Position numbers and translations under genes: made by a program. Source: Promethearchaeota archaeon Loki_b32 (GTDB taxonomy: Archaea; Asgardarchaeota; Lokiarchaeia; Sigyniarchaeales; SOKP01). Taken from it: a stretch of 64,000 nucleotides of DNA. Below the pieces are notes generated by a model. The model saw nothing but the letters and a program-made list of their open reading frames with translations, was not told the DNA's origin and did no database searches. Positions within the stretch are counted from its first letter, which is position 1. Each line of letters opens with the position of its first letter. Location of the stretch: positions 128,001-192,000 of the forward strand of contig NJBH01000001.1 in the NCBI GenBank assembly GCA_005223125.1, written 5' to 3'. This document shows positions 1 through 64,000 of the stretch, piece after piece.

Positions 1-1108
1 TAGGACCATATAAAACATTAAAAGGAAAGTCAGGAGCCTCACTTTTTAATACTGGTACTGCTATTCCTCCTGCAGCAAGTTGAGGTAAAATTATAGTTTT
101 CTTTTTCGTAATTTTAGCAATACCCGTAGCTCCTACCGCTTCTATTAATTGTTTGTTCCCAAAATTATCTCCCCGTGCTGCACACCATACATTTATACCT
201 TTAGAATCAACACATAATACCCAAGCATCTATTCCTTTAAGAGAACGCATAACTTTAATATATGTATAAAGATAATTAGCAGTTACTATAATAGGAGACT
301 TTTCATCAGGTGTTCCAGATTGATAAATGCCTGGTTCAATTGGTACGTGATCTACTTGTCCTGTAAAAATACAGCGATAGATGCTCATTTGAGATCTAAA
401 TCCTTTAAATTTTCTAAGACTAGGGCGGTAGTATCCTGGTTCTTTTAAATTTTCATCCTCTACCTTTTTTAATTCAATTACTTGAATAGATCCATGACTC
501 CATTTTTTTTCTGCTACCATCTTAAAACCTATAGGTTCTAAATAATTGAAAAACCACTTTACTAGAAAAGTACTTTCTAATCGTAGTCTTCTTAATTTTT
601 TTCTGTACCTCCACCGCTTTATGTTAAATAAAATTTTCCAAATACCTGAAGGAACAAATTCAGCTGCTAAAATCATCCGACCATTCGGTTTCAAAGTTTT
701 CCATGCATTTCTTAGAAAGACCTGTTGTTCAAATGGCCTAAGTTCTGAAAGCATAAAAGTACTAACAATTAGATCTTTAGAACTATCTTCTACGGGTAGA
801 TCGCTGATGGAACCTATTTGATATAGAAGTTTTGTACGTTCTTCAGAAGGATAATTTTTCATGGCAGTATTTATCATTTGTAAGTTTTTATCTATTGCAA
901 GAACATTATTTCCTTTTAAAGCCATTTTTTTAGCAAGAGTTCCTGTCCCACATCCTACTTCTAAGATAATCTGTGGTGCTTTTATCCTTTCTAGTACCCA
1001 ATCATGAACTTTGATATTTGTACCTTTAGTAAGTGCTGTGAATTTTGATTCATATGTTTCTGGTTCTAATTCCAACTTTCTCATATAGACTACAGCGATT
1101 TTAATCAC
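1..1108 (-). CDS. Class I SAM-dependent methyltransferase fused to an HgcA/CdhD-like corrinoid-binding domain (3' end runs off the window)
   Basis: Manual translation gives one uninterrupted frame from GTG 1108 (in-frame ATC 1099, ATG 1084) to position 2. N-terminal half has SAM motif I ILEVGCGTG, VLAID, DLIVSTFMLSEL and LKPNG. C-terminal half has PIEPGIY, PDEKSPIIVTANY, DAWVLCVDSKGINVWCAARGDNFG, IILPQLAAGG and YGP, the conserved blocks of the HgcA corrinoid domain. Absent from the ORF track because no stop lies in the window. Confidence 0.85.
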   Translation of the reverse strand, partial: MIKIAVVYMRKLELEPETYESKFTALTKGTNIKVHDWVLERIKAPQIILEVGCGTGTLAKKMALKGNNVLAIDKNLQMINTAMKNYPSEERTKLLYQIGSISDLPVEDSSKDLIVSTFMLSELRPFEQQVFLRNAWKTLKPNGRMILAAEFVPSGIWKILFNIKRWRYRKKLRRLRLESTFLVKWFFNYLEPIGFKMVAEKKWSHGSIQVIELKKVEDENLKEPGYYRPSLRKFKGFRSQMSIYRCIFTGQVDHVPIEPGIYQSGTPDEKSPIIVTANYLYTYIKVMRSLKGIDAWVLCVDSKGINVWCAARGDNFGNKQLIEAVGATGIAKITKKKTIILPQLAAGGIAVPVLKSEAPDFPFNVLYGP

Positions 1109-1202
1109 GCCTTTTTATTGTATTTTTTATTGATTGTAAATTAAAAAAAAATAAATATTTATATCTTATAATTTTTAATTTAGATTTAATTGATATATTT
1201 CC

Positions 1203-1238
1203 CTTTAACAACAACCTTCTTTTGATTCCTCATCATCA
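1203..1238 (-). repeat. Decayed copy of the 3' end of the Cys-Cys micropeptide gene (direct repeat of 2090-2125)
   Basis: 35/36 identical to 2090-2125; reads DDEESKEGCC* but is preceded by an in-frame TAA and has no start. Confidence 0.85.
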
Positions 1239-1326
1239 TGTTAATATTTATCTCTTCTTTTTGGGGGGATTCAAAATTCAGTGAAATAACCTCATAAAGT
1301 AATTTAGGCAATTTATTAATAATTGT

Positions 1327-1914
1327 TTATTTCTGAAGCAGTTTTGTTGCATTTAGAATGTTAAATCCAAGAATTTCTGCTTGTTTTAACTGGTTTTCTT
1401 GGTTTAAAATATCGCCTGGTTTGTCAGCTACAGCTTTTACCCCAAATAAATCACCTGGAACACATATAATTCCACATGAGAGCATCCATGTATAAATGGC
1501 ATTAAGTGTTATTGTTTGACCTCCCGTTGTTCCACCACCAACCGCAATAGCTCCACCTACTCTCCCTTCTAAAGGTTTTTCGACATCTACCGCAAAGTGT
1601 CTATCAAGTAAGGAGAGTAATTGAGCACTAACATTTAGGAAATAAACAGGACTTGAGATTATAATCGCATTACACCATCGAAACGCATCATAAATTCCTT
1701 GCATATCATCATTAATAACACAAGTACCCGTTTCCCTACATGAGTCGCAGGCATTACAAGGTTTAATTTCTAATTCGCTTAAAAGAAAAATTTTAACATT
1801 CCATCCATTATTTTCAAAAGGTTTTAGAGCATACCTTAAGAGGATTTCACTATTCCCTTTCTTCCTTGGAGTCCCTGATATACCAATAACATTCATTTTT
1901 TTTTTTGAACTCAA
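1327..1914 (-). CDS. Iron-sulfur flavoprotein / NADPH-dependent FMN reductase (flavodoxin-like, Isf family)
   Basis: GISGTPRKKGNS FMN loop, CNACDSC-x5-C cluster motif, SPVYF; start may be ATG 1896. Confidence 0.85.
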   Translation of the reverse strand: MSSKKKMNVIGISGTPRKKGNSEILLRYALKPFENNGWNVKIFLLSELEIKPCNACDSCRETGTCVINDDMQGIYDAFRWCNAIIISSPVYFLNVSAQLLSLLDRHFAVDVEKPLEGRVGGAIAVGGGTTGGQTITLNAIYTWMLSCGIICVPGDLFGVKAVADKPGDILNQENQLKQAEILGFNILNATKLLQK

Positions 1915-2091
1915 TAATAATTTTGTTAATAGATTATTTTACAAATAATATTTTTTTGATTGCAGTTTTTCTACAAATTGTATTTACTAACTTTTGTATC
2001 CAATCTGTATTTTTTATTGAAATAAAACTGAAAAAAATAAAAATTTTGATCTTATAAATTTTAATATAACCTTAAAGTGAATTCTTTTACT

Positions 2092-2169
2092 TTAACAACA
2101 CCCTTCTTTTGATTCCTCATCATCACTTTTTGTTTCTTCAGTACAACATTCTTTATCTTTATCTCCCAT
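2092..2169 (-). CDS. 25-aa acidic micropeptide with two Cys-Cys pairs (MGDKDKECCTEETKSDDEESKEGCC), putative metal-binding peptide
   Basis: ATG 2169 to TAA 2092; GAGGT Shine-Dalgarno just upstream; own TATA-like box and palindromic operator; duplicated 3' end differs only synonymously. Confidence 0.7.
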   Translation of the reverse strand: MGDKDKECCTEETKSDDEESKEGCC

Positions 2170-2209
2170 ATGTAATTACCTCTTTGTTTAAAATTTAATT
2201 TTTAATTAT

Positions 2210-2227
2210 TAGTTAGGTTCCTAACTA
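2210..2227. promoter_or_regulatory. Palindromic operator TAGTTAGG-tt-CCTAACTA upstream of the micropeptide gene
   Basis: Perfect 8-bp arms; abuts minus-strand TTTAAATA TATA-like box; identical copy at 2807-2824 within a 35-bp shared block (2194-2228 = 2791-2825). Confidence 0.75.
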
Positions 2228-2299
2228 TTTAAATGTTTCGTTCCGTATAATTAAGCTCCTAACAAAGATTTAGAGAGATGATAATCTCGCGTAAAACTA

Positions 2300-2764
2300 T
2301 TAGGGTTTTAGTGCGTTTAACAATTTTTGGAGTAATTCTCCCAATATTATGATCTCTTCTTGTTTAATTCCAGGACAACAACCGTTTACAATCGTTTCTA
2401 AAGGAGGGGTAACATTTTTTAAATCTTTCCCTTTTTTTGTAAGCTTAACGAAGAGACTTCTTCTATCGTGAGGATTCGATTCACGAGAGACTAATTTTTT
2501 CTTTTCCATTGTGTCTACCACACCTGTAATTGTAGATCTAGAACAATTACATGTCTCTGCTAAATCTTTAAATTGTTGACTATCAACGCTCCATAATTCC
2601 CTCAGAATGAAATGTTGAGTTGGTGTAAGCTCTAATTCTTGAATATTATCACGTTCCAATTTTTCGTATTTTTTGCTTAAAATATTTATAAGTTCAAAAA
2701 CATCAACAATCTCTTTGGGTTGACAGCAATTATTAGGGGATTCGGGGGTTTTATCTCTACTCAT
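2300..2764 (-). CDS. MarR-family transcriptional regulator, cysteine-rich
   Basis: LTPTQHFILREL, SRSTITGVVDTMEKKKLVSR, DRRSLFVKLTKKG winged HTH; extra NNCCQ, TCNCS and NGCCP motifs. Confidence 0.9.
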   Translation of the reverse strand: MSRDKTPESPNNCCQPKEIVDVFELINILSKKYEKLERDNIQELELTPTQHFILRELWSVDSQQFKDLAETCNCSRSTITGVVDTMEKKKLVSRESNPHDRRSLFVKLTKKGKDLKNVTPPLETIVNGCCPGIKQEEIIILGELLQKLLNALKP

Positions 2765-2806
2765 TTTTTTTTCAGATGATTAGGGTTTTTTTTAATTTTT
2801 AATTAT

Positions 2807-2824
2807 TAGTTAGGTTCCTAACTA
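2807..2824. promoter_or_regulatory. Palindromic operator TAGTTAGG-tt-CCTAACTA upstream of the MarR gene (autoregulatory site)
   Basis: Identical to 2210-2227; abuts minus-strand TTTATATA TATA box at 2823-2830. Confidence 0.75.
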
Positions 2825-3010
2825 TATAAAATTATTTGAAATTTCCACTTGATAAATGATAAATTTTTTTATTTTCCATAAATTAACCTGGAAATTTTAT
2901 TATTTAATAAAATAAAAGAAATATGCTTATATTGGATAATTAGTTAATTTTAAATATTCTTTTTTTTTGTCAATACATAAAAATAATATTCAAAAAAAGA
3001 GGTAATCTAG

Positions 3011-3592
3011 ATGGAAAGTAATAATGATTTGAGTGAGAAACAATATTGGAAGGATGTTATAAAAAAACATCAAAGTGCATTTATAGTATTAATAGTAGCA
3101 GGCGTTTGCGTAATTGTAGGAGCTTTTTTAGTATTGTTTTGGGTTATAGAGATAAATCCCTTCGTCAATCCACGTACAGGTACCTTTGACGATTGGACAC
3201 TAAATTATATCGTTGGCATTACTATTCTTACAATTTTATCGGAGTTGCTATTTGTAGGTATTCCAACAGGAATATTTTTTGTCTTAGGAGGATATTTATA
3301 TTGGCGTAAATTACCTGAAGAAGAAAAGCAAGAATTCAAGGATAGAGAGAAGAAAAAGACTCATAGAAAAAAAGAATACGGCGGGGGCGGTGGTTTTAGC
3401 TTCTTTATGTTTATAGCTTATTGTATTTATATTGCTGTCGACGGAAATTACAATGCAACTTTTGGTAGCCAACCATTTAGTTATTGGATTTATTCATGGC
3501 TCTTAACTCTAATGTGGATATTCATAGTATTTGGTATTCCCATAGGAATTCTACTTATTTCATACTATATATACAAATGGAGAAAAAAATAG
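3011..3592 (+). CDS. Hypothetical integral membrane protein (about 4 TM helices)
   Basis: 193-aa ORF, GAGGT RBS, hydrophobic segments around a charged loop. Confidence 0.7.
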   Translation: MESNNDLSEKQYWKDVIKKHQSAFIVLIVAGVCVIVGAFLVLFWVIEINPFVNPRTGTFDDWTLNYIVGITILTILSELLFVGIPTGIFFVLGGYLYWRKLPEEEKQEFKDREKKKTHRKKEYGGGGGFSFFMFIAYCIYIAVDGNYNATFGSQPFSYWIYSWLLTLMWIFIVFGIPIGILLISYYIYKWRKK

Positions 3593-3637
3593 ATATAATT
3601 TACTAATTTTTTTTTTTTTTTAATTTCAATTATCTTC

Positions 3638-5896
3638 TCAAAAAATCTGAAAGACATTTTTTTCTATGAGATTAATGATAATTTCTATATCTTTGGGAGA
3701 ACATTCTTTTCCTGGCAATAAAGAATTCAAGAAAAAATGTTCAGAATTATTGCTTTTCATGAAAGAAATTGCTTTATTGACAAATGCTCTTTCGGTCTGA
3801 CTTAGTTTAACTTTTTCTAACTTATCAATTTTTGTTAGAATTATTGGATAAGTTATCGTAGTATTTAGATGGTGTTTTAGGAATTTTTCAATTGACTTAA
3901 ATGGTTTTATATCCCCAGTAAATTCTTCAATTAATTTACCATAGTATTTGTAGAGGTCATATGTTAAATCTTCAAGAGAATATAAAAAGACTGAAGAAGG
4001 ATGCTCTTTCATGATTAAAATTAGTCGTAGAGTTACAAATTCAGTCATAATAATAACTGAATCTTTATATTCTAATTTGATGGTCTGTGATGTATCTTCA
4101 ATCTTTATTAACTCAATTCCAAAGGAGTGAATAGCTTGTAAAAATCCGGAAATCATTGTTGCGTCAATTTGTTTCTCTGTAAACTTTTGTTGATATACGT
4201 TTAACCCAGATTTTTTATCTGATACAATAATATAATCTAAGTTTAATACATCCATATATTTATCATGGAGTTTCCGAGATTCTTCTATTCTTCTAATTCT
4301 ATATTTTTTAATTTTTTGGTAAGAGAATATGCTAGCAGTGCCAATTGCAATTACAAGTATTACACTTATAACAATCCAAATTGGTTCTACAGTAAATGGA
4401 ACTGGTGGTATTGTTAATTGAAATTCTTGAGATTGAAATCCTATGTCTGTTGCATTGTTCCAAAAGATTTTTGCAGTGTAGGTTCCCTCAATTGAATTTG
4501 AAGGTATTAAATAAGTAAAAAACGTTTCTTCTGATACTACCTCTTTTATTATTGGTTCTTCAAGACCAAAACCTATTGGATTTATTAGATTAAATGTAAG
4601 GTTTCCATCTACAAAAGGCATATTAACAGTAAATTGTAATTCTGAACCGGGTTCCCATTCTAAAATAGGAAGGTTTAAGTTAAAACCAATATTTGGTGAA
4701 TTTGCTGTTATCTTCCATTCAATTCCACCATTTAATGTATTATTAGGAATAATAATTGTATTTTCATCAAATAAAATTTCCGAAGTTTTATTTTCCCAGA
4801 TTTCTCCTAATTTTTGATATACAGTTAGATTATCCCAATTTTTTGGATAAAAGAATTGAAAAAATTGATAATCATAAAATCGTTCGATTACAGGAGTCAA
4901 TGTCCAAACATTTGGGGAATCTTGATTTATTAATCCTGAACCATCACACGTTAATTGCGTTTCTAAATTAAAAGCATAGGTTAAATTGAAGATTAAGTTT
5001 ATCGATTTATTGAAAATAATAGGAATAGTAATATTATGTTCACTTGGAGCAAGATGTATACTTTCGTTTAAAAAACCAGTTCCAGGAGCAACTCCGTCTG
5101 AAATTGGATAGTAAATTCCATCAATATCAGCAGTCATATTAATTTCTTCTGGATAAAACTGACCTACCACTTTTTGGTCTAATTTGTATAGAAAGGGTTC
5201 TCCTGTAGACCCATTAGTCCATTCCCCAATATATTCCGATATATATAAATTTGGATTCGTTGGATTATTGGTAGAAAGCCAATCGTATCCACCATTATCT
5301 TGCGGTAGCATTTCTGTTCCATTCATTACTAAAAAATAATTTCCGGGATTAAGAAAGATTGGGGTAGAAAAATTTTGAATGTACCATTTTATCACGCTTG
5401 ATATATTTATTTGTGTGGACCCATAAATAGTTTCATTTGGTCGATTTAAGACAGAATTATATCCATTAATTTGAACAGATACATTAACTGTGGTAAATGG
5501 AGCATTCTCATCTCCATATATATGGACACCATAAATTTCTGTAGGGTCGATGATATTTATTTGCACTGCGAGTCCTTTTCTGCCTTTATATAAATCTTTC
5601 CCTCCAAAAATATCAGTTTCGATATCTTTAATTTCCCGTTTAGATTGAATATCAGTAATATTTAACTCAATATTAGTTAAATTCCAAGTTTCAGAGGTTA
5701 AAGGAAATACAATTGAGCTAGTGTTTAATATTTCACCATTGGCTTCTCCAAATTCTAATATTTTAAATTCAGAATTTACTATGTAAAGGTCTCCATTACT
5801 TTGAGCATTTGAAAAAGAAACAAAAGCATTTGAAATAAGAGCAAGACTACAAATAAATAACAAAACTATTATTATTTGATTATTTTTTTTATGCAA
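3638..5896 (-). CDS. Single-pass membrane protein: signal peptide, large beta-rich extracellular region, TM helix, cytoplasmic longin/roadblock-like domain
   Basis: N-terminal hydrophobic signal, many N-x-S/T sequons, TM IWIVISVILVIAIGTASIF, then LDYIIVSDKKSGLNVY...IDATMISGFLQAIHSFG typical of Asgard longin-like domains. Confidence 0.7.
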   Translation of the reverse strand: MHKKNNQIIIVLLFICSLALISNAFVSFSNAQSNGDLYIVNSEFKILEFGEANGEILNTSSIVFPLTSETWNLTNIELNITDIQSKREIKDIETDIFGGKDLYKGRKGLAVQINIIDPTEIYGVHIYGDENAPFTTVNVSVQINGYNSVLNRPNETIYGSTQINISSVIKWYIQNFSTPIFLNPGNYFLVMNGTEMLPQDNGGYDWLSTNNPTNPNLYISEYIGEWTNGSTGEPFLYKLDQKVVGQFYPEEINMTADIDGIYYPISDGVAPGTGFLNESIHLAPSEHNITIPIIFNKSINLIFNLTYAFNLETQLTCDGSGLINQDSPNVWTLTPVIERFYDYQFFQFFYPKNWDNLTVYQKLGEIWENKTSEILFDENTIIIPNNTLNGGIEWKITANSPNIGFNLNLPILEWEPGSELQFTVNMPFVDGNLTFNLINPIGFGLEEPIIKEVVSEETFFTYLIPSNSIEGTYTAKIFWNNATDIGFQSQEFQLTIPPVPFTVEPIWIVISVILVIAIGTASIFSYQKIKKYRIRRIEESRKLHDKYMDVLNLDYIIVSDKKSGLNVYQQKFTEKQIDATMISGFLQAIHSFGIELIKIEDTSQTIKLEYKDSVIIMTEFVTLRLILIMKEHPSSVFLYSLEDLTYDLYKYYGKLIEEFTGDIKPFKSIEKFLKHHLNTTITYPIILTKIDKLEKVKLSQTERAFVNKAISFMKSNNSEHFFLNSLLPGKECSPKDIEIIINLIEKNVFQIF

Positions 5897-5987
5897 AATT
5901 ACCCGTAAAACACTGTTACATTTTTGTACTTTAATTAAAACAAATAACTATTTTTCTAAATATTACACGAAATATTGACTTATATAA

Positions 5988-7307
5988 TTGTATGTTATAA
6001 AAAATAAAAAAAAAAGAAGAATCATTTTGAGAATCATAAATAAAGGGATGATGGATTGGTTTGGAATGTTTCCATCCTCCACGTTTGCAGATAATACATG
6101 CCATTTAATAGCGGGGATGGCCAATACTGGAGTTATTGAAACCGAAGAAGGATTGATTATATTTGATCTTCCGATGAAACAATATGGTAAGAAATTATTC
6201 AGAGAAATCCGAGCTATAACAAGTAAGAAGGTTAAATATATAATTTTCTCACATGGACATTTTGACCATTGTTTTGCGTATGAACCTTTTATTGAAGAAA
6301 TTAACGAGAAAAGATGGGAGATGCCACAAGTAATAGCTCATGAAAATTGCATAAAGAGGTTTAAAAAATATAAGATGTTGGATAGATATCATGATTGGCT
6401 TAATAAGCAACAATTTGCATCTATGGGAGTGGGACGGCAAAAATTTTTAGTAACCGCCCAAGAAACTCTCGAACCTACAATAATAATGAGAGGTGATAAA
6501 CCTTATACTTTTAAGCTAGGTGAATGTACTTTTGAACTGTATCATGATATTGGTGAAACAGATGATTCAATCTGGTTATGGGTCCCCGAAAAAAAGCTTA
6601 TATGTGCAGGAGATTTGTTTGTATCTTCATTTCCTAATGTTGGTAACCCATATAAAGTTCAACGTTATCCAAAAGAATGGGCTTTAGCAATGGAGAAAAT
6701 GTTAGCAAAAAATGCTGAATATTTAATTCCCGGTCATGGCCCTCTAATTGAAGGTGACGACAAAGTAAGAGATGTGCTTTCAATTACAGCTGAAGCAATG
6801 CATTTTGTACATGATGAAGTAGTGAAAAGGATGAACGAAGGCAAATGGTTTGAACAGATTTATCATGAAATGCTTGATATTTATCCTGATAAATTTAAAA
6901 ATCATCATCACCTGAGAGAAATGTACGGTTGTTATAGATTTGCGATTCATGCTACGTATAGACTTTACCATGGCTGGTATAATAGCGGAAATCCTACGGA
7001 TCTTTTCCCTGCAAAATCTACTGATATTGCCAAAGAATTTTTACTGATTAATTCAGAGGAAAAATATCTTGAACATGCAAAATCTCTATATAATGAAAGA
7101 AAATTGCAGTTAGCTCTTCATTTTCTAGACGTTATAATTCATGGAATTGAAACAAATCATAATGAATTTCTCTTAGAGGCTATGAAATTAAAGTATAAGA
7201 TACTTAGACAAAAATCAAAAAAAGAACCATCTTTTATAGCTTCGAATATCATAGCTAATTCTGCCCTTCAAATTAAAAAAAGATTAAAAGAACTAGAAGA
7301 AAACTAA
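5988..7307 (+). CDS. Alkyl sulfatase-like metallo-beta-lactamase-fold hydrolase
   Basis: SHGHFDH, GETDD, AGDL, FPNVGNP, PGHG and YHGWYNSGNP motifs; start may be ATG 6048. Confidence 0.85.
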   Translation: MYVIKNKKKRRIILRIINKGMMDWFGMFPSSTFADNTCHLIAGMANTGVIETEEGLIIFDLPMKQYGKKLFREIRAITSKKVKYIIFSHGHFDHCFAYEPFIEEINEKRWEMPQVIAHENCIKRFKKYKMLDRYHDWLNKQQFASMGVGRQKFLVTAQETLEPTIIMRGDKPYTFKLGECTFELYHDIGETDDSIWLWVPEKKLICAGDLFVSSFPNVGNPYKVQRYPKEWALAMEKMLAKNAEYLIPGHGPLIEGDDKVRDVLSITAEAMHFVHDEVVKRMNEGKWFEQIYHEMLDIYPDKFKNHHHLREMYGCYRFAIHATYRLYHGWYNSGNPTDLFPAKSTDIAKEFLLINSEEKYLEHAKSLYNERKLQLALHFLDVIIHGIETNHNEFLLEAMKLKYKILRQKSKKEPSFIASNIIANSALQIKKRLKELEEN

Positions 7308-7354
7308 AAATTATTGAAATAAATTCTTAGAAATGAAAAAAAAAGGAATTTAAT

Positions 7355-8761
7355 TTATAAATCCATTTCCTTTATCTTCTTTTGATTTTCACTTACTTTA
7401 TCTGGAGTTAAATCATACATTAACCAAAACACGATAATTCCAATTACAAGTAATATAAATGGAATCAAAGATTGATGAAAATGAATACCCCAAATGGCTA
7501 ATTCTGTTTGAGTAGAACTTCCTTCAACAAACCCTGTAAGTGTATGAACAGTAGCGATTGTAAGTGCCATTACAATAACGCCTATTCGTCCAAAGAATTG
7601 TTGAAAACCAGTATATACTCCTTCCTCTCGTCTTTTTGTTATTACTACTGCGTTATCAATTACATCTGAAGATACCGGAAATATCATTATCCAAAAACCT
7701 CCCATGCCTAATCCCCAGAGAAACATATCAAATACTATTAACCAATAATCTCTAAGAAACGTTATTGGCAGTGTAAAAGCAACTAGAATTAAAGAAGAAA
7801 TTACCATCACTTTTTTATTATTCTTTACTTTATGTGAGTATATCGTCCAGAAAGGAGTAGAAATTAATACTCCAACAAGGAAAGCTGCAAATATAAAAGT
7901 CGTGGCATCTCCTGGCATTCCAAGGGAATATTTAACAGTGTATGGAACGGAAGCTTGCATCGTTTCTACTAAAGACTGATATAGCATATATAATACCATG
8001 AAAATTATAAATGGTTTCTGTTTTAATGCCGCTTTAAGAGTCTTGAAGAATGATATATGCTCGCGTTCTCCCTCTTGAGAAGATAAATAAAGATCAATGG
8101 TATATTGATCTTCACGTGAACCGGGAATAGCAATTGCGAAACCAATAAATGTAATTATAGCTAATACAATACCTTGAACTCCAAATGAAGGAAAATTTCC
8201 ATAGTTAAAGATCAATGGTGGTACTATAGCTCCTATCGCAACTCCTACAACTCCTATCATAATATAAATACCACTAGCAGTTCTTCGCTCTTGATCTGAT
8301 CGATATTTATCAGGAAATAATGACTGAAAATTTACAAATAATATTGAATGAAATGTGTCAAAGAGACATGTGGTAAACAATAGCCAAAAAAAAAGAATCC
8401 ACTCACCAGATACGGCATTGTAAGTTGGTGGCATAAATATAAGCATATAAGTAAATCCCCAGGGTAAGCCCCCAATCAAAATCCAGGGAAATCGCCTTCC
8501 CCATTTTTTTGTAAATTTAAAGGGTCGATTTGTTATATATCCAATAAAGGGATCATTAAACATGTTATAAATCGCGAAAAGTACAAATGCTAAACCAATC
8601 AACCAAACGTCTAATCCAAGTTCAGCCTCATAAAAAAAGAATGCAAACATTGAAAATGCAATTCTGAGAAGTTCTCTAGAAAATGAGTTGAACCCATAAG
8701 AAGCCATACCTAATTTGCTGTGTTTAATTTGGATTTCATCTGTTTCCATTTTAATAACCAT
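7355..8761 (-). CDS. MFS transporter, glycoside-pentoside-hexuronide (MelB-like) family
   Basis: NDPFIGY, KKWGRRFPWI, RREEGVY; about 12 TM helices. Confidence 0.9.
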   Translation of the reverse strand: MVIKMETDEIQIKHSKLGMASYGFNSFSRELLRIAFSMFAFFFYEAELGLDVWLIGLAFVLFAIYNMFNDPFIGYITNRPFKFTKKWGRRFPWILIGGLPWGFTYMLIFMPPTYNAVSGEWILFFWLLFTTCLFDTFHSILFVNFQSLFPDKYRSDQERRTASGIYIMIGVVGVAIGAIVPPLIFNYGNFPSFGVQGIVLAIITFIGFAIAIPGSREDQYTIDLYLSSQEGEREHISFFKTLKAALKQKPFIIFMVLYMLYQSLVETMQASVPYTVKYSLGMPGDATTFIFAAFLVGVLISTPFWTIYSHKVKNNKKVMVISSLILVAFTLPITFLRDYWLIVFDMFLWGLGMGGFWIMIFPVSSDVIDNAVVITKRREEGVYTGFQQFFGRIGVIVMALTIATVHTLTGFVEGSSTQTELAIWGIHFHQSLIPFILLVIGIIVFWLMYDLTPDKVSENQKKIKEMDL

Positions 8762-8939
8762 ATTTTTATTTGTATTAATTAACTTATTTTGAAAATAAGG
8801 CGAATTTGTTTTAAATAGATAAATATTATTCGATTACATATATATAGTTATTATTTCAAATTTGAGAAACATAATTATCTTTTTCCTTAAGACTATCGAA
8901 AATAAATAAATTCCAAGTCATAAACATCTGGGATTTAAT

Positions 8940-10472
8940 CTAAGTTCCAGCAATTCTTTTAGGATATTTTGTTTGAGCTTTTAAGTTTTCTCGTAACATT
9001 TTATTTACAAGGTCAAATCTTTTATCTCTAAAATTTCGATCATACCAAAGATTATTTACTTCAAGTGGATCGTTTTTGCGGTCATAAATATCACCAAAAT
9101 TATCTAAAGTATCATAAACTGTTAATTTAAAATCTTCTGTAACAAGATGTCTTATTCTAGCTTCGAGAGTGCCTACTTCCTCATCATTCTCTATTAATAC
9201 ACTATCTCTTACCTTCTGCTTAGGATTCATTAAAATAGGAGAAATATCATAACCTTGCATATCTGGAGGGTGGTGTCTTTCTTTAATATCTAGAAGATTT
9301 AGAATTGTTTTAGGGTAATCAATTGAACTCACTAAAGAGTCAGATATTTCTCCCAGTTTTGTTAATTGAGGTACTTTCCATATCAATGGTAATTGTAAAA
9401 CACCATTAAAAGGACATGGACCCTTAAATAGAAGCCCATGGTCACCCATTAAATCTCCATGATCACTCATAAAGATAACAATTGTATTCTTTGAATATCC
9501 CGATTTTTCCAATGAAGCTAAAATTTGACCTATATTATAATCGACATATGCTATTGCCGCGTAAGTTAATGCTGTTATCTTGCGCACTTCTTCTTCTGTG
9601 GATTCACGGAGGAAGGCTTTTTTAAAAGGTGGATTTTTTAAATGATAGCCCAAATACTCATGATTATACAAATTCTTTATATCATTAAAGTTAGCTGGAA
9701 GCTCAATATCTTCTGGTTTATATTGATCTCGATATTTTGTAGGTGGATATAATGGATAATGTGGATCGGGAAATGAACAATGTAAATAAAAGGGTTTATT
9801 CCCATAATTTCCATTTGAATATCTTTCAAGGAATGCTAAAGTTCTCTCAGCAACCCAAGTGGTGTTGTAAAAATCATCTGGTATTGGATCACAAAAAAGG
9901 CTAAATAGATTATCATAGTTCTTAACTCTTTGCTTCATATCTTCAGCAATTTCAGGAACTCTTTCTTCTAACCATTCTGTATAATGTCCCGCACACACGG
10001 TTCCATTTCCAGATATCACTTCAACTTCGTTATAGCCATAATAAGGTGACGGAAAATTATTTCTTACTGGATAACTATTATTTCTACTAAGAGACCAATC
10101 AGTCAAACTTTCTGCCGATCTACTCTTATGTTTAAATGGACCCAACCAGTATTGATGGTGTATTTTCCCCAAGGCCGCCGTATGCCATCCTCGTTTCCTA
10201 AGAGTTTGAATGATTGTAGGAATATCCTGTCGTAAATTTATTCCATTACTTCTAACACCATGAACATTGGGATAGACTCCTGTAATTAACGTTGCTCTAT
10301 TTGGCATACAGATTGGATTAGTACAAAAATGATTTGTAAATCTGAGGCCCTCTTTAGCTAATCTATCAAGGTTAGGAGTTTTTACTGTTTGATTCCCTGC
10401 GCAATTCATATGATCCGCGCGCATTGCATCAGTTATAATGAATAAGACATTTAATTTTTCACTCATAGCCAT
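8940..10472 (-). CDS. Formylglycine-type sulfatase
   Basis: NVLFIITD, CMPNRATLITG (CxPxR), GKIH, DPHYP, SDHGD motifs. Confidence 0.9.
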   Translation of the reverse strand: MAMSEKLNVLFIITDAMRADHMNCAGNQTVKTPNLDRLAKEGLRFTNHFCTNPICMPNRATLITGVYPNVHGVRSNGINLRQDIPTIIQTLRKRGWHTAALGKIHHQYWLGPFKHKSRSAESLTDWSLSRNNSYPVRNNFPSPYYGYNEVEVISGNGTVCAGHYTEWLEERVPEIAEDMKQRVKNYDNLFSLFCDPIPDDFYNTTWVAERTLAFLERYSNGNYGNKPFYLHCSFPDPHYPLYPPTKYRDQYKPEDIELPANFNDIKNLYNHEYLGYHLKNPPFKKAFLRESTEEEVRKITALTYAAIAYVDYNIGQILASLEKSGYSKNTIVIFMSDHGDLMGDHGLLFKGPCPFNGVLQLPLIWKVPQLTKLGEISDSLVSSIDYPKTILNLLDIKERHHPPDMQGYDISPILMNPKQKVRDSVLIENDEEVGTLEARIRHLVTEDFKLTVYDTLDNFGDIYDRKNDPLEVNNLWYDRNFRDKRFDLVNKMLRENLKAQTKYPKRIAGT

Positions 10473-10587
10473 CAGAATTTAGTTTTTTATTTGAAAATTT
10501 ATCTCTTTTATGGTATTTTAATAATATCAATACTATAAAGATAAATATATAGATATTCGATTTTTTTTAATTAATGAAAATCTAACC

Positions 10588-11685
10588 TCAACATTGATTC
10601 TTCATAATGTGAATGTTTCTCTTTTCAAGTTCTTTCTTAAATTGCTCAAGATTTAAATCTGAACAACCCTCTGGTGGAAATACCCCCTGAGATTTGATAT
10701 CTCCATTAAAAATCATTTGAGCTATAATAGACGCGGGTATTGAGGTTAATTTTGCCACTGGACCTAAAACAGTATAAGATAAATGAGCTTTTTTTTGATC
10801 TTTTATACCAATAACATCACTTCTGAAAGCGGAGATTATTTCTCTTTCTTCAACTTTACCAGTAATAAGGGGAAAAATTCTTAGAAAAAATTTAACAATT
10901 AACTTCATAATTTTTACATGTTTAACTGGGATTAATTTATCAAGGATTTTTGTTAGCAAAATATCTGATTCTGGTAAAACTCCACCCTTACAAATCGCTT
11001 CATTTGTTTCTATATATCGCGGGAGGGTTACAGGTTCAGGGTGACCAACATAGTATAAAGGGACTGAACCTAAAGGTGCAGGAAATTTTACAACCTCTCT
11101 ATCAGTTAGAGCTCTGATATTTACCCATTTTCCATTAATAAATTGTGGGACTTTTCCCATGGCAATATGAGCCCAATGGGCTAATTGTCCAAATCCAATT
11201 GTTTCACCAGTGTCCTCAAACCATAAAACTCTAATAGAATCAACTTTATCCATTTGATCTGCTCCTAATTTTGCCATAATATTTGTTAGTCCTGCCGATG
11301 CTCCAGAATTAATTAGAAATGTTAAACCTTCACGCTCAACAATCTTATTTAAATTTAGAAATGTCAAAGTAGCATCATGATCATCGCATATATCAACATA
11401 ATTTATTCCCGCTTGAATAGCTGCTTTTGGAATATAATCACCAAACATAAAGTAAGGCCCAATATTATTAACCACTAATTTATGATTTTTAAGTACTTCC
11501 ACTAAATTATTAAAATCCATGACGTCTAATTTCTGAAATGATGCTCTGCTTCCAAGTTTTTGAGCAAGATGATTTCCTTCTTGTTCTCTAATATCTGCTA
11601 AAGTAACATCAAAACCACTATTTACAAGATCTAAAGCGATATATCTGCCAATCTCTCCACATGCACCTAAAATAATAATACTCAT
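10588..11685 (-). CDS. Saccharopine dehydrogenase-like NAD(P)-dependent oxidoreductase
   Basis: ILGACGEIG Rossmann motif, NNIGPY, YVDICDD, GHPEP, GVFPPE. Confidence 0.8.
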   Translation of the reverse strand: MSIIILGACGEIGRYIALDLVNSGFDVTLADIREQEGNHLAQKLGSRASFQKLDVMDFNNLVEVLKNHKLVVNNIGPYFMFGDYIPKAAIQAGINYVDICDDHDATLTFLNLNKIVEREGLTFLINSGASAGLTNIMAKLGADQMDKVDSIRVLWFEDTGETIGFGQLAHWAHIAMGKVPQFINGKWVNIRALTDREVVKFPAPLGSVPLYYVGHPEPVTLPRYIETNEAICKGGVLPESDILLTKILDKLIPVKHVKIMKLIVKFFLRIFPLITGKVEEREIISAFRSDVIGIKDQKKAHLSYTVLGPVAKLTSIPASIIAQMIFNGDIKSQGVFPPEGCSDLNLEQFKKELEKRNIHIMKNQC

Positions 11686-11858
11686 TTATACTCCTTTTTT
11701 TTCATTTTGTTAATTTTTATTGAATATTCTACCTTGTTTTTTTAAAAGCACAATTACAAATAAAGACCATAATAAATCATTGGGTATTCAAAAGTTACCA
11801 TTAATCATCAAATAATATAATTTTACTGTTAAAAATAAAAAAATAATATATAAAAGGA

Positions 11859-12440
11859 TTAAGATTTAAGTTTCTTGAGTAAATAAACAAAATTCTTGCC
11901 TAAATTTTTAAATGTGTTGATTCCTTCTTCATCGTCCAATACTTCTCCGGGATTTCTTCCAATGCCCAAATTCCAATAACTAGAGCCTACTACGAACATT
12001 TGCTTAATCAAAAAGAAGTAGTTTATGCTGGAGAATACATGATTTGCACCAGCTCTCCTAACTGCTACAACAGCAGCACCAATCTTATGTTTTAAATGAC
12101 CTCCAGTTGCATATCCGGCTCGTTCAATTAAAGCTTTTGTACTTGTTGATAAATCAGAAAAGTAAGTTGGAGATCCTATAATTATCCCATCAGATTCTAG
12201 CATTTTTTCAATGTACTCATTCATATTATCTCCTTCAATAGTACATCTTTGGTCATCATTGTCAATGCATTGATAACAAGCAGTACAACCCTGTAATCTT
12301 TTATTACCAATCCAAATTATTTCGCAATCAATCCCTTCAGCTTTCAATTCTTCCATAACAGTATTTAAGCAATGAAATGTATTTCCTTCTTTTCTTGGAC
12401 TTCCATTAAATAATACAACCTTCATTAATATTGACCTCAA
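11859..12440 (-). CDS. Iron-sulfur flavoprotein (flavodoxin-like, Isf family)
   Basis: NGSPRKEGNT, CTACYQC-x7-C, GSPTYF, GSSYWN; likely start ATG 12425. Confidence 0.9.
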   Translation of the reverse strand: MRSILMKVVLFNGSPRKEGNTFHCLNTVMEELKAEGIDCEIIWIGNKRLQGCTACYQCIDNDDQRCTIEGDNMNEYIEKMLESDGIIIGSPTYFSDLSTSTKALIERAGYATGGHLKHKIGAAVVAVRRAGANHVFSSINYFFLIKQMFVVGSSYWNLGIGRNPGEVLDDEEGINTFKNLGKNFVYLLKKLKS

Positions 12441-12510
12441 AAATTATAATTGTTGAATTATTTTTCAATAATTATTACAACGCTTTTAATTTTTATAAAA
12501 AATAACATAA

Positions 12511-12966
12511 GATATAAGGGGATATTTATTTTGGCTTGGTTTTATTTTAGGTTTATGTTGGGAACTTCCATTATCAATAGCAAACGAGATTAGTAATTTT
12601 CCTCCTGCAAGATTTATAATTCCAACTCCGTTACCATCTCCAATTTCAACTATAATAATAACTCATAGTTTATGGGATGGAGGTTTATTCCTATTGGGAA
12701 TTTGGTTTGTAACTTTAATATGTAAAAAACCAATTTTTGAGAAATTTAAAGCGTGTGAATTAACTGTATTGATTATTTATGGTCAATTATCTGAATTGAT
12801 TGTAGAATTAACAAGTACCTTTAGTAATGCTTGGGAATACATTGAATATTGGTGGAATCCTACATTATTTTTGTTTAATGGCCATAATATTACACTTATG
12901 CCTCAATTGATCTGGCTAGCAGCCCCAATTGTTTTTTATTTTATTGCGCTTAGGTTGAAATTCTAA
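12511..12966 (+). pseudogene. 5'-truncated membrane protein gene
   Basis: Frame is open from 12511 (YLFWLGFILGLCWELP...HSLWDGGLF) without ATG/GTG/TTG until 12694; protein-like sequence extends well upstream of the called start. Confidence 0.5.
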
Positions 12967-13055
12967 TTTTTCAAAAAAGAATTATAGAATTTTACCATAA
13001 CTATTTTAGAGTTAATTTTTTATTTTTTCATAAAATAAAGAAATGAAACCATTCC

Positions 13056-14303
13056 ATGGACCCTAATATACCGAATCGTCCTGAATTACTTGCTCCCTGT
13101 CAAGATTGGGACTCTTTAAAAATTATAAGTGGAATACCAAACGCTATATATTTCGGAGTTGAGAAATATAATATGCGTGCCAAGGCTAAAAACTTTAAGA
13201 GAAAAGATTTAAAGAAAATTGTTGAATTTTGCCATAACCAAAATCCACCTATGAATGTTTATTTAACAACAAATATCCTGGTTTATGATTCAGAATTACA
13301 GGATTTAGAGAACTTAATTTCAGAAGCAAAAGAATCGGATATTGACACAATTATTGCCCATGATCTCGCGACAATTCGAATAGCTAAACGTAATAATATG
13401 AAATTTCATATTTCAACACAAGCCAATGTTTCAAATATTGAAGCTGCTAAATTTTACGAGGAATTAGGGGCTGAAAGGATTATTTTAGCAAGAGAACTGT
13501 CATTAAAACAAATTAAACTCATTAAACATTTACTTTCAAAAACTAAAATCGAATGTTTTGTACATGGTTCAATGTGCACATCAATTTCAGGAAGATGCTA
13601 CTTTTCAGCTACTATCTGTGATTCTGAAGAATATTCTGCAAATCGAGGAAATTGTATTCAACCTTGTCGAAGGGAGTGGAGAGTTATTGATGATGAGAAA
13701 AATGAATTTATCTATAACGGACAAATGTTTTTAAATGCAAAAGATCTTTGCATGATTGAATACATACCAGAGCTTATTGATGCAAATATCGATGCCTTTA
13801 AAATTGAAGGCCGAATGAAAGACCCCTTTTATATAAAAACAGTTACGGAATGTTATCGAGAAGCAATAGATAGTTTTTTTAATGGTACATATAAAAAAGA
13901 AAAAATTGTGAACTGGCTAAAAAGATTATCAATAGTATATAATCGAGGATTTCACACAGGTTTTTATTTTCAAAGACCAACTATCGAAGATATTGAATTA
14001 GAAAAGAGAGGTAATGTGTCTCAATACAAAAAAAAATATTTAGGAAAAATCCTTTCCTATGATGGAAATAGCAAATCTGCTAATGTTTTATTAGAAAGCT
14101 TAGAATTTCCTTTAAAAGTTGGCGATGAAATTATCATAATGGGACCTAATACTTATACTGTTGAAACTATAAAAAAGATGATTTATAAAGGAGAGAAGAT
14201 AAAAAGTATATCTAGAAAGAGATATAGCGATCCTGTAAGAATAAATCTTCGTATAAATAAAGAAGTTGAAATTAACGATAAAATTTATATCATAAAAAAA
14301 TGA
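13056..14303 (+). CDS. U32 family protein (peptidase U32 / TrhP-like Fe-S hydroxylase family)
   Basis: PELLAP, HISTQAN, ILAREL, ECFVHGSMCTSISGRC, NRGNCIQPCR, KIEGR. Confidence 0.9.
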   Translation: MDPNIPNRPELLAPCQDWDSLKIISGIPNAIYFGVEKYNMRAKAKNFKRKDLKKIVEFCHNQNPPMNVYLTTNILVYDSELQDLENLISEAKESDIDTIIAHDLATIRIAKRNNMKFHISTQANVSNIEAAKFYEELGAERIILARELSLKQIKLIKHLLSKTKIECFVHGSMCTSISGRCYFSATICDSEEYSANRGNCIQPCRREWRVIDDEKNEFIYNGQMFLNAKDLCMIEYIPELIDANIDAFKIEGRMKDPFYIKTVTECYREAIDSFFNGTYKKEKIVNWLKRLSIVYNRGFHTGFYFQRPTIEDIELEKRGNVSQYKKKYLGKILSYDGNSKSANVLLESLEFPLKVGDEIIIMGPNTYTVETIKKMIYKGEKIKSISRKRYSDPVRINLRINKEVEINDKIYIIKK

Positions 14304-14355
14304 TTTTTATCTGAAAGATCTCTCCAAACATAGCATTATAGTTTCAATTTTAAAA

Positions 14356-15030
14356 ATGAACTTTGAAGAAAAGAGAAAGCGACTGGTTGAAAGCCTCAAA
14401 GATAGAGGAATTTTAACGAAACCAGAAGTAATCAAAGCAATGTTAATCGTACCAAGACATAAATTCGTACTAAAAGATGCTGAATCAAGCGCTTATATGG
14501 ATTCACCCCTTTCGATTGGACTAGGACAAACCATTAGTGCCCCTCATATGAATGCTATGATGTGTGAGTATCTGGAATTGTCGGAGGGGGATAAAGTTTT
14601 AGAAATTGGAACTGGTTCAGGATATCATGCCGCATTATGTGCCGAATTAGTTGCGCCAGAAAATTCGGAAAATCCTGGTCATGTAATCACAATAGAACGT
14701 CATGAAGAATTAGTAAAAAATGCAAGAGAGAGTCTAAAGGAAACCGGATATGAACACAAGGTTACAGTTATCCATGGAGATGGTACATTAGGATATCCAA
14801 AAGAAGCTCCTTTTGATAAAATTCTAGTTACAGCAGCGTCACCTTCAAAAATTCCTGTTCCATTGCGAGACCAGTTAAAAGAGGGAGGAATTCTTTGTAT
14901 TCCAACAGGATCTAAAAGTTTTGCTCAAAATTTATATGTAATAAGAAAACAGGGAGAAAATTTTGATACTAAGAAAATAACAGGGGTGAGATTTGTTCCG
15001 TTAATAGGTCGTTGGGGCTTTGATGAATAA
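14356..15030 (+). CDS. pcm: Protein-L-isoaspartate O-methyltransferase
   Basis: VPRHKFV, GQTISAPHM, VLEIGTGSGY, GDGTLG, APFDKILVTAA, VRFVPL. Confidence 0.95.
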   Translation: MNFEEKRKRLVESLKDRGILTKPEVIKAMLIVPRHKFVLKDAESSAYMDSPLSIGLGQTISAPHMNAMMCEYLELSEGDKVLEIGTGSGYHAALCAELVAPENSENPGHVITIERHEELVKNARESLKETGYEHKVTVIHGDGTLGYPKEAPFDKILVTAASPSKIPVPLRDQLKEGGILCIPTGSKSFAQNLYVIRKQGENFDTKKITGVRFVPLIGRWGFDE

Positions 15031-15080
15031 GTAAATTAATTTAATATAATTCTAATATAAATAATTCTGTAAAAATCTTA

Positions 15081-16976
15081 TTATATTTTCTCAAGGTTTT
15101 GATAAGTTTTCCAAGGCATACCTACATTTTTATTATACTTGATAAGAATTTCATTTAACCTAAGAAGTAGCAATTCTGGCTTGTAAAGCCACGCTTTGAA
15201 GTGGTTAAAACTAATACATCTTATTCTTTTAATGTCAAAATTTTGTTTAAATAAAAGCCCATAAAAACATATCTGAGGTAATGAATGAAAGAACCTCCGC
15301 TTTAATGTTCCCCTACTTGTCAATACACTTGGTTTATAATCTGCTATTACTATGTTATTTTTCCATAATAATAAAATATCTGGGTGCCCAGTTAGATATA
15401 ATTTTTTACTAATTGGTTTCCATATAGGAATCTCAATTCCAGCACAATTCTTGTAATTTTGAACTATTTTAATCGTGATGGATTCATGAGTAGGTAATAA
15501 ACTGTATGCAGATAAATCATTGTTTTTATAAAGATTTGGTTGAGCATAAATCATCAAATCGTATAATATCTTGTAGATCTCTTCATTTTCCTTTAATTTT
15601 TTTTTATGGCAAGATTTATAGAATACTTCTTTTATTAAACCAAGAGCTTTCAACTTTCTTACAATTTGTTCCCTATCTTTATATTTAATTCCCTTTATTC
15701 TAAACTTCGAAATTCTAGGTTGTATATCATAATTTTTAAAAACTTTCTGTGAAGGTCCCACAGTCGTGATTTTTGTCAAATAAGAAGTTAATTTAGGAAA
15801 TTTAATTAATAGTTTTAAACAATTCTTTGAAAGGATAGGATCTGGGTGTTGGCTTATTGGGTGTACTACTTTATATCTTTTTAAGCGTCGATATTCGTCA
15901 ATTGCATCTAAACCTATTTCTAAATTTGCTTCCGATAAGTTTTGTACAACTGCTTCTTCCATCTTATCCACAGTCGCTTTAGAAAATACAGATTTTCTGG
16001 CAAATGATGTATACAAAAAATCTTTGCTTAATAATATCAATCTGCTTAATTTGCTATAATTAATATATTCATTAAACTCATTAGAAAATGCAGATTGTAA
16101 AATTTCAATTAATTCTATCTCTGGCTGATTTGGAGCAATTTCCTCTATTTTAAATCCTTTTAAAATGTTATACTCCTCTAAGGAATCTAGACTTCTCTCT
16201 TGATTAATACCTGATAGGTTTTTTTCAATAAATTCTTTTATTTTATTAATAGAATATCGAGTAAACTTTCCTTTTCTTTCTAAAGCTTTATTAATGAAAC
16301 GTCTACTGGTAATCATTTCACTTAAACTAGCAATTGAAATTGGCTTTTTTAACTCATTTGACAGTGTTTCTTGTAAAATCATAACTAAATCAATTTCTGC
16401 TTGATTTAGAGCTCTAGAGTTAAGTTTATAACCTTTAATAATTCTATAATCGTTTATCGCATTCAGAGCTCTTTTTTGGTCATCTCCGGTTAATTTTTCT
16501 TTACTTGCCTCTTCCATTTTATCAGTTGTAAATTTTTTAAAAGTATATTCTTTTCTTAACGCTTTAGATATAGTATCTTTACTTGATATCATCCTCGATA
16601 AATTAGAGAGGGGAATAAACTCTCCTAAATTGTTTGAAAATATTTCATGTAAGCTTTCAATTAAATCTATTTCTGCTTGGTTAGGGGCATCTCCTTTTGT
16701 TTTGTAACCTTTAACAATTTTATATTCGTTAATAGCAATCAAAGCTTTCTTTAAATTATTATTTGATAAGTTTTCCCTAAGCACCTTTTCAATTTTATCA
16801 ATAGTAAATTTACTAAAAGCTTGTTTTTCTCTTAAACATCTAGTAATCAAATCTTTGCTTGCTATTATTTCAGATAACAAAGAAAGAGATATTTCTCTTC
16901 CCATTTCGTTTGAAAAACCTTTTTGTAAGACTTCTATTAAATATGATTCTGGGGGGATTGTTTGCTTAAATTTCAT
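15081..16976 (-). CDS. Four tandem ~92-aa helical repeats fused to a C-terminal PD-(D/E)XK nuclease domain
   Basis: Repeats begin TIPPESYLIE / PNQAEIDLIE / LNQAEIDLVM / PNQPEIELIE and end EYKIVKGY / DYRIIKGY / EYNILKGF / EYRRLKRY; C-terminal IEIPIW..TGHPDILL..IADYKP..PQICFYG. Confidence 0.75.
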   Translation of the reverse strand: MKFKQTIPPESYLIEVLQKGFSNEMGREISLSLLSEIIASKDLITRCLREKQAFSKFTIDKIEKVLRENLSNNNLKKALIAINEYKIVKGYKTKGDAPNQAEIDLIESLHEIFSNNLGEFIPLSNLSRMISSKDTISKALRKEYTFKKFTTDKMEEASKEKLTGDDQKRALNAINDYRIIKGYKLNSRALNQAEIDLVMILQETLSNELKKPISIASLSEMITSRRFINKALERKGKFTRYSINKIKEFIEKNLSGINQERSLDSLEEYNILKGFKIEEIAPNQPEIELIEILQSAFSNEFNEYINYSKLSRLILLSKDFLYTSFARKSVFSKATVDKMEEAVVQNLSEANLEIGLDAIDEYRRLKRYKVVHPISQHPDPILSKNCLKLLIKFPKLTSYLTKITTVGPSQKVFKNYDIQPRISKFRIKGIKYKDREQIVRKLKALGLIKEVFYKSCHKKKLKENEEIYKILYDLMIYAQPNLYKNNDLSAYSLLPTHESITIKIVQNYKNCAGIEIPIWKPISKKLYLTGHPDILLLWKNNIVIADYKPSVLTSRGTLKRRFFHSLPQICFYGLLFKQNFDIKRIRCISFNHFKAWLYKPELLLLRLNEILIKYNKNVGMPWKTYQNLEKI

Positions 16977-17211
16977 TTCCTTTATTAGGTAGGTGAAGAA
17001 TTCATAATAATATAAATAGAATGTGAGCTCTAGTTTTTCTATCTATTATTTTTTAACAAATTAAAAATAATAAAATCTCAGAACATATCATGAATGCAAA
17101 TCTGTAATAAGTTTTTATTTAACATATAAAAAGAAACTAGTTTCTATATTTATCTATAATTGGAAAGTATGGTTTTGAATCCTAGAATTATAAATTGATT
17201 TATAGTTTGAT

Positions 17212-17352
17212 TTAACTGTACTTTCCCTTCTTATATTTATCTTTTAGCCTTTTTCTGATCATTCTTACATAATCCGATCTATCAATGCACGCTTGAAGAT
17301 TTTCATCACAGCAATTCCAACTACGACATTCCGTATTATTAGAATTTCTCAT
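17212..17352 (-). CDS. 46-aa basic microprotein B (MRNSNNTECRSWNCCDENLQACIDRSDYVRMIRKRLKDKYKKGKYS)
   Basis: Manual translation ATG 17352 to TAA 17212; ungapped similarity to 17521-17664. Confidence 0.55.
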   Translation of the reverse strand: MRNSNNTECRSWNCCDENLQACIDRSDYVRMIRKRLKDKYKKGKYS

Positions 17353-17520
17353 AATAAATCTTGTATTAATCATACATCTAATTAGGATTCAATAATTAAA
17401 AGAGAAAATGAATATAAGAAAGTAAGGGTTATGACTATAAAATGAATTAGATAATTTCTTTAAATTCTATAATGATAGAAAGAAAAAGAATTATAATACC
17501 TGAGTTCTAACACTAAATAT

Positions 17521-17664
17521 CTATTTTTGAAATTTTTTTTTTAGTTTTTCTTCTAATAACTTTTTTCGAACGGTTTTGACGTGATTATTCTTTTCAATAT
17601 TATGTTTCAATGATTTCTTATTGTAAGTCCAGCCATTCCGTTTACCATTTCCGTTTACTCCCAT
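17521..17664 (-). CDS. 47-aa basic microprotein A (MGVNGNGKRNGWTYNKKSLKHNIEKNNHVKTVRKKLLEEKLKKKFQK)
   Basis: Manual translation ATG 17664 to TAG 17521; TATA-like TTTATATATA about 55-65 nt upstream; paralog of 17212-17352. Confidence 0.55.
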   Translation of the reverse strand: MGVNGNGKRNGWTYNKKSLKHNIEKNNHVKTVRKKLLEEKLKKKFQK

Positions 17665-17795
17665 AAGTGTCAAAACCAATGCAAATTTTATGTTTTATAG
17701 TTGTTATTAGACCCTTTATATATATAAAACTAATTAAAATCGACAAAATTCTTACGTGCTTCTACAGATTTGTAAGAAATACAAAGGTTTATATA

Positions 17796-19970
17796 TTAAT
17801 AAATTTGAATTTTTAGATGAAATTCTAAATGCTTCTCAAGTTTAATAACAGGAGTAATATTAATTCCCTGATAAATCTCTTTATAGCCCTCATCTGTATA
17901 AGTGTATGTAATTATCGGGAATTTTGTAATTTTAATTGAATCACTTTTACTTGAAATACCAATTTCAAAATTTAAATCATATATTTCGTCATAAGCTTTA
18001 AAATGAGAACCCATATATTGAAAAGGTTCTAATAATTTAGTATTTTCTTTATCCTTAAAATCCACCTGTTTGCTTTCCCAATGGAACTTATTTGGATCCC
18101 CATTAAAGAAGAAAGGTATATCCACTGCTATATTTAGATATTTAATTATACGGTCTAGGATTTTTTCATTTTCAGGAATCTCCTCGAAATTAATTCTTAA
18201 AATTACTTCAATTTCGTTTTCTTCGGCATATATATCTTTTGTAATTCGCACAGGATGTCTTTCAATAGAATCTGGATCTTTAATACTACCCATTTTTTCC
18301 ATTTCTATGATAGCAATTTTGCCTTCTTTTTCGCTACTTGTAACATTGAAGTTTTCATCAACAAAATCTCCAAACTCATAATATTGATCTGCTTGGATTT
18401 GTTCAAGTGTTACATCATTGTGAAGGATTCTAAGGCGTAATAGACTTCTTCTGAATCGATCAACTAAAACTTCCATTTTTTCAAGTTTCTTACTATCATG
18501 GTAAGCTTCTGGCCATCTTGTTAATGTATTTAACAAATTATATGATTTAGGTTTATAATCCAACTCGAAAATAGTTCCCCCATCGTTAGGATTAATATAA
18601 ACATTAAAAACATCAGATTCAATTATGTAGTCCGACTTGCTATCCTTATTAAAATCGATGGGTGTGACATAAATGTAGGTTTTCATTTTTGGATTAACTA
18701 AAGAATTGATATCATCTATTATTTTCTCAGCATTTATTAAATGAGTATAAACTGAAAATCGTAGAAATTGCAAATAAACACCTCCAAATAAGCCATGCCA
18801 GTAACAATCATTACATTGAGCTTTGTAAATCTCATCCCATGCTTCCGCTATTTTTTTTAATATCACAGAGATAAGTAGTTCGTTATCAATTTTAAGTAAA
18901 TTTTCTTCTGTACTTATAAGTTTATTTCTAACATGAATCATCTTCTTGTGCATATTATTAGATTCTGGATATTTTATCAAAAAATATCTCCAAAATCCAC
19001 CACGAAGAAATTGATAAGTCTCCTTCTTTTCCTCATCATCCTTTAGTGATTTTCTTATTTTCTTGAAATTTTTCCGAATATCTGTAGGTAAAACCCATTC
19101 TTCCATCTTATCATAACTAGCTGTTGGAAGATAAACTAAACTTTTTGCTGGAAATTGGTTCAGATACTCAGAAAGGGTTATAGATTTGATCCATGAATTG
19201 TTTTGTATTTGTTCGAAAAATGCTGGAATAAAGGGTTTACCTTCGTCTCCCTCTTCATGACCTTGACCCTCTACATAGCAGATTTGGTGTGTAGTTCCCC
19301 AAACACCCATTTTCTCAGCGTCAGATATGAATAAAACGCACCTATCACCTTTTTCATCCGCAGCTTTTTTCAAATAGTCGATTGACATATATGTGGGCTT
19401 CCAAGGGGTTAAGTACCTCAATTCTTCATTAATTGGAAATATTCTTAGTGTTTTTCCTTCATCCTCCGTAATATAGGAATAGAAAGTCTCTTGTTCAGTA
19501 ATCCCGGTGGATCTAAAATGATTATCATCTACGATAACATATTTTAAGCCAGCATCATTTAGGAAAGAAGGGTAATTTGGTTCCCATACCCTTTCTGATA
19601 ACCAAGCGCCCTTAACCTCAAGTCCAAATTCATTTTTTATTAAATCAGATAATTTTTTCATTTGAGCTATTTTATCACGATAAGGAATTATTGCAAATAT
19701 AGGTTCATAATAACCCCCTCCAATAATCTCTATTTGTCCTCTTTTTGCCATAACTTTCAATTTCTCTATAAAATCGGGTTTATTCTTTAAAAGCCATTCT
19801 AGTAAATTACCCGAAAAATGAAGTGTAAATTTAACATCTTCAAATTTAAAAATATTATCAATAAGGGGTTTATAGGATTTCTTATACACATCCTCAAATA
19901 CTCGAGAGAAATTGTCGACAGGTTGGTGGAAATGAAAGACATTTAAAAAGTTAATACTCTTTTGAGTCAT
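17796..19970 (-). CDS. GH57 alpha-amylase / 4-alpha-glucanotransferase
   Basis: HFHQP, GGGYYEPI, GAWLSERVWEP, SDAEKMG, AQCNDCYWHGLFGG. Confidence 0.9.
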   Translation of the reverse strand: MTQKSINFLNVFHFHQPVDNFSRVFEDVYKKSYKPLIDNIFKFEDVKFTLHFSGNLLEWLLKNKPDFIEKLKVMAKRGQIEIIGGGYYEPIFAIIPYRDKIAQMKKLSDLIKNEFGLEVKGAWLSERVWEPNYPSFLNDAGLKYVIVDDNHFRSTGITEQETFYSYITEDEGKTLRIFPINEELRYLTPWKPTYMSIDYLKKAADEKGDRCVLFISDAEKMGVWGTTHQICYVEGQGHEEGDEGKPFIPAFFEQIQNNSWIKSITLSEYLNQFPAKSLVYLPTASYDKMEEWVLPTDIRKNFKKIRKSLKDDEEKKETYQFLRGGFWRYFLIKYPESNNMHKKMIHVRNKLISTEENLLKIDNELLISVILKKIAEAWDEIYKAQCNDCYWHGLFGGVYLQFLRFSVYTHLINAEKIIDDINSLVNPKMKTYIYVTPIDFNKDSKSDYIIESDVFNVYINPNDGGTIFELDYKPKSYNLLNTLTRWPEAYHDSKKLEKMEVLVDRFRRSLLRLRILHNDVTLEQIQADQYYEFGDFVDENFNVTSSEKEGKIAIIEMEKMGSIKDPDSIERHPVRITKDIYAEENEIEVILRINFEEIPENEKILDRIIKYLNIAVDIPFFFNGDPNKFHWESKQVDFKDKENTKLLEPFQYMGSHFKAYDEIYDLNFEIGISSKSDSIKITKFPIITYTYTDEGYKEIYQGINITPVIKLEKHLEFHLKIQIY

Positions 19971-20061
19971 TTATAGGTACACTATTTTTATGGGATTAAA
20001 TATATGTAAAAATTTTTACTTATAAAAGATAACTAATTATATTATTGAAAATTGAAAATGA

Positions 20062-21792
20062 TTGAGTTTTATGATAAATTATTTTGATAAAAATGTGATT
20101 CAAGGAATCTCTAATTCCAACGAGTTTAAAGGATGGCTTCTCTCAAGAAGATGGTTCGGGGATAAATCAGCTTTGTCAAATTTGGAGTTTGATGTCATTC
20201 TTCAGTATTTTGAAATAATTGCTGAGAGAATTTTTCTCACAATAATTGAAGTCAAAACCTCTGATTACTCAAAAACTTATTTTCTTCCATTAATTTATTA
20301 CAGAAAAATTGAAGCAATTCTAGACTCCAGCGAAAAAACACATTCCAATATTGTAAATTTAACTGAAAATACATTCAGTAAAAAGCTAGCTATAACTATC
20401 GAAAATGAACAAAAAGTCATAACACTTAATTTACTGGAAGCTGAGTTTTGTCTTTTTTTCTGGAAAAAATTACTTTTTGATACGAGCATCTCAGAAAAAT
20501 ATCCCTCTCTGGAAATGGAATTATCACTCTATAACAAACAATTTGAAGATGAGGTTAATATGAGAAAAGTACAAAACTTAATAGAAGCAGGATTATACCC
20601 AGATCGATATGAACTTTCCATAAATCAATTGGGAAAAGGAAATACTACCAACATCTTGTTTTCGCTAAATATTTCGAATAAAAGAGTACCAGACCATAAA
20701 CCAATTTCTTATGTATTAAAATCTTATAAGGATTATTCTACAAGTATAGAACCCTCCATGTTATATGTTTTAGTTAAAAATAAATTTCCCAACACTCCGA
20801 AAATTTACGGAACAATTAAAGTACGTGATAAAGAAACTATTGGGATAATTGAGAGTGTTCCAAATATAGGAAATTTAGGTGATATTTATTGGAACGACCT
20901 TAATAATATGATAGATTCTGTATTTAAAGATATTAATAAAGATTACTCAAGATTTAGTGAAAAATCTAATATATCTCAATTAATTAAAGAGAACTGCATA
21001 AAAACAATTTCAGTTTCCTCCGAGATTGGGACATATATCAAGAAATTACATGAATCTTTAATTCTACCCGATCAAAAACAGTATAGTCTAGAATCAGTTG
21101 AAAGTAATGCATATCTCAAAAATTATACAGATGGATTGAATTCGATGATTTCAGATTTGTTAAGTCACATGACTAATCAACCAGAGAGTGCTTTTTTCAA
21201 CTTACCTAAAATAAGTTCAATCTTAGTAGATATTAAAGATGTTATTGAGAGGTTTCGTGCAGATTTTGAGAAACCAATTATTAATATTCAACCTGTTCAT
21301 CAAGATTTACATATGGAGCAAATTCTATATAATAAAATTGATGATCAATACAATTTTTATTTTATAGATTTTGAAGGTGACCCTCAACTTTCTTTAGAGG
21401 AGAAAAAAGGCAAATTTCCTATTGAAAAGGATTTAGCCTCATTTTTAAGGGCTCTTAGTTATATAAAATTCAACACATTACTTAGGTTTATTGATAAAAA
21501 CATTATTAATAAAGAGAAGTATGAAGTACCTGAAGAAATTCTTTACAATCTATTTTTTAGAAGGGCGGCTAGACCATTAAACAAAGTTTTAGATATCCTT
21601 CTCGATATTATTAACACATGGGAGTCTAAATTAATTGGAAAAATACTAAAAAATCTTAACGCAGATAATATCCTGATTACATATTTCTATATCGAAAGAG
21701 CACTTCATGAATTAAATTATGAAATTTTATTTCGACCGAATATGATCATCATTCCCATATTGGGGTTAAAAGAGATCATTGAAAAAAGTTGA
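20062..21792 (+). CDS. Maltokinase-like (Mak/Pep2) phosphotransferase
   Basis: N-terminal WLLSRRWFGDK, catalytic HQDLHMEQIL, IDFEGDP, KDLASFLRAL, ERALHELNYE..RP. Confidence 0.8.
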   Translation: MSFMINYFDKNVIQGISNSNEFKGWLLSRRWFGDKSALSNLEFDVILQYFEIIAERIFLTIIEVKTSDYSKTYFLPLIYYRKIEAILDSSEKTHSNIVNLTENTFSKKLAITIENEQKVITLNLLEAEFCLFFWKKLLFDTSISEKYPSLEMELSLYNKQFEDEVNMRKVQNLIEAGLYPDRYELSINQLGKGNTTNILFSLNISNKRVPDHKPISYVLKSYKDYSTSIEPSMLYVLVKNKFPNTPKIYGTIKVRDKETIGIIESVPNIGNLGDIYWNDLNNMIDSVFKDINKDYSRFSEKSNISQLIKENCIKTISVSSEIGTYIKKLHESLILPDQKQYSLESVESNAYLKNYTDGLNSMISDLLSHMTNQPESAFFNLPKISSILVDIKDVIERFRADFEKPIINIQPVHQDLHMEQILYNKIDDQYNFYFIDFEGDPQLSLEEKKGKFPIEKDLASFLRALSYIKFNTLLRFIDKNIINKEKYEVPEEILYNLFFRRAARPLNKVLDILLDIINTWESKLIGKILKNLNADNILITYFYIERALHELNYEILFRPNMIIIPILGLKEIIEKS

Positions 21793-21802
21793 AATTAATT
21801 TT

Positions 21803-22465
21803 TTATTCAGTGTCTTCTTCAGATAGTTTTGCAAATTCAAAGGAATAATGTGAAGAAGAGATCTCAATTGGTTGTACTTGCTTTTGATAAGCAGTTCTTA
21901 TTTTACTTTGATCTTGGATTTTAGATGTGACCCAATTTGCATCAAATTCACCTTGCTGGAAAAGTCTCCATATAAAGGCTTCAACAAACTTCTGCGATCC
22001 AAATTTCTTGTCTATTAAAACATAATTATTCTCATCAATAAAGTTACGAAAAAACCCTAGATTTTCACATAGATCTACTTTATAATAGATATCATCTAAT
22101 TTACCATTTATTCTTGCACAATCATTAATAAAACGAGCTAATTTATCTCCTAACCTAATTTGTTCATCTTCGTCCTCTTCCTTAATAAGTTTCCGTAAAT
22201 AACTTCTTTTAATCACAATAAAATCTCGATCATTTAATGATTGGAGTGACCCCTTCTGTTTCATTATATATTTTGATATTTCCAAATAATTTCTAATGAG
22301 ATCTGCTTTAGAGATACCCATTTTTCTGCGAACTTTATCAAGATTATTATTTAAATCTTCATCAATTCTAACAGTTATAACGCTTGTTGAATCTTTTAAT
22401 TTACTTCGTCTATCTGAAACCAATTTTCTTGAAATTGCTGACTTTTGAGTGGGATTTCGACTCAT
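21803..22465 (-). CDS. Ribbon-helix-helix (CopG-like) domain protein with uncharacterised C-terminal domain
   Basis: VITVRIDEDLNNNLDKVRRKMGISKADLIRNYL. Confidence 0.7.
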   Translation of the reverse strand: MSRNPTQKSAISRKLVSDRRSKLKDSTSVITVRIDEDLNNNLDKVRRKMGISKADLIRNYLEISKYIMKQKGSLQSLNDRDFIVIKRSYLRKLIKEEDEDEQIRLGDKLARFINDCARINGKLDDIYYKVDLCENLGFFRNFIDENNYVLIDKKFGSQKFVEAFIWRLFQQGEFDANWVTSKIQDQSKIRTAYQKQVQPIEISSSHYSFEFAKLSEEDTE

Positions 22466-23266
22466 TTGTTATCTTTTCTTATCTTTTTATTTGTAATATT
22501 TGTATTAAATTAATTATTTAAGTAACATAAGTAACTTATAATTATAAATGATTGTATTTTACATTTTTATTCAAAAAAGATATGAAAGTAAATATTCATA
22601 TTATTGACATCTGTATTAAATATTACTTGAATATTGTTATAGATGTCTTGATTTAATCCTTTTTATATTAGCATCATTAGATATTCCGTTAATTTAAATT
22701 TAATATAAGATCTAAGGCTTAAAGAAATTTTATTATACATTCAAACGGCAAACATATTGATATATTTTTTAATAAGCTTCATATAAACTTTATGAGCAAT
22801 TTTTCTAATATTGAAATTGATTAGTATTTTTTGGAAATTAACAAAAAAGATAATAAAATCATAAAAATTCATGAAATTTTATCTTAATGGGAATTTCATG
22901 GTATTTTTAATAATTTTTAGTAATATTTTTATTATAAATAAGATTTGTACTTTAAATATATTTTGATTATATTGTAGATCTTATTTATATAATGATGAAT
23001 TATATTACCCTAAGTATGAAAATCATCCCAATTTCTGCAATTATGAAATCCTTGAAGTATTTAATTTTGTTAAAAGAACACTTCATTAAATAAACAATCC
23101 TAAATATAAAAACAAGTCATGCTAATTTTCAATATCAATTGTAAATATTGTAATAATATGTAATATAAAATTACAAAAGATACACGAGGTAAATATAAAT
23201 ACCGTCAAAAATATTGAGATAATGTATATAACTATTAGAAATTTATTAAGGGTTGGATAAAAAGTC

Positions 23267-23590
23267 ATGGAAATTACACAAATTGGTATTTTAGAAGTCA
23301 ATTTACAAAATAAATCTGAATCAATAACTATAAAATCAGATGAGAAGATTGAAAAGATTGTAAAGGCCCTGTCCTCACGAACAAGGCGTCAAATTCTCCA
23401 TCACATTCAAGAAGAACCAATGGATGTTTCACATATTGCTGCTAGTTTACAAATGACTGAAGCCAATATATCCGCTCAAATTAAGAAACTTGAAGAAGCA
23501 GGACTAATTGATTGTTCTTATTCGTCTGGAAATCATGGGGTACGAAAAATCAGCCGGTTAAAATTCAATAAGCTTATAATAGAATTTTAA
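23267..23590 (+). CDS. ArsR-family helix-turn-helix regulator
   Basis: KALSSRTRRQIL, IAASLQMTEANISAQIKKLEEAGLI. Confidence 0.85.
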   Translation: MEITQIGILEVNLQNKSESITIKSDEKIEKIVKALSSRTRRQILHHIQEEPMDVSHIAASLQMTEANISAQIKKLEEAGLIDCSYSSGNHGVRKISRLKFNKLIIEF

Positions 23591-23688
23591 ACACTTTCAG
23601 ATTTAAAGAGTGGGCTTCTGATAGGGATCTAAATCTATTTCCATACTTTTTATTATGAAAAATAAAATAATTCAATTACCAATTTAAC

Positions 23689-25269
23689 TTAGTTGGTAAC
23701 TTTTACTGGTTTTGTTGTTTTTTTCACTATAGGAACAAGTTCTTTTTCTTTTCCAACAATTCTCGGTCTACTTGTAATTAAAGATTTATTTGCTTCTCCC
23801 TGTACCATATATTCTCTTAATTCATCAGAGATCATTGATGATGTCATACCCATTGAGTGAAGCATATCTAATCCGCTCACAATCACTGTTTTAGCAAATC
23901 GAGGTATATTTCGCATCATCCAATTGAATTTTCCAAACGGGTTAATGTATCTTTTTGCCATAAATTTAAGCCATCCATTAAGATAGTACGCAGAATACGC
24001 TTCACCAACTAATTGAAACATTTCATTATTGGTTAGTTGTTCTGTCCGCATCATAGGATGAAACAAATCATAATGCCTATAATCATTACTAGTAATCATA
24101 TTTTTCTCTGACATTTCATTATAAAAGTCAGTACCAGGAAAAGCTGTAATTGGTGTGAATTGAATACATGTTAGATTAAGAGATTTCGCAAATTGAATGT
24201 TTTGTCTCACCATTGTTTTAGTCTCTCCGGGATATCCAATGATTACCCCTCCAAAAATCGAGATTCCACGATCTTGAAGTAATGAGACGACCTTTCTAAC
24301 CATATCAGGAGTTGTATTTTGTTTATTCATCGCATCAAGGCTTTGTTGATGTACCGACTCGATACCAAGAAAAACCTGTCTCATACCTGCTTTATGCATT
24401 AAGTCAATTAACCAAGGATTTCGATATAACGAATCAGCTCGAGACTGACATGAAAAAAGCATTTTATTTGGAATTCCTGAACGAATCATAGTTTCAAGAA
24501 TCTCTTTAGTTCGCTTTATTTTAATAGTAAAATTATCTTCACAGAAAAAGATAAAATCATTTTTCCAATCAATGTCATAAATTTCTTGCATTATTCGCTT
24601 AGTTGATTTTGTTCGATAAGTTACACGACTATCAGAATTTCTCCACATTTTTATAATACAACAGAATTTACAATTATGTGGACATCCTCGCGAGGTTTCA
24701 AGTTGAGCAACTCTTGCACCTAAATAAATATATTTTTTATCGTCTAACAAATCTCTACGAGGCATAGGAAAATTATCTAAATTAGGCTCTAATTTTCTAT
24801 CCTTGTTATGAAGAACTTGTCCTTCTTTATTTTTAAATGAAATTCCGTCGATATTTCTTAATACTTTTTCATCTATATTTCCATCGAGATATTCTACAAG
24901 TTCGCGAAAAGTGTGTTCTCCCTCATTTCGAACTGTATAATCTATAGCAGGGTGTTTTGCTACAAATTCAGGAGCTAAAGTTGGCTGATATCCTCCAATT
25001 ATAGTTGTACAACCTTGTTCTTTTGCCATTTGAGCTACTTCAAATGCATGTGAGATTTGAGGTGTCATACTTGTGAGAGCTACTATGTCACTCTGATTCA
25101 ATAATGAACGAAATTTCTTTTCATTATATTTATGAACCTTAAAATCAAATAATTTGGCGTCATGTTCTGGAACCATCGCAGCAATTGAAATTAAATTTAA
25201 AGGAGGTCCTTTAATTATTGCATCAAGTCCAGAACTTAGTCGAGCAGGATTAACATATAAAATCTTCAA
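23689..25269 (-). CDS. B12-binding domain radical SAM enzyme
   Basis: N-terminal cobalamin domain (IIGGYQPT, EGE), SRGCPHNCKFC, EDNF, GIES, GYPGET. Confidence 0.9.
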   Translation of the reverse strand: MKILYVNPARLSSGLDAIIKGPPLNLISIAAMVPEHDAKLFDFKVHKYNEKKFRSLLNQSDIVALTSMTPQISHAFEVAQMAKEQGCTTIIGGYQPTLAPEFVAKHPAIDYTVRNEGEHTFRELVEYLDGNIDEKVLRNIDGISFKNKEGQVLHNKDRKLEPNLDNFPMPRRDLLDDKKYIYLGARVAQLETSRGCPHNCKFCCIIKMWRNSDSRVTYRTKSTKRIMQEIYDIDWKNDFIFFCEDNFTIKIKRTKEILETMIRSGIPNKMLFSCQSRADSLYRNPWLIDLMHKAGMRQVFLGIESVHQQSLDAMNKQNTTPDMVRKVVSLLQDRGISIFGGVIIGYPGETKTMVRQNIQFAKSLNLTCIQFTPITAFPGTDFYNEMSEKNMITSNDYRHYDLFHPMMRTEQLTNNEMFQLVGEAYSAYYLNGWLKFMAKRYINPFGKFNWMMRNIPRFAKTVIVSGLDMLHSMGMTSSMISDELREYMVQGEANKSLITSRPRIVGKEKELVPIVKKTTKPVKVTN

Positions 25270-25536
25270 AGTTCTATCTCTCTACCATATTAAAACCTTA
25301 TTGAATAAAAAAATTTAATCCTTATAAACTTTTTGTTGTATCTACATAGCTGTGAAAAATACAAAGAATGCTTAAAAACACAATACAGAAAAATAATATA
25401 GAGCTATTAAGTTGTAATTATAAACATTCTTTTCATAGCAGACAATTAAGTTTTTATAATTTTTAAGTAGGTATTGAAGCAATCTGATTTAACTATCAAA
25501 TATCTTAAAAATATAAGCGTCTAATAACATCATATT

Positions 25537-26676
25537 TTATTTAAAATAATCAATCAGAGTGTTTTTTATCATTTCAAAATGTCCTAAATGGGCTTTTGAA
25601 AGATCATCAAGAGTTTCTTTAATTCCCAGCTTCTCAATTCTAGTAGTTATTTTGTAATAAGGTGAGTCTTTCAATTTTTTTACTAAAGGTTTATTTTTCT
25701 CAATATCTTTTAATAAATATTCAATTGAATTGAGTTGGTGAGTATCCAGCATTCCTAAGATGATTGCCATTAACATTGTGTCAAATGTAATTCTTAAAAT
25801 TACTTCATGATCGAAATCCGATTTTATTGGAAATAAATAAGATTTAAGCATAGAGATTGACTCTTTAAAAAGTTCAAAAGCCTCATTACTAAGTTCTTTA
25901 ATCCTCTCATTATGAGAACGATTTTCTGATGCTCTCAAACATAATGCTGATACAGTTTGATATTCTGCAACAAAATGTATGAATCGAGCTTTAGTATTTA
26001 GATATGTATCTTTTGATTCTTCCTCATCTATCATAGTATCTAAATCATTTAAAGATTTTCGAAAATAGGTAGCAATATCATTGAATTTTTTAGCAGAAGC
26101 CTCGAAATCTTTCTTCGATAACAGGTTAAATGCCTGTTTTTCTTCTTGCTCATAAAGTTCATCGAATTTATTTATTTTCATAACTGCTTTTAATATCAAA
26201 CGTTTACCTACATCTTTCTTTATTCTAGATCGTTCAAAAGATTGCCCAGCTTTTAGGAGAAGTATTGAAGAAAGATTATTATACTCCTCAGGATCAGTTT
26301 GATATAAATAACCTGAGGCTTTTTCCCAAGATTCTCCAGCAGTCTCCCAATCATGCATATTAAATGAAATATTACCTAATTGAATTAATAATTTAGCAGA
26401 AACTTCGTATAATTTTAATTCTTCAGTCTTTCGAACAATAGATTTTAATCTATAAATAGCTTGAATATTATTCTTAAATCTCGAGATTATTTGAATAATT
26501 CTTATGTAAAGTTCATCTAATTTAATATAACTCCCAAGATCAAGATAGATTGACGCTGCTTTTTCATAAAAGTCAATAGCTTCTTTTCCTTTTCCACGAT
26601 CAGCAAGAGTTTCTGCTTGGTCTATTAATTTTATAGCTTCCAGCTCTTTCTCATCACTATAGCTACTATTACTCAT
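25537..26676 (-). CDS. TPR-like alpha-helical protein (SNAP-like pattern)
   Basis: AIDFYEKAASIYLDLG and AGESWEKASGYL TPR-type helices. Confidence 0.55.
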   Translation of the reverse strand: MSNSSYSDEKELEAIKLIDQAETLADRGKGKEAIDFYEKAASIYLDLGSYIKLDELYIRIIQIISRFKNNIQAIYRLKSIVRKTEELKLYEVSAKLLIQLGNISFNMHDWETAGESWEKASGYLYQTDPEEYNNLSSILLLKAGQSFERSRIKKDVGKRLILKAVMKINKFDELYEQEEKQAFNLLSKKDFEASAKKFNDIATYFRKSLNDLDTMIDEEESKDTYLNTKARFIHFVAEYQTVSALCLRASENRSHNERIKELSNEAFELFKESISMLKSYLFPIKSDFDHEVILRITFDTMLMAIILGMLDTHQLNSIEYLLKDIEKNKPLVKKLKDSPYYKITTRIEKLGIKETLDDLSKAHLGHFEMIKNTLIDYFK

Positions 26677-26845
26677 ATTTTTCTCCTTTTAGCTAAAAAT
26701 ATAGTAAAAAACGGATTCGTTTAATATTTCTATACAATTTGCATAGACTTAATTAAGATATTAAAACCTTAGTATTAATAGCTTTTTATCGATACTTTTT
26801 TAATTTCTATATCTCTTTATTAAAAATTACCATACTTTTTTATTT

Positions 26846-27730
26846 TTAAAATTGTTTAAAGAGCTTTATATTTCTACTTCTTATTATTTCTCTGAATTCT
26901 ACTGATTGATACGCTGAACTAAATGATTCTTTTGCATCTTCAATTGCTCCATAAAAAATGAAATTAGAAAACCAGGTTGCAATAAACATTATACTCGCTC
27001 GCCTATATCGTGTGTGGTATTTTATATTTAAACGTGGGGAAGAATATTGAAAAAGAAAAAGATTTGGTGCAGTACCAACAGGGAGTTTCAACGATGTACT
27101 AACCAATTGGTGCGTTTCAAGTATATGAGCTAGACTTTCTAAATTAACAACTCCCCCATCAATCCAAAGTTTTTCAACACCAATCTTTTTTAATCCCTCA
27201 ATTATACTCACATTATTAGGTTGGTTTTTCTCCGTAATATATGCATATCTTTGGGTCGATGTCATATTTTCCGAGCCGAGTATTAAAATTACAACAGATT
27301 TAAGCTTGTATCTTTGTATGATTTCAATTTCTTTTTTATTTTTTAGATTTGAAATTGTATTATATATGTATTGATCCGATTTGATTCCATTTTCTGTAAG
27401 ATATTCAATTCCGGCTACTCTTGATTCAAAATTTCCTCCTAGTACGAATGGAGGATTAAAGTGATCTAAATAAAATTCTAGATATCTGATCATTGATTTA
27501 GGTGTGGTTGCAGATATTTCTAATAAATTCGGAATTTTATATTTTTTTGATAATGATTGTTGTGTCTCAATGCGTTTCATAGCTTTTTGAGTGTTAAAAA
27601 TTTCGGGATTTTTCCTGTCTACAAGAGTTTCATTCTGATAAAAAATTGTACCAATTAGGAGGGGAGGTGAACTAAATTTTCCTCTTTCTAATTTTATATT
27701 CCCATAAGTATAATATTCAGAATCATCCAT
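26846..27730 (-). CDS. Divergent MtrH-family (pterin-binding) methyltransferase
   Basis: PLLIGTIFY, IYNTI, LKLPVGTAPN, FIFYGAIE blocks resemble MtrH. Confidence 0.7.
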   Translation of the reverse strand: MDDSEYYTYGNIKLERGKFSSPPLLIGTIFYQNETLVDRKNPEIFNTQKAMKRIETQQSLSKKYKIPNLLEISATTPKSMIRYLEFYLDHFNPPFVLGGNFESRVAGIEYLTENGIKSDQYIYNTISNLKNKKEIEIIQRYKLKSVVILILGSENMTSTQRYAYITEKNQPNNVSIIEGLKKIGVEKLWIDGGVVNLESLAHILETHQLVSTSLKLPVGTAPNLFLFQYSSPRLNIKYHTRYRRASIMFIATWFSNFIFYGAIEDAKESFSSAYQSVEFREIIRSRNIKLFKQF

Positions 27731-27905
27731 TTTTTTAGATCAACTATTGATTATAAGAATTACAAACTATTTAATCTGCTTAATTTTTCAAGGGATAGAG
27801 ATATTTCTAAATTTTTCCTATGCAATTTAAAATAGGAATTAAAAGTTAGAAGACTATTAATTGTGTAAGAATTAAAAAATTCTACTAAATAAAGAAATTT
27901 AAAAG

Positions 27906-28166
27906 TTGATTAAAATGAATGATGAAAAAATTTCATATGTTAATATTGCAGCGTATTATCTTGCACAAAAAGGCTACACCTATGATAAATTATGTTGGAT
28001 GTTAGCAGAGAGACAATTACTAGTTCAAAGAGACCAAAGATATAATCAAGAAGATAGAATAAAAGAAAAAGCAGCAGAAATATTTTTTTCTGGTCCAGAC
28101 TACGATGTTTTATGTTATTTAATTTCGGAAATAGATATTCTGATGAAATTAGGAAAAATTAAATGA
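27906..28166 (+). CDS. Small protein with two internal DUF2934-like helical repeats
   Basis: IAAYYLAQKGYTYDKLCWMLAERQL vs EKAAEIFFSGPDYDVLCYLISEIDI; likely start ATG 27915. Confidence 0.6.
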   Translation: MIKMNDEKISYVNIAAYYLAQKGYTYDKLCWMLAERQLLVQRDQRYNQEDRIKEKAAEIFFSGPDYDVLCYLISEIDILMKLGKIK

Positions 28167-28295
28167 AGAATATAAAATCTCAATCATAGATTTTGTTGAA
28201 GTAGCCTTAAAGAGTATGGAAAATAACTTTCAAATAGTTATTTCTATAGATCGTTTTAAATGAGAGAAAAAAAACCATTCATATAATACAGACCC

Positions 28296-29501
28296 TTAAT
28301 AAAGGTGGAGCCGTATATCACAGTTTTTACAATGACCTTCTTTCAACTTCTTAAAACAATCCTCATGATATAGAGCATTGCATTTAAGATTACCACATTG
28401 AACTGCTGATTGACCTTTCTCGAAGATCAAATGACATACAGGGCATGCATTAAAAATAGCTTCATCTCCAAGCACAGCAACATCTTGAATATATTTAGCT
28501 GGTATAATTTCTGGTTTCTGAGCAGGCTCTTCTTTCAATCCTTTGGTAAGAACACGTAATTTCTGAATTTGCGTGACTTCAATGGGTATTTTTAAAAGAT
28601 AAAAACAGTGAGGACATCTAGCAGTTCCAGATCTCTTTACTTTATGATCTTTCTGAGAATCTGCCCACGCACCTAAACAGTGTATATGAAATGGTGTAGT
28701 ACAATTAGGACAATATCTCCCTGTAACATAAAAAGAACCTTTAGTGTAAGGATTTTGATCAGAGAAGCATATAGAACACTTTTTGAAATCAACTTCTCCC
28801 CGTATCTGCTTTACGCGTTGTTCTTGATCTCTTGTTAAATCCTGAACTCTTAATAAATTTGCAGCTATTTGTCTAAGAAACGCGGGATTTTCGATAAGAG
28901 TCTCCTTACTTGCTCCATAAGTTTTATAATTATCTTCAGCGATTTCTTTGGCAGATCTAGTTAAAGATTCTAGGTCATTATTATAAAAGTATCGCCCACC
29001 TGTTATATCGCTTATTCTCTTTAATAGATTATCCTGTCTTGTATTTGCTATACCAAAAGTATCAATTCTGATGCTTAATCCTTGAGCAATACGTGCCATT
29101 TTTAATGGATCAACCGCAGTTTTCATGTAATTTCCATCTGATATCAAAACGATTCGAGGTGTTTTAGCACCAATTTTACGTAATTCTGCTATTAAAGTTT
29201 TAATCGATAAAGCTAAAGCGTCACCCATAGCTGAATAGCCTCCACAAGTTAGAGAGTCCAAAGCATCATTGAGATTATTCCCAAAACTTGAGGTGGCAAA
29301 ATCTATAATTTTTTTAGCTTTATCAGAATATTCTATTACTGCAAAAGCACTTAAATTGTCTAAGTTAAACCTTTCGTTAGCTAAAGTTTTAGCAGCAGAA
29401 ATGCAACAAGTAAATCGATTAGGTGTGAAATCCTTTCTAAACATAGATCTTGACGTATCTATACAAATAACAAGATCTTCAGGTATTCTATTCTCTGACA
29501 T
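28296..29501 (-). CDS. VWA domain (Ssl1/p44- and Rpn10-like) plus two C4HC3 RING-variant zinc fingers
   Basis: MIDAS DTSRS then DFTPNR, LISDG; CSIC..CPNC..HIHC..W..CPHC and CPVC..CGNLKC..HEDC..CKNC. Confidence 0.8.
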   Translation of the reverse strand: MSENRIPEDLVICIDTSRSMFRKDFTPNRFTCCISAAKTLANERFNLDNLSAFAVIEYSDKAKKIIDFATSSFGNNLNDALDSLTCGGYSAMGDALALSIKTLIAELRKIGAKTPRIVLISDGNYMKTAVDPLKMARIAQGLSIRIDTFGIANTRQDNLLKRISDITGGRYFYNNDLESLTRSAKEIAEDNYKTYGASKETLIENPAFLRQIAANLLRVQDLTRDQEQRVKQIRGEVDFKKCSICFSDQNPYTKGSFYVTGRYCPNCTTPFHIHCLGAWADSQKDHKVKRSGTARCPHCFYLLKIPIEVTQIQKLRVLTKGLKEEPAQKPEIIPAKYIQDVAVLGDEAIFNACPVCHLIFEKGQSAVQCGNLKCNALYHEDCFKKLKEGHCKNCDIRLHLY

Positions 29502-29717
29502 TGTCTGTTTTTAGCATATATTGTATTAAGTAATGAAAATGACCGTTTTGATTCAATCGATTTTTTATACTTTTATTAATTACTAATTAATTAATACTGC
29601 TTCAATTAGATAAAGTTTTTTTTTAAGAATATTAATATATATTTAATAATACCTTTTAGTACTAGTAAAGATAAGAATATTAGTTAAAAGAAAAATTACA
29701 AATAAACTTGATACATA

Positions 29718-30926
29718 ATGTCTGAAAATAGTAGCAAGAGTGTAGCAATTAAAGATTTCTTTAAAAGTAATGTTCTAATTAATGAACTTGATGAGGTTTT
29801 AAGATTTAAACCTGATTCCCTAATAGGAGTCGATAAAATTAGCTCTGATCATCTATATAATAATGGGATAAAAACTATTGAAGATTTAGCTAATTTATCA
29901 GTATCAAATCTCCCTGAGATAAAAGAGATTCTACCTAAAATGTTATTGAAATGGGTAAAAATTGCTCAGGTAATACAAAAAAATATCAAAGAACAGCTGC
30001 GCCGCCATAAGAAAATTTTGATGTTGGGACTCGATGCAGCAGGCAAGACTTCTATACTCGCAGTTCTTCAAGATAAATTTTCAATTATTAAATCTCTTTT
30101 ACCTACAAGGGGGGTAAAGAGAGAGAAATTGGACTTCTTTGGATATCCGATAATCTCCTGGGATTTAGGTGGACAAGTACAATATAGAGAGAAGTTGTAC
30201 TTCAATAGACCAGAATTGTTTTTCACTGAAGCAGATATTATATTGTATGTAGTTGATAGCCAGGACCCAGATAGAATTCCTGAAGCAGTAAACTACTTCC
30301 GAGAAGTATTAAAGGTTTTGGAAGATTTACATGAAATACCTTCTTTTTTGATTGTATTAAGTAAGAGTGATCAAGATATTCGTAAAACTCTCCAATGGCA
30401 ACAAAATGTAACAAGCATAAAAAATAAATTTAATAGTATAGCTGATGAATTTGACGAATTCTCGATTGATTATTGTGATTCTACAATTTTTCAAAGAGAA
30501 ACAATAATGCAAATGTTCAGTATCGCATTAAAGAAAGTGTCTGATACATCTGAAATAATCGAAAATATACTCGAAGAGTTTACACATCAAGTAGATGCAA
30601 AAGCTTCAAGTTTAGTATCAATGGATGGGCTTATTTTTGGAACTTATACCGGTTCTGATACAGACGAAATGCTGGTAAATAATACAGCTTTATTACTTCA
30701 AACACTTTCAAATTTCTATAATTCAATAGGTTTAATAAGGGAAAAGTCAATAAAACTGGAATTACCACTCAATGGATTTACTATCCGTGGAGAAAAATTA
30801 TTTGAATACTCAGAATTGCAAATACCCGTATATTTATGGATGCTTTCAGAAAATCCAGAATTGTTAGAAAGTAAAATTAATTACTTTAGAGAACAATTAC
30901 TTCCGTTGATTAACCTCTTTCTTTGA
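29718..30926 (+). CDS. Arf/Rag-like small GTPase with N-terminal HhH-like domain and C-terminal roadblock-like domain
   Basis: GLDAAGKTS, PTRG, WDLGGQ, SKSD; N-terminal LIGVDK..GIKTIEDLA; C-terminal ASSLVSMDGLIFG. Confidence 0.8.
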   Translation: MSENSSKSVAIKDFFKSNVLINELDEVLRFKPDSLIGVDKISSDHLYNNGIKTIEDLANLSVSNLPEIKEILPKMLLKWVKIAQVIQKNIKEQLRRHKKILMLGLDAAGKTSILAVLQDKFSIIKSLLPTRGVKREKLDFFGYPIISWDLGGQVQYREKLYFNRPELFFTEADIILYVVDSQDPDRIPEAVNYFREVLKVLEDLHEIPSFLIVLSKSDQDIRKTLQWQQNVTSIKNKFNSIADEFDEFSIDYCDSTIFQRETIMQMFSIALKKVSDTSEIIENILEEFTHQVDAKASSLVSMDGLIFGTYTGSDTDEMLVNNTALLLQTLSNFYNSIGLIREKSIKLELPLNGFTIRGEKLFEYSELQIPVYLWMLSENPELLESKINYFREQLLPLINLFL

Positions 30927-30990
30927 ATATCTTTATGTAATTTTTAAAGATTTAATCTATCTCTTTTAAGAATTTTAAATTCGATGATAT

Positions 30991-31209
30991 TTAGTTTAAT
31001 TCCAATTCCTTATTTGCCGCAAGTAAGAACTCATTACTCTTATCTAGCAATTTAATCGCATTATCTAATTTTTCAGCTATAGATTTTAAACCTTTTTCTT
31101 TAGCAATATCTCGCCATTTTAAAAAATTTTCTTTATGTGAATCATTATGATCTGCCCAATGTTTACATAATTTTGATAATTTTAAAATGTCTTTATCTTG
31201 TTTATCCAA
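30991..31209 (-). CDS. Small His-rich helical protein (HWxxHNxxH), putative Ni/Co binder
   Basis: LCKHWADHNDSHKENFLKW motif in a helical hairpin. Confidence 0.6.
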   Translation of the reverse strand: MDKQDKDILKLSKLCKHWADHNDSHKENFLKWRDIAKEKGLKSIAEKLDNAIKLLDKSNEFLLAANKELELN

Positions 31210-31459
31210 AATATCTCACATCTTTAACATTTATCTAATTTAGTAATGAAATTAAGCTTTACACATTAACTTTTGGGTTTTCTATTTGAATAGATTTAAA
31301 TAATCATAGCTTCTTATTGAATTACTTATATTAAATCAGAATTGAAAGAATATGCAATTTTGAATGTTGATAATTCTTAATGAAAATAACATATTTCTTA
31401 TTAAAGTTATGCATATCCAAATATTTTTATACAAAAATTTCTATTATTTATAAAAAAAT

Positions 31460-31858
31460 ATGGTGAAAAATATGAAAAGAGGAAACCAATATTATAGTGT
31501 TGAAGCAGATCAAGAAATAAACAGAGTTCATTTTGTAATGCAAGGTGAAATTCCTGAAGTAGAGGCTGTTACTAATTTTGAAGCAGATTGGCATACAACT
31601 GTAGGCGAATTAAAGCCTGGATTCACGATTCTAGGTGATCTAAGTAAGTGTGCACCACTCCCTGAGGATGTAGAAGCTCTAAATCAAAAAGTACAAGGGT
31701 GGATAATGCAACAAGGATGTAGTAAAGTTGCACAATTAGTTGGCGATTTGACTGTAATGAGTCAAGTTAATGCATTCGCTGAGAGATCAGGGATGAAAAA
31801 TATCCTTAGAGCATTCAATATTCGCAGAACTGCTGAAATGTGGCTAGATATGAAGTAA
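31460..31858 (+). CDS. Hypothetical STAS/SpoIIAA-like small protein
   Basis: 132 aa; GFTILGDLS, KVAQLV, RAF..AEMWL pattern. Confidence 0.55.
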   Translation: MVKNMKRGNQYYSVEADQEINRVHFVMQGEIPEVEAVTNFEADWHTTVGELKPGFTILGDLSKCAPLPEDVEALNQKVQGWIMQQGCSKVAQLVGDLTVMSQVNAFAERSGMKNILRAFNIRRTAEMWLDMK

Positions 31859-32048
31859 ATATTAAATAAAGATGTTTTTAGGTTATCTTTAAGAATTACA
31901 AATTCTTGAAGGTATTTTTTTTTTCTATGTTTAATTATATATAAAATGACATTAAACATGTGAATAATTAATTTAAAAGAAAAAATGTTTTGATAAATCA
32001 TAGTTCCATATCAAAAACAAAAAAAGAAAATAAATAAGAAAAATTAGA

Positions 32049-34394
32049 TTAAGTTCTACATAATCTTTTTAATAAGGTTGGATCTACTATTTCTTTTGGC
32101 TCCCAGCCCTTTTCCTTCAGATACTCATGTATTTCATCTTTTATGTTAATAGGAATGTCTGCTTCAAGACGAATAAATTTCTCTAAATCGTTAGGGAATT
32201 TAACACCTTTATATTTCCGTTCCAAATCAATCCAATGAGAAAGTTTTATCATTCGGCCCTTAGAGTTATCAGCAGGTCTTATTGCCAATTTAGCAACTAA
32301 GCAGATAGCTTGTTCAATACTTTCGGCAGTTGTTAATAAGTGTTCTGGACCGGGTCCAACTAGATGATCAGCTGTTCCATCTCTAGCGTTAAATATTTTC
32401 CATATATTTTCATCATCAGAGCGCCCAATATACATTCTTCTATATTCTGCAGCGTGTGGCCCGCATACTGCTGGAACCCCTAACCCGTTCGCCATACTGG
32501 CAATACTTGCAGCTTTCTGAGACATAGCGCCCCATGCAACACCCACTGCACCTACTCGGTTTAAAACATAATCTGCTATTTCTTCGAAATTACCCCGCAG
32601 TGGTCTTCGGGCAAAAATATTGGCAACTTTAATTGCTGCTCCAGTAATATGAGGATTACTTACACAACTCCCAACATTTACTAAACCTCCTCGATCAAAA
32701 TCACCAGGGAATCTATCATATAAAGTCTTTCCTTCCTCATCTTTTACTAAACCAATATCCATTGCTCCGCAACCAGATACAACAACAATGTAATTTCTGA
32801 TTAAGAATTCTTCAGCCATTATATAGAGTTCTTGAATTTCTTTAGCATAACTCGCACATCCGATAATTGCTACTATACCTGGAATTTCTCCTAATACTAT
32901 TGGAGCACCTACATTTCTTATCTCCGTATCCATAATTGGCCCGCGTCCTACCCGACAATTAAATTTCTCATTTCTAATCTTTTCTCTAGCAGCATATTGT
33001 AATAAAGTTAAAGGAGATACATCTTTCATACAATCTCCTTCACATCGTCCGCATCCTAGACAGTCATCAAATACTCCCGCTAATACTGAAAAATCCCCGT
33101 CCTTGGCTAAATTTACCCCTTCCACAAGAGGTAAATCGTTTGGACAATTTCGTTGGCAATTACCACATCCATTACAATTCATTGCCATATCAATGCAACC
33201 TTGTTCATCAGGAACTCCACTTTTTGCTTTTCTAATTGGTTTGACTTTTATTGCGGTCTCTGCAGCAACTTCACCTGCTTTTATTGGATCCAAAATAAGA
33301 ACTCCTGATTCTTTCCCACTTATTAGATCATCAACAATTTCATTGACAGGATCAGCTGTTCTATCAGGATGCCCTCCCATGTTCTTTTCGTTTGTTGCAA
33401 TAAAAGGGGCACCTATTAATTGGGCTTGCTCAAAGGATCTTAGATTTACACATTGTTCGTCGACCATAACAACATCTGGTATTCCTGATCGAATAACATG
33501 AAGTTGTCGCGACATTGATCCTACAATTTTGGCTCCGTCATAATATCTGGTTAAGTCATGGGCAGTACAGCAAATTGCTCCCACATCAACTTGATCTTCA
33601 ATTCCTTTTTCTCTTATATAATCTACTAATTCAACTCCAGGAGCAACGTTATGACCAATCATCAAAATAACAGCTTTACTTGTATCTAATGTACCCATAC
33701 CAAGTTCTACAATAGGAACATCAGGATCTCCCATAGGAAATCCGTAAGCGGCCATTTGAACAGCATCAGAAATTTCCATACCAACTGAATCTGCTAACCC
33801 AGCTAAAAAGCTTTTAGCTTCATAATCTAAATAAGAACTCTCTTGTCCCGTATGTCCAGCGGCTAAGAGATGTGTTATTGTAAAATGAACCCATTCCATT
33901 GCAGTTTCTAAATCTTCTAAGGTTTCAGGCTTCATACCAACAACTAAACGTGTGTGAGGCATCTCAACGGCTATATTATTACCAAAATTAATAGGAACAT
34001 TACCATATTTTTCTTTAAGCCAATGTAATAGATGATCACCATGGGCTGAATGGCACGCAGCGCCAATACAACAAGCAATCTCTACTATACGTGCTTGCTG
34101 TGTTTCCATGTTAATTCCACAAGCACCAGTCCGGCCTTTAGAGAGATTACATTTCCCATACGTACACAAACAGCACATATCACAGATTGGCATATAAAAT
34201 GGTTTATATCGTTCCATCAGTTTAAAAAACCAGCTTCTTAAAGTAGGGATGTGTGGCATTGGATGTGGTCCCATTGGTTCCCACTCTGTCTCATCTCCGT
34301 AGGAAATTTTACCAGTAGTTAACTCAAATCCTTTAATTGTACCGAGTGGACCTTTATATTCATCAATTTTTATTTTAGCTCCTCTCTTTTCCAA
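32049..34394 (-). CDS. cdhA: CO dehydrogenase/acetyl-CoA synthase complex alpha subunit
   Basis: CDMCCLCTYGKC, GHN, ICCTAHD, DEQC, two ferredoxin CxxCxxCxxxC motifs, GRGP, GSCVSN, SQKAA. Confidence 0.95.
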   Translation of the reverse strand: MEKRGAKIKIDEYKGPLGTIKGFELTTGKISYGDETEWEPMGPHPMPHIPTLRSWFFKLMERYKPFYMPICDMCCLCTYGKCNLSKGRTGACGINMETQQARIVEIACCIGAACHSAHGDHLLHWLKEKYGNVPINFGNNIAVEMPHTRLVVGMKPETLEDLETAMEWVHFTITHLLAAGHTGQESSYLDYEAKSFLAGLADSVGMEISDAVQMAAYGFPMGDPDVPIVELGMGTLDTSKAVILMIGHNVAPGVELVDYIREKGIEDQVDVGAICCTAHDLTRYYDGAKIVGSMSRQLHVIRSGIPDVVMVDEQCVNLRSFEQAQLIGAPFIATNEKNMGGHPDRTADPVNEIVDDLISGKESGVLILDPIKAGEVAAETAIKVKPIRKAKSGVPDEQGCIDMAMNCNGCGNCQRNCPNDLPLVEGVNLAKDGDFSVLAGVFDDCLGCGRCEGDCMKDVSPLTLLQYAAREKIRNEKFNCRVGRGPIMDTEIRNVGAPIVLGEIPGIVAIIGCASYAKEIQELYIMAEEFLIRNYIVVVSGCGAMDIGLVKDEEGKTLYDRFPGDFDRGGLVNVGSCVSNPHITGAAIKVANIFARRPLRGNFEEIADYVLNRVGAVGVAWGAMSQKAASIASMANGLGVPAVCGPHAAEYRRMYIGRSDDENIWKIFNARDGTADHLVGPGPEHLLTTAESIEQAICLVAKLAIRPADNSKGRMIKLSHWIDLERKYKGVKFPNDLEKFIRLEADIPINIKDEIHEYLKEKGWEPKEIVDPTLLKRLCRT

Positions 34395-34595
34395 AGGTTT
34401 TTCACATCAATTTTTATTTTTAAATTTTTGATTTTTTGATATTTGATTATATTTAGAGTTATATTAGATTTTATTTTAATTATTATATTCCAAAACTCAA
34501 AATCTAATCTAAATTAATTGAAAAAAGTGTGAAATTTCACTTACTCAAATTTTATTAGATTTTGTATTTTCAAATAATTTGTTGGAATTAGTAAC

Positions 34596-35132
34596 TTACC
34601 GTTTGACTTTATATTCACAAGCTGGTGCACCTTTCATGCTGCACTCTTCTGAAAAGTGTTTAATAAATGTAATTGATCCATCTTTTCTAAACTTGTTCAT
34701 AAAAGCTTCTATTATTCCCATATCAAATGAACAAGGATATGGAGTATTTATTTTCATAATTCCTTCGCTTTTTCCTACTTTTTCGAATTTATAGTGACCA
34801 CAATCCCCACCTTGATGATTCGTATTATAAATTCTGTCAATTGAATATAAAATTTGTTCAGTAGTTTCGATACCTAGAGGTAATTGAGCTTTTTAAGGTA
34901 TTTTCATTCCTCTTACTTTAATAGTAACATCTCCTAATTTCTCATAAATGACTTTAAATGAATTCAAAAATTTTTGTTGAGAATACAAACCATTTTGTTT
35001 TATATTTGTTATCCCATTTTCTTCTAATATTTTCAGTGCACTGTTCTTAAAAGCCCCCATGCCATCCACCATTGATAAAATACTAGTGCCTAAAATTACA
35101 ACTCCAGGAGTGGGTGATTTAAACAAAGGCAT
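34596..35132 (-). pseudogene. V4R/HNOX-like small-ligand-binding protein with one in-frame TAA at 34893-34895
   Basis: Frame continues past the stop: KAQLPLGIET...NHQGGDCGHY...NTPYPCSFDMGII...ECSMKGAPACEYKVKR*; GAGGA RBS before ATG 35132. Confidence 0.75.
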
Positions 35133-35307
35133 TTATTTTTATCCTCATTAATTAAAGTTTAGATTGTAGGTTAATAATCTAAAATTGCCTATATATAGAT
35201 GAGTAAAAAACACGAATGTGACATTTAAGCTCACGTTTAAACCTTAAACTCATTAACAAGTTATATAAGATTGCTAAAAATTAGATAAAACAACAAAATA
35301 TTTATCT

Positions 35308-35901
35308 TTAAATTGTAGATAAAAAATCTGAAACCTTTTCTTCGGAACCCTCATCTACAAGACGGTCTTCCAGTTCTTCTGCTATCAAATCAAATTTAAA
35401 TACACATTGCTCATTTCCTAGTAAAACACATTTGATCTCCTCGCCATCAGCATCAATTTGTAGAGTCTCAAGCATCCCACTAAAAAGCCCTTGATAAAGG
35501 AGACATAAGTTTTTTGCCATAATATTCTCTTTTTCCTCAGAGGCTAAAGAATCTGAGACTTTAAACAATATATGATTCTTCTTAAACACTCCTGTTATTT
35601 CTCCAAATCCCATAAGTTCTAAAGCTTCAAGATTACCAAGAGCAACTTCTTTTCTAGTTGCCATTGGGACTGTACTCCAGTCTTTACTATCAAAGAATTT
35701 ATCCATGTACGATCTACCAAGCGTTTTCCCAACCCAGACTAAAATATCATCGGCATTTGCACCGGCGAATTCGGAGAATTCTATCAAATCAATAGGTCTT
35801 AACATCAGCAAACGCAAATCCTTCTTTTTCTCACCAAAAAAGAGTTGTCCTAATTTCTCATCAATCGTAACTTGTAGTTCTTTTTTGAGTCTTTTTGACA
35901 A
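35308..35901 (-). CDS. V4R / TRAPP Bet3-like domain protein
   Basis: ILVWVGKTLG, MGFG, LCLLYQGLFSG, EIKCVLLGNEQCVF. Confidence 0.75.
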   Translation of the reverse strand: MSKRLKKELQVTIDEKLGQLFFGEKKKDLRLLMLRPIDLIEFSEFAGANADDILVWVGKTLGRSYMDKFFDSKDWSTVPMATRKEVALGNLEALELMGFGEITGVFKKNHILFKVSDSLASEEKENIMAKNLCLLYQGLFSGMLETLQIDADGEEIKCVLLGNEQCVFKFDLIAEELEDRLVDEGSEEKVSDFLSTI

Positions 35902-36064
35902 AATTTATCCCCAATTTAATATATATAGAGAAATATAAAGTTTTTATTTCATATAATAGAAATTTAAATAGCTAGATATTTAAATTTAATGTTTAATGCA
36001 TGAAAACTCAATAATTATTAAGACTGAGAGTTTAATTGTTTTGTAATATATTAAAAATCACATT

Positions 36065-37063
36065 TTAAGAAGAGAGCAAATCAAAAATCGCTGGGATTAC
36101 ACTATCAATGTTAAAATTAGTTTTAACTGATGTGAATAAGAAATTCCATTTTCGCTTTTTCATTTTATTAAAATTGTAAAAAGTTGAAAGTTCTTCTTCA
36201 AGGTTCTGGATTTGCTCAGCAAAATTCTCCTTAGAAAGCTTAATTAAATCAGTTTTATTCCCTACAATAAGTAAAGGAATATCATTTAGTTCATTCTTGT
36301 TTAATACATTCCAAAATTCATTTCTTGATTCCTCAAATCTTCTTTGATTAGCAACATCAATCATATAAATAATAATATTGGAATCTTGAAGTCCTTTTAG
36401 CCATTTTGATCTAAAGGCTTTTTGTCCAGGCATATCCCATACAGCAAATAATCCTTTTTCTTCTACAGGAATATATTCAATATTGAATTTCCTTGTTGGA
36501 GTAAAATAATTATCATTAAACTCACCGGTTTTTAATCTTCTCACTAAACTTGATTTACCCACTTCGTCAATACCAAAAAGGAAAATCTTGAAAAATGTTT
36601 CCCGTTGATAATAATATTCCATTTCAAGAGGTTTTTCGATAACTTCGTCTCCAAATCTTCGAATATCAATAAACATAGAAATCAAAAAATTATCAACTTC
36701 AGTTTCATCATCAAAGCTGTATCCATTACCATTATTCAACAGCTCGCTCAGTAATTCTTTAAATATTACTTTATAATCATAAGGGTTATCTTCATTATCA
36801 AAAATTAAACCAATAATGATTTTTCCATTAATACAACAAGAATATATATTTAAATCGCTGATAAATTGAGCTATGGGTTCAGCAATTTTAAAATGGTTTG
36901 AATTTGTTTGTTGACAGATTTCTTCCTTATCATGTCTTTTTACGATATTATTAACAAGTAATTTATCATTAATACTAACAATTTCATTCGGGTAACAATA
37001 AATATTAAGATCTTCTAAATCTCGGATTTTCTTTCCTTTAAATAAAAAAATGTTATGTAGCAA
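36065..37063 (-). CDS. Arf-like small GTPase with N-terminal longin/DENN-like domain
   Basis: GIDEVGKSS, PT, WDMPGQ, NKTD, TSVK; N-terminal IIIGLIFDNEDNPYDY. Confidence 0.85.
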   Translation of the reverse strand: MLHNIFLFKGKKIRDLEDLNIYCYPNEIVSINDKLLVNNIVKRHDKEEICQQTNSNHFKIAEPIAQFISDLNIYSCCINGKIIIGLIFDNEDNPYDYKVIFKELLSELLNNGNGYSFDDETEVDNFLISMFIDIRRFGDEVIEKPLEMEYYYQRETFFKIFLFGIDEVGKSSLVRRLKTGEFNDNYFTPTRKFNIEYIPVEEKGLFAVWDMPGQKAFRSKWLKGLQDSNIIIYMIDVANQRRFEESRNEFWNVLNKNELNDIPLLIVGNKTDLIKLSKENFAEQIQNLEEELSTFYNFNKMKKRKWNFLFTSVKTNFNIDSVIPAIFDLLSS

Positions 37064-37243
37064 CTATGTATCCTAATGGCTTAAATTGATATATGTTTGA
37101 AAATAAAAGTAACTTAAAAAAAGTTTGGAATCTTGCGGTTTTTATTTACTTTTAAAGTTTTTGGTTTAATAAATGAAAGACATTCCTTCTCTTGTCATTT
37201 ATAAAGGAAACTAAATACAAAACTTTAAAAAATGGATTAATTA

Positions 37244-38680
37244 TTATTCTTCTTCTTTTTCTTCCTTCACTTCTTCTAAAGGTTCTTCTTTAGGCTCTTC
37301 AGTATCTACTCCTTTAGATTCTTCCATAAGTTCCTCTTTAGGCACTTCAGAAACTTCTTCTTTAGTTTTTTCTATTGGTTCTAGTTCTGGTTTAGTACCT
37401 ACTGGAGTTTCGCATACAGGACAACGACTCCATCCAGGTCTTAAGCTATATCCACATTTAACACATCCTTTCATGCTTTCATCTTCTTTCCATTCTGGTA
37501 TATCTAAGCCTCCCTGTCTTTTACGGGTTAATTTTTGTAATTCATCCTCAGTCCAAACCTCCATTCCTTCAGGTATTCCAGATCCACGTTCTGCAGCAAA
37601 TTTACTTAACTCTTCTTCCGACCAAGTTGGCGTATCTGGCTGAGTAGTCATACGTTTTTGTGCTTCTTCAGCTAACTCTTCAGCAGTCCATATTTTGAGT
37701 TCTTGTCCTCCTGGTGTTCTTACCGCACCAGGCTGCTGAGGAGCCATTTGTACAGGAGCATGAGGTTGTTGGGAGGGTACATTGCAACATTCAGCAGAAA
37801 ATCTTAAAAGAGCTTCAAAACATCTTGAGAATTTATTGGGATCCTTACCTTCGTCTGTGACTAATACTAAAGTGGTTTTATCAGCGACTTGGGGAAATGC
37901 TATGCTACAAACAGCGATATCTGAAGATAATCGATCTGATTCGATGCCAGTAGTAATTCTTTCCATTGAATTCATCAATTCATTATCTTTTATTAAGAAA
38001 TCACAAATTGGATCACCATGTCTTTGATACCCTTCATGATATTTGGCGAGATGGTTTTTTGTTATTGCAGAATCGAAGGAATTTATAATGGCACTTACGT
38101 AGGAAAATATTTGAGATTTTGGCATTTTCTGAGATTCATCGAGTTTGTAGCCTCCCAAGTCAAGAGTTCCCATAATTGGGGCAAATAGAGGTTGTTCACC
38201 TTTCATTTTCCCAAAGATCATTGAACGTGAAAGTACACATTTAATTTCTCCATAAAAAGCAATAGCATTATCTAACACCTCTAATTTTTTATCAAAAGTT
38301 ATACGAGGGACCGTTCGAAATAAGATATCAACCCAAGGCATCTCTTTTACAGGGATGATTACAACACAAGTTTTTTCAATTAATTCTCGTAGTTTTTTGG
38401 TATAATTCTTCAATTCTTTTTTAATATCTTCGTATTCTTCATTTTGTAATTCTTCATTTGCACTGTTTTCAAGTTCTTTGAATTTTTCATCATTTACTTT
38501 TAGATTCCCTCCAAAGGATTTAATTTCCCCTATGATGTTATCTTTCATAATAGATGTTGCACTTTCAATCATTTTCTTCTGAAAATCAGTAAGTTCATGT
38601 TCTTCACCTGAAACTAAATAATCAGCAAGATCGAATTCTAATTTATTAATAAAAACTTGAAACAATTTCTGTTCTGACAA
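37244..38680 (-). CDS. Hypothetical protein with W[TS]x[ED]EL repeats, zinc ribbon and acidic tail
   Basis: WTAEEL, WSEEEL, WTEDEL, WKEDE; CVKCG..CPVC; Glu-rich C-terminus. Confidence 0.65.
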   Translation of the reverse strand: MSEQKLFQVFINKLEFDLADYLVSGEEHELTDFQKKMIESATSIMKDNIIGEIKSFGGNLKVNDEKFKELENSANEELQNEEYEDIKKELKNYTKKLRELIEKTCVVIIPVKEMPWVDILFRTVPRITFDKKLEVLDNAIAFYGEIKCVLSRSMIFGKMKGEQPLFAPIMGTLDLGGYKLDESQKMPKSQIFSYVSAIINSFDSAITKNHLAKYHEGYQRHGDPICDFLIKDNELMNSMERITTGIESDRLSSDIAVCSIAFPQVADKTTLVLVTDEGKDPNKFSRCFEALLRFSAECCNVPSQQPHAPVQMAPQQPGAVRTPGGQELKIWTAEELAEEAQKRMTTQPDTPTWSEEELSKFAAERGSGIPEGMEVWTEDELQKLTRKRQGGLDIPEWKEDESMKGCVKCGYSLRPGWSRCPVCETPVGTKPELEPIEKTKEEVSEVPKEELMEESKGVDTEEPKEEPLEEVKEEKEEE

Positions 38681-38841
38681 TTGCTTTCCCTTCTTTTCCT
38701 TAATATTTTTGAATCATAAATATTTATAAATATAGCAACTGAATGAATATAAAAATTTATTTGAATTAAATTGGAATTATTGGAAATATGTAATAAATAG
38801 TTTTCATTTTTTATTGAATAAATTAAAGCTTATTTAAAATT

Positions 38842-39105
38842 ATGAATGAATCTGAGAATCGTGTAAAGAATTTTGATAAAAATATAACAGTATGTTTTAT
38901 ATCTCCAGAAAGCAATGAAGAAGGAAAAAAATATCCTTTTCATTTTCCTTTCCATACTTTAGATAATATTATACTCTCACCACATAGAGGATATTCACCA
39001 TTTAATGATTTATTAAGATGGAATGAAGTGATTGAAAATATAACTTGGTTGGCTCAGAGACGTACGGATTTTATTAATGTAGTAAACTTGGATGAAGAAT
39101 ATTGA
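38842..39105 (+). pseudogene. Remnant of a D-isomer 2-hydroxyacid dehydrogenase
   Basis: FPFHTLDNIILSPHRG and NVVNLDEEY match the family C-terminus; no Rossmann motif in 87 aa. Confidence 0.65.
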
Positions 39106-39579
39106 AAAAACTAAGTTTAATTACTAACTAATCTAATTACTCGAAGGTAAAGCAATAAGGTCTTATTTTATTTGATATTTGTTTAAATGATTGATTATTT
39201 AATTTGACAATCTGTTTAGGATTATTTAAAGAAATAAAAAATTTTTATTGAATTTCAAGTTTTTTTCAAATTATTTTAACTTAAGTTTGAACTTGAATAA
39301 AAAATTTTTAACCAATTTTTATATAAATCAAAAGCACTGAAATGTCATTAAATTTGATGTGTAGAGCAGTGTTTTAAAAATTAATGCATTAATAACCAAT
39401 TTGGAATATTTAAGAGATGACAAAATAGTATTTCTTTAAATATATTAATCCAATAAAAATAAACATTTATATATTAATGTGTAATAAAATAACTTGTAAA
39501 AAAATTTGTGGTTTAAGGCGATAGTTTTTAAAAGAGCTTTAGTCATTTTGCCGCTTTTTGAAATAGGCAAATCTAAGTA

Positions 39580-39888
39580 ATGGTATGGTGTGATAATATG
39601 AAAATAGTAACTGTCAATATTCCTGAATCCTTTCTCGATAGTATTGAAAAATTAGTGGGGAATAATGGGCTATATCCATCTAGATCCGAGTTAATTCGGG
39701 TAGCTGTAAGAGACTTCTTAATTCGAGAATTAAAGATGGCCGACAATATGGCTAAATATAAAGAGACTGAAATTGAAGATTTTGATGATGAGAATTATGT
39801 AAGAGTACCAATTGAACGTTTAAATGAGAAAGATGAGCCTGTTCGCGAGTTTAAAACATATAAGATTATTAAGCGATTAGAATATTAA
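39580..39888 (+). CDS. CopG/ribbon-helix-helix transcriptional regulator
   Basis: MKIVTVNIPESFLDSIEKLV..GLYPSRSELIRVAVRDFL; true start likely ATG 39598. Confidence 0.9.
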   Translation: MVWCDNMKIVTVNIPESFLDSIEKLVGNNGLYPSRSELIRVAVRDFLIRELKMADNMAKYKETEIEDFDDENYVRVPIERLNEKDEPVREFKTYKIIKRLEY

Positions 39889-39929
39889 GAAATTTTCAAA
39901 AACAGCATATATAAGATTTAGCAGAAGTT

Positions 39930-39967
39930 GGTTAGAAAAAGGTTTTACCTTTTTTTTTTTTTTAACC
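39930..39967 (+). terminator. Hairpin plus long oligo-T terminator-like element
   Basis: AAAAAGG-tttta-CCTTTTT followed by a T-run, flanked by GGTTA/TAACC, about 40 nt after the RHH gene stop. Confidence 0.45.
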
Positions 39968-40110
39968 TTTCAATAAACCGTACGTTTACTCACTGGAGTA
40001 AAAATTAAATAGCATTGAAATAATATTTATAAAATCTATGGTAAAATAGACTAGAGGTAATTTTTATTTCTGACGAAAATGAAAGTTTAAATCATTATAG
40101 CCCTAAATTT

Positions 40111-41349
40111 ATGGAATGGGGGATAATAACTAAAGACAATTTTAAGGATAAAACTTCATATGATGTCCCAATAAAAAGGTGGGACCCATTATCAACAGTG
40201 AGTATACATACTGATGATTTTGGTCTTCGAAAAGGGCGTAAAAGATATTATGGACATTACTCTTACATTTCACCAATTAGGAGTAAAAGACCAAAAGGAT
40301 TTAAGACTAGTGAGGAGGAAAAACAATTTCTGGATTGCTCAAAAAAAATTATGAGTAAATACAAAGATGTTTTCAGTTCTGTAACAGAGGGTAAGATTGC
40401 TTATGATGATTGGGGGATTTCTCTTAGTGATGGCTTTACGTTGATCATTACTCAAGATGAAATGAGGCGAGATAATCCATTTTCAGAAACACCACATCGA
40501 ATAGAAAGAATTCCAGACGCTTGCAAGGCTCTAACTCTAATAAATCGGTATCCTTCAATGGCTCGGATTATAGATCCAGATATAAATGAACATATAGTAA
40601 AAGCTCTTCCTTCTCATTTAAAACTTTCACGAGGAATTAATTTAGTAACGATTTCTCGAGAATTTTATCCTTCTTTGTGTTTCAATTTAATTCCAGAAGA
40701 TGTGTTAGCAGGAATATTTCTTTCAATGAGAACATCAATCCTATATTGTATTGAGGAAGCTATAAATAGAGATTACTACGATATTCCTGTAATGCCATTT
40801 TTTAATATAGGAACGAAAGTTGGGGGTTCTCAACCAAGAATACATAGTCAAATTTATATAGATCTAAATATGGATGGTCATGGAAGTAGATTGGAGGGTT
40901 ATCTTGAAGCATTTAAAGAAATGGGAAATAAATGTCATCTTTGCAAAACAACTCATGGTGGCTCTGATCGAATAATATTGGAAACCGAATTCTGGACATT
41001 TTACAATACAGGAAGTCCTGTAAGAAATTATCACATAAGATTTCATCCAAATGAACATATACGAAGATTTGCCCAGTTAAAAGTCAATCAAATTGAAGAT
41101 TTAGCCATATCATTAAAAATGATTTTTCAAGCATTAGATGACTTAGGAATTGATAAAAACCGTAATATTCTATTTAATTGCTGTCCATATGGCTATGATG
41201 CTGATTTCCATATGTTTGCTGATATTATTCCACATGAGGTAATTGGTGGTGCTGAAATGGCTGATGATATGCGAGTTGCTAGAAAATTACCTCACATTGC
41301 AGCTAAAGAAATTAGAAATTCATTAGAAAAATACTTAACATTAAGGTAA
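40111..41349 (+). CDS. GalT/HIT-superfamily sugar-1-phosphate nucleotidyltransferase
   Basis: RSKRP, NRYP, FFNIG..GGSQPRIHSQ, CHLC, FHM. Confidence 0.75.
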   Translation: MEWGIITKDNFKDKTSYDVPIKRWDPLSTVSIHTDDFGLRKGRKRYYGHYSYISPIRSKRPKGFKTSEEEKQFLDCSKKIMSKYKDVFSSVTEGKIAYDDWGISLSDGFTLIITQDEMRRDNPFSETPHRIERIPDACKALTLINRYPSMARIIDPDINEHIVKALPSHLKLSRGINLVTISREFYPSLCFNLIPEDVLAGIFLSMRTSILYCIEEAINRDYYDIPVMPFFNIGTKVGGSQPRIHSQIYIDLNMDGHGSRLEGYLEAFKEMGNKCHLCKTTHGGSDRIILETEFWTFYNTGSPVRNYHIRFHPNEHIRRFAQLKVNQIEDLAISLKMIFQALDDLGIDKNRNILFNCCPYGYDADFHMFADIIPHEVIGGAEMADDMRVARKLPHIAAKEIRNSLEKYLTLR

Positions 41350-41528
41350 TTTATTTAATCTTACAAGTTCGAGCATACTTTTAATTCTTGATAATTAACT
41401 AAAAATATCCAAGCTTAATTATAACCTAGTTTTGGTTTCAATAGATAAGTTTTAAATTTCAATTAAAATTAAATTTAAATCTATTAAATTTATTATAATA
41501 AATGAAAATTTTGTAAGAGATTTAAAAA

Positions 41529-42677
41529 TTGAGAGAATGGTCTGCGATTATCTTAGCAGGTGGTAAGGGTAAAAGATTAATGCCTTTGACTTCTTTAATT
41601 CCGAAACCACTTGTAAAGGTTACAAATGTTCCTATGGTTGATTACGCAATATCTCATTTAGTGTATGCTAACATAAAGCATATAATATTAGCATTAGCAT
41701 ACATGGGAAAGGAAATGAAAGATCATATCAAAAAGACATGGACTCCAGACAAATTGGGTGATGTACAGTTAGAATGTGAAGTTCAAGATAGCAGAGGGAC
41801 TGCTGATGCTTATAGGCTCTTAACTGACCATTTAGATTCTGAAAAGATAGTTGTATCAATGGCAGACATTGTAACAAACCTTCCAATGAAGCGTTTCATG
41901 GATTTCCACTCTGAAAAGGGGGGAATAGCAACAATTTCAATGAAAACTGTTGAAAGTCACATTTCTCAATATGGAGTTGTATTATTAGATAAAAATCGAA
42001 AAATTTATCTTTTCTTAGAAAAACCTGCTCCAATGGAATTATATTTAAGCAGTATAGCTCAAAGAGAAGATCTATTTTTACATACCAATATTATTAATAC
42101 AGGTATTTACTGTTTTCGAAAAGAGATTGGAAATATCCTTCATGATACGGGATTAATGGATTTTGGTAGTGAAGTTTTTCCGTATCTTCTTGAAAACACA
42201 TTTAATCTATACGGTTTTGTTGAAAATTATTATTGGATGGATGCAGGAAATTCTACTACTTATTTATGGGCAAATTGGGATTTATTACGGAAATATGTTT
42301 GGCCAATTTTACCTAATGGGGTTGATTATGACGGTATTTATGTAATGGGAATTTTAAACTCAGGGCAAAATATAAGAATCGATAAACCAACTTGTTTTGG
42401 AGAATTTGTTAAGTTGGAGAACAGAGTTAAAATCAAGGAGTTAACCTCAATAGGCCAAAATGTTACAATCGGAGAAGATACTTCAATTGAGAAGAGTGTT
42501 ATATGGGATGAGATTAAAATTGGTGCGGGCTGTATAATAACGGAGAGTATAATATGTAATAATTGTGAAATTGGAGATAATGTAGTTTTGGAAAAAGCGA
42601 TAATCGCTCCAAATTGTAAAATTAGCAGTAATTCACAAATTCGTGATCGAACATTAGAGCTTGGACAAGAGATATAA
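41529..42677 (+). CDS. NDP-sugar pyrophosphorylase (mannose-1-phosphate guanylyltransferase-like) with left-handed beta-helix
   Basis: LAGGKGKRLMPLT..PKPL, GTADA, FLEKP, INTGIY, YWMDAG, hexapeptide repeats. Confidence 0.9.
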   Translation: MREWSAIILAGGKGKRLMPLTSLIPKPLVKVTNVPMVDYAISHLVYANIKHIILALAYMGKEMKDHIKKTWTPDKLGDVQLECEVQDSRGTADAYRLLTDHLDSEKIVVSMADIVTNLPMKRFMDFHSEKGGIATISMKTVESHISQYGVVLLDKNRKIYLFLEKPAPMELYLSSIAQREDLFLHTNIINTGIYCFRKEIGNILHDTGLMDFGSEVFPYLLENTFNLYGFVENYYWMDAGNSTTYLWANWDLLRKYVWPILPNGVDYDGIYVMGILNSGQNIRIDKPTCFGEFVKLENRVKIKELTSIGQNVTIGEDTSIEKSVIWDEIKIGAGCIITESIICNNCEIGDNVVLEKAIIAPNCKISSNSQIRDRTLELGQEI

Positions 42678-42789
42678 TGTGAATTTGTTAATGTTTATCA
42701 GTAATCTTCGATACACTCAATAAATATTATTGAAATATATTTAAAAAAATGTAAAATTTATATTGAGGATATTCATAAATTAAATTATT

Positions 42790-43236
42790 ATGAGTTCATT
42801 TTGTACAAATTGCGGTCGTGATCTAGAGGAGTCTTGGAAAATATGTCCAGACTGCGGGAAAATTTTGGGGGAAGGAACTGTCCCACAAACTCATCCAACG
42901 ACACAACCACAAATACGATTAACAACTCAGCCAACACCACAACCTCATCGCGTCCAGCCTTACCAATATAAGTATGCTAAAGTAGCAGGAGAAAATAAAC
43001 TTGGAACAGCTAGTTTAGTGTGTGGTATATTAGGTCTTATTTTTGGTTTTACTTTTACTTTTAGGATATTAGGTTTTCCGGTTCTAAGAGTAGCAGCAAT
43101 AATATTAGGGGGAGTAGGAATAAGTAAGGATGATAATAGATCTATGGCAATAGCAGGATTAGTTTTAGGTATTATAGGTCTTGTTATATTCTTCATTGGT
43201 GGTGTTCCAGGGTTGTTTAATTGGTATTATTGGTGA
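42790..43236 (+). CDS. Zinc-ribbon plus DUF4190-like membrane protein
   Basis: CTNCG..CPDCG, P/Q/T linker, ASLVCGILG and MAIAGLVLGIIG TM helices. Confidence 0.75.
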   Translation: MSSFCTNCGRDLEESWKICPDCGKILGEGTVPQTHPTTQPQIRLTTQPTPQPHRVQPYQYKYAKVAGENKLGTASLVCGILGLIFGFTFTFRILGFPVLRVAAIILGGVGISKDDNRSMAIAGLVLGIIGLVIFFIGGVPGLFNWYYW

Positions 43237-43378
43237 TTGGGTAATATTAAGTGAGAGTTGTAAGAATTGATCTAAAAATGAAGATCACAGATAAGTAATT
43301 GCTCAATTTCTCTCTCATCTAATATTGAATTAATGATTTAATAATTTTAATAAATATTAGAAAGAAAATGAAAAAAAA

Positions 43379-44254
43379 TTATTTTATGTAAAAATGTAAG
43401 AATTCAGGCTTTGATTTATTTAAAATTCCTTTTTTTGGCACTTTTCTTTTAGTGGAAGCCTTTTCTATATTAGTAACGGTTAATTTAATTTTTAAATCTT
43501 CAGCTAAATTGCCGAGTTTATTAGCTGTTGCCGAAATTTCTTCCATAGAGGCCGTTTGTTGTTCTGCTGATGCGTTTATTCCTTCCATAGAACTGAATGA
43601 ATTATTAATTTTATTAACTACATCGGTAATGTCTTTATTTGTTTCAAAAACAGCCATTTTTGATTCTTCTGCTAATTTTCGGACTTCATCTGCAACAACC
43701 GCAAAACCTCTACCTTGTTCACCTGCCCTACCTGCTTCAATACTGGCATTTAAAGCTAATAAATTTGTTTGATCCGCAATATTGGTAATAAGTCCTATAA
43801 CATTTCGTATATTATTAGTAGCGTTTATAGCCTCTTGCGTCTCCGCCGTTATGATTTGAGTAGATGTTGCGATTTCTTCTGAAGCAGCATTCACTTCACT
43901 GGCACTTGCAGCCAATTCAGTAGCCATATTTGAAACATGTATAGATGCTTCCGAACTATCTTTTAATATAGTAGATATCTTCAATTCTTGTCTCTGGAAT
44001 AACCTGAGTAAATAGTAAATAGCGAAAACAACATAAGAAAACGAAGATAAAATCATTATCATTCTAGGGATTGAATCATCAAATATTCTATAGGCAAACG
44101 CAGTACAGGCAATTGTAATTGTTGTGGATAACAAAATATGCACTAAAATTTTAAAGCCTATCGAATTTTTTGTTAATTTGAATTTCCTTTGAAAAAATAT
44201 AAATGCACTCCCAATGACAATTATTATTACTACGAAAATTGTTCCAGTAGACAT
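43379..44254 (-). CDS. Methyl-accepting chemotaxis (MCP signalling) domain membrane protein
   Basis: [38 protein letters not shown] hairpin; three N-terminal TM helices. Confidence 0.9.
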
Positions 44255-44454
44255 TGAACCTGCTTGAAAAATAATATTTTCCCCCCTAAGATATTCTTTT
44301 GTGTTTTTTTATGAATAATAACACAAATCTTATTTAAATTTACAGTTTACGATCATTGTTACACTGATTGAAGAGATAATTAAAAAATAAAAATATACAA
44401 GAAGTTGTAATATATACAATTCTATAATGGTATAACTATTAATTGAAATAACAT

Positions 44455-44512
44455 TTACTTTTTGGCAAAAGGTTCAAGATCTAAAGCTTCAAATAATCCA
44501 TCATTAGCTTCA
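44455..44512 (-). repeat. 58-bp duplicate of the 3' end of the GH57 branching enzyme gene (46026-46083)
   Basis: 55/58 identical; both encode EANDGLFEALDLEPFAKK*; the 3 differences are synonymous. Confidence 0.9.
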
Positions 44513-44525
44513 CTGATAAGTAGTA

Positions 44526-45929
44526 TCAAAGCCTATGATAAAGATATCTATCATAAGTTACATATTCCACCTTTCCCGTCTTAGAATCTCTATGAAACTT
44601 AACTTTCTGAAGAGATGAAGGAATTGTAGAAAATAATTGGAATGTTAATTCATCAAAATCTTCAATAATAAGAGGAAAATTAAAAACTCCATCATCAGTT
44701 TCGACCTTAAGATGAATGGACCAGTTTTTAAAACTTATATCTAATTTATACAAACCTAGGGATGATTTATAGCTTCCGGCGATTTTTTCATAAACTTCTA
44801 AAAGTTTTATTCTCTCGTTAATTTTTTCAGGATCTTTACCAACCATTATTGTTAAAGCACAAATTCCAATTATTCCACAAATACCGCTATCATCATTTTC
44901 TGCAACACTCACCGCAATATTTAACTCAGGAATTAAACCAAAAAATGATGTACTCACCCCCAACCCTCCACCATGATGAATAAGTGTATGATTAAGAAAA
45001 TCTTCTTCCCGAATCCAACCAAGACAGTATTTCGGATCTTTACCATAGCCATATGGAGATTTAATTCTAGGAGTCCAGAGTAATTCTATAGAGTCTGATT
45101 TTATTATTTGATTGTTCTTGAAAACACCTTTTTGTAATAAACATGTAGCATAATTTACCATTTCATGCATAGAGGTATATATACCTCCTGGAGCCTGAAG
45201 ATATTTGGAAAAGGGTAACTTTGGTTTATCAAATTCCAATTTCTCTTCTGAACCTTTATGAATATAGCCAGTAATATAATCTTGTAATGGATCCTTTTCA
45301 AGTTGCTCTCGATTGACAGTAGCACGGGTCATTTCTAAAGGTTTTAATATATCTTCACTTAAAACTTCCTCAAAAGATTTTCCTGTTATCTTTTCTATAA
45401 TCATTCCTAGAAGTGTGAACATATCATTATTATAAAAAAATTTCTCGCCAGGCTTAAAGAAGATTTCATTTTTAGTTTCTGAGATATGAAACATGTAATC
45501 ATCAAGGGAAGATATCGGATATATACGTTGATAGTTGCCATAAGTAATCGCAATTGGGAGCCACTGTGCATCAACTGAAGGTATCCCGCTGCTATGTGAT
45601 AAGAGATGGATGATGTGAATATCAGGATTGCTTAAAAAGGGCTCAGAGTCTAAATACTTATTAACAGGATCGTCTAATTTCAATAAGCCTTTCTCACATA
45701 ACTTTAGTATTAAAAGGGCAGTAAAGGATTTCGAAATACTACCGATCCCAATTAATGAATTAGGTGTCATTGGAAGATTCTCCTCGAGGTTACGGGCACC
45801 AAATCCCTTCTCATAAACGATTTTTCCATTATGTAAAATACTAATTGCTAATCCTGGGACCTTTAATTTCCGCATTAATTTTGCAATTATTTTATGGAGT
45901 TGTTCGAATTGATCATTCATTCTAATCAA
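44526..45929 (-). CDS. Serine hydrolase, beta-lactamase/AmpC-like family
   Basis: GSISK (SxxK), LLSHSSG, FFYNN (YxN), HGGG. Confidence 0.9.
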   Translation of the reverse strand: MIRMNDQFEQLHKIIAKLMRKLKVPGLAISILHNGKIVYEKGFGARNLEENLPMTPNSLIGIGSISKSFTALLILKLCEKGLLKLDDPVNKYLDSEPFLSNPDIHIIHLLSHSSGIPSVDAQWLPIAITYGNYQRIYPISSLDDYMFHISETKNEIFFKPGEKFFYNNDMFTLLGMIIEKITGKSFEEVLSEDILKPLEMTRATVNREQLEKDPLQDYITGYIHKGSEEKLEFDKPKLPFSKYLQAPGGIYTSMHEMVNYATCLLQKGVFKNNQIIKSDSIELLWTPRIKSPYGYGKDPKYCLGWIREEDFLNHTLIHHGGGLGVSTSFFGLIPELNIAVSVAENDDSGICGIIGICALTIMVGKDPEKINERIKLLEVYEKIAGSYKSSLGLYKLDISFKNWSIHLKVETDDGVFNFPLIIEDFDELTFQLFSTIPSSLQKVKFHRDSKTGKVEYVTYDRYLYHRL

Positions 45930-46025
45930 TAATTTTGATATTTTTGCTTATTTAAACTCTCAAACATTATTAACTTTATTATTTGAAAAATTAAAATAGT
46001 TTTTAGAAAGAAAATAAAAAAAGAA

Positions 46026-47738
46026 TTATTTCTTGGCAAAAGGCTCAAGATCTAAAGCTTCAAATAATCCATCATTAGCTTCAATAGTACCCAAAAAGTG
46101 CCATTCACCCTCATCGACATTCTGTCCCGAACCGTACTTTGAAGCCATATTATACAGCCTGTTGAAGTTTTCATAGTGCAATGCAATTCTATTCTCAGCG
46201 TAATCCCTTGCTGACCAAGTTGTAATTAGAAATTGCCAATCACTACTCTCCAATAATAAAAGTTCTCGTGCCATTTGTTTGAGAATTTTGATTAAATTAG
46301 GATCATGAGATTCCTTATATTTTGCAATGATTTCTTCGCTTTTAGCCTCGCATTCATATATTCTCTCCCACGTCCAGGTTGTCCACTCGTTCAACCACAC
46401 CCAGTGAGAGGATGCTTGCCCCCACGACCCCTCAATCACCGAGACTATCTTATTTGGGGGATTTGCTTCAAGATATAACCTTGTGTTAGTCAGTTCGATC
46501 TCAGGATCATCTTCCATCCACCGGAGTACCCTAGCTATCCACCAATTTCCCTCGAACCACCAATGTCCAAATAATTCTGCGTCGTAAGGAGCTACAACAA
46601 TTCCATTTCGCCCATTTTTATCTTTATAATCTCTTAGGATATCTTTTACTAGGTTTACATAATGACCCGCATTTTCATCCAATTTTCCTGGTATATCTTC
46701 AGGCCAGTATAGCATTTTTTTCCCAAGATCGAGCTTTGGGCTTGTAACGCGCCAGTATCGTAAGCCACCAGGGTAATGTTTCTTGTGGAAATCTAAATAC
46801 TCTGCGCAACCAGGGTATCCATGTTCTCCACTCCATACCACAATTCCTGTTTTTTCATCTCTTGTAAAAAATCCAACAGGTCCAGGAGTGCTGGGATCAG
46901 TTGATACTAAATATGGTTCATATTGAGATTTTTCAAAAGAAGTAGGGATTTCTTCATATTGAGATTCAAATTGCTTCCAGAGTTCAGCAAGCAAAGGAAA
47001 TCGAGCTGCATAAACTCCTTGAGATTTTCCTCCCAACAATAAAGCAGTATCAATAAAAAAATACTTCAAACCATTTTTAGCAAGAAAGTATTCCACACCG
47101 GGTCTTTCAAATTCTTCCTCCGTTATAGGGTTTTTCCATCGATATCCAGGACGATATCCACATTCAGGTAACCAGGCGCCCGTAGGAGCTCTTCCAAAAT
47201 GTCTTTTATAATTATCAACTGCAGTTTTATATTGGGCATCGATTGATGTATCTTTAGAAAGTAATGGAGCATATCCATGAGTTGCCCCACATGTGATAAT
47301 ATCAATAAGTCCCCTATCTTGAAGGTTTTTAAATGCCCCTACGATGTCTTTATTGTATCTATGAACAAAATTATCTCTAACTCGGTCATAGAACTCCTGC
47401 CACCATTTAGTTAATTTGATTCGCCCGTCCTTATATTTATTTTCTGTAAAATCTTCAAAATCATATAAAGCAGCATTATATTTTTCTTCTAGATAACCTA
47501 AAAAGTTATCTATAAATCTAGGGTGACGAAGCATCTCACATAAAACAGGTGTAAGACCAATGGTAAGTTTTGGATGATATCCATCGTCTATTAGTTTATA
47601 TAATTCTATTAAAAGGGGAATATATGTCTCAGCAGCAGCTTCATTAACCCAATCCATACCATGGGGCCAAATTCCATGGCCTATTACCCATGGGAGGTGA
47701 CTGTGCAAAACTAAACAATAATTACCGATTTCACTCAT
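46026..47738 (-). CDS. GH57 1,4-alpha-glucan branching enzyme
   Basis: LHSHLP, ETYIPL, ATHGY, WLPECGY, YDAELFGHWWFEG, ESSDWQF. Confidence 0.92.
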   Translation of the reverse strand: MSEIGNYCLVLHSHLPWVIGHGIWPHGMDWVNEAAAETYIPLLIELYKLIDDGYHPKLTIGLTPVLCEMLRHPRFIDNFLGYLEEKYNAALYDFEDFTENKYKDGRIKLTKWWQEFYDRVRDNFVHRYNKDIVGAFKNLQDRGLIDIITCGATHGYAPLLSKDTSIDAQYKTAVDNYKRHFGRAPTGAWLPECGYRPGYRWKNPITEEEFERPGVEYFLAKNGLKYFFIDTALLLGGKSQGVYAARFPLLAELWKQFESQYEEIPTSFEKSQYEPYLVSTDPSTPGPVGFFTRDEKTGIVVWSGEHGYPGCAEYLDFHKKHYPGGLRYWRVTSPKLDLGKKMLYWPEDIPGKLDENAGHYVNLVKDILRDYKDKNGRNGIVVAPYDAELFGHWWFEGNWWIARVLRWMEDDPEIELTNTRLYLEANPPNKIVSVIEGSWGQASSHWVWLNEWTTWTWERIYECEAKSEEIIAKYKESHDPNLIKILKQMARELLLLESSDWQFLITTWSARDYAENRIALHYENFNRLYNMASKYGSGQNVDEGEWHFLGTIEANDGLFEALDLEPFAKK

Positions 47739-47919
47739 TTTTTAAATTTACTCTTTTGTTTAAATAAAGGAAATCTGTTAATTTATAATAAATTTTCATA
47801 TCTTAAATAGTGAGAAGATTAAAAAAATAATTTAAAAAAGATAAAGTTATATAGTTTTATTTAGCTTTTTATCATATATAATTTCCAATTGAAACGAGAT
47901 TTTGAAAAAGTAGTTTTTA

Positions 47920-49308
47920 ATGATTCATAATCCAATTAAAAATCTTAATGAGTTAAAAAAGAACGGTCGAATAATAGGGAAAGCAAATTATGTTTTCACT
48001 CCAGAGATTTCAAGCTCAATTGGTTCAATTCATGGTAGTTTATTCAAACAACGAGAATCAGTAGTAATGGGAAGGGATTATCATAACGATAGTCGTATGT
48101 TAAAAAGGGCTTACACATCAGGTTTGATGTCTACTGGAATAAATCTATTAAATCTTTCAGATTGCACTTTTCCATTATTACAATTTACAATTAGGCGCTT
48201 TGGGGCAAGTGGAGGTGTTTATTTCTCAGGCGGACATTTGTTTAGTGAAGATGTAGGAATTCGTTTCTTAGATGCTGGAGGAATTGAATTACCACAATCA
48301 GAAATTCAGAAAATAATTGAATCCTACAATAATTACCCTCAAAAAGTAAGGAGAGTTGATCCAAATGATATTGGGCAAATAACAGCAATACCTCAAACTA
48401 CAGACGTTTATATCAAATCTATTCAGCAGTTTGTTGGAAAAAAAAAAATAAAAAAGGCCAATTTAAAGATTGTAGTTGATTGTTCTTATGGACCTACTGG
48501 TAAAATAACACCGCTTTTAATCAATGATATTGGTGTTGAAGTAATTGCATTGAACACACATTATCGTGAAAGATCTTCCAGTCCAGTGCCTAGCATTAAT
48601 ACAATTAGAAATACGGCAGATATTGTAAAAGCTTCTAATAGCCATCTTGGAGTATGTTTTGATGTAGATGGCTCAAGAATATTAGTAATAGATGAAAATG
48701 GGTTAGAAATCAACTATGAAGATTTACTAATGCTTTTTGTAACCTTTGACAAAAGAATTCAAAAATCTAAAAGCAACACTATTATAACAACACCATCAAT
48801 CTCTCCTGTGGTGAAAAATTTTATAGAAGATGGTGGATTTCCTATAAAACAAGTAGAGAACCACCCTGGAGAGATCTCTAGGCAGATAAGAGAAGAACGT
48901 GCATGCTTTGCCGCAGCAGATACATTGAAATTTTATTTTCCAGAGTATGCTCCTTTTAGTGATGGAAATTTCATTCTACTGAAAATCTTAGAGATAATGA
49001 CCCTTCAAAATGATCTACTTGGTTCATTAACACGAGGATTTCCTAAAGGAACAAAAATTAATAAAACAATTCCAGTTTCGTCTGAATTAATTGAAAATGC
49101 TCATAATCGATTAATAGAACTAGCTGATGAAAAAGGGTATAAATATCATGATATAATAAATGAATTGAAGATAATTCAAGACGATATATTTACAGATATG
49201 AAAGTAGCATTATACAGAAATGCAATACTTTTATCCGCGGAATCTGATGAAAAAGAAAAAGCTCAGGAAATGATTCTTGAATTAGAAAAGATAATAAAAG
49301 AACTTTAA
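47920..49308 (+). CDS. Phosphohexomutase (PMM/PGM)-fold protein with degenerate active site
   Basis: VVMGRD, SRMLKRA, IVVDCSYG, FDVDGSR; YFSGGH where the family has TASHN. Confidence 0.8.
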   Translation: MIHNPIKNLNELKKNGRIIGKANYVFTPEISSSIGSIHGSLFKQRESVVMGRDYHNDSRMLKRAYTSGLMSTGINLLNLSDCTFPLLQFTIRRFGASGGVYFSGGHLFSEDVGIRFLDAGGIELPQSEIQKIIESYNNYPQKVRRVDPNDIGQITAIPQTTDVYIKSIQQFVGKKKIKKANLKIVVDCSYGPTGKITPLLINDIGVEVIALNTHYRERSSSPVPSINTIRNTADIVKASNSHLGVCFDVDGSRILVIDENGLEINYEDLLMLFVTFDKRIQKSKSNTIITTPSISPVVKNFIEDGGFPIKQVENHPGEISRQIREERACFAAADTLKFYFPEYAPFSDGNFILLKILEIMTLQNDLLGSLTRGFPKGTKINKTIPVSSELIENAHNRLIELADEKGYKYHDIINELKIIQDDIFTDMKVALYRNAILLSAESDEKEKAQEMILELEKIIKEL

Positions 49309-49462
49309 AATAATGATGAACCATAATTTCATAAATCTTAATTTAATTTTTGAGAAATTTATTATTTTTTATATGATAATCAATTAAAAATTTAAAAAAA
49401 AAGGACTAATTATATAATAATATAATTTTATCTTTAGAACCAAAAAAAAAGTTGATTTAATC

Positions 49463-50107
49463 ATGCAGTTTGATCCTACTTCAATAATAATACTAATAAC
49501 TTTATGTATAATTTTTGTGGTTTTTTTAATATTTGACTTATTCGAACGAAATGAGAAGGCCGGATATCTTGCTTATATAGTAGCTCTGGTACCAGTTAAT
49601 TATTTTTGGGGTATTGAAGGTGACCCACTTCTAGTATATATCATTCTCTTCAGCTTATGGATTCTTACATTATTACGGGATACGATAGGAGTATATCTTG
49701 ATAAAAATAAAGATATAAATGAAATACTTTTGTATCTTTTTCTAGCAATCATTATCCAATTGATCATTACCGCAATCATGCCAGAAGTTAATGAAGATTT
49801 ACAACTTACCACAGAAAAAATATTGTATTTCTGGGTACCAAATGTACATTCAGCGATTTTTGTTGATTTCGCTTTAGCTTTCAAAATTGTTGCTACGGTA
49901 TTTATATTATTAATAGTCGTTCCGTTAATCATTGATGTTAAAGATGAGGAAGCACCATTACCTATTGTAATAATATTTGTTGCTATTTTTATCATTCCCT
50001 TTCTGTATTTGAGCTATATCTGGGTTCCTGAAATAATGGGAGTACTAACATTTTTGTTTTCAGTGATTCTATTCATAATCTTATTAATGATAACAAAAAA
50101 AGAATGA
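49463..50107 (+). CDS. Hypothetical polytopic membrane protein
   Basis: 214 aa, about 7 hydrophobic segments. Confidence 0.7.
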   Translation: MQFDPTSIIILITLCIIFVVFLIFDLFERNEKAGYLAYIVALVPVNYFWGIEGDPLLVYIILFSLWILTLLRDTIGVYLDKNKDINEILLYLFLAIIIQLIITAIMPEVNEDLQLTTEKILYFWVPNVHSAIFVDFALAFKIVATVFILLIVVPLIIDVKDEEAPLPIVIIFVAIFIIPFLYLSYIWVPEIMGVLTFLFSVILFIILLMITKKE

Positions 50108-50230
50108 AACTAAATAAAACAAATTTTAATTTTATTTTCTTATATTTACTTTTTCTTATTATTTTTATATGTATTTCAATATGAAATTTATAAGGAATTC
50201 ATATAAAAAGTTAACATTTAATATTATATA

Positions 50231-51229
50231 ATGGCAAAAAAAAAAGGACAGTCTGATGACACTAACGAGAAAGAAATTTCTAAATCCGAATCTTCTTATA
50301 CCCTAAAAGATTTACCAGGAGTCGGTGAAGCGACCGTAAAAAAATTGAAAGACACGGGAATTTTATCTATAAGAACTCTTGCTATGTATCCAATGAGTAA
50401 GTTAATGGATGAAGCAGGTATAGGTGAAAAAACCGCTGAAAAAATAATTAAGGTTGCCCAAGATATCGAAAAAATGGGATTCAAGTCTGCAGATAAAATT
50501 TGGGAAAAAAGAAAGATGTTAAACAAATTGTCCACAGGCAGTCAGAATTTGGACGATTTATTGTTAGGGGGAATTGAACCAGGAGCCGTTACAGAAATCT
50601 TTGGTGAATATCGAACCGGAAAAACACAAATAGCCCATCAACTATGTGTTAATGTACAATTATCTTATGAAGAAGGCGGACTTGAAGGGACTGCTTTATA
50701 CATAGATACTGAAGGAACTTTTAGACCGGAGAGAATAATACAAATGGCAGTAGCAAAAGATTTGGATCATAATAATGTTTTAAAAAAAATAACTATTGGA
50801 AGAGCTTATAACAGCGACCATCAAATTTTATTAGTTAAAGAATCTCCAAAAATTATATCAGAAAAAAATATAAAATTAATTGTAGTAGATTCACTCATAG
50901 GACACTTTCGTAGCGAATATATAGGACGTGGTACGTTAGCAATTCGTCAGCAAACCATAAATACTCATTTACATGATTTATTAAGATTAACTGAAATTTA
51001 TGATGAGTTAGCGGTTATATTTACAAATCAAGTCTCTGCAAGACCTGACGTGTTTTATGGTAATCCGTTAACGCATACAGGCGGGCATATTGTTGCTCAT
51101 GGTGCCACAATACGCATATTCCTAAGAAAAGGGAAGGGAGATCAACGAGTTGCTAAAGTTGTAGATGCTCCACATATACCAGAAAGTGATACTATTTTTT
51201 CGATTACGGAGGATGGCATTACTGATTAA
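50231..51229 (+). CDS. radA: DNA repair and recombination protein RadA
   Basis: N-terminal HhH (LPGVG), GEYRTGKTQ Walker A, YIDTEGTFRPER, LIVVDS, TNQV. Confidence 0.93.
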   Translation: MAKKKGQSDDTNEKEISKSESSYTLKDLPGVGEATVKKLKDTGILSIRTLAMYPMSKLMDEAGIGEKTAEKIIKVAQDIEKMGFKSADKIWEKRKMLNKLSTGSQNLDDLLLGGIEPGAVTEIFGEYRTGKTQIAHQLCVNVQLSYEEGGLEGTALYIDTEGTFRPERIIQMAVAKDLDHNNVLKKITIGRAYNSDHQILLVKESPKIISEKNIKLIVVDSLIGHFRSEYIGRGTLAIRQQTINTHLHDLLRLTEIYDELAVIFTNQVSARPDVFYGNPLTHTGGHIVAHGATIRIFLRKGKGDQRVAKVVDAPHIPESDTIFSITEDGITD

Positions 51230-51256
51230 ATAGTACAAAGGTCTTGTTAGAAAATC

Positions 51257-51736
51257 TTAAAGATTAAGATTAACGTTAACCTCGATCCCTGCCCTAACAC
51301 TTTGTGTAACTATACAGTATTGTTCGAAAAAGCTATAACCCTCTTTTACTTGTTTTAGACATAATTTTGCTCTTTTAAGGGTTTCCGGATCTCCTATTTT
51401 CGGTTCAATATCAACATCTATTTTCTTAATTCTCCAGAATCCTTTCTCATTTCTGGTAATAATAACCTCTGCTTCAGCTTTAAAGTCATCGACCTTAAAA
51501 TCTCTTTTTTTTAAACAAAATATAAAGCTTGCGCTCAAACAACCTGTGACACTCAGGGCAAGCATCCTTGAGGGGTTTGGTCCTAACATATCAACTTCTT
51601 TCTGATGTTCTTCATCGATATAGCAATCCTTAACCTTCATGTCACCTAAATCACATTTAAAAATCATTTGCGATTCAGATTCATCTAAATTTAAACTAAC
51701 CTTTGTTTTCATTTCATTCGAAATTTTAATCACCAA
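51257..51736 (-). CDS. OsmC/Ohr-family protein
   Basis: GPNP, GCLSAS and YCIVTQS with both family cysteines. Confidence 0.8.
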   Translation of the reverse strand: MVIKISNEMKTKVSLNLDESESQMIFKCDLGDMKVKDCYIDEEHQKEVDMLGPNPSRMLALSVTGCLSASFIFCLKKRDFKVDDFKAEAEVIITRNEKGFWRIKKIDVDIEPKIGDPETLKRAKLCLKQVKEGYSFFEQYCIVTQSVRAGIEVNVNLNL

Positions 51737-51763
51737 ATCAAATTAATTTTTGGAAAATCTCGT

Positions 51764-52291
51764 TTAATTATTGGAACCTATATTCCTAAAAAGTGAGAAT
51801 AGTTCTTCTTTTTTTGATTTATCATCTTTAATTTCTTGAAATAACTTATCTATTTCAAGTAATTTTACTTTATAGTACTTTAGGTCTTCCCTGGTTTCTG
51901 AATGGATAACCGACATTTGGATTGTATCAGTATAGCCACATGCCTTTTTGACAAATTTTAAACATTGATTAACTTTTTCAAATATTAAATTATCATCAAA
52001 TTCCTTATCAACAATTATATTAATTTGCTTAATAAGCCATTCTCCACTTTCACTTTTTTTAGTTTTTAATTGTACTTTAGGAAAATCTAATTCCGCTCTG
52101 TTATTTCTCAGACAAGTTACTAAGCTAGCATTAATACAATTAATAAATGTTTTATCGTTTATTATCTGAGATGAAGTCGAAATTGCGCTAATATCTTCTT
52201 CACCAATATCTTCAAGAATACATCTAAATAAATTAGAATCATTTAAATCACAATCAAAAATTCTTATTTCCTCTTCATTCATAGCGACCAA
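51764..52291 (-). CDS. Degenerate OsmC-like paralog
   Basis: FDCDLND, ASLVTCLR, GEWLIKQINI, CL..VK..C align with the adjacent OsmC protein. Confidence 0.5.
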   Translation of the reverse strand: MVAMNEEEIRIFDCDLNDSNLFRCILEDIGEEDISAISTSSQIINDKTFINCINASLVTCLRNNRAELDFPKVQLKTKKSESGEWLIKQINIIVDKEFDDNLIFEKVNQCLKFVKKACGYTDTIQMSVIHSETREDLKYYKVKLLEIDKLFQEIKDDKSKKEELFSLFRNIGSNN

Positions 52292-52362
52292 ATTCTAAAA
52301 ATGATAATTATATAATTTAAAATAATTAGTTATTGTTCTTTGAAAAAAGTTTTACCTATTAA

Positions 52363-52971
52363 TTAAAAACTAGATTTTTTATTATTATTTTCAATTCTTT
52401 TTAAGGTAAAGTGACGATGTAAATGAAAGTATAAGCCAAGAAAATATAGTAGGATCAAAAAAACATAGTTTAAGGCAAATATCCAAATAGAGATTAGCAT
52501 TAAAATAAAAAGAAGAGTCTCTATTGCTATAGATATCTTATTATTATAATATTTTTCGTCAAAAAAGTATTCAGGGACTTTGTATTCAGCTAAATATTTA
52601 GGAAGATTTTCAAATTCATCTTTTGAAATTAGAAATTTAAAACCTATTTGTTTTTTTTGGAAGTAAAAAAAGTTCGTTCCCCAATCAATAGTATCAATAA
52701 TTATATGTATAGAATAACTAAAACCGCAAATAATTAATACTGGCCACATTAAAATATAACCAATAATAATTACGATAATACTTGGGATTATTGAATGAGT
52801 AATTAATAATCTATGATTATGATCTTTAGCAAATTTAATGAATAAAACATCGAAATCACAAAAAAATGAGAACAAAACAATCAATGAAAATTCCAGAAGA
52901 GTAAACTTAAAAAAATAGTTCAAAATGGAAGCAATAATAACACCTACAGCAAAATGACTGTTGATATGCAT
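52363..52971 (-). CDS. Membrane-bound metal-dependent hydrolase (YdjM-like)
   Basis: SH, DFD, HRLLITHS, HIIIDTID motifs. Confidence 0.7.
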   Translation of the reverse strand: MHINSHFAVGVIIASILNYFFKFTLLEFSLIVLFSFFCDFDVLFIKFAKDHNHRLLITHSIIPSIIVIIIGYILMWPVLIICGFSYSIHIIIDTIDWGTNFFYFQKKQIGFKFLISKDEFENLPKYLAEYKVPEYFFDEKYYNNKISIAIETLLFILMLISIWIFALNYVFLILLYFLGLYFHLHRHFTLKRIENNNKKSSF

Positions 52972-52981
52972 AGAAACTAAT

Positions 52982-53983
52982 TTACTCTAATTTTTGACTA
53001 TTTGATATATATTTTTTTTTTTTCAATCTTTTTAAAATTGCTTTTTTAGTTTCACAGCCAGCAGGTCCTTTTTTTTCAACTAAAAAAGAAGCAGCTGCAG
53101 ATGCTAAATAAGCCGATTTTTCAATTGATTTCCAAGATTTATCCAAATGAATAAATTCATATAGGAATATTGAAAAATACACATCTCCGGCACCGGTCTC
53201 ATCCACAACTCTTTTGGCTTTAAAAGCCGGAATTTTTAAGATGTTTTCACCTCTTTTAGTGAGCATAGAACCTTTTTCTCCCAATGTCATAATGTATATT
53301 CCGTTATTATTGTATTCATAACAGTGAGTTATTACTTCGTCAAAATCATCACATTCCCCTGCAATAAGTTTCATTTCTTCCTCTGAACCTTTCAATATCA
53401 ATCTATCACCTATTAAATCTATTATTTTTCGCATATTAGCTATGATTTCAGTATCATAAACATATTTAACTTTACCATCTTCATCAATTTTTCTAATAAA
53501 ACCTTGTAAATCTATACCTATGTATGCATCAGGAAATTTCTTTAAAATTTGAGATACATATTCATAAGAAATTTCATTACATAATGGTACAAGTACGAAA
53601 ACATCAGGAGGATTTTTAAGAAAATCTAAGGGAATATCATTAAAATCAAGATTAGGACTCCTAGATTTAAGAGTTAAAGTTCTCGTATGATCAAAGTAAT
53701 CTAAAACAAAATTTGTATTTTTTACCTTAGAATATTTAATTCCTCTCAAATTAATATTTTTGTTTTTTATTTTATCCAATAAAGAATTATTAAAATTTAA
53801 TTTACCAATATGAGAAATTATGCTTATTTTAGCGTCTCGAGTGTAAGTTCTTAAAGCTAAAGAGCAGTAGGAAACACTCCCGCCCAAACTTGGCTTGTTT
53901 ATACGCTTAAATCGTATTATATTGTCAACAGCAAAGTGGCCAGCAAAAAAAATAGAAGTATGATTTTTGTTTTGACTACTCAT
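52982..53983 (-). CDS. PfkB-family carbohydrate kinase
   Basis: GGSVSY, IDLQG, TLGEKG, DETGAGDVY. Confidence 0.9.
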   Translation of the reverse strand: MSSQNKNHTSIFFAGHFAVDNIIRFKRINKPSLGGSVSYCSLALRTYTRDAKISIISHIGKLNFNNSLLDKIKNKNINLRGIKYSKVKNTNFVLDYFDHTRTLTLKSRSPNLDFNDIPLDFLKNPPDVFVLVPLCNEISYEYVSQILKKFPDAYIGIDLQGFIRKIDEDGKVKYVYDTEIIANMRKIIDLIGDRLILKGSEEEMKLIAGECDDFDEVITHCYEYNNNGIYIMTLGEKGSMLTKRGENILKIPAFKAKRVVDETGAGDVYFSIFLYEFIHLDKSWKSIEKSAYLASAAASFLVEKKGPAGCETKKAILKRLKKKKYISNSQKLE

Positions 53984-55111
53984 TTATGAGGATTTTAATT
54001 CTTCAATGATTTTATTTTTTTCATTTATTGTTAACTTCAGCTTATTTATTTTATTTTGTAAGTCTTCAATTAACCCTGACATTGGTCCTTTATGAACAAT
54101 AGGCTGAGATTGCTGTTTCGCTTTTAGTTCTACAATTAAATGATCCTTTCCTTCTAATTGTTCTTGAAGATTTTTTATTTTTTTATCTGCCTCGTTAATT
54201 TGAGTTGTCCACGTGGCTTCTTGTGATTTATTTTGTAAGGATTTCTGTATCTGTGAAAGTTCATTTTTGAGTTCTTCATTATCTCTCTTAAGGATTTTTA
54301 ATTCCTCTGGTTCCAATTGGAATCCTCCGCTTTCAATGGTTTGTGCAAGCTCAGATTTCTCTTTATTTAATTTTTCCACTATTTTCTTATACTTATTTAA
54401 ATCTGATTGAAGATCTTGGCATAATATTTCTAATGTTTCTGATGAGGGTTTTGTCGATAGGGGTTTTATCACTGATGATTTTGGTTCTTCCACAGGAATT
54501 ACATAATCGATTGGTAATTTTTTCATCTTCTCTAATAATTCTTTGTTTAAAGATTCGTTTTCCTCAGTTAATTCACTAATTCTATTTTCTAATTCGTTAA
54601 CTTTTGTTTTCTTTTTAGATAATTCAGATTTCAAATTATCAATCAAAGCTGTCGTTATTTCAGAACCCTTCCCTGCAGTAGAACTCTCTATTTCTTTTGA
54701 TGTCGTTGAAGCTGCTTCTAATTTCATCTTTAAATCATTAATTTCGTTAATTTTAGATATTAGTTCTACTTCTTTTTCAGTTAGATTTTTTTCTAAGCTT
54801 ATTACTTTATTGTTAAGCATTTTATTTTCTTGTTGAATATCACTTACCTTTACGTTATCAACCATTCCTGCATTTTTTAATTGTTGTTTTAGACTTTTAT
54901 TTTCTTCAATAGTTTTTGTAATTATTACTTCAGTTTTGGTGATTAATTCAATGTTCTCTTTAATTTTATTTCTCAGTCGTTCATTCTCCTCTTCTACTTG
55001 TTTAATTCGCTCTATGGTTTCTCCAATAGCACTTGGTGTTTCTATTTCATTTTCCATCTTTTTTTTCCAAAGACTGATAAAATCCTCAACTTTTTCATTT
55101 TCTTCTGGCAT
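53984..55111 (-). CDS. Long coiled-coil protein
   Basis: Heptad-rich E/K/L segments separated by short Pro/Gly linkers. Confidence 0.7.
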   Translation of the reverse strand: MPEENEKVEDFISLWKKKMENEIETPSAIGETIERIKQVEEENERLRNKIKENIELITKTEVIITKTIEENKSLKQQLKNAGMVDNVKVSDIQQENKMLNNKVISLEKNLTEKEVELISKINEINDLKMKLEAASTTSKEIESSTAGKGSEITTALIDNLKSELSKKKTKVNELENRISELTEENESLNKELLEKMKKLPIDYVIPVEEPKSSVIKPLSTKPSSETLEILCQDLQSDLNKYKKIVEKLNKEKSELAQTIESGGFQLEPEELKILKRDNEELKNELSQIQKSLQNKSQEATWTTQINEADKKIKNLQEQLEGKDHLIVELKAKQQSQPIVHKGPMSGLIEDLQNKINKLKLTINEKNKIIEELKSS

Positions 55112-55168
55112 TTTACTTCAAACCATTTTTTATCGAAAACATTTAATATAGGAATTGTTTTATTTAAT

Positions 55169-56053
55169 TTATTTCATTAACACTCCTGAAAAATATCCCA
55201 CACAATATCCACTAATATTTCCAGTTTTTTCAGAACTTGTGTAATATTTTAATAATTTTCCTTTACTTGCATTTAAATTTTTACATATCATCAATAAAGA
55301 AGTTATAGTTTGAGATCCACATACAGTTGTTTTTGAAGCTGTTTCTAGCGTTTTTTCAGGGTTCATATTAACAAAAGCTTCAATTACTTGTTGATCTCTC
55401 TCCTTGAATTTTACTAATTGCTTTGTATCATATATCTCTTTATGGGTCATATCAGAAGATGCAACTATAACCACATCCTTATCGTATGATTCAATTGATT
55501 TCGCAATGTCGTTTGATATTATACTTAAAACATTAAAATCTTTAACAGCAACTTTTATTGGTATAAATTTAACACTTTTTTCTTGAGCACAGTATTTAAT
55601 AAAGGGTAACTGTACTTCGATATTATGTTCTCTTCCAAAAGGATGTCCAATGAATGCCGACTCATCGTTTATAATTTTATTACTATTATCTAATATTCTT
55701 TCAGATAATTCTTTATCAATAGATATATTCCCTAGAGGCGTTTCCCACTCTCCCTCACTCATTAAAGCAATTTTACCATAACCAATATGATCAGTGCCTA
55801 AAATAATAATCGTGTCAGGTATTTTTTCTTTAAATAAATTCAGAAAGGTATATGCTGCGGCACAACCAGAGTAAATATATCCAGCATGAGGGGACACACC
55901 ACCAATAATAGTTCTCTCGTCTTTATTTAAAGTTTTAAATTCCTCACCTGGACCAAATTCTTTATCTAAAAACGAATCTTTTATTATTTTTAGCAAATCT
56001 GGTTTGTAGCGTGGATAAAAGTGACCAGCCACAATAGCCTGTCGAGTGACCAT
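55169..56053 (-). CDS. MEMO1-family protein (AmmeMemoRadiSam protein B)
   Basis: VAGHFYP, PHAGYIYSG, WETPLG, EHNIEVQLPF, ASSDMTH, VGY. Confidence 0.92.
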   Translation of the reverse strand: MVTRQAIVAGHFYPRYKPDLLKIIKDSFLDKEFGPGEEFKTLNKDERTIIGGVSPHAGYIYSGCAAAYTFLNLFKEKIPDTIIILGTDHIGYGKIALMSEGEWETPLGNISIDKELSERILDNSNKIINDESAFIGHPFGREHNIEVQLPFIKYCAQEKSVKFIPIKVAVKDFNVLSIISNDIAKSIESYDKDVVIVASSDMTHKEIYDTKQLVKFKERDQQVIEAFVNMNPEKTLETASKTTVCGSQTITSLLMICKNLNASKGKLLKYYTSSEKTGNISGYCVGYFSGVLMK

Positions 56054-56173
56054 TTTTTTAACCCATCTCTTTTTTAATAATGCTATTAAAATTATTAATG
56101 TTAAAAATTATATAATATCATCTAATCTAAGTAAAATTGAAAGATTTATTAAATTATTTTTAATACCTCTTTA

Positions 56174-56782
56174 TTGATGAACCAGATAAACGACAAACAA
56201 ATATCTCTTGATGATATCGAAGTACCAGAAAAAATTCCTACAAAATTCATAAATAACCGAGTGATTGTTTTTAACTCACTTTTTGCGTCTTATTTATATG
56301 TTAAAGGTATCAATGGACAACGTTTTTTTGGTTCCCCATTAGGGATTAGTAAGCCGCGATTGGAGTATTTCTCAAAACCATCAGAACTATCGTTAATTGA
56401 AGCATATTATTTATTACAAAGAGAAGCTATAACAATTTTTCACGTAAAAGAAAACAAATATTTAATATCTGAAGAATTCTATGAGATTGCAAAAAAAAAT
56501 CATCATAAGTTTAAAGAAAAATACATTATCTACAAAGATTTAAGAGATAGAGGATATATTCCTAGGCCTGGACTAAAGTTCGGAGCCGATTTTGTGATTT
56601 ATCGTCTTGGTCCAGGGCTTGAGCATTCTCTTTTTATGGTTCATGTTTTACCACATGATGCTGAAATTACTGCGATTGATATGGTCAGAGCTGGTCGTTT
56701 AGCAACCTCAGTGAGAAAAAAATTTGTAATTGCCAATCCTCTTACGTGCAGTTATTACTTTTTTGAGTGGTTCAAACCTTGA
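56174..56782 (+). CDS. endA: tRNA-splicing (intron) endonuclease
   Basis: LSLIEAYYL, YKDLRDRGY, GLKFGADFVIY, HS, RLATSVRKK (Tyr-His-Lys triad). Confidence 0.9.
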   Translation: MMNQINDKQISLDDIEVPEKIPTKFINNRVIVFNSLFASYLYVKGINGQRFFGSPLGISKPRLEYFSKPSELSLIEAYYLLQREAITIFHVKENKYLISEEFYEIAKKNHHKFKEKYIIYKDLRDRGYIPRPGLKFGADFVIYRLGPGLEHSLFMVHVLPHDAEITAIDMVRAGRLATSVRKKFVIANPLTCSYYFFEWFKP

Positions 56783-56806
56783 GAAATAAGATTGGTTAAT
56801 TTATAA

Positions 56807-58627
56807 TTAGATTGTTAGACTTCTTAATCTTTTCAGTAATTTATTCTTTAATTCTTCAATTAGGTAGAAATCATCATTTTTAACAGAATGTCTAATTCTT
56901 AAAATTTCATTAATAATCTCAGAATCTAAGAAATTTTCAATTAAAATACCTTGTTCTATAAGTAATTTCCCTTCATTATAAATTAAGAGAATGATTTTAA
57001 TTAGACCCAATAATTTTTTAATTTTAGTATAATTGTCGATATCATCAAAAGCACTCTGAATTAAAAAACCATTTTTAATTAATCTTGCGAGGAAAAGAAC
57101 TAGTTGTTGATCATCAGGTAAATTTTTTTCTCCTATGAGTTGAATAATATAAGTTAATTCTTTCTCTTCTGATAATATCTCATTTACTTGTTTTCGACAC
57201 TCAATCCAATCAATATCGATCTCGGGCCAATCAATATCCCTTTCATACCACCATTCAGCGATTAATGGAGCATAATTTGAATATGAATTCATCCAATTTA
57301 TTGCAGGATAGTGCTTTAAATAAGCCAATTTTTGGTCTAATGCCCAAAATGATTGTACTAATCGCTTAGTGGTTGCGGTAACAGGTTCACTAAAATCAGC
57401 TGCAGGAGGTGAAATTGTACCAATAATAGTTAATGATCCCTTTCTCCCAATTCCTTGATGATCTGTTCCAAGTGTTTTAACAACCCCAGCCCTTTCATAG
57501 AAATTTGAAAGCTTTGATGGCAAATAAGCAGGATACCCTTCTTCTGCGGGCATTTCTTCTAACAATCCAGAGATCTCTCTAAGAGATTCTGCCCATCTTG
57601 AGGTGCTGTCTGCGAGAACAGCAACATCATATCCCATATCTCGAAAATATTCTGCTATTGTTACTCCAGAGAATAAACTAGCCTCTCTTGCTGAAACGGG
57701 CATATTTGAAGTATTAGCTATTAGAACAATACGTTCTAATAAAGGACGTCCAGTTTGAGGATTTATTATTTCAGAAAATTGCTTTAGAATATTTGCAATC
57801 TCGTTCCCTGGTTCTCCACACCCTATAAATACAACAACATCAGCATTACTCCATTTAGCTAAAGATTGTTGTATTACTGTTTTTCCTGTCCCAAAACCGC
57901 CAGGTATTGCTGTAGTACCTCCTTTTGCTATTGGAAATAACAAATCTATAACTCGCATTCCTGTAATTAATGGTTCACTAGGGTTTTCTTTCCTGGCATA
58001 AGGGCGATTTACTGTAATTGGCCATTTTTGCATCATTGAAAATGATTTCTCTTGAGAATTTATTTTCAATTTATATATTTCATCTATAATTGTATAATCA
58101 CCCTCATCAGAGATAAATGAAAGAGTGCCTGAATGATATGGAGGAACCATAATATTATGCTCAAAGTTTTGTGTTTCTTGAACAGTACCTATGATATCAC
58201 CGCTATTAATTTTGTCTTTTATCTTTCTTAATGGAATAAAATGCCACTTTCTGGTCCTAGATAAAGGAGGAAATTTAATACCCCTTTCCAATCCTCCAGA
58301 GCCAAAATTTTTAAAAACTTCTTTTAGGGGTCTTTGAATCCCATCAAAAACATTAGATATTAATCCAGGAGCTAATTCCATTGATAGAGGCTCGTTTAAA
58401 TTGATAACCTCTTCATTTAATTTTACCCTTATTGTGTTTTCATAACATTGTGCTATGATATGGTCAGAATATATTTGTATTACTTCCCCCAATATTTGAT
58501 AGTTTGATATTTTCACAAGATCATGAAGCCGAACATGATTCTCTAATCCTTTAATTTTAATGAGAGATCCAATAATTGCTGATATATAGCCTGTATTGAA
58601 TCCTTTGTTAGATTCTTCCATATACAA
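56807..58627 (-). CDS. atpA: A/V-type ATPase subunit A, second copy (GEPGNE variant)
   Basis: [40 protein letters not shown]. Confidence 0.92.
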
Positions 58628-58648
58628 TTAATACCCCCTAAATTTCAA

Positions 58649-59089
58649 TTAATAAATAATTTGATGCTTACAAAATGGGCATGTGTCTACAAAATTTGGT
58701 ACTATATTACCACAATTTTCACATTTTTTAATTATTGATTTACGATATTTAAAATCAAGATTAACCGGTTTGAAGATTTTTGTTTGAGATTGCTGTAAGC
58801 CTTTTTTTCTTTTACTAGATATTTGTGCCTTTTGATTATTGATTTTTATTTTTCTTCGTCTGTCTGGAAACATTCTAGAATAAAGAGACCTTTTATTTCT
58901 CCTCAAGAAAGGTCCAATAGTAGTTAAGAAAACAAATACTACTAATAATGTTATTATTAAAGGATTGAAACCAAATTCAAGAAGGAGAAAATAGAAATAA
59001 AGTAATATACTTAAATATACAACCAGTATTATTGACCGAATAATTAGTTTTTTTCTATTTAACCTATTTTGAATTTCTTCATTAGACAT
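58649..59089 (-). CDS. Two-TM protein with basic linker and C-terminal zinc ribbon
   Basis: Two hydrophobic helices; CENCG..CPFC. Confidence 0.7.
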   Translation of the reverse strand: MSNEEIQNRLNRKKLIIRSIILVVYLSILLYFYFLLLEFGFNPLIITLLVVFVFLTTIGPFLRRNKRSLYSRMFPDRRRKIKINNQKAQISSKRKKGLQQSQTKIFKPVNLDFKYRKSIIKKCENCGNIVPNFVDTCPFCKHQIIY

Positions 59090-59118
59090 AATTCGTGGTT
59101 ATCACATTCACTTCAGTA

Positions 59119-61605
59119 TTATTGAAATTTTTTCAATATATACTTCTTAGCTTTATTAATTTCTTCTTTTACTGATTTGGTATCAATTTCTTTTTCGATC
59201 TCTTCAATAATAATATCCTTATCGATTTCTCCCCTAAAATTGATAATCGAATAATCATTATCTAAATAAAATGGAAAATATTCAATTCCTGCCCCCCGAT
59301 AGAACTTAAAGAAGAATTCGTAGAAGTGCAAACGAAGAGCATTGATAAAAACTAATAATCCTTCTAATAAGATTACAACTAAATTACCAAATATCGCCCC
59401 AATAAAATTTACAATCTCTACTCCAATACTCTCTCCCTCAATCAACGCTGACATGGCATTTATAGAATATAATAATGCTATATGAGCTAATGCCAATGCT
59501 AATAATCTGATATAAGATGCAACATTACTCATAATAGATAAAGCAGTGTCGAATGCTTCAATTGAACCTTCACCTAATAAACCTCCAAAAGATTCATTTT
59601 GTAAATATGAAATTTTAAATAATTTGCCAAAAGGTTTCGATATTAGCAAAAGAATTCCAGGAATTAAAACTAGTAATATAGGATATGGATCCGCGAACCA
59701 AGTATATATAGCAAAACCATATCCAAAAATTAAAACTGTTCCTCCTGTTAATAATAGAATTTTAATAAAGGAATCGCTAAATGCTAAATATTTTCTATGT
59801 TGTTTCCAGTAATTTAAAAATTGGATAAACCAACCCAAATTGATGTGAAAAACACCAATATATACAGCAAAGGTGAATACATTCATTATATTATTCAATG
59901 GATTAAATAGAGTGATATTAAAAATTCTTAAATCAAATATTCCTTGGAGGTTTAATAAGTACATAATTAAACTAAATAATGCCATACACACACCAAGACC
60001 AATAAATCTTTTCCCCAATCTACGCTTTATCGCAATAATTAGAACTCCAATAATAACTAATATTCCTCCAATGATTACTATATATCCCAAGAACTGTATA
60101 ACTAACAATGCAATCGAAGCAATGGATATCGGTTTAAGATGCCAAATTACATTTCCAAATATTTCTATTTCATGCATTCCAAAAAATTCTCCATATAAAA
60201 ATCCAACAAAAATGGCAGCCCAACCGCAAAAGAAAATTATCCAACATAGATTTACGACGTCTTTACTTCGTTTTCTTAATAATATCGCACCTAATATTCC
60301 AGAAATTATAAGAATTACTCCATGTCCAATATCACCAAACATCAAACCGAAAAGTATTGGAAAAGTTATAGCTATAATTGGAGTAGGATCTATTTCAGAA
60401 TAATTAGGTGTTCCATACATTTTGGTAATAGTTTCAAAAGGTTTTACCAGAAAGAAATTTTTCATAATAGTTGGCGCTTTTTCCCTCAAATCTTCTTTTT
60501 CTTCATGTTCTTCTATCTCTTCATCTACACTAATGTATTTTTCTTTAAGTTCTCCCTTTTTTTTCTTCTTATCAATTTTTTTTGTTTTTGAAATGGACGT
60601 TTCATATATTGGCTGTTTTTTAGATATATCAAACGTCTCAAAAATTATATTATCTTTAAAAGTTTTAAATAAAATCTGTAGTATTTCTTCTTTTTTTGAA
60701 ATTGGAACAAAAAATTTGAGTATTAAACGATTTGAAGATGATCGTTCGAATTGCTGTTCAACCCAATTATACTCTTCAATGTTTTGTACAATTTCATTAA
60801 TACCCACGATTTTTGCTAAATTATCTGATGTAATTCGATTTTGTTCTTTCCTATATCTTGATACTAAGTTTTCAATAAATTTAATCTCCTTATTTATTCT
60901 CGAAAAATTAATTCCCTCATTTGTTAAATATTTTTTTAATATTGGAACTTCTTCAGAATGAATTAATCGAATCCTTCCTCTAAATTCTTCTTCTTTATCT
61001 TTTGGATAAAGAATATAAAAACCAATTCGATCATCAGGAATTTCAAATACCTCATAAAAGTTAGGAAATTCTGAGAAATCAAGAAGATTTTGGAGATTAG
61101 TAAAATTTTTAGAAAATGTAGTAAAAACTCTAAACTTAAATTGTTTTAAGTCATCAATTTTATCTTTACTAAAATTTAATTTTTCTAAATATGTATAGCT
61201 CGCTTTTAGTGTACGAAGATTTTCTAATTCTATTATTCCTTGTGAAATATAATTATTTAGTTCGGTAAATCTATTTGCAAAAAAATCTATTTCTTCAAGG
61301 AGATGAGTAATTAATTCATGTAAATCTTTTGCTACAAATTCAGCTCTTTTATCCTTATCAACTTTCGTTTCTAAGAGCTCATATTCATTTAAATTAAGCC
61401 TTTTAAGTAAACTATTTAAATTTTTCCTTAAAGTCTTAATAGATTCTCTAATTGAATCTTTTTCCTCCAATTTTTCCTTAATTTCAGGTTTTTCTCTTTG
61501 TTTTATATGAACGGAGTTTATATTAGACAATACAACAAGAAATTGATCTTTAAAATTCTCGTTAAGTTCGGCTTTAATTAAACTAAATTCATCTTTCCTT
61601 ACCAT
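59119..61605 (-). CDS. atpI: A/V-type ATPase subunit I (a)
   Basis: PNYSEIDPT, FGLMFGDIGHG, SYIRLLALALAH, LRLHFYEFF. Confidence 0.92.
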   Translation of the reverse strand: MVRKDEFSLIKAELNENFKDQFLVVLSNINSVHIKQREKPEIKEKLEEKDSIRESIKTLRKNLNSLLKRLNLNEYELLETKVDKDKRAEFVAKDLHELITHLLEEIDFFANRFTELNNYISQGIIELENLRTLKASYTYLEKLNFSKDKIDDLKQFKFRVFTTFSKNFTNLQNLLDFSEFPNFYEVFEIPDDRIGFYILYPKDKEEEFRGRIRLIHSEEVPILKKYLTNEGINFSRINKEIKFIENLVSRYRKEQNRITSDNLAKIVGINEIVQNIEEYNWVEQQFERSSSNRLILKFFVPISKKEEILQILFKTFKDNIIFETFDISKKQPIYETSISKTKKIDKKKKKGELKEKYISVDEEIEEHEEKEDLREKAPTIMKNFFLVKPFETITKMYGTPNYSEIDPTPIIAITFPILFGLMFGDIGHGVILIISGILGAILLRKRSKDVVNLCWIIFFCGWAAIFVGFLYGEFFGMHEIEIFGNVIWHLKPISIASIALLVIQFLGYIVIIGGILVIIGVLIIAIKRRLGKRFIGLGVCMALFSLIMYLLNLQGIFDLRIFNITLFNPLNNIMNVFTFAVYIGVFHINLGWFIQFLNYWKQHRKYLAFSDSFIKILLLTGGTVLIFGYGFAIYTWFADPYPILLVLIPGILLLISKPFGKLFKISYLQNESFGGLLGEGSIEAFDTALSIMSNVASYIRLLALALAHIALLYSINAMSALIEGESIGVEIVNFIGAIFGNLVVILLEGLLVFINALRLHFYEFFFKFYRGAGIEYFPFYLDNDYSIINFRGEIDKDIIIEEIEKEIDTKSVKEEINKAKKYILKKFQ

Positions 61606-61616
61606 TTATAGCATAC

Positions 61617-62264
61617 TCAAATTGTTTTTTGTTTTTGGATAATTATATCTTTTGTTTTTTTTAATCTAATATAGTTTTCTCTTTCGATTTCTTCTAATAT
61701 CTCTCGAATTTTTTTAATATTAAATTTTAATCTTGGTATTATTAAATTTTTTAGACCATTTATCCTACGATTGATTTTTTTAAAATTTATAGCGTGTTTT
61801 AAAATCAGATCCTCAATTTCAGAAAATTGGATTAATTGTTCAAAAAATATTTTTAATACATTAATTAAATCATCCAAATAATGACTTGTGTTTTCGAATG
61901 TATAAGCAGGAAGTTTCTCTTCTTGAATTAATTCATATTTAATCTTTGGAATCATTATTCCTGCTTTTTTTTTATGTTGAATCTCAATTTTAGGTTTATA
62001 TTGGATCCTACTTAATTTACTAATTAAAAATAAATTATTCTTACCCATCTCTTCATAAGTGAGATTTAGCAATTTTAGTGATTTCTTAAATAGAGAGAGA
62101 AATTCTTTCCTATTTGTCTTATATTGTTTCCACAATTTTCTCAGTTCGAAAATTAATTGTTTTCTCCTGAATTCTAAAAAATTTTCTCCTTTGTCTGCAA
62201 ATGCTAACCTTTTTTGCAGTGCCATTAAATTCGATTTCGTTGGCTTAATCTCTCTAAAACTTAT
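61617..62264 (-). CDS. atpD: A/V-type ATPase subunit D (start uncertain; conserved N-terminus lies upstream of ATG 62225)
   Basis: ISFREIKPTKSNL in frame before MALQKRL; RRINGLKNLIIP, EEIERENYIRLKK. Confidence 0.85.
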   Translation of the reverse strand: MSFREIKPTKSNLMALQKRLAFADKGENFLEFRRKQLIFELRKLWKQYKTNRKEFLSLFKKSLKLLNLTYEEMGKNNLFLISKLSRIQYKPKIEIQHKKKAGIMIPKIKYELIQEEKLPAYTFENTSHYLDDLINVLKIFFEQLIQFSEIEDLILKHAINFKKINRRINGLKNLIIPRLKFNIKKIREILEEIERENYIRLKKTKDIIIQKQKTI

Positions 62265-62267
62265 AAT

Positions 62268-63659
62268 CTACACCCTTGCTTGAAAGTATTTATCAATATA
62301 TTTTTGATGAATTCTCATTAATTGATTAGGATTTAAATTAGAAATCACATCCCACGCTATATTAAGAGTATTCTCAAAAGTTCGATTCTCATCTTCTTTT
62401 TGATTTAAAAACCGTTGTTCAAAATCGATCCCAAATTTTAATAAATTTTTTTGTTCATAATTTAAGCCATCTTCTCCTACAATTGAAATTAAATCCTTTA
62501 CTTCAAGATAGTTAGAATATGAAGATAATAATTGTGAGCTAATATCAGCATGATCTTCTCGTGTTTTCTCTGCTCCAATTGCATCTTTCATTAATCGTGA
62601 AATCGATGCTAAAACTTCGAAAGGAGGGTATACACCTTTCTTATGTAAATCTCGGCTAAGTACTAATTGTCCTTCAGTTATATAACCCGTAGTATCCGGT
62701 ATTGGATGAGAGATATCATCATTGGGCATTGTTAATATTGGTATTTGAGTTATCGATCCTTTCTTTCCTTTGATTTTACCAGTCCTTTCATAAAGAGATG
62801 CAAAATCAGAATATATATATCCCGGATATCCTTTTCTACTAGGAATTTCTTCTTTTGCAGTGCTTAATTCTCTCAATGCTTCAGCATAATTTGTCATATC
62901 AATTAAAATTACTAGAACATGCATATCTTTTTCAAAAGCAAAATATTCTGCTGTTGTTAATGCTATTCTTGGAATTATCAATCGTTCAATTATAGGATCG
63001 TCAGCAAAATTGATAAAAGAAATGATATTTTGTAAACTACCAGTTTCTTGAAAACGTTTTAAAAAATAAATTGCGTCATCATGAATTATTCCAATCCCAC
63101 AAAATATAATTACAAATGATTCCTCCGAAATAACTTTTGCCTGTGATGCTATTTGAGCCGCTAATTTATTGTGAGGTAATCCTTGAACACTAAAAATAGG
63201 AAGTTTTTGACCTCGTATTAAAGTAAACAAACCATCGATTACAGATATACCTGTTTGTATGATATCTACAGGATATTCTCTGGCAAATGGATTAATAGGA
63301 ACCCCATTTATATCTCTTTGAACCTCAGTTAAAATATCAGAATCTAAAGCGATTTTAGTTTTAATATCAATTGGTTTTCCTAATGAATTAAAGGTTTGCC
63401 CAAACATATCTTTAGAAATTTTTACTTGAAATGTATCTTCAGTAAATATGATTTCAGCGTTTTCTGAAGAGATTCCTGTAGTTTCTTCGAAAACTTCAAC
63501 AACAATTACTTGTTCATCCATCTTGACGACTTGTCCTGTGCGAGTTTTACCATCATTTGTTTTAATTTTTACTATCTCACCATACTGTGCATTGTGTTCA
63601 TTCTTGAGAAATATTAATGGTCCAATAATTTGTTGGATTTTTTTATATATTACACTCAT
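62268..63659 (-). CDS. atpB: A/V-type ATPase subunit B
   Basis: PINPFAR, TGISVID, RGQKLPIFS, DMTNYAEALRE, GSITQIPILTMP, GYITEGQ. Confidence 0.93.
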   Translation of the reverse strand: MSVIYKKIQQIIGPLIFLKNEHNAQYGEIVKIKTNDGKTRTGQVVKMDEQVIVVEVFEETTGISSENAEIIFTEDTFQVKISKDMFGQTFNSLGKPIDIKTKIALDSDILTEVQRDINGVPINPFAREYPVDIIQTGISVIDGLFTLIRGQKLPIFSVQGLPHNKLAAQIASQAKVISEESFVIIFCGIGIIHDDAIYFLKRFQETGSLQNIISFINFADDPIIERLIIPRIALTTAEYFAFEKDMHVLVILIDMTNYAEALRELSTAKEEIPSRKGYPGYIYSDFASLYERTGKIKGKKGSITQIPILTMPNDDISHPIPDTTGYITEGQLVLSRDLHKKGVYPPFEVLASISRLMKDAIGAEKTREDHADISSQLLSSYSNYLEVKDLISIVGEDGLNYEQKNLLKFGIDFEQRFLNQKEDENRTFENTLNIAWDVISNLNPNQLMRIHQKYIDKYFQARV

Positions 63660-64000
63660 AATTTTCTGAATACTCCATATGATATTTTCATAGATTCAAT
63701 CTCATTAATTAAATTATTTTTTATTTCTTCTATTTTATTGAAATCTTCATTACGAATTGAATGGTTAATTCTTAATATCTCAATTATAGTTTTAAGTTCT
63801 TTAATATCTTCCAGTAAAAATCCTTGCTTAAGTAGTTCCTTACCTTCTTTATACAACAATAGAATAATCTTTATCATTCCTAAAAGTTTCCTAACACCTG
63901 TATAATTATCTATGTCATCAAACGCATTTTGGATTAGAAATCCGTTTTTAATCAATTTTGCAATAAATAAAGTTAATTGCTGGCTTTCAGGTAAATTTTC
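63656..64000 (-). CDS. atpA: C-terminus of another A/V-type ATPase subunit A (5' part outside the window)
   Basis: Open from 64000: [34 protein letters not shown], closely matching the C-terminus of 56807-58627. Confidence 0.85.
   Translation of the reverse strand, partial: ENLPESQQLTLFIAKLIKNGFLIQNAFDDIDNYTGVRKLLGMIKIILLLYKEGKELLKQGFLLEDIKELKTIIEILRINHSIRNEDFNKIEEIKNNLINEIESMKISYGVFRKL

Follow-up and report, generated by a model that had tools for sequence, protein, structure and literature searches.

A methyltransferase-HgcA-like fusion and its ferredoxin in Lokiarchaeia as a putative arsenic-linked corrinoid methyl-transfer unit under a MarR-family regulator

To our knowledge, mercury methylation has no known benefit, and the reason for the existence of HgcAB is an open question. 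The methyl donor of HgcAB is SAM (PMC11588087), canonical hgcAB of strain ND132 is regulated by ArsR and arsenic (10.1101/2022.10.17.512643), and As(III) can be methylated by methylcobalamin (review PMC6950371). In the parts of the literature available to us, no description was found of the route by which SAM reaches the cobalamin of HgcAB. Tested paralogs of the fused-HgcAB type do not methylate Hg (PMC10087281), so that the fold alone does not reveal the activity. Among regulators, a MarR protein with three Cys is able to sense As(III) (10.1101/2021.08.12.456183).

Here we analysed a stretch of 64,000 nucleotides from the lokiarchaeon Loki_b32 (the window), whose left end carries part of a five-gene locus. 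Four of the genes, co-oriented on the minus strand, had been recognised in the original prediction and were confirmed by Pfam matches and ORF reading. The sequence left of position 1, which was to be retrieved, contains the end of the fusion gene and the gene of an HgcB-like ferredoxin. The SAM-methyltransferase::HgcA-like fusion (5' two-thirds at 1-1099, minus strand) extends past the left end of the window to C18:127420; its complete ORF has 562 aa, with ATC at 1097-1099 as likely start codon. A class I methyltransferase (approximately aa 5-215), in which the SAM motif is conserved among the fusions, is followed by a CdhD/HgcA-like corrinoid domain (PF03599). The cap helix of this domain is encoded at 170-193 and its Cys309 is invariant (77/77), the motif being NVWCAARG in 73 fusions and NVWCGARG in four. 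The C-terminus, encoded left of the window, is modelled as five helices and has five hydrophobic segments, as expected of an HgcA-type membrane domain. In the AF2 model (pLDDT 87.9), the top PDB match found with Foldseek is the HgcAB model 9a0b. The fusion is present in 115 of 154 genomes of the order.

The ferredoxin gene (C18:127057-127362; L001:11057-11362) lies 58 nt downstream of the fusion gene and was missed by the earlier reader because it is situated just left of the window. The protein is a 2x[4Fe-4S] ferredoxin that qualifies as HgcB-like by its two CxxCxxCxxxCP motifs and by a gene adjoining that of the fusion. It also agrees with the definition of HgcB by extra Cys about 12 residues past cluster 2 and a C-terminal Cys (PMC7305189): it possesses C69/C71 and the terminal C87/C88, and GCGCL and the terminal Cys are retained in 39/39 ferredoxins. 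A ferredoxin is found directly downstream of the fusion in 75 of 76 loci, a count that, like all locus counts given here, comes from related genomes and does not represent independent events. The predicted complex of fusion and ferredoxin scored 0.75 (best control 0.00), passing a mark that was reached by 58/80 solved pairs and 2/110 mismatched pairs; the runs shared at least 93% of contacts, with a partner pLDDT of at least 78. This passing score may reflect likeness to HgcAB. The ferredoxin is likely the reductant of the fusion. Originally, reduction to Co(I) in place of HgcB had been ascribed to the iron-sulfur flavoprotein encoded at 1327-1896 (minus strand; FMN_red/Isf-type, PF03358, E 4e-29). 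Its PF03358 fold and compact Cys motif (CX2CX2CX5C) place it in the Isf class, which we take to be defined by a flavodoxin-like FMN fold and a compact CX2CX2CX4-7C motif; a search of the PDB gave no strong sequence match. The source genome encodes at least four paralogs. The flavoprotein occurs in 7/18 MarR-type fusion loci (absent from 11/18) and in four ArsR-type fusion loci, is missing from most others, and is an optional member of the locus. With an almost universal ferredoxin present and the flavoprotein optional, the latter was rejected as HgcB substitute.

Could the pair be a mercury-methylating HgcAB variant under an Hg-sensing MarR? The retained cap-helix Cys, membrane domain and Cys-tailed ferredoxin, as well as HgcAB as top structural match, are consistent with this reading, which we nevertheless consider improbable. 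The fusions lack the high-stringency HgcA motif N(V/I)WC(A/S)(A/G/S)GK (PMC10087281), and ECGA of the HgcB motif C(M/I)ECGA was found in 0/39 ferredoxins, 34 of which carry CTECSAC instead. The scores of both proteins remain under the NCBIfam cut-offs for HgcA (NF040863, 172 bits against 275) and HgcB (NF040864, 53 against 99). The fusion also stays below those for CpaM (NF043040, 135 against 180; the best family match, covering the N-terminal half), the HgcAB-like fusion (NF043039, 173 against 285) and ArsM (NF008823, 43 against 263). In two trees (FastTree, IQ-TREE), the canonical HgcA clade leaves the fusion outside with supports of 0.947 and 96.6; the deeper branching is not settled, and fused HgcAB-like proteins are not claimed as the sister group (FastTree 0.82, IQ-TREE unsettled). 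Moreover, no mer gene was recognised among the recurrent fusion neighbours, and the source genome contains no MerA over the cut-off. Judged by its sequence, the fusion is not a canonical HgcA, and a search for canonical hgcAB elsewhere in the source genome returned only the fusion and CdhE. Hg methylation may be a side activity of the pair.

The genomic context of the enzyme pair points to arsenic. Outside g1, the genus of the source genome, acr3 is located within approximately 5 kb of the fusion in 44 of 61 genomes, including that of the cultured Promethearchaeum syntrophicum, and the linkage spans eight genera with g1 counted. Within g1, acr3 is near the fusion in 5/41, and several fusions there have no adjacent regulator. 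ArsC and ArsM are among the fusion neighbours, and in most other Lokiarchaeia the enzyme pair resides inside ArsR-Acr3(-ArsC/ArsM) operons. Because relatives carry the same enzyme in arsenic-resistance operons, the fusion probably acts on arsenic rather than on mercury. The thiophilic metal(loid) theme proposed earlier is supported, with arsenic favoured. A second arsenic methylase looks redundant, since the source genome already has two ArsM genes over the family cut-off. This would suit an arsenic-linked function other than net arsenite methylation, in which the targets of Co(I), by attack or reduction, would be organoarsenicals (or halomethanes) and the SAM domain would serve only to reactivate or prime the cobalamin. 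SAM-dependent reactivation has a precedent in methionine synthase. Dechlorination of CCl4 was reported for HgcAB (preprint 10.64898/2026.04.26.720869), and an hgcAB knockout of ND132 altered sensitivity to As(V), not As(III) (10.1101/2022.10.17.512643). However, the methyltransferase is full-length with a SAM motif and is fused or adjacent across the wider family, which suits a catalytic donor, and we regard such a function as quite unlikely.

The marR gene (2300-2764, minus strand; PF01047, E 5e-16) codes for a predicted MarR-family repressor of 154 aa belonging to clade A. Alignment identified an invariant Cys74 in the HTH and a Cys129-Cys130 pair, and the clade split and alignment of MarR relatives gave 96-100% conservation of the Cys in clade A; the monomer model (pLDDT 77) does not give the Cys geometry. 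The two identical palindromes noted originally are exact. The first lies upstream of marR (2807-2824) and overlaps a TATA-like box (2822-2831). The second, the strong operator (2210-2227), overlaps the predicted archaeal BRE/TATA-like promoter of the peptide gene (2225-2240, minus strand; consensus-based), and both are taken in by a 40-nt direct repeat. A weak operator with three mismatches (2248-2265) precedes the BRE-like element in the promoter of the peptide gene and recurs at the same place in relatives. By chance, 0.23 matches to the palindrome are expected, and three were reached in 0/100 shuffles. The geometry of the strong operator over TATA is kept in all clade-A MarR loci examined. 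Within the genus, the exact operator is present in 22/54 genomes, every one with clade-A MarR, and in 0/28 genomes without it (reversed control 0). This co-occurrence supports the earlier assignment of the palindrome as putative operator of MarR. The copy before marR is perfect in the source genome and in one relative (G048), and a degenerate half-site in 11 other relatives. The suggested genome scan found two sites at up to two mismatches in 4.1 Mb, both at the marR/peptide locus; with a looser pattern, no further site appeared at up to one mismatch and 11 scattered ones at two. A large MarR regulon in the source genome was thus rejected. A sister MarR clade with homologous operator-TATA layout precedes arsM in 18/19 loci; clade-A MarR stands before the peptide and fusion genes.

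Whether or not the fusion is present, MarR is followed by a gene for an acidic 25-aa peptide with two Cys-Cys pairs (2092-2169, minus strand), which makes up the invariable target of the cassette. In 34 distinct homologous variants the frame is intact and the SD-like leader and both Cys pairs are kept while the spacer drifts. On account of this conservation the peptide is a real gene, as had been supposed, and a candidate mini-metallothionein or metalloid chaperone. A decayed second copy of its 3' end with a T-rich spacer lies just before the fusion (1119-1240, minus strand) and has the appearance of a scar of a duplication or insertion bracketing the flavoprotein gene; at the corresponding place, locus L004 retains a complete second copy of the peptide. 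Two units that can occur apart are combined in the locus studied here, namely MarR, operator and Cys-Cys peptide (with or without flavoprotein), and fusion plus ferredoxin. Synteny in relatives was found as anticipated, but the genes do not always travel together: 11 genomes have the MarR-peptide cassette but no fusion, and elsewhere the fusion is accompanied by ArsR or has no neighbouring regulator. A fixed four-gene operon was therefore rejected. In part of the genus, the MarR cassette has replaced ArsR upstream of the enzyme pair. In the source genome no operator directly precedes the fusion, which follows a T-rich possible terminator, and its place in the regulon had been left open. In G100, the genome of a relative, the locus genes are distributed over three contigs, and an operator directly before each of fusion and ferredoxin supports their membership in the MarR regulon. 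This regulon evidence and the ArsR-to-MarR swap are new.

We propose, at about even chances, that the locus encodes a corrinoid methyl-transfer unit that is complete in itself, responds to arsenic and is controlled by a MarR repressor specific to this lineage. MarR dimers bound to the palindrome that covers the TATA box would block transcription until a metalloid that is trivalent and thiophilic, most likely As(III) or Sb(III), binds the conserved Cys74/129/130 and MarR leaves the DNA. The Cys-Cys peptide would be made first and would buffer or carry the metalloid. The ferredoxin, not the flavoprotein, would act on the membrane-anchored fusion and reduce its Cys-ligated cobalamin to Co(I); this pairing is based on synteny and the model, with chemistry inferred from HgcAB. 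The fused class I domain would present SAM to yield methyl-Co(III), and the methyl group might then pass to metalloid held by the GCGC or terminal Cys-Cys thiols of the ferredoxin; the flavoprotein may be an optional redox-protective extra. As(III)-induced methyl transfer from SAM via cobalamin to the metalloid would thus be the most likely activity. The broader view that Lokiarchaeia widely possess a cobalamin-dependent, SAM-fed arsenic methylation distinct from ArsM, with an independently evolved As(III)-sensing archaeal MarR and chelator peptide, is offered more tentatively. Alternatively, though this seems unlikely to us, the genes form a thiol/redox-stress regulon: MarR would sense oxidants, electrophiles or another soft metal, the fusion would methylate an organic or membrane substrate, and the ars linkage in relatives would reflect common stress regulation, not a common substrate. 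The Isf-type flavoprotein joins the cassette, the methyltransferase domain structurally resembles small-molecule and lipid methylases, and related Asgard systems of methyltransferase, Cys-cap corrinoid protein and ferredoxin have no ars genes among identifiable neighbours. However, both upstream regulators are tied to ars genes (ArsR itself, and MarR through the sister clade before arsM), and the HgcB-like free thiols kept in the ferredoxin suit a soft-metal substrate.

No published description of a methyltransferase-HgcA fusion was found, although Zhang et al. 2023 (ISME J, Asgard hgcA) and Haft and Gwadz 2023 may mention one. The fusion is a direct test case for the purpose of HgcAB and for SAM delivery: this paralog brings along a SAM-binding domain of its own, and two unrelated regulators repeatedly connect it to arsenic regulons. 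The enzyme pair also occurs in an Asgard archaeon in culture, P. syntrophicum MK-D1. If true, the arsenic methylation proposed here would indicate which reaction the HgcAB family natively performs and would show how its cobalamin receives SAM. With the MarR clades, a possible new As(III) sensor of archaea becomes available, together with its defined operator. As the fusion genes resemble hgcA, surveys of mercury-methylation genes should leave them out until they have been tested.

Compared with known systems, the locus shares with HgcA/HgcB (P. mercurii ND132) the cap-helix Cys corrinoid domain, the C-terminal membrane helices, a 2x[4Fe-4S] ferredoxin encoded downstream that bears additional and terminal Cys, and, in some hosts, the ArsR/ars neighbourhood. 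It differs in the N-terminally fused class I SAM methyltransferase, the cap helix NVWCAARG, the ferredoxin motifs CTECSAC and GCGC, scores below the cut-offs, a separate clade and, in this lineage, the MarR regulator. The pair of CpaM and HgcAB-like fusion, which co-occurs with this fusion in many genomes including MK-D1, has the same modules (methyltransferase, Cys-cap corrinoid/membrane protein, ferredoxin). Here, however, one protein combines methyltransferase and corrinoid domain, and the Cys-tailed ferredoxin is separate, whereas NF043039 has it fused at the C-terminus; identity is about 30%, and an ars context sets this clade apart. With ArsM the fusion shares the class I SAM fold and the ars context, but not the As-binding Cys set, only Cys53 within the SAM motif being conserved. 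MarR_ars of Achromobacter (AdMarR_ars; 10.1101/2021.08.12.456183) resembles clade A in fold, in having three conserved Cys of which two are vicinal, and in a link to ars genes, for clade A by way of arsM in its sister clade. Its Cys are Cys36/Cys37/Cys157, those of clade A are at 74/129/130 (positions compared by residue number), and clade A is distinguished by an archaeal operator overlapping TATA and by the peptide and corrinoid enzyme (arsM in the sister clade) as targets.

In the genome (4.13 Mb, 30% GC) whose C18 holds the window at 128001-192000, all four minus-strand genes of the original prediction were found as listed: a SAM methyltransferase fused to an HgcA-like part (1-1099), an Isf-type flavoprotein (1327-1896), a 25-aa peptide with two Cys-Cys pairs (2092-2169) and a clade A MarR regulator (2300-2764). 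The retrieved sequence left of the window supplied the rest of the fusion ORF, to C18:127420, and an HgcB-like ferredoxin gene (C18:127057-127362). The fusion ORF (562 aa) comprises a class I methyltransferase, a corrinoid domain whose cap helix reads NVWCAARG, and five membrane helices. The ferredoxin gene begins 58 nt after it; its product is of the 2x[4Fe-4S] type with a GCGC motif and a terminal Cys-Cys, and its top NCBIfam match is HgcB. The flavoprotein had been proposed as a substitute for HgcB, a role made unnecessary by the HgcB-like ferredoxin, which directly follows the fusion in 75 of the 76 loci with enough sequence. Another Isf-type flavoprotein gene (11859-12440) shares 24% identity with that of the module. 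A non-canonical ATC (1097-1099) is the probable start codon of the fusion, whose annotated GTG looks to be the Shine-Dalgarno sequence. At the equivalent codon, 79 loci have ATG (41), ATC (21), ATA (9), TTG (5), GTG (2) or CTG (1). The ferredoxin start follows the same pattern with ATA, and AUA/AUC starts may be used genus-wide.

Both predicted identical palindromic operators (2210-2227 and 2807-2824) were confirmed, and a third, weak copy was located at 2248-2265; the copy number in the window far exceeds chance, and a whole-genome scan at up to two mismatches returned only the two exact sites. The operator overlaps a TATA-like box downstream of a BRE-like element, with the weaker copy on the far side. 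Its assignment to MarR is borne out across the genus, where the exact pattern occurs in 22 of 54 genomes, all 22 carrying a clade A MarR, and in none of the 28 genomes without this MarR; a reversed-pattern control gave zero sites. Upstream of the fusion, the operator is present in 17/17 loci with the clade A MarR in view and in none of the ArsR-type loci; it also occurs at L019, with marR just outside the locus, and at L028. Membership of the fusion in the regulon had been considered unproven. In one genome (G100), MarR with the peptide, the fusion and the ferredoxin lie on three separate contigs, and its only two exact operators stand immediately before the fusion and immediately before the ferredoxin. 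This arrangement supports a putative MarR regulon that includes both genes.

A fixed four-gene circuit, as originally proposed, was not upheld. The fusion is present in 115 of 154 genomes of the order, preceded by MarR-operator-peptide immediately adjacent (11 loci) or with the flavoprotein inserted (seven), by a divergently transcribed ArsR gene together with peptide and flavoprotein (four), or, at some loci, by no adjacent regulator. Most other genera have ArsR-[DUF166]-Acr3 upstream, often with ArsC or ArsM nearby. The MarR-operator-peptide cassette, with or without flavoprotein, also occurs without the fusion in 11 genomes. The locus consists of two separable units, this cassette and the fusion with its ferredoxin. 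A degenerate copy of the peptide 3' end (1119-1240) is the mark of the rearrangement that positioned the flavoprotein. At L203 (G083:C368), the peptide gene has decayed while operator and flavoprotein are intact, which makes this locus a second cassette remnant in that genome. The module is flanked by a putative gelsolin-like gene (L001:10133-11026; label read off the sequence) and, on the other side, by a gene for a 193-aa membrane protein (3011-3592). Because these two genes flank the locus in many genomes of the genus, regulator cassettes appear to swap into and out of one fixed chromosomal slot, and an ArsR-to-MarR swap is suggested for the MarR-type loci.

Both of these unrelated regulators point to arsenic. 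Outside the genus, acr3 lies within ~5 kb of the fusion in 44 of the 61 genomes having both, and inside it in only 5/41; these and the following counts are not independent events, since the genomes are related. Cultured P. syntrophicum MK-D1 has the order arsR-acr3-fusion-ferredoxin. In ND132, canonical hgcAB is under ArsR/arsenic control (10.1101/2022.10.17.512643). In MarR, Cys74, Cys129 and Cys130 are conserved, and a bacterial MarR with three Cys at other positions senses As(III) (10.1101/2021.08.12.456183). In a sister MarR clade (support 0.99), a homologous palindrome lies against the TATA box, and marR stands ahead of arsM in 18 of the 19 loci, which were picked by MarR score irrespective of neighbours. 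Both ArsMs of this genome exceed the family cut-off; those elsewhere in sister-clade loci were called by 50-69% identity. Set against this arsenic context, a regulon for redox stress whose enzyme acts on an organic substrate seems unlikely.

Further ars-type loci were observed. At L032 (4087-7894; G000 C37), a paralogous Cys-rich MarR with a related palindrome of its own precedes two arsM and three DsrE/TusBCD-like genes, a marR-arsM link kept in many relatives. At L194 (G132:C38), nothing but a short peptide, similar to the Cys-Cys-rich N-terminus of ArsM, comes after a sister-clade MarR; this hints that the module's peptide could derive from a truncated arsM, though the low complexity of the sequence makes it no more than a lead. 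L205, L206 and L207 (G000 C28, C32 and C24) comprise a pair of arsR-acr3 loci plus three groups of small genes lacking annotation (~97 and ~120 aa), genes that in relatives are also located after the ferredoxin; one locus encodes three ArsR-like proteins and the C-terminal piece of a MerA/Lpd-like protein, which lacks the terminal Cys pair.

The predicted fusion-ferredoxin complex scored 0.75 (best control 0.00), a mark reached by 58 of 80 solved and 2 of 110 mismatched pairs. Contact agreement between runs was at least 93%, partner pLDDT at least 78, and both the cap helix and the GCGC segment of the ferredoxin are part of the predicted interface. The score supports binding rather than proving it, since a pass may mirror likeness to HgcAB. 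SAM methylates Co(I) of HgcAB (PMC11588087), and As(III) can be chemically methylated by methylcobalamin (review PMC6950371). The fused methyltransferase domain keeps its SAM motif and lacks the ArsM cysteines, features by which it would more plausibly feed cobalamin than methylate arsenic itself. We give an even chance to a scheme in which As(III) would trigger MarR derepression, the peptide would buffer the metalloid, the ferredoxin would supply reduction and the methyl group would pass from SAM via cobalamin to the metalloid. The main point against simple arsenite methylation is the ArsM in the same genome; reductive or demethylating chemistry instead is slightly less probable than the redox-stress reading.

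Our literature search, of limited coverage, returned no paper on the methyltransferase-HgcA-like fusion or its MarR regulon; this locus contributes the evidence on the operator, the swap of ArsR for MarR and the modular make-up of the cassette. The AF2 model of the fusion (pLDDT 87.9) has an HgcAB model as first PDB match, and its predicted anatomy is HgcA-like. However, the fusion fails the published HgcA motif (PMC10087281), scores below the NCBIfam cut-off and is excluded from the supported canonical HgcA clade in two trees whose deeper branch order is not settled. By motif, cut-off and tree position it is not a canonical HgcA, and mercury methylation is quite improbable. The family nearest to its N-terminal half, again below cut-off, is CpaM, the methyltransferases that NCBI calls corrinoid-protein-associated. 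Other Asgard families encode methyltransferase::corrinoid/membrane::ferredoxin triple fusions of 589-655 aa (L129-L132) or fully split three-gene forms (L136-L138, L141), often adjoining a large Fe-S gene (~1150 aa). A second, separate pair made up of CpaM and an HgcAB-like protein, motif NVWCGACG, occurs alongside the ars-linked fusion in the same genomes (L143 of MK-D1, L081-L091). Since the three modules are found across Asgard in various combinations, some fused and some split, the association between a SAM methyltransferase and a corrinoid protein of the Cys-cap type is a broader theme that NCBIfam already lists, and the fusion clade is its ars-linked branch.

Follow-up and report, generated by a model that had tools for sequence, protein, structure and literature searches.

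Which reaction is carried out by a protein that joins a SAM-dependent methyltransferase and an HgcA-like corrinoid protein in one chain? This question is raised by a gene at the beginning of the archaeal DNA analysed here, a stretch of 64,000 nucleotides (G000:C18:128001-192000) that is called the window throughout. The gene and its parts inside the window are as follows.

1-1108, minus strand: 5' two thirds of the methyltransferase-HgcA-like fusion gene (whole gene G000:C18:127420-129108)
464-1084, minus strand: CpaM-like class I SAM methyltransferase domain, aa 9-215 (NF043040, E 1.8e-39; PF08241/PF13649)
2-376, minus strand: CFeSP/HgcA-type corrinoid-binding domain, aa 245-369 inside the window (NF040863, E 1.8e-50; PF03599)
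170-199, minus strand: cap-helix motif GINVWCAARG, aa 304-313, with the Cys309 codon at 184-182

Integrity of the fusion gene

A single frame on the minus strand is open from GTG 1108 (or ATG 1084) through base 2, and the gene reaches 580 nt beyond the window edge, to C18:127420. The product has 562 residues from the GTG and 554 from the ATG. From the N-terminus, a class I SAM methyltransferase resembling CpaM is followed by a corrinoid domain of CFeSP type and then by five membrane helices. The original prediction of a one-frame fusion was borne out, with all cited motifs where they had been placed. It had also called for inspection of the C-terminus beyond the window: this part holds five hydrophobic helices, and the 562-residue chain stops after the last of them, with no fused ferredoxin.

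Split pairs of CpaM and HgcAB-like genes occur in relatives, so that two genes might have been joined by the assembly. However, the domain junction is crossed by contigs of four independent studies with substitutions only and 0 gaps (window positions: X6, 1-1214; X9, 265-1214; X1, 133-991; X5, 189-950), and neither a stop nor a frameshift separates the domains. The best 120 homologs returned are 511-578 residues long, each has both domain sets, and they include full-length proteins from single-contig genomes. The probability of an artefact seems negligible, and this explanation was rejected. All three domains of the fusion are under purifying selection (dN/dS 0.07-0.18).

Methyltransferase domain

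The N-terminus had been likened to corrinoid-associated methyltransferases, and the profile search agrees with this. NF043040 (CpaM) is the best model; aa 6-214 align to positions 2-215 of its 216 at 135.4 bits, which is under the cut-off of 180. Motif I, EVGCGTG, is located at aa 50-56 (window 961-941) and is intact, and the dN/dS of this domain is 0.07-0.12. The Cys of motif I is the sole Cys of the domain and is invariant in 121 fusion sequences. The closest fold is that of UbiE/phospholipid-type enzymes. In the methyltransferase tree, the domain forms a clade apart from stand-alone CpaM. A predicted complex of the methyltransferase, the corrinoid domain and SAM scored 0.09 and is not used as evidence.

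Likeness to ArsM is seen in the class I SAM fold, the ars context and a related MarR regulator. The fold and the weak similarity to the ArsM model (43 bits) would fit a methyltransferase that acts on the metalloid directly, as ArsM does, with the corrinoid part as an accessory. In contrast to ArsM, however, the domain lacks all of the arsenic-binding cysteines in the ArsM alignment, its score is far from the NF008823 cut-off of 263, and true arsM genes are found on C37. Furthermore, a corrinoid partner is always present among the fusions and pairs examined. ArsM identity was rejected, and direct action on the metalloid is very improbable.

Corrinoid and membrane domains

TANY is at aa 276-279, and LPQLAA and then YGP follow downstream of GINVWCAARG, which occupies 199-170 as claimed. 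NVWCAARG is invariant in 121 of 121 sequences (the best 120 homologs and the query), and Cys246 is kept in 113 of the 121. Cys309 is the cap-helix cysteine, equivalent to Cys93 of HgcA. The cap region was of low confidence in the first whole-chain model; in the domain model, obtained from a deeper domain alignment, residues 307-312 form a helix with Cys309 in its first turn. The corrinoid domain model matches CFeSP (2h9a) with a Z of 18.4 and an rmsd of 2.5 over 140 aligned residues, and the top Foldseek match of the whole-chain model is the published HgcA model 9a0b. The C-terminal five-helix membrane domain of HgcA type is present beyond the window edge.

The profile scores for aa 256-553 were 172 bits for HgcA (NF040863, cut-off 275), 173 for HgcAB-like proteins (NF043039, cut-off 285) and 70 for CdhE. 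The CFeSP large subunit CdhE/AcsC has the same corrinoid fold, whereas the fusion is without its N-terminal Fe-S or TIM-barrel domains and has the cap-helix Cys and the TM domain. In addition, CdhE is separate in the corrinoid tree (100/100), and the real CdhE of the host is encoded elsewhere, on C44. CdhE identity was therefore rejected, and the assignment to an HgcA-like domain holds. Identity with the HgcAB-like fusion (NF043039) was also rejected, because there is no C-terminal ferredoxin and the score is 173 against 285 bits.

The motif NVWCAARG satisfies the loose pattern N(V/I)WC(A/S) (PMC10083202) and fails the high-stringency pattern N(V/I)WC(A/S)(A/G/S)GK (PMC10087281). It had been proposed that the change from GK to RG means a substrate other than Hg. 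The change marks a clade, but no substrate is indicated by the change itself; a non-Hg substrate is plausible, the arsenic gene context being better evidence for it than this substitution.

Ferredoxin partner

The next gene encodes the following protein.

C18:127057-127362, same strand as the fusion, 57 nt on: HgcB-like 2[4Fe-4S] ferredoxin, 101 aa

The ferredoxin contains the CxxCxxCxxxCP motif twice, the sequence GCGC, and CCG at its C-terminal end. Cys81 is the equivalent of Cys73 of HgcB, and Cys83 is additional. The layout of canonical HgcB, namely an adjacent ferredoxin with two cluster motifs, the Cys73 equivalent and a terminal Cys, is found here. The sequence CTECSA departs from the HgcB motif C(M/I)ECGA, and the score of 52.8 bits is below the NF040864 cut-off of 99. 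A ferredoxin follows the fusion in all four of the distant fusions checked.

Phylogeny and arrangement of the modules

The corrinoid tree has CdhE as the outgroup and is based on only 138 columns; its canonical rows were chosen by motif and database names, with no experimentally verified methylator sequence among them. Canonical GK-type HgcA forms one clade (99/90), and the host fusion family lies outside it. This family forms a single clade (100/98), whose sister group is the Thorarchaeia-type fusions (97/83), and it groups weakly with HgcAB-like paralogs (94/85, 85/76). A sister position of the family to canonical HgcA was not rejected by the AU test (p-AU 0.27). The same three groups were recovered by the methyltransferase and corrinoid trees.

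Three arrangements are found: MT::A + B, as in the host gene; MT + A::B (L058, L061, L063, L080, L116); and MT::A::B, one chain of 596-647 residues (L060:2115-4058, L113:456-2390, L115:3683-5473). The methyltransferase domain is absent from all GK-type representatives retrieved, in keeping with the earlier statement that canonical HgcA has no such N-terminal domain. From the matching trees, the three arrangements and the lack of a GK-type carrier among those retrieved, the methyltransferase is, as judged by sequence comparison, a regular component in the non-canonical branch and not in canonical HgcA. The fusion had further been read as a Rosetta stone for direct methyl loading from SAM to cobalamin. 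Purified canonical HgcAB takes its methyl group from SAM, the donor, without a methyltransferase partner (PMC11588087). Because of this, and because the GK-types retrieved are without the domain, the argument concerns the non-canonical branch alone, where such loading is putative, and does not extend to canonical HgcAB.

The system of CpaM (NF043040) and the HgcAB-like fusion (NF043039; Pyrococcus furiosus type) is the nearest branch in the corrinoid tree. It has the same three functional parts with a homologous methyltransferase, and it is a second system in many relatives. The joint, however, is opposite: in the host it is the methyltransferase that is fused, and a separate gene encodes the ferredoxin, which retains a Cys tail. 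Both domain trees also set the host fusion apart as a well-supported clade of its own. The parts are all from known families, and the link between CpaM and corrinoid proteins is already in NCBIfam naming. No description of the methyltransferase-HgcA-like fusion was found in the literature search, whose scope did not include the main Asgard hgcA survey. Zhang et al. reportedly described widespread hgcA-like genes in Asgards in 2023, and the fusion proteins may be counted among these.

Distribution and comparison with canonical HgcAB

The names attached to the nearest homologs are Promethearchaeota, Lokiarchaeota, Thorarchaeota and those of other Asgards. The fusion is found in 31 of 36 same-genus genomes and, counted as intact matches, in about 83 of the 105 genomes of the host's family. 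Promethearchaeum syntrophicum MK-D1 carries it (L049) with the motif NVWCGARG, as does CP104013, which we take to be Ca. Lokiarchaeum ossiferum. Fusions that are more distantly related were found in other Asgard families, Anaerolineae and Abyssubacteria. A plasmid search found nothing.

It should be mentioned that a further fusion clade (L092:1480-3141, L098:748-2412, L178) has NVWCAAGG(G/K), which differs from the canonical motif by one step, and that this clade passes filters using N(V/I)WCA(A/G). The only canonical hgcA among the 251 Asgard genomes searched is L076:732-2092 (L124). It is about 75% identical to proteins including some named from Anaerolineae, an ArsM-like methyltransferase and a flavoprotein lie upstream of it, and it is a possible transfer.

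The fusion and its ferredoxin resemble canonical HgcA/HgcB (NF040863/NF040864; Pseudodesulfovibrio mercurii ND132) in the CFeSP-type corrinoid domain, the cap-helix Cys, the five TM helices, the downstream 2[4Fe-4S] ferredoxin with the Cys73 equivalent and terminal CC, and the frequent ars neighbourhood. They differ in the added 215-aa SAM methyltransferase, in NVWCAARG replacing N(V/I)WC(A/S)(A/G/S)GK, in CTECSA and GCGC of the ferredoxin, in scores below the cut-offs, and in the position outside the canonical clade. Although the fusion would work in the manner of HgcAB, it should not be filed as HgcA, since it lacks the strict motif, scores under the cut-off and lies outside the clade (PMC10087281).

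The same comparison bears on whether this is a divergent HgcAB with its own SAM-binding module, in which case Hg methylation would be functional and Asgards would be overlooked methylmercury producers. All parts needed in ND132 are present, namely the cap-helix Cys, five TM helices, a two-cluster ferredoxin, Cys81 and the terminal CC (PMC7305189); the loose motif is passed (PMC10083202), and grouping with canonical HgcA was not rejected (AU p=0.27). However, the high-stringency HgcA and HgcB motifs are both departed from (PMC10087281), and the 172 bits are well below 275. The fusion lies nearer to the HgcAB-like paralogs than to the canonical clade (99/90), and tested carriers of these paralogs make no MeHg in culture (PMC4646819, PMC10087281). 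Its near-core presence in the family would also be hard to explain by mercury alone. Functional Hg methylation as the main role is therefore considered unlikely.

Host locus and regulator

Upstream of the fusion gene, the following features were found.

1119-1238, no strand assigned: direct-repeat copy of about 120 nt, 76-80% identical to 2006-2125
1327-1914, minus strand: FMN-reductase/iron-sulfur-flavoprotein-like gene with a CxxCxxC motif (PF03358)
2092-2169, minus strand: 25-aa acidic peptide with two Cys-Cys pairs (CC peptide)
2212-2233, minus strand: TATA-like TTTAAATA (2233-2226) abutting the palindrome GTTAGGAACCTAAC (2225-2212)
2300-2764, minus strand: Cys-rich MarR regulator (PF01047)
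2809-2830, minus strand: second TATA-like box (2830-2823) and identical palindrome (2822-2809), upstream of marR

The order on one strand is a candidate operator, marR, a second candidate operator, CC peptide, flavoprotein, fusion and ferredoxin. The palindrome pattern has 3 copies in the genome against 0.085 expected, is kept in related loci, and adjoins TATA-like boxes. The palindrome GTTAGGAACCTAAC is a candidate MarR operator of the peptide-fusion-ferredoxin unit, and the element at 2809-2830 a candidate autoregulatory site. A bacterial promoter scan gave results below shuffle level; this type of scan is not suited to archaea. A similar CC peptide is found at the equivalent position in 10 related loci, and the peptide is a putative metal(loid) binder.

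The repeat copy at 1119-1238 holds a remnant of the 3' end of the CC-peptide gene. The flavoprotein cassette (887 nt, between the direct repeats, 1119-2125) is skipped in close-strain contigs of four studies, with the joint at 1214-2102. The flavoprotein therefore seems to be dispensable and was rejected as an essential part. Its gene is present in some relatives, and in four loci (L199, L201, L207, L208) it follows this MarR where the fusion lies elsewhere.

On C37, two true arsM genes are immediately preceded by a MarR paralog with 57% identity. In the sister clade of the window MarR, arsM is next or one gene on in 9 of 10 sampled loci. The locus G000:C37:117289-119894 contains the paralog, then two arsM genes and, by eye, DsrE/F/H-like genes, and it has a related palindrome, TTCGGATCCGAA. 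The C37 locus suggests an Asgard MarR subfamily that regulates arsenic methylation.

Two other neighbours are conserved. A membrane protein gene without a family name (window 3011-3592) is divergent from marR and conserved in 16 related loci. A gelsolin-repeat protein gene (L001:13133-14026), convergent with the ferredoxin gene, is a conserved neighbour in this genus and is probably unrelated in function to the fusion.

Arsenic gene context

Enough flank was available at 78 distinct loci. In 47 of these, ars genes lie within 3.5 kb (ArsR-like in 44, Acr3 in 29, ArsC-like in 7), and in 9 the window-type MarR is present; these counts are not independent, as the genomes are kin. About a quarter of the loci (f4, f27, some Thorarchaeia-type) have no screened ars or MarR neighbours. 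The common order is arsR<-(DUF166)-acr3-fusion-ferredoxin-CxC protein-(arsC), and that in MK-D1 is arsR<-acr3-fusion-ferredoxin. No ArsM over the cut-off was found in the single-contig genome of MK-D1; the host genome has two. Archaeal MetK is present, and no MerA was over the cut-off. The search for MerB gave no matches, and neither did its controls.

The CxC protein family, which has no Pfam match, stands beside the fusion in about 30 loci (L182:3260-3580), with a weak Atlas lead to Thioredoxin_3 (0.89, 25% of members). Two acr3 loci of the host (G000:C28:272-2328 and C32:53695-60297), with several ArsR-like genes, share the thioredoxin-like CxC protein that flanks the fusion in relatives. 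The C32 locus also has small uncharacterised proteins flanking the fusion in relatives, as well as a MerA-like disulfide reductase in the form of a C-terminal fragment.

Canonical hgcAB also adjoin acr3, arsC, arsR and arsM (PMC7438021; 10.1101/2022.10.17.512643), so that the ars context cannot separate As from Hg. Arsenic is indicated by both regulatory settings, because ars genes are the neighbours in one and the sister clade of the MarR precedes arsM in the other.

Proposed function

Three parts are always together: the methyltransferase, the corrinoid-plus-membrane protein, and the Cys-tailed 2[4Fe-4S] ferredoxin; genes of metal(loid)-type repressors adjoin them. We tentatively favour, at slightly less than even confidence, a cobalamin methyl relay that is anchored in the membrane, is fed by SAM and serves a thiol-bound metalloid, probably arsenic. 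By analogy with HgcAB chemistry (PMC11588087, PMC7305189), the ferredoxin would reduce cobalamin to Co(I), and the methyl group of SAM would give methyl-Co(III) with Cys309 as the thiolate ligand. The methyl group might then pass to a thiol-bound acceptor on Cys81, Cys83, Cys99 or Cys100 of the ferredoxin or on the CC peptide. The fusion suggests that the class I domain would serve as the SAM-presenting module, a step that is weakened by the reaction of purified canonical HgcAB with SAM alone (PMC11588087). From the gene context, the acceptor might be As(III) or a methylarsenical, with Acr3 and ArsC handling the inorganic pool. When thiols are present, As(III) can be methylated by methylcobalamin. 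Mercury methylation would be at most a side reaction, and the arsenic relay leaves room for some Hg activity. Against this relay stand the ars context common to canonical hgcAB, the kinship of the loci, the quarter of loci without ars or MarR neighbours, the two ArsM of the host, and the independence of canonical HgcAB from a methyltransferase partner.

The loci without ars genes, the UbiE/phospholipid-type fold, the essential-looking membrane domain and the flavoprotein recruited alongside in some strains would also suit a non-metal acceptor at the membrane, whether lipid, quinone, small thiol or protein, or a methyltransferase that only reactivates oxidised cobalamin in the manner of methionine synthase; a thiol-stress regulon would then be behind the ars context. 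However, soft-metal(loid) chemistry is suggested by the Cys tail of the ferredoxin, by the CC peptide and by the Cys-rich ArsR/MarR proteins, and genes of lipid or quinone pathways do not recur around the fusion. Such a role seems quite unlikely.

Implications

Surveys are affected in that the fusion passes loose hgcA filters and fails strict ones. Because the filters disagree, the methylmercury potential of marine sediments would be over- or under-counted, depending on the activity of the fusion.

The question of the native function of the HgcA family is an old one, and SAM was shown to be the methyl donor only recently. The fusion offers a direct test of this function, because a single chain has the SAM domain, ars genes are its neighbours, and cultured Asgard hosts carry it. 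It is conceivable, though somewhat doubtful, that this methyltransferase-bearing sister branch of HgcA represents a cobalamin-dependent methylation of arsenic (a metalloid) mechanistically distinct from that of ArsM, near-core in one large Asgard family, and the native chemistry from which Hg methylation, as a side reaction, arose.

Follow-up and report, generated by a model that had tools for sequence, protein, structure and literature searches.

A repeat-nuclease gene inserted in the end of pcm points to a probable new type of homing endonuclease in an Asgard archaeon

What kind of enzyme joins a tandem array of repeats to a nuclease, and why does its gene interrupt the very end of a housekeeping gene in an Asgard archaeal chromosome? 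The open reading frame in question occupies positions 15081-16976 (minus strand) of the window, the whole 64,000-nt stretch analysed here, and encodes a protein of 631 aa (plus stop) with a pI of 9.6. A copy 99% identical to this protein was carried by an independent metagenome contig (L082), and five homologs shared 44-60% identity with it. An earlier note on this DNA had described four repeats of about 92 aa fused to a PD-(D/E)XK nuclease; the helix strings that it quoted (KDLITRCL, KDTISKAL, RRFINKAL and KDFLYTSF) and the nuclease motif (LTGHPD...IADYKPS...LPQICFYG) were all found in the translation. The four units were confirmed by comparison of the protein with itself, which peaked at a lag of 92 (32% identity) and gave secondary peaks at 184 and 277, and by pairwise BLASTP between repeats (repeat 1 versus repeat 3, E 4e-20; repeat 2 versus repeat 4, E 2e-22). 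They correspond to aa 6-92 (16701-16961), 98-184 (16425-16685), 190-276 (16149-16409) and 282-369 (15870-16133), all on the minus strand. Long repeats were not found when the same region was searched at the DNA level, and identity was 48% between orthologous repeats and 37% between paralogous ones, which indicates that the array is old and has undergone no recent duplication. The repeat-specific residues kept between orthologs clustered at two places: from the turn into the start of helix H3, and from the H3-H4 loop into the start of H4. Tandem arrays of this repeat hold up to five units. A TALE-like reading, with short repeats and hypervariable di-residues, was dropped because the units measure 92 aa and orthologous repeats are conserved.

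The repeat had been taken for a helix-turn-helix (HTH)-like unit of no named family, and both halves of that description held as far as computation can tell. Neither Pfam nor PDB sequence searches with the 92-aa repeat returned a match, an NCBIfam scan of the 631-aa protein gave zero matches, and PDB sequence searches with full-length, C-terminal and repeat profiles yielded nothing meaningful. A model of a single unit (repeat 2) consisted of five helices (pLDDT 94.7), with a basic HTH side (H2, turn, H3 and the next loop) and an acidic H1. When the repeat profile was aligned with hhalign to seven HTH_3 domains of the same genome, the score was 18.3 (P 0.005), in the register H2-turn-H3-H4 and higher than every one of 150 controls with shuffled columns (mean 8.4, maximum 15.7); the reversed control scored 9.5. 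Single units compared with Pfam hit HTH_3, HTH_26, HTH_10, HTH_24 and Mga, all below threshold (E 0.005-0.06). Among fold matches, XRE-type repressors and antitoxins recurred (Stl, CapH-N, P22 c2, SinR, HigA and GraA), at Z 5-6.8 and interspersed with unrelated helical bundles, for which Z 5-7.7 is the noise range. The structural check proposed for each repeat produced, for repeat 2, a confident five-helix model, but Foldseek against the PDB, with the full model and with the single repeat, returned nothing at E <= 0.001. Annexin, PPR and bromodomain rows of the Foldseek output were set aside as generic helical matches, and one repeat used as query in the ESM Atlas gave no usable match. Taken from sequence profiles and models, the predicted repeat therefore resembles XRE/lambda-repressor HTH domains (Pfam HTH_3) weakly but reproducibly, in its modelled five-helix topology and alignment register, and with a similarity that stays under family thresholds. 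It differs from them in that the unit is longer (87-92 aa), its long first and last helices join one unit to the next, and it forms tandem arrays of up to five.

Behind the array lies a conserved middle region (aa 370-495; 15492-15869, minus strand), recognised by alignment with stand-alone paralogs of about 245 aa, with which the protein shares it, and marked by the motif R..S.F[RK]I.G; fold matches to Cas4-type nucleases begin inside it, at about aa 410. The nuclease core follows (aa 496-631; 15084-15491, minus strand). An alignment of 23 family members showed H497, E515, D533, D546-x-K548 and Q568xxxY572 to be invariant, so that the catalytic residues are intact: the motif II aspartate D533 and the motif III D546-Y-K548 fall in TGHPD...ADYKP (aa 529-549; 15330-15392, minus strand), and P, Q and Y are invariant in the QxxxY motif PQICFY (aa 567-572; 15261-15278, minus strand). 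Pfam PDDEXK_1 (PF12705) scored 15.4-17.1 bits with the 631-aa protein, below the gathering cut-off of 22, which was exceeded by the genome's own stand-alone paralog (22.2 bits) and by the relative P0027 (25.9 bits); weak matches to PDDEXK_1 were present in 17 of the 23 members. The AF2 model contained a mixed sheet at aa 511-598, and VIA-align gave Z values of 8.1 with 9kqh (the DinG nuclease domain), 7.6 with 4ic1 (Cas4 SSO0001), 6.4 with 8xa9, 5.9 with 8d3l and 5.7 with 3h4r; the structural matches, overall at Z 5-8, included type I-C Cas4, ACE1, MGME1, RecE and AdnAB. Sequence and model together support a predicted C-terminal PD-(D/E)XK domain of RecB/Cas4-like type, with the alpha/beta restriction-endonuclease-like fold, in agreement with the class proposed in the earlier note. 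The protein has its predicted fold in common with the Cas4/RecB nucleases of PDDEXK_1, and likewise the motifs D...(D/E)xK...QxxxY. Unlike Cas4, however, the protein has no four-cysteine Fe-S cluster, and its context is not one of CRISPR or cas genes, the neighbours being those for PCMT, a U32 peptidase and a GH57 protein.

Such an architecture could also belong to a defence nuclease that works alone, of the kind seen in restriction (type IIS or IV) or abortive infection: foreign or modified DNA would be recognised by the HTH array and degraded by the PD-(D/E)XK domain, and the patchiness of the gene would reflect turnover of defence genes. FokI, a type IIS enzyme, has several HTH-type recognition subdomains followed by a separate PD-(D/E)XK cleavage domain, an order that is paralleled by the one predicted here; in the repeat-nuclease, however, the cleavage domain is of the RecB/Cas4 branch and the recognition part is made of homologous tandem repeats. 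The gene is indeed patchy and single-copy, and family relatives other than the 631-aa protein weakly matched Cas4 and Cas4-like nucleases in PADLOC. The 631-aa protein itself gave zero matches in PADLOC and PHROGs scans, its neighbours are housekeeping genes with no methyltransferase, cas or other defence gene nearby, and a scan of ten flanking genes revealed no DNA methyltransferase, PCMT being one that acts on proteins. We regard a defence role as unlikely, also in view of the insertion pattern described below.

The gene is the only one on a cassette of 2155 nt (15001-17155) that is inserted ten codons, stop included, before the end of pcm, the gene encoding PCMT. The lost end of pcm is replaced by one that the cassette carries (LIGRWGFDE-stop; 15001-15030, plus strand), and the original end (IIGKYGFES-stop; 17156-17185, plus strand) persists as a non-coding relic at the far edge of the insertion, where a 23-nt pattern drawn from the ends of nuclease-free alleles matched positions 17159-17181 at 21 of 23 nucleotides (2 mismatches). 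Between gene and relic, a non-coding region (16977-17155, minus strand), presumed to hold promoter and leader, is without homology to genomes with an empty site. Homology to the closest relative breaks off near 14996 and is restored near 17251. Presence or absence at a fixed site with conserved flanks is one criterion for a homing gene, and all eight of the same-genus genomes checked (8/8) kept the order U32-pcm-microORFs-GH57-ORF576 and were devoid of the repeat-nuclease gene. Occupation of the same site in divergent lineages is another, and homologs 61% (L084) and 44% (L085) identical to the protein were found at the same pcm site on other contigs, both convergent to pcm, with the micro-ORF on the other side in L085. 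A third is co-transfer of flanking sequence with alteration of the target, which is represented here by the pcm ends, a mosaic pcm and the relic at 17156-17185: nuclease-bearing alleles all ended in [ILV]GR[WY]GFxE-stop and 12 distinct nuclease-free alleles in GK[YF]GF[ED]S-stop, while the rest of pcm in the window's genome is 91% identical to a nuclease-free allele, which makes this allele a mosaic. Turnover of defence genes would leave both the reuse of one site by homologs 44-61% identical and the substitute pcm end unexplained.

The substitute end and the relic form an imperfect direct repeat of about 30 nt, and a single-gene insertion between such repeats resembles the attL/attR of integrating elements. 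One might accordingly read the cassette as a transposon or integrative element reduced to its minimum, with the PD-(D/E)XK protein serving, as TnsA or Rpn/YhgA do, as its recombinase or transposase and not as a homing endonuclease. Counted codon by codon, however, the two flanking copies are identical at only 16 of 30 positions, so they do not constitute a target-site duplication; a search of the cassette ends revealed no convincing terminal inverted repeats, AT-rich DNA giving many chance pairs; Pfam/NCBIfam-type scans detected no integrase or transposase family; and the genome holds a single copy. A transposon is thus very unlikely in our judgement. Scans of the window for Rfam families and for tRNAs were negative, so the insertion has no link to a tRNA. 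A single-gene insertion was seen a second time in the family: a member of 786 aa (genome G204) forms a single-gene insertion of about 2.6 kb directly 3' of a rubredoxin-like gene, a locus that is an empty site in the window's genome.

The full repeat-nuclease gene was restricted to the window's genome among the 301 genomes of the phylum searched, an alignment-profile search of genome contigs with the repeat-nuclease alignment found no related loci, and a search of the literature on Asgard mobile elements yielded no account of the gene family. The nuclease module is far more widespread: its family numbers about 262 representatives, and it stands alone as the protein of about 245 aa, near-universal in Promethearchaeia (64/68 genomes in f1, 7/7 in f2 and 64/76 in f9) and conserved in synteny, which suggests a cellular role for that form, and in other proteins it is joined to many different N-termini. 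One of these (in P0027, P0042 and P0018) is a second type of repeat, for which hhalign detected no relation to the first type (P 0.12) or to HTH_3 (P 0.17). Since the module comes from a family with such a conserved stand-alone form, the 631-aa protein could be a host factor for DNA repair or regulation, a paralog tethered by its HTH repeats to chromosomal sites, acquired once and lost repeatedly. That only one genome in 301 has the full gene argues against this, and both the relic of the ancestral pcm end and the mosaic pcm allele indicate a recent insertion in this lineage; we hold a host factor to be quite improbable. In the other lineages occupied at the pcm site, the gene could conceivably owe its presence to long vertical inheritance with many losses, and in the lineage of the 44%-identical homolog the relic is absent.

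The earlier note had considered a defence, a homing or a selfish enzyme; comparison between genomes speaks for the last two more than for the first. On balance, the gene probably encodes a free-standing, homing-type, site-specific endonuclease carried by its own cassette. Each of the four XRE-like HTH repeats would read a short DNA subsite, the array jointly defining a long target, and the RecB/Cas4-like PD-(D/E)XK domain would cut close to it. Repair of the cut empty allele on an occupied template would then copy the cassette into the end of pcm. Because the cassette brings the last pcm codons, pcm would stay intact, and the substitute end probably also changes the target, sparing the occupied allele from cutting. 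Two points sit uneasily with such a homing enzyme. As a rule, nucleases of the RecB/Cas4 type attack DNA ends or single strands instead of cutting both strands at a specific site. Classical homing by two homologous crossovers would leave nothing of the target behind, so that in this lineage another route must have produced the right junction.

The closest parallels are the Seg/Mob and I-TevI-type enzymes of T4-like phages, which are free-standing, have a modular, HTH-containing binding part and travel with their flanks (PMC2790892, PMC2988022). As with those enzymes, a single nuclease gene sits between conserved genes or at their ends, is present or absent in close relatives, combines a nuclease domain with an extended modular binding part (both predicted here) and moves together with flanking sequence. 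The phage enzymes, however, are of the GIY-YIG or HNH type and reside in phage genomes, whereas the present one is of the RecB/Cas4-like PD-(D/E)XK type and resides in an Asgard archaeal chromosome; its putative binding part is an array of four 92-aa units from a family that has no name, and its cassette in addition restores the last codons of the target gene. I-Ssp6803I, a small tetramer that resembles restriction enzymes and is encoded by a group I intron, shares the PD-(D/E)XK class with the repeat-nuclease. By description the latter is set apart from it by being free-standing and by its QxxxY (RecB/Cas4) signature and repeat array. The PD-(D/E)XK class counts among the six catalytic classes recognised for homing endonucleases (PMC6083498, PMC3384342). 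Taken together, the position of the cassette at the tail of a housekeeping gene and the repeat-nuclease architecture suggest a homing endonuclease of a new type.

Homing endonucleases have been described in phages and organelles, and in introns and inteins. To our knowledge, there is essentially no description of a free-standing one in the chromosomes of archaea, the Asgard group especially, and we know of none that joins a RecB/Cas4-type PD-(D/E)XK domain to a tandem array of HTH-like repeats. A bolder and rather doubtful possibility, which we put forward only tentatively, is that this gene is the founding case of a family of homing endonucleases native to the chromosomes of Asgard archaea (Promethearchaeia), in which a RecB/Cas4-type module would acquire new targets through the exchange of its arrays of DNA-reading repeats of about 90 aa (at least two unrelated types), with a modular, re-engineerable subsite specificity and with cassettes that settle at the 3' ends of housekeeping genes and rebuild those ends. 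If confirmed, the homing endonuclease proposed here would add a new architecture to the repertoire of these enzymes, and its repeats would represent a new, unnamed DNA-binding family whose units have kept separate identities, a candidate for modular recognition of long sites. It would also mean that the ends of housekeeping genes are places where Asgard genomes are shaped by selfish cassettes of one gene.

The repeat-nuclease open reading frame lies on the minus strand at window 15081-16976 and encodes a 631-aa protein. Comparison of this protein with itself (BLOSUM scoring) gave a sharp peak at a lag of 92 residues, with 32% identity and echoes at lags 184 and 277, and pairwise BLASTP of the four units (aa 6-92, 98-184, 190-276 and 282-369) returned E values of 4e-20 for the first against the third and 2e-22 for the second against the fourth, bearing out the four tandem repeats of about 92 aa proposed in the earlier note. 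All the strings quoted there were recovered from the protein together with the nuclease motif (LTGHPD...IADYKPS...LPQICFYG), the minus strand being the sole addition. A long repeat was also looked for in the gene at the DNA level, and none was found.

The repeat had no sequence match in Pfam, NCBIfam or PDB, in agreement with the earlier note, where it was not recognised as a named family. A single unit, modelled from an alignment of 21 repeat units, some of this gene and some of other genomes, folded into five helices (residues 3-20, 26-33, 38-43, 51-64 and 67-84) with a pLDDT of 94.7 and a pTM of 0.85. Foldseek searches with this model returned nothing at E <= 0.001, and the best VIA-align Z score, 7.7, fell inside the noise range of helical bundles. 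Among the weak fold matches, XRE/lambda-repressor-type HTH proteins kept turning up: Stl (7p4a, Z 6.8), CapH-N (7t5u) and 3eus (both Z 5.6), P22 c2 (Z 5.3), SinR (Z 5.0), the lambda repressor in the Foldseek output and, in the full-model search, HigA (9chn, Z 5.0) and GraA (6fix, Z 4.8). Profile-profile comparison of the repeat against seven HTH_3 domains from the window's genome scored 18.3 (P 0.005), the alignment spanning H2-turn-H3-H4 in the expected register; none of 150 column-shuffled controls reached this score (mean 8.4, sd 1.5, maximum 15.7), nor did the reversed control (9.5), and an unrelated repeat family, taken as a further control, gave a P of 0.17. We consider it probable that the repeat is a derived XRE-like HTH. 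Orthologous repeats were 48% identical versus 37% for paralogous ones, and the repeat-specific positions conserved among orthologs clustered at the turn and the start of H3, and at the H3-H4 loop and the start of H4. The whole protein has a pI of 9.6, and in each unit the HTH side is basic and H1 acidic. The repeats are candidate DNA-binding units.

The C-terminal half gave a sub-threshold PDDEXK_1 match (15.4 bits; Pfam cut-off 22). With E <= 1e-3 as the limit, an exhaustive profile search recovered 262 representative proteins, of which most align only to profile positions ~370-616, that is, to the C-terminal module. Across 23 aligned module sequences, the invariant residues (numbered as in the 631-aa protein) were H497, E515, T529-G530, D533, D546-Y-K548-P549, P567-Q568 and Y572; they make up the D...(D/E)xK...QxxxY signature that marks the RecB/Cas4 branch of the superfamily. 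Weak PDDEXK_1 matches were seen in 17 of the 23 members, and the cut-off was passed by the stand-alone paralog of the window's genome (22.2 bits) and by the family protein P0027 (25.9 bits). The AF2 model of the 631-aa protein (pLDDT 70.9) matched, over aa ~410-625, the DinG nuclease domain (9kqh, Z 8.1), Cas4 SSO0001 (4ic1, Z 7.6) and, at Z 4.6-6.4, MGME1, type I-C Cas4, RecE, AdnAB and ACE1. Invariant motifs, relatives and fold matches together uphold the assignment to RecB/Cas4-like PD-(D/E)XK nucleases made in the earlier note. Cas4 proper was ruled out for this protein, which lacks a cysteine cluster and whose gene has no cas genes in its neighbourhood.

The family is carried by Promethearchaeota/Promethearchaeia (Loki-type Asgard) MAGs. 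Among 301 genomes of the phylum, the module is near-universal as a stand-alone protein of about 245 aa in three genome families (f1, 64/68; f2, 7/7; f9, 64/76); the window's genome was the only one in which the complete four-repeat fusion turned up. In f1 the gene neighbourhood of the stand-alone form is conserved; the single paralog of the window's genome (243 aa) is at L002:1387-2115, also L086:6633-7364 (contig C61), and its conserved neighbours encode a 91-aa membrane protein and 799-aa and 768-aa proteins without Pfam match. The Asgard stand-alone nuclease is also encoded (60% identity) on DATKTW010000128.1, titled 'Candidatus Nanopelagicaceae bacterium', a contig that is probably mis-binned. 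The repeat was found in 11 of the 121 genomes of the order, all from f1. Its arrays have one to five units, with or without the nuclease. P0033 (802 aa) carries three HTH-like repeats plus an N-terminal DUF4379 treble-clef zinc finger/CapR-homology region, so the array is not restricted to the nuclease as its partner. A quick maximum-likelihood tree of the module placed most stand-alone forms in one half; in the other half, fusions with diverse N-termini radiate, and the clade of the 631-aa protein has 98% support. P0027, P0042 and P0018 carry, joined to this module, a second, unrelated tandem repeat of ~87-91 aa (W.FLDW..G.PR.Y.EAV.NAA..L...I.T..FK); profile comparison detected no relation between it and either the first repeat or HTH_3.

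The repeat-nuclease gene sits among housekeeping genes (FMN reductase, U32 peptidase, the PCMT gene pcm and GH57 glucanotransferase), a setting in which a defence or restriction-like enzyme is the weaker reading. The order U32-pcm-microORF_B-microORF_A-GH57-ORF576-RHH was kept in all eight same-genus genomes compared (65-91% protein identity), and in none of these eight was the repeat-nuclease gene present. Both minus-strand micro-ORFs upstream of the nuclease gene (window 17212-17373 and 17521-17679) are conserved in the nuclease-free genomes of the genus (mORF_B 63-80%, mORF_A 65-79% protein identity) and are thus probably real small genes independent of the insertion. ORF576 (window 20062-21792, plus strand; 576 aa) has no Pfam match and is 78-85% identical across the genus.

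In the closest relative, about 60 nt separate the pcm stop from micro-ORF B, and homology to that locus ends at ~14996 and restarts at ~17251. The live pcm end (15001-15030, TTA ATA GGT CGT TGG GGC TTT GAT GAA TAA) encodes LIGRWGFDE-stop, and 2155 nt downstream lies a non-coding copy (17156-17185, ATA ATT GGA AAG TAT GGT TTT GAA TCC TAG; IIGKYGFES-stop), in which 17159-17181 matched 21 of 23 positions of a pattern derived from nuclease-free allele ends. A substitute end and a relic at this spacing indicate that the gene came on a 2155-nt cassette, inserted into pcm ten codons before its end, with the stop counted: the cassette brought a replacement for these codons, and the original end remains as a relic. 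All occupied alleles end in [ILV]GR[WY]GFxE-stop and all 12 distinct empty alleles in IGK[YF]GF[ED]S-stop. The window's pcm has the former type of end, and over the rest of its length it shares 91% identity with an empty allele. Such a mosaic is what one would expect if the cassette arrived horizontally and a short tract was co-converted along with it. Given the relic, the right-hand junction in this lineage did not arise by simple homologous crossover.

The same arrangement at pcm was found on two metagenome contigs (L084 and L085) carrying homologs 61% and 44% identical, where the nuclease gene and a pcm of 75% identity are in convergent orientation; on L085, micro-ORF B lies on the far side of the nuclease gene. 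A 786-aa family member in a same-genus genome, G204 (L167:9262-11619), is a ~2.6-kb single-gene insertion immediately past the 3' end of a conserved rubredoxin-like gene, to which it is convergent, and its empty counterpart in the window's genome is on contig C44 (~56305-56331). At L167 ~8995-9050, that rubredoxin-like gene contains a 24-nt insert between GGCGTA direct repeats, which creates a new C-terminus (...VVMIGSPIMA-stop) and leaves the old end (...KDMFEKIEG-stop) out of frame; the insert could be the trace of a repair event close to a nuclease target.

A single-gene cassette, a site reused by deeply divergent homologs and empty in close relatives, an altered target-gene end that travels linked with the gene, and strictly conserved catalytic residues fit a free-standing homing endonuclease gene; a host repair or regulatory factor and a transposase-like recombinase are weaker readings. 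In the proposed mechanism, the four HTH-like repeats would recognise a long target where pcm ends in empty alleles, the nuclease would cut the empty allele, and repair from an occupied allele would copy the cassette into it. RecB/Cas4-type nucleases usually have DNA ends or single strands as substrates, which is a caveat to the homing reading. The features of the pcm cassette are in keeping with those described for the free-standing homing endonuclease genes of T4-like phages (PMC2790892, PMC2988022), and PD-(D/E)XK is one of six catalytic classes recognised among homing endonucleases (PMC6083498). Homing or selfish endonucleases are a known kind of element; what is new is the union of a tandem array of 92-aa HTH-like units with a RecB/Cas4-type nuclease in one architecture, the unnamed repeat family, the setting in an Asgard chromosome, and the way in which the cassette rebuilds the end of its target gene.
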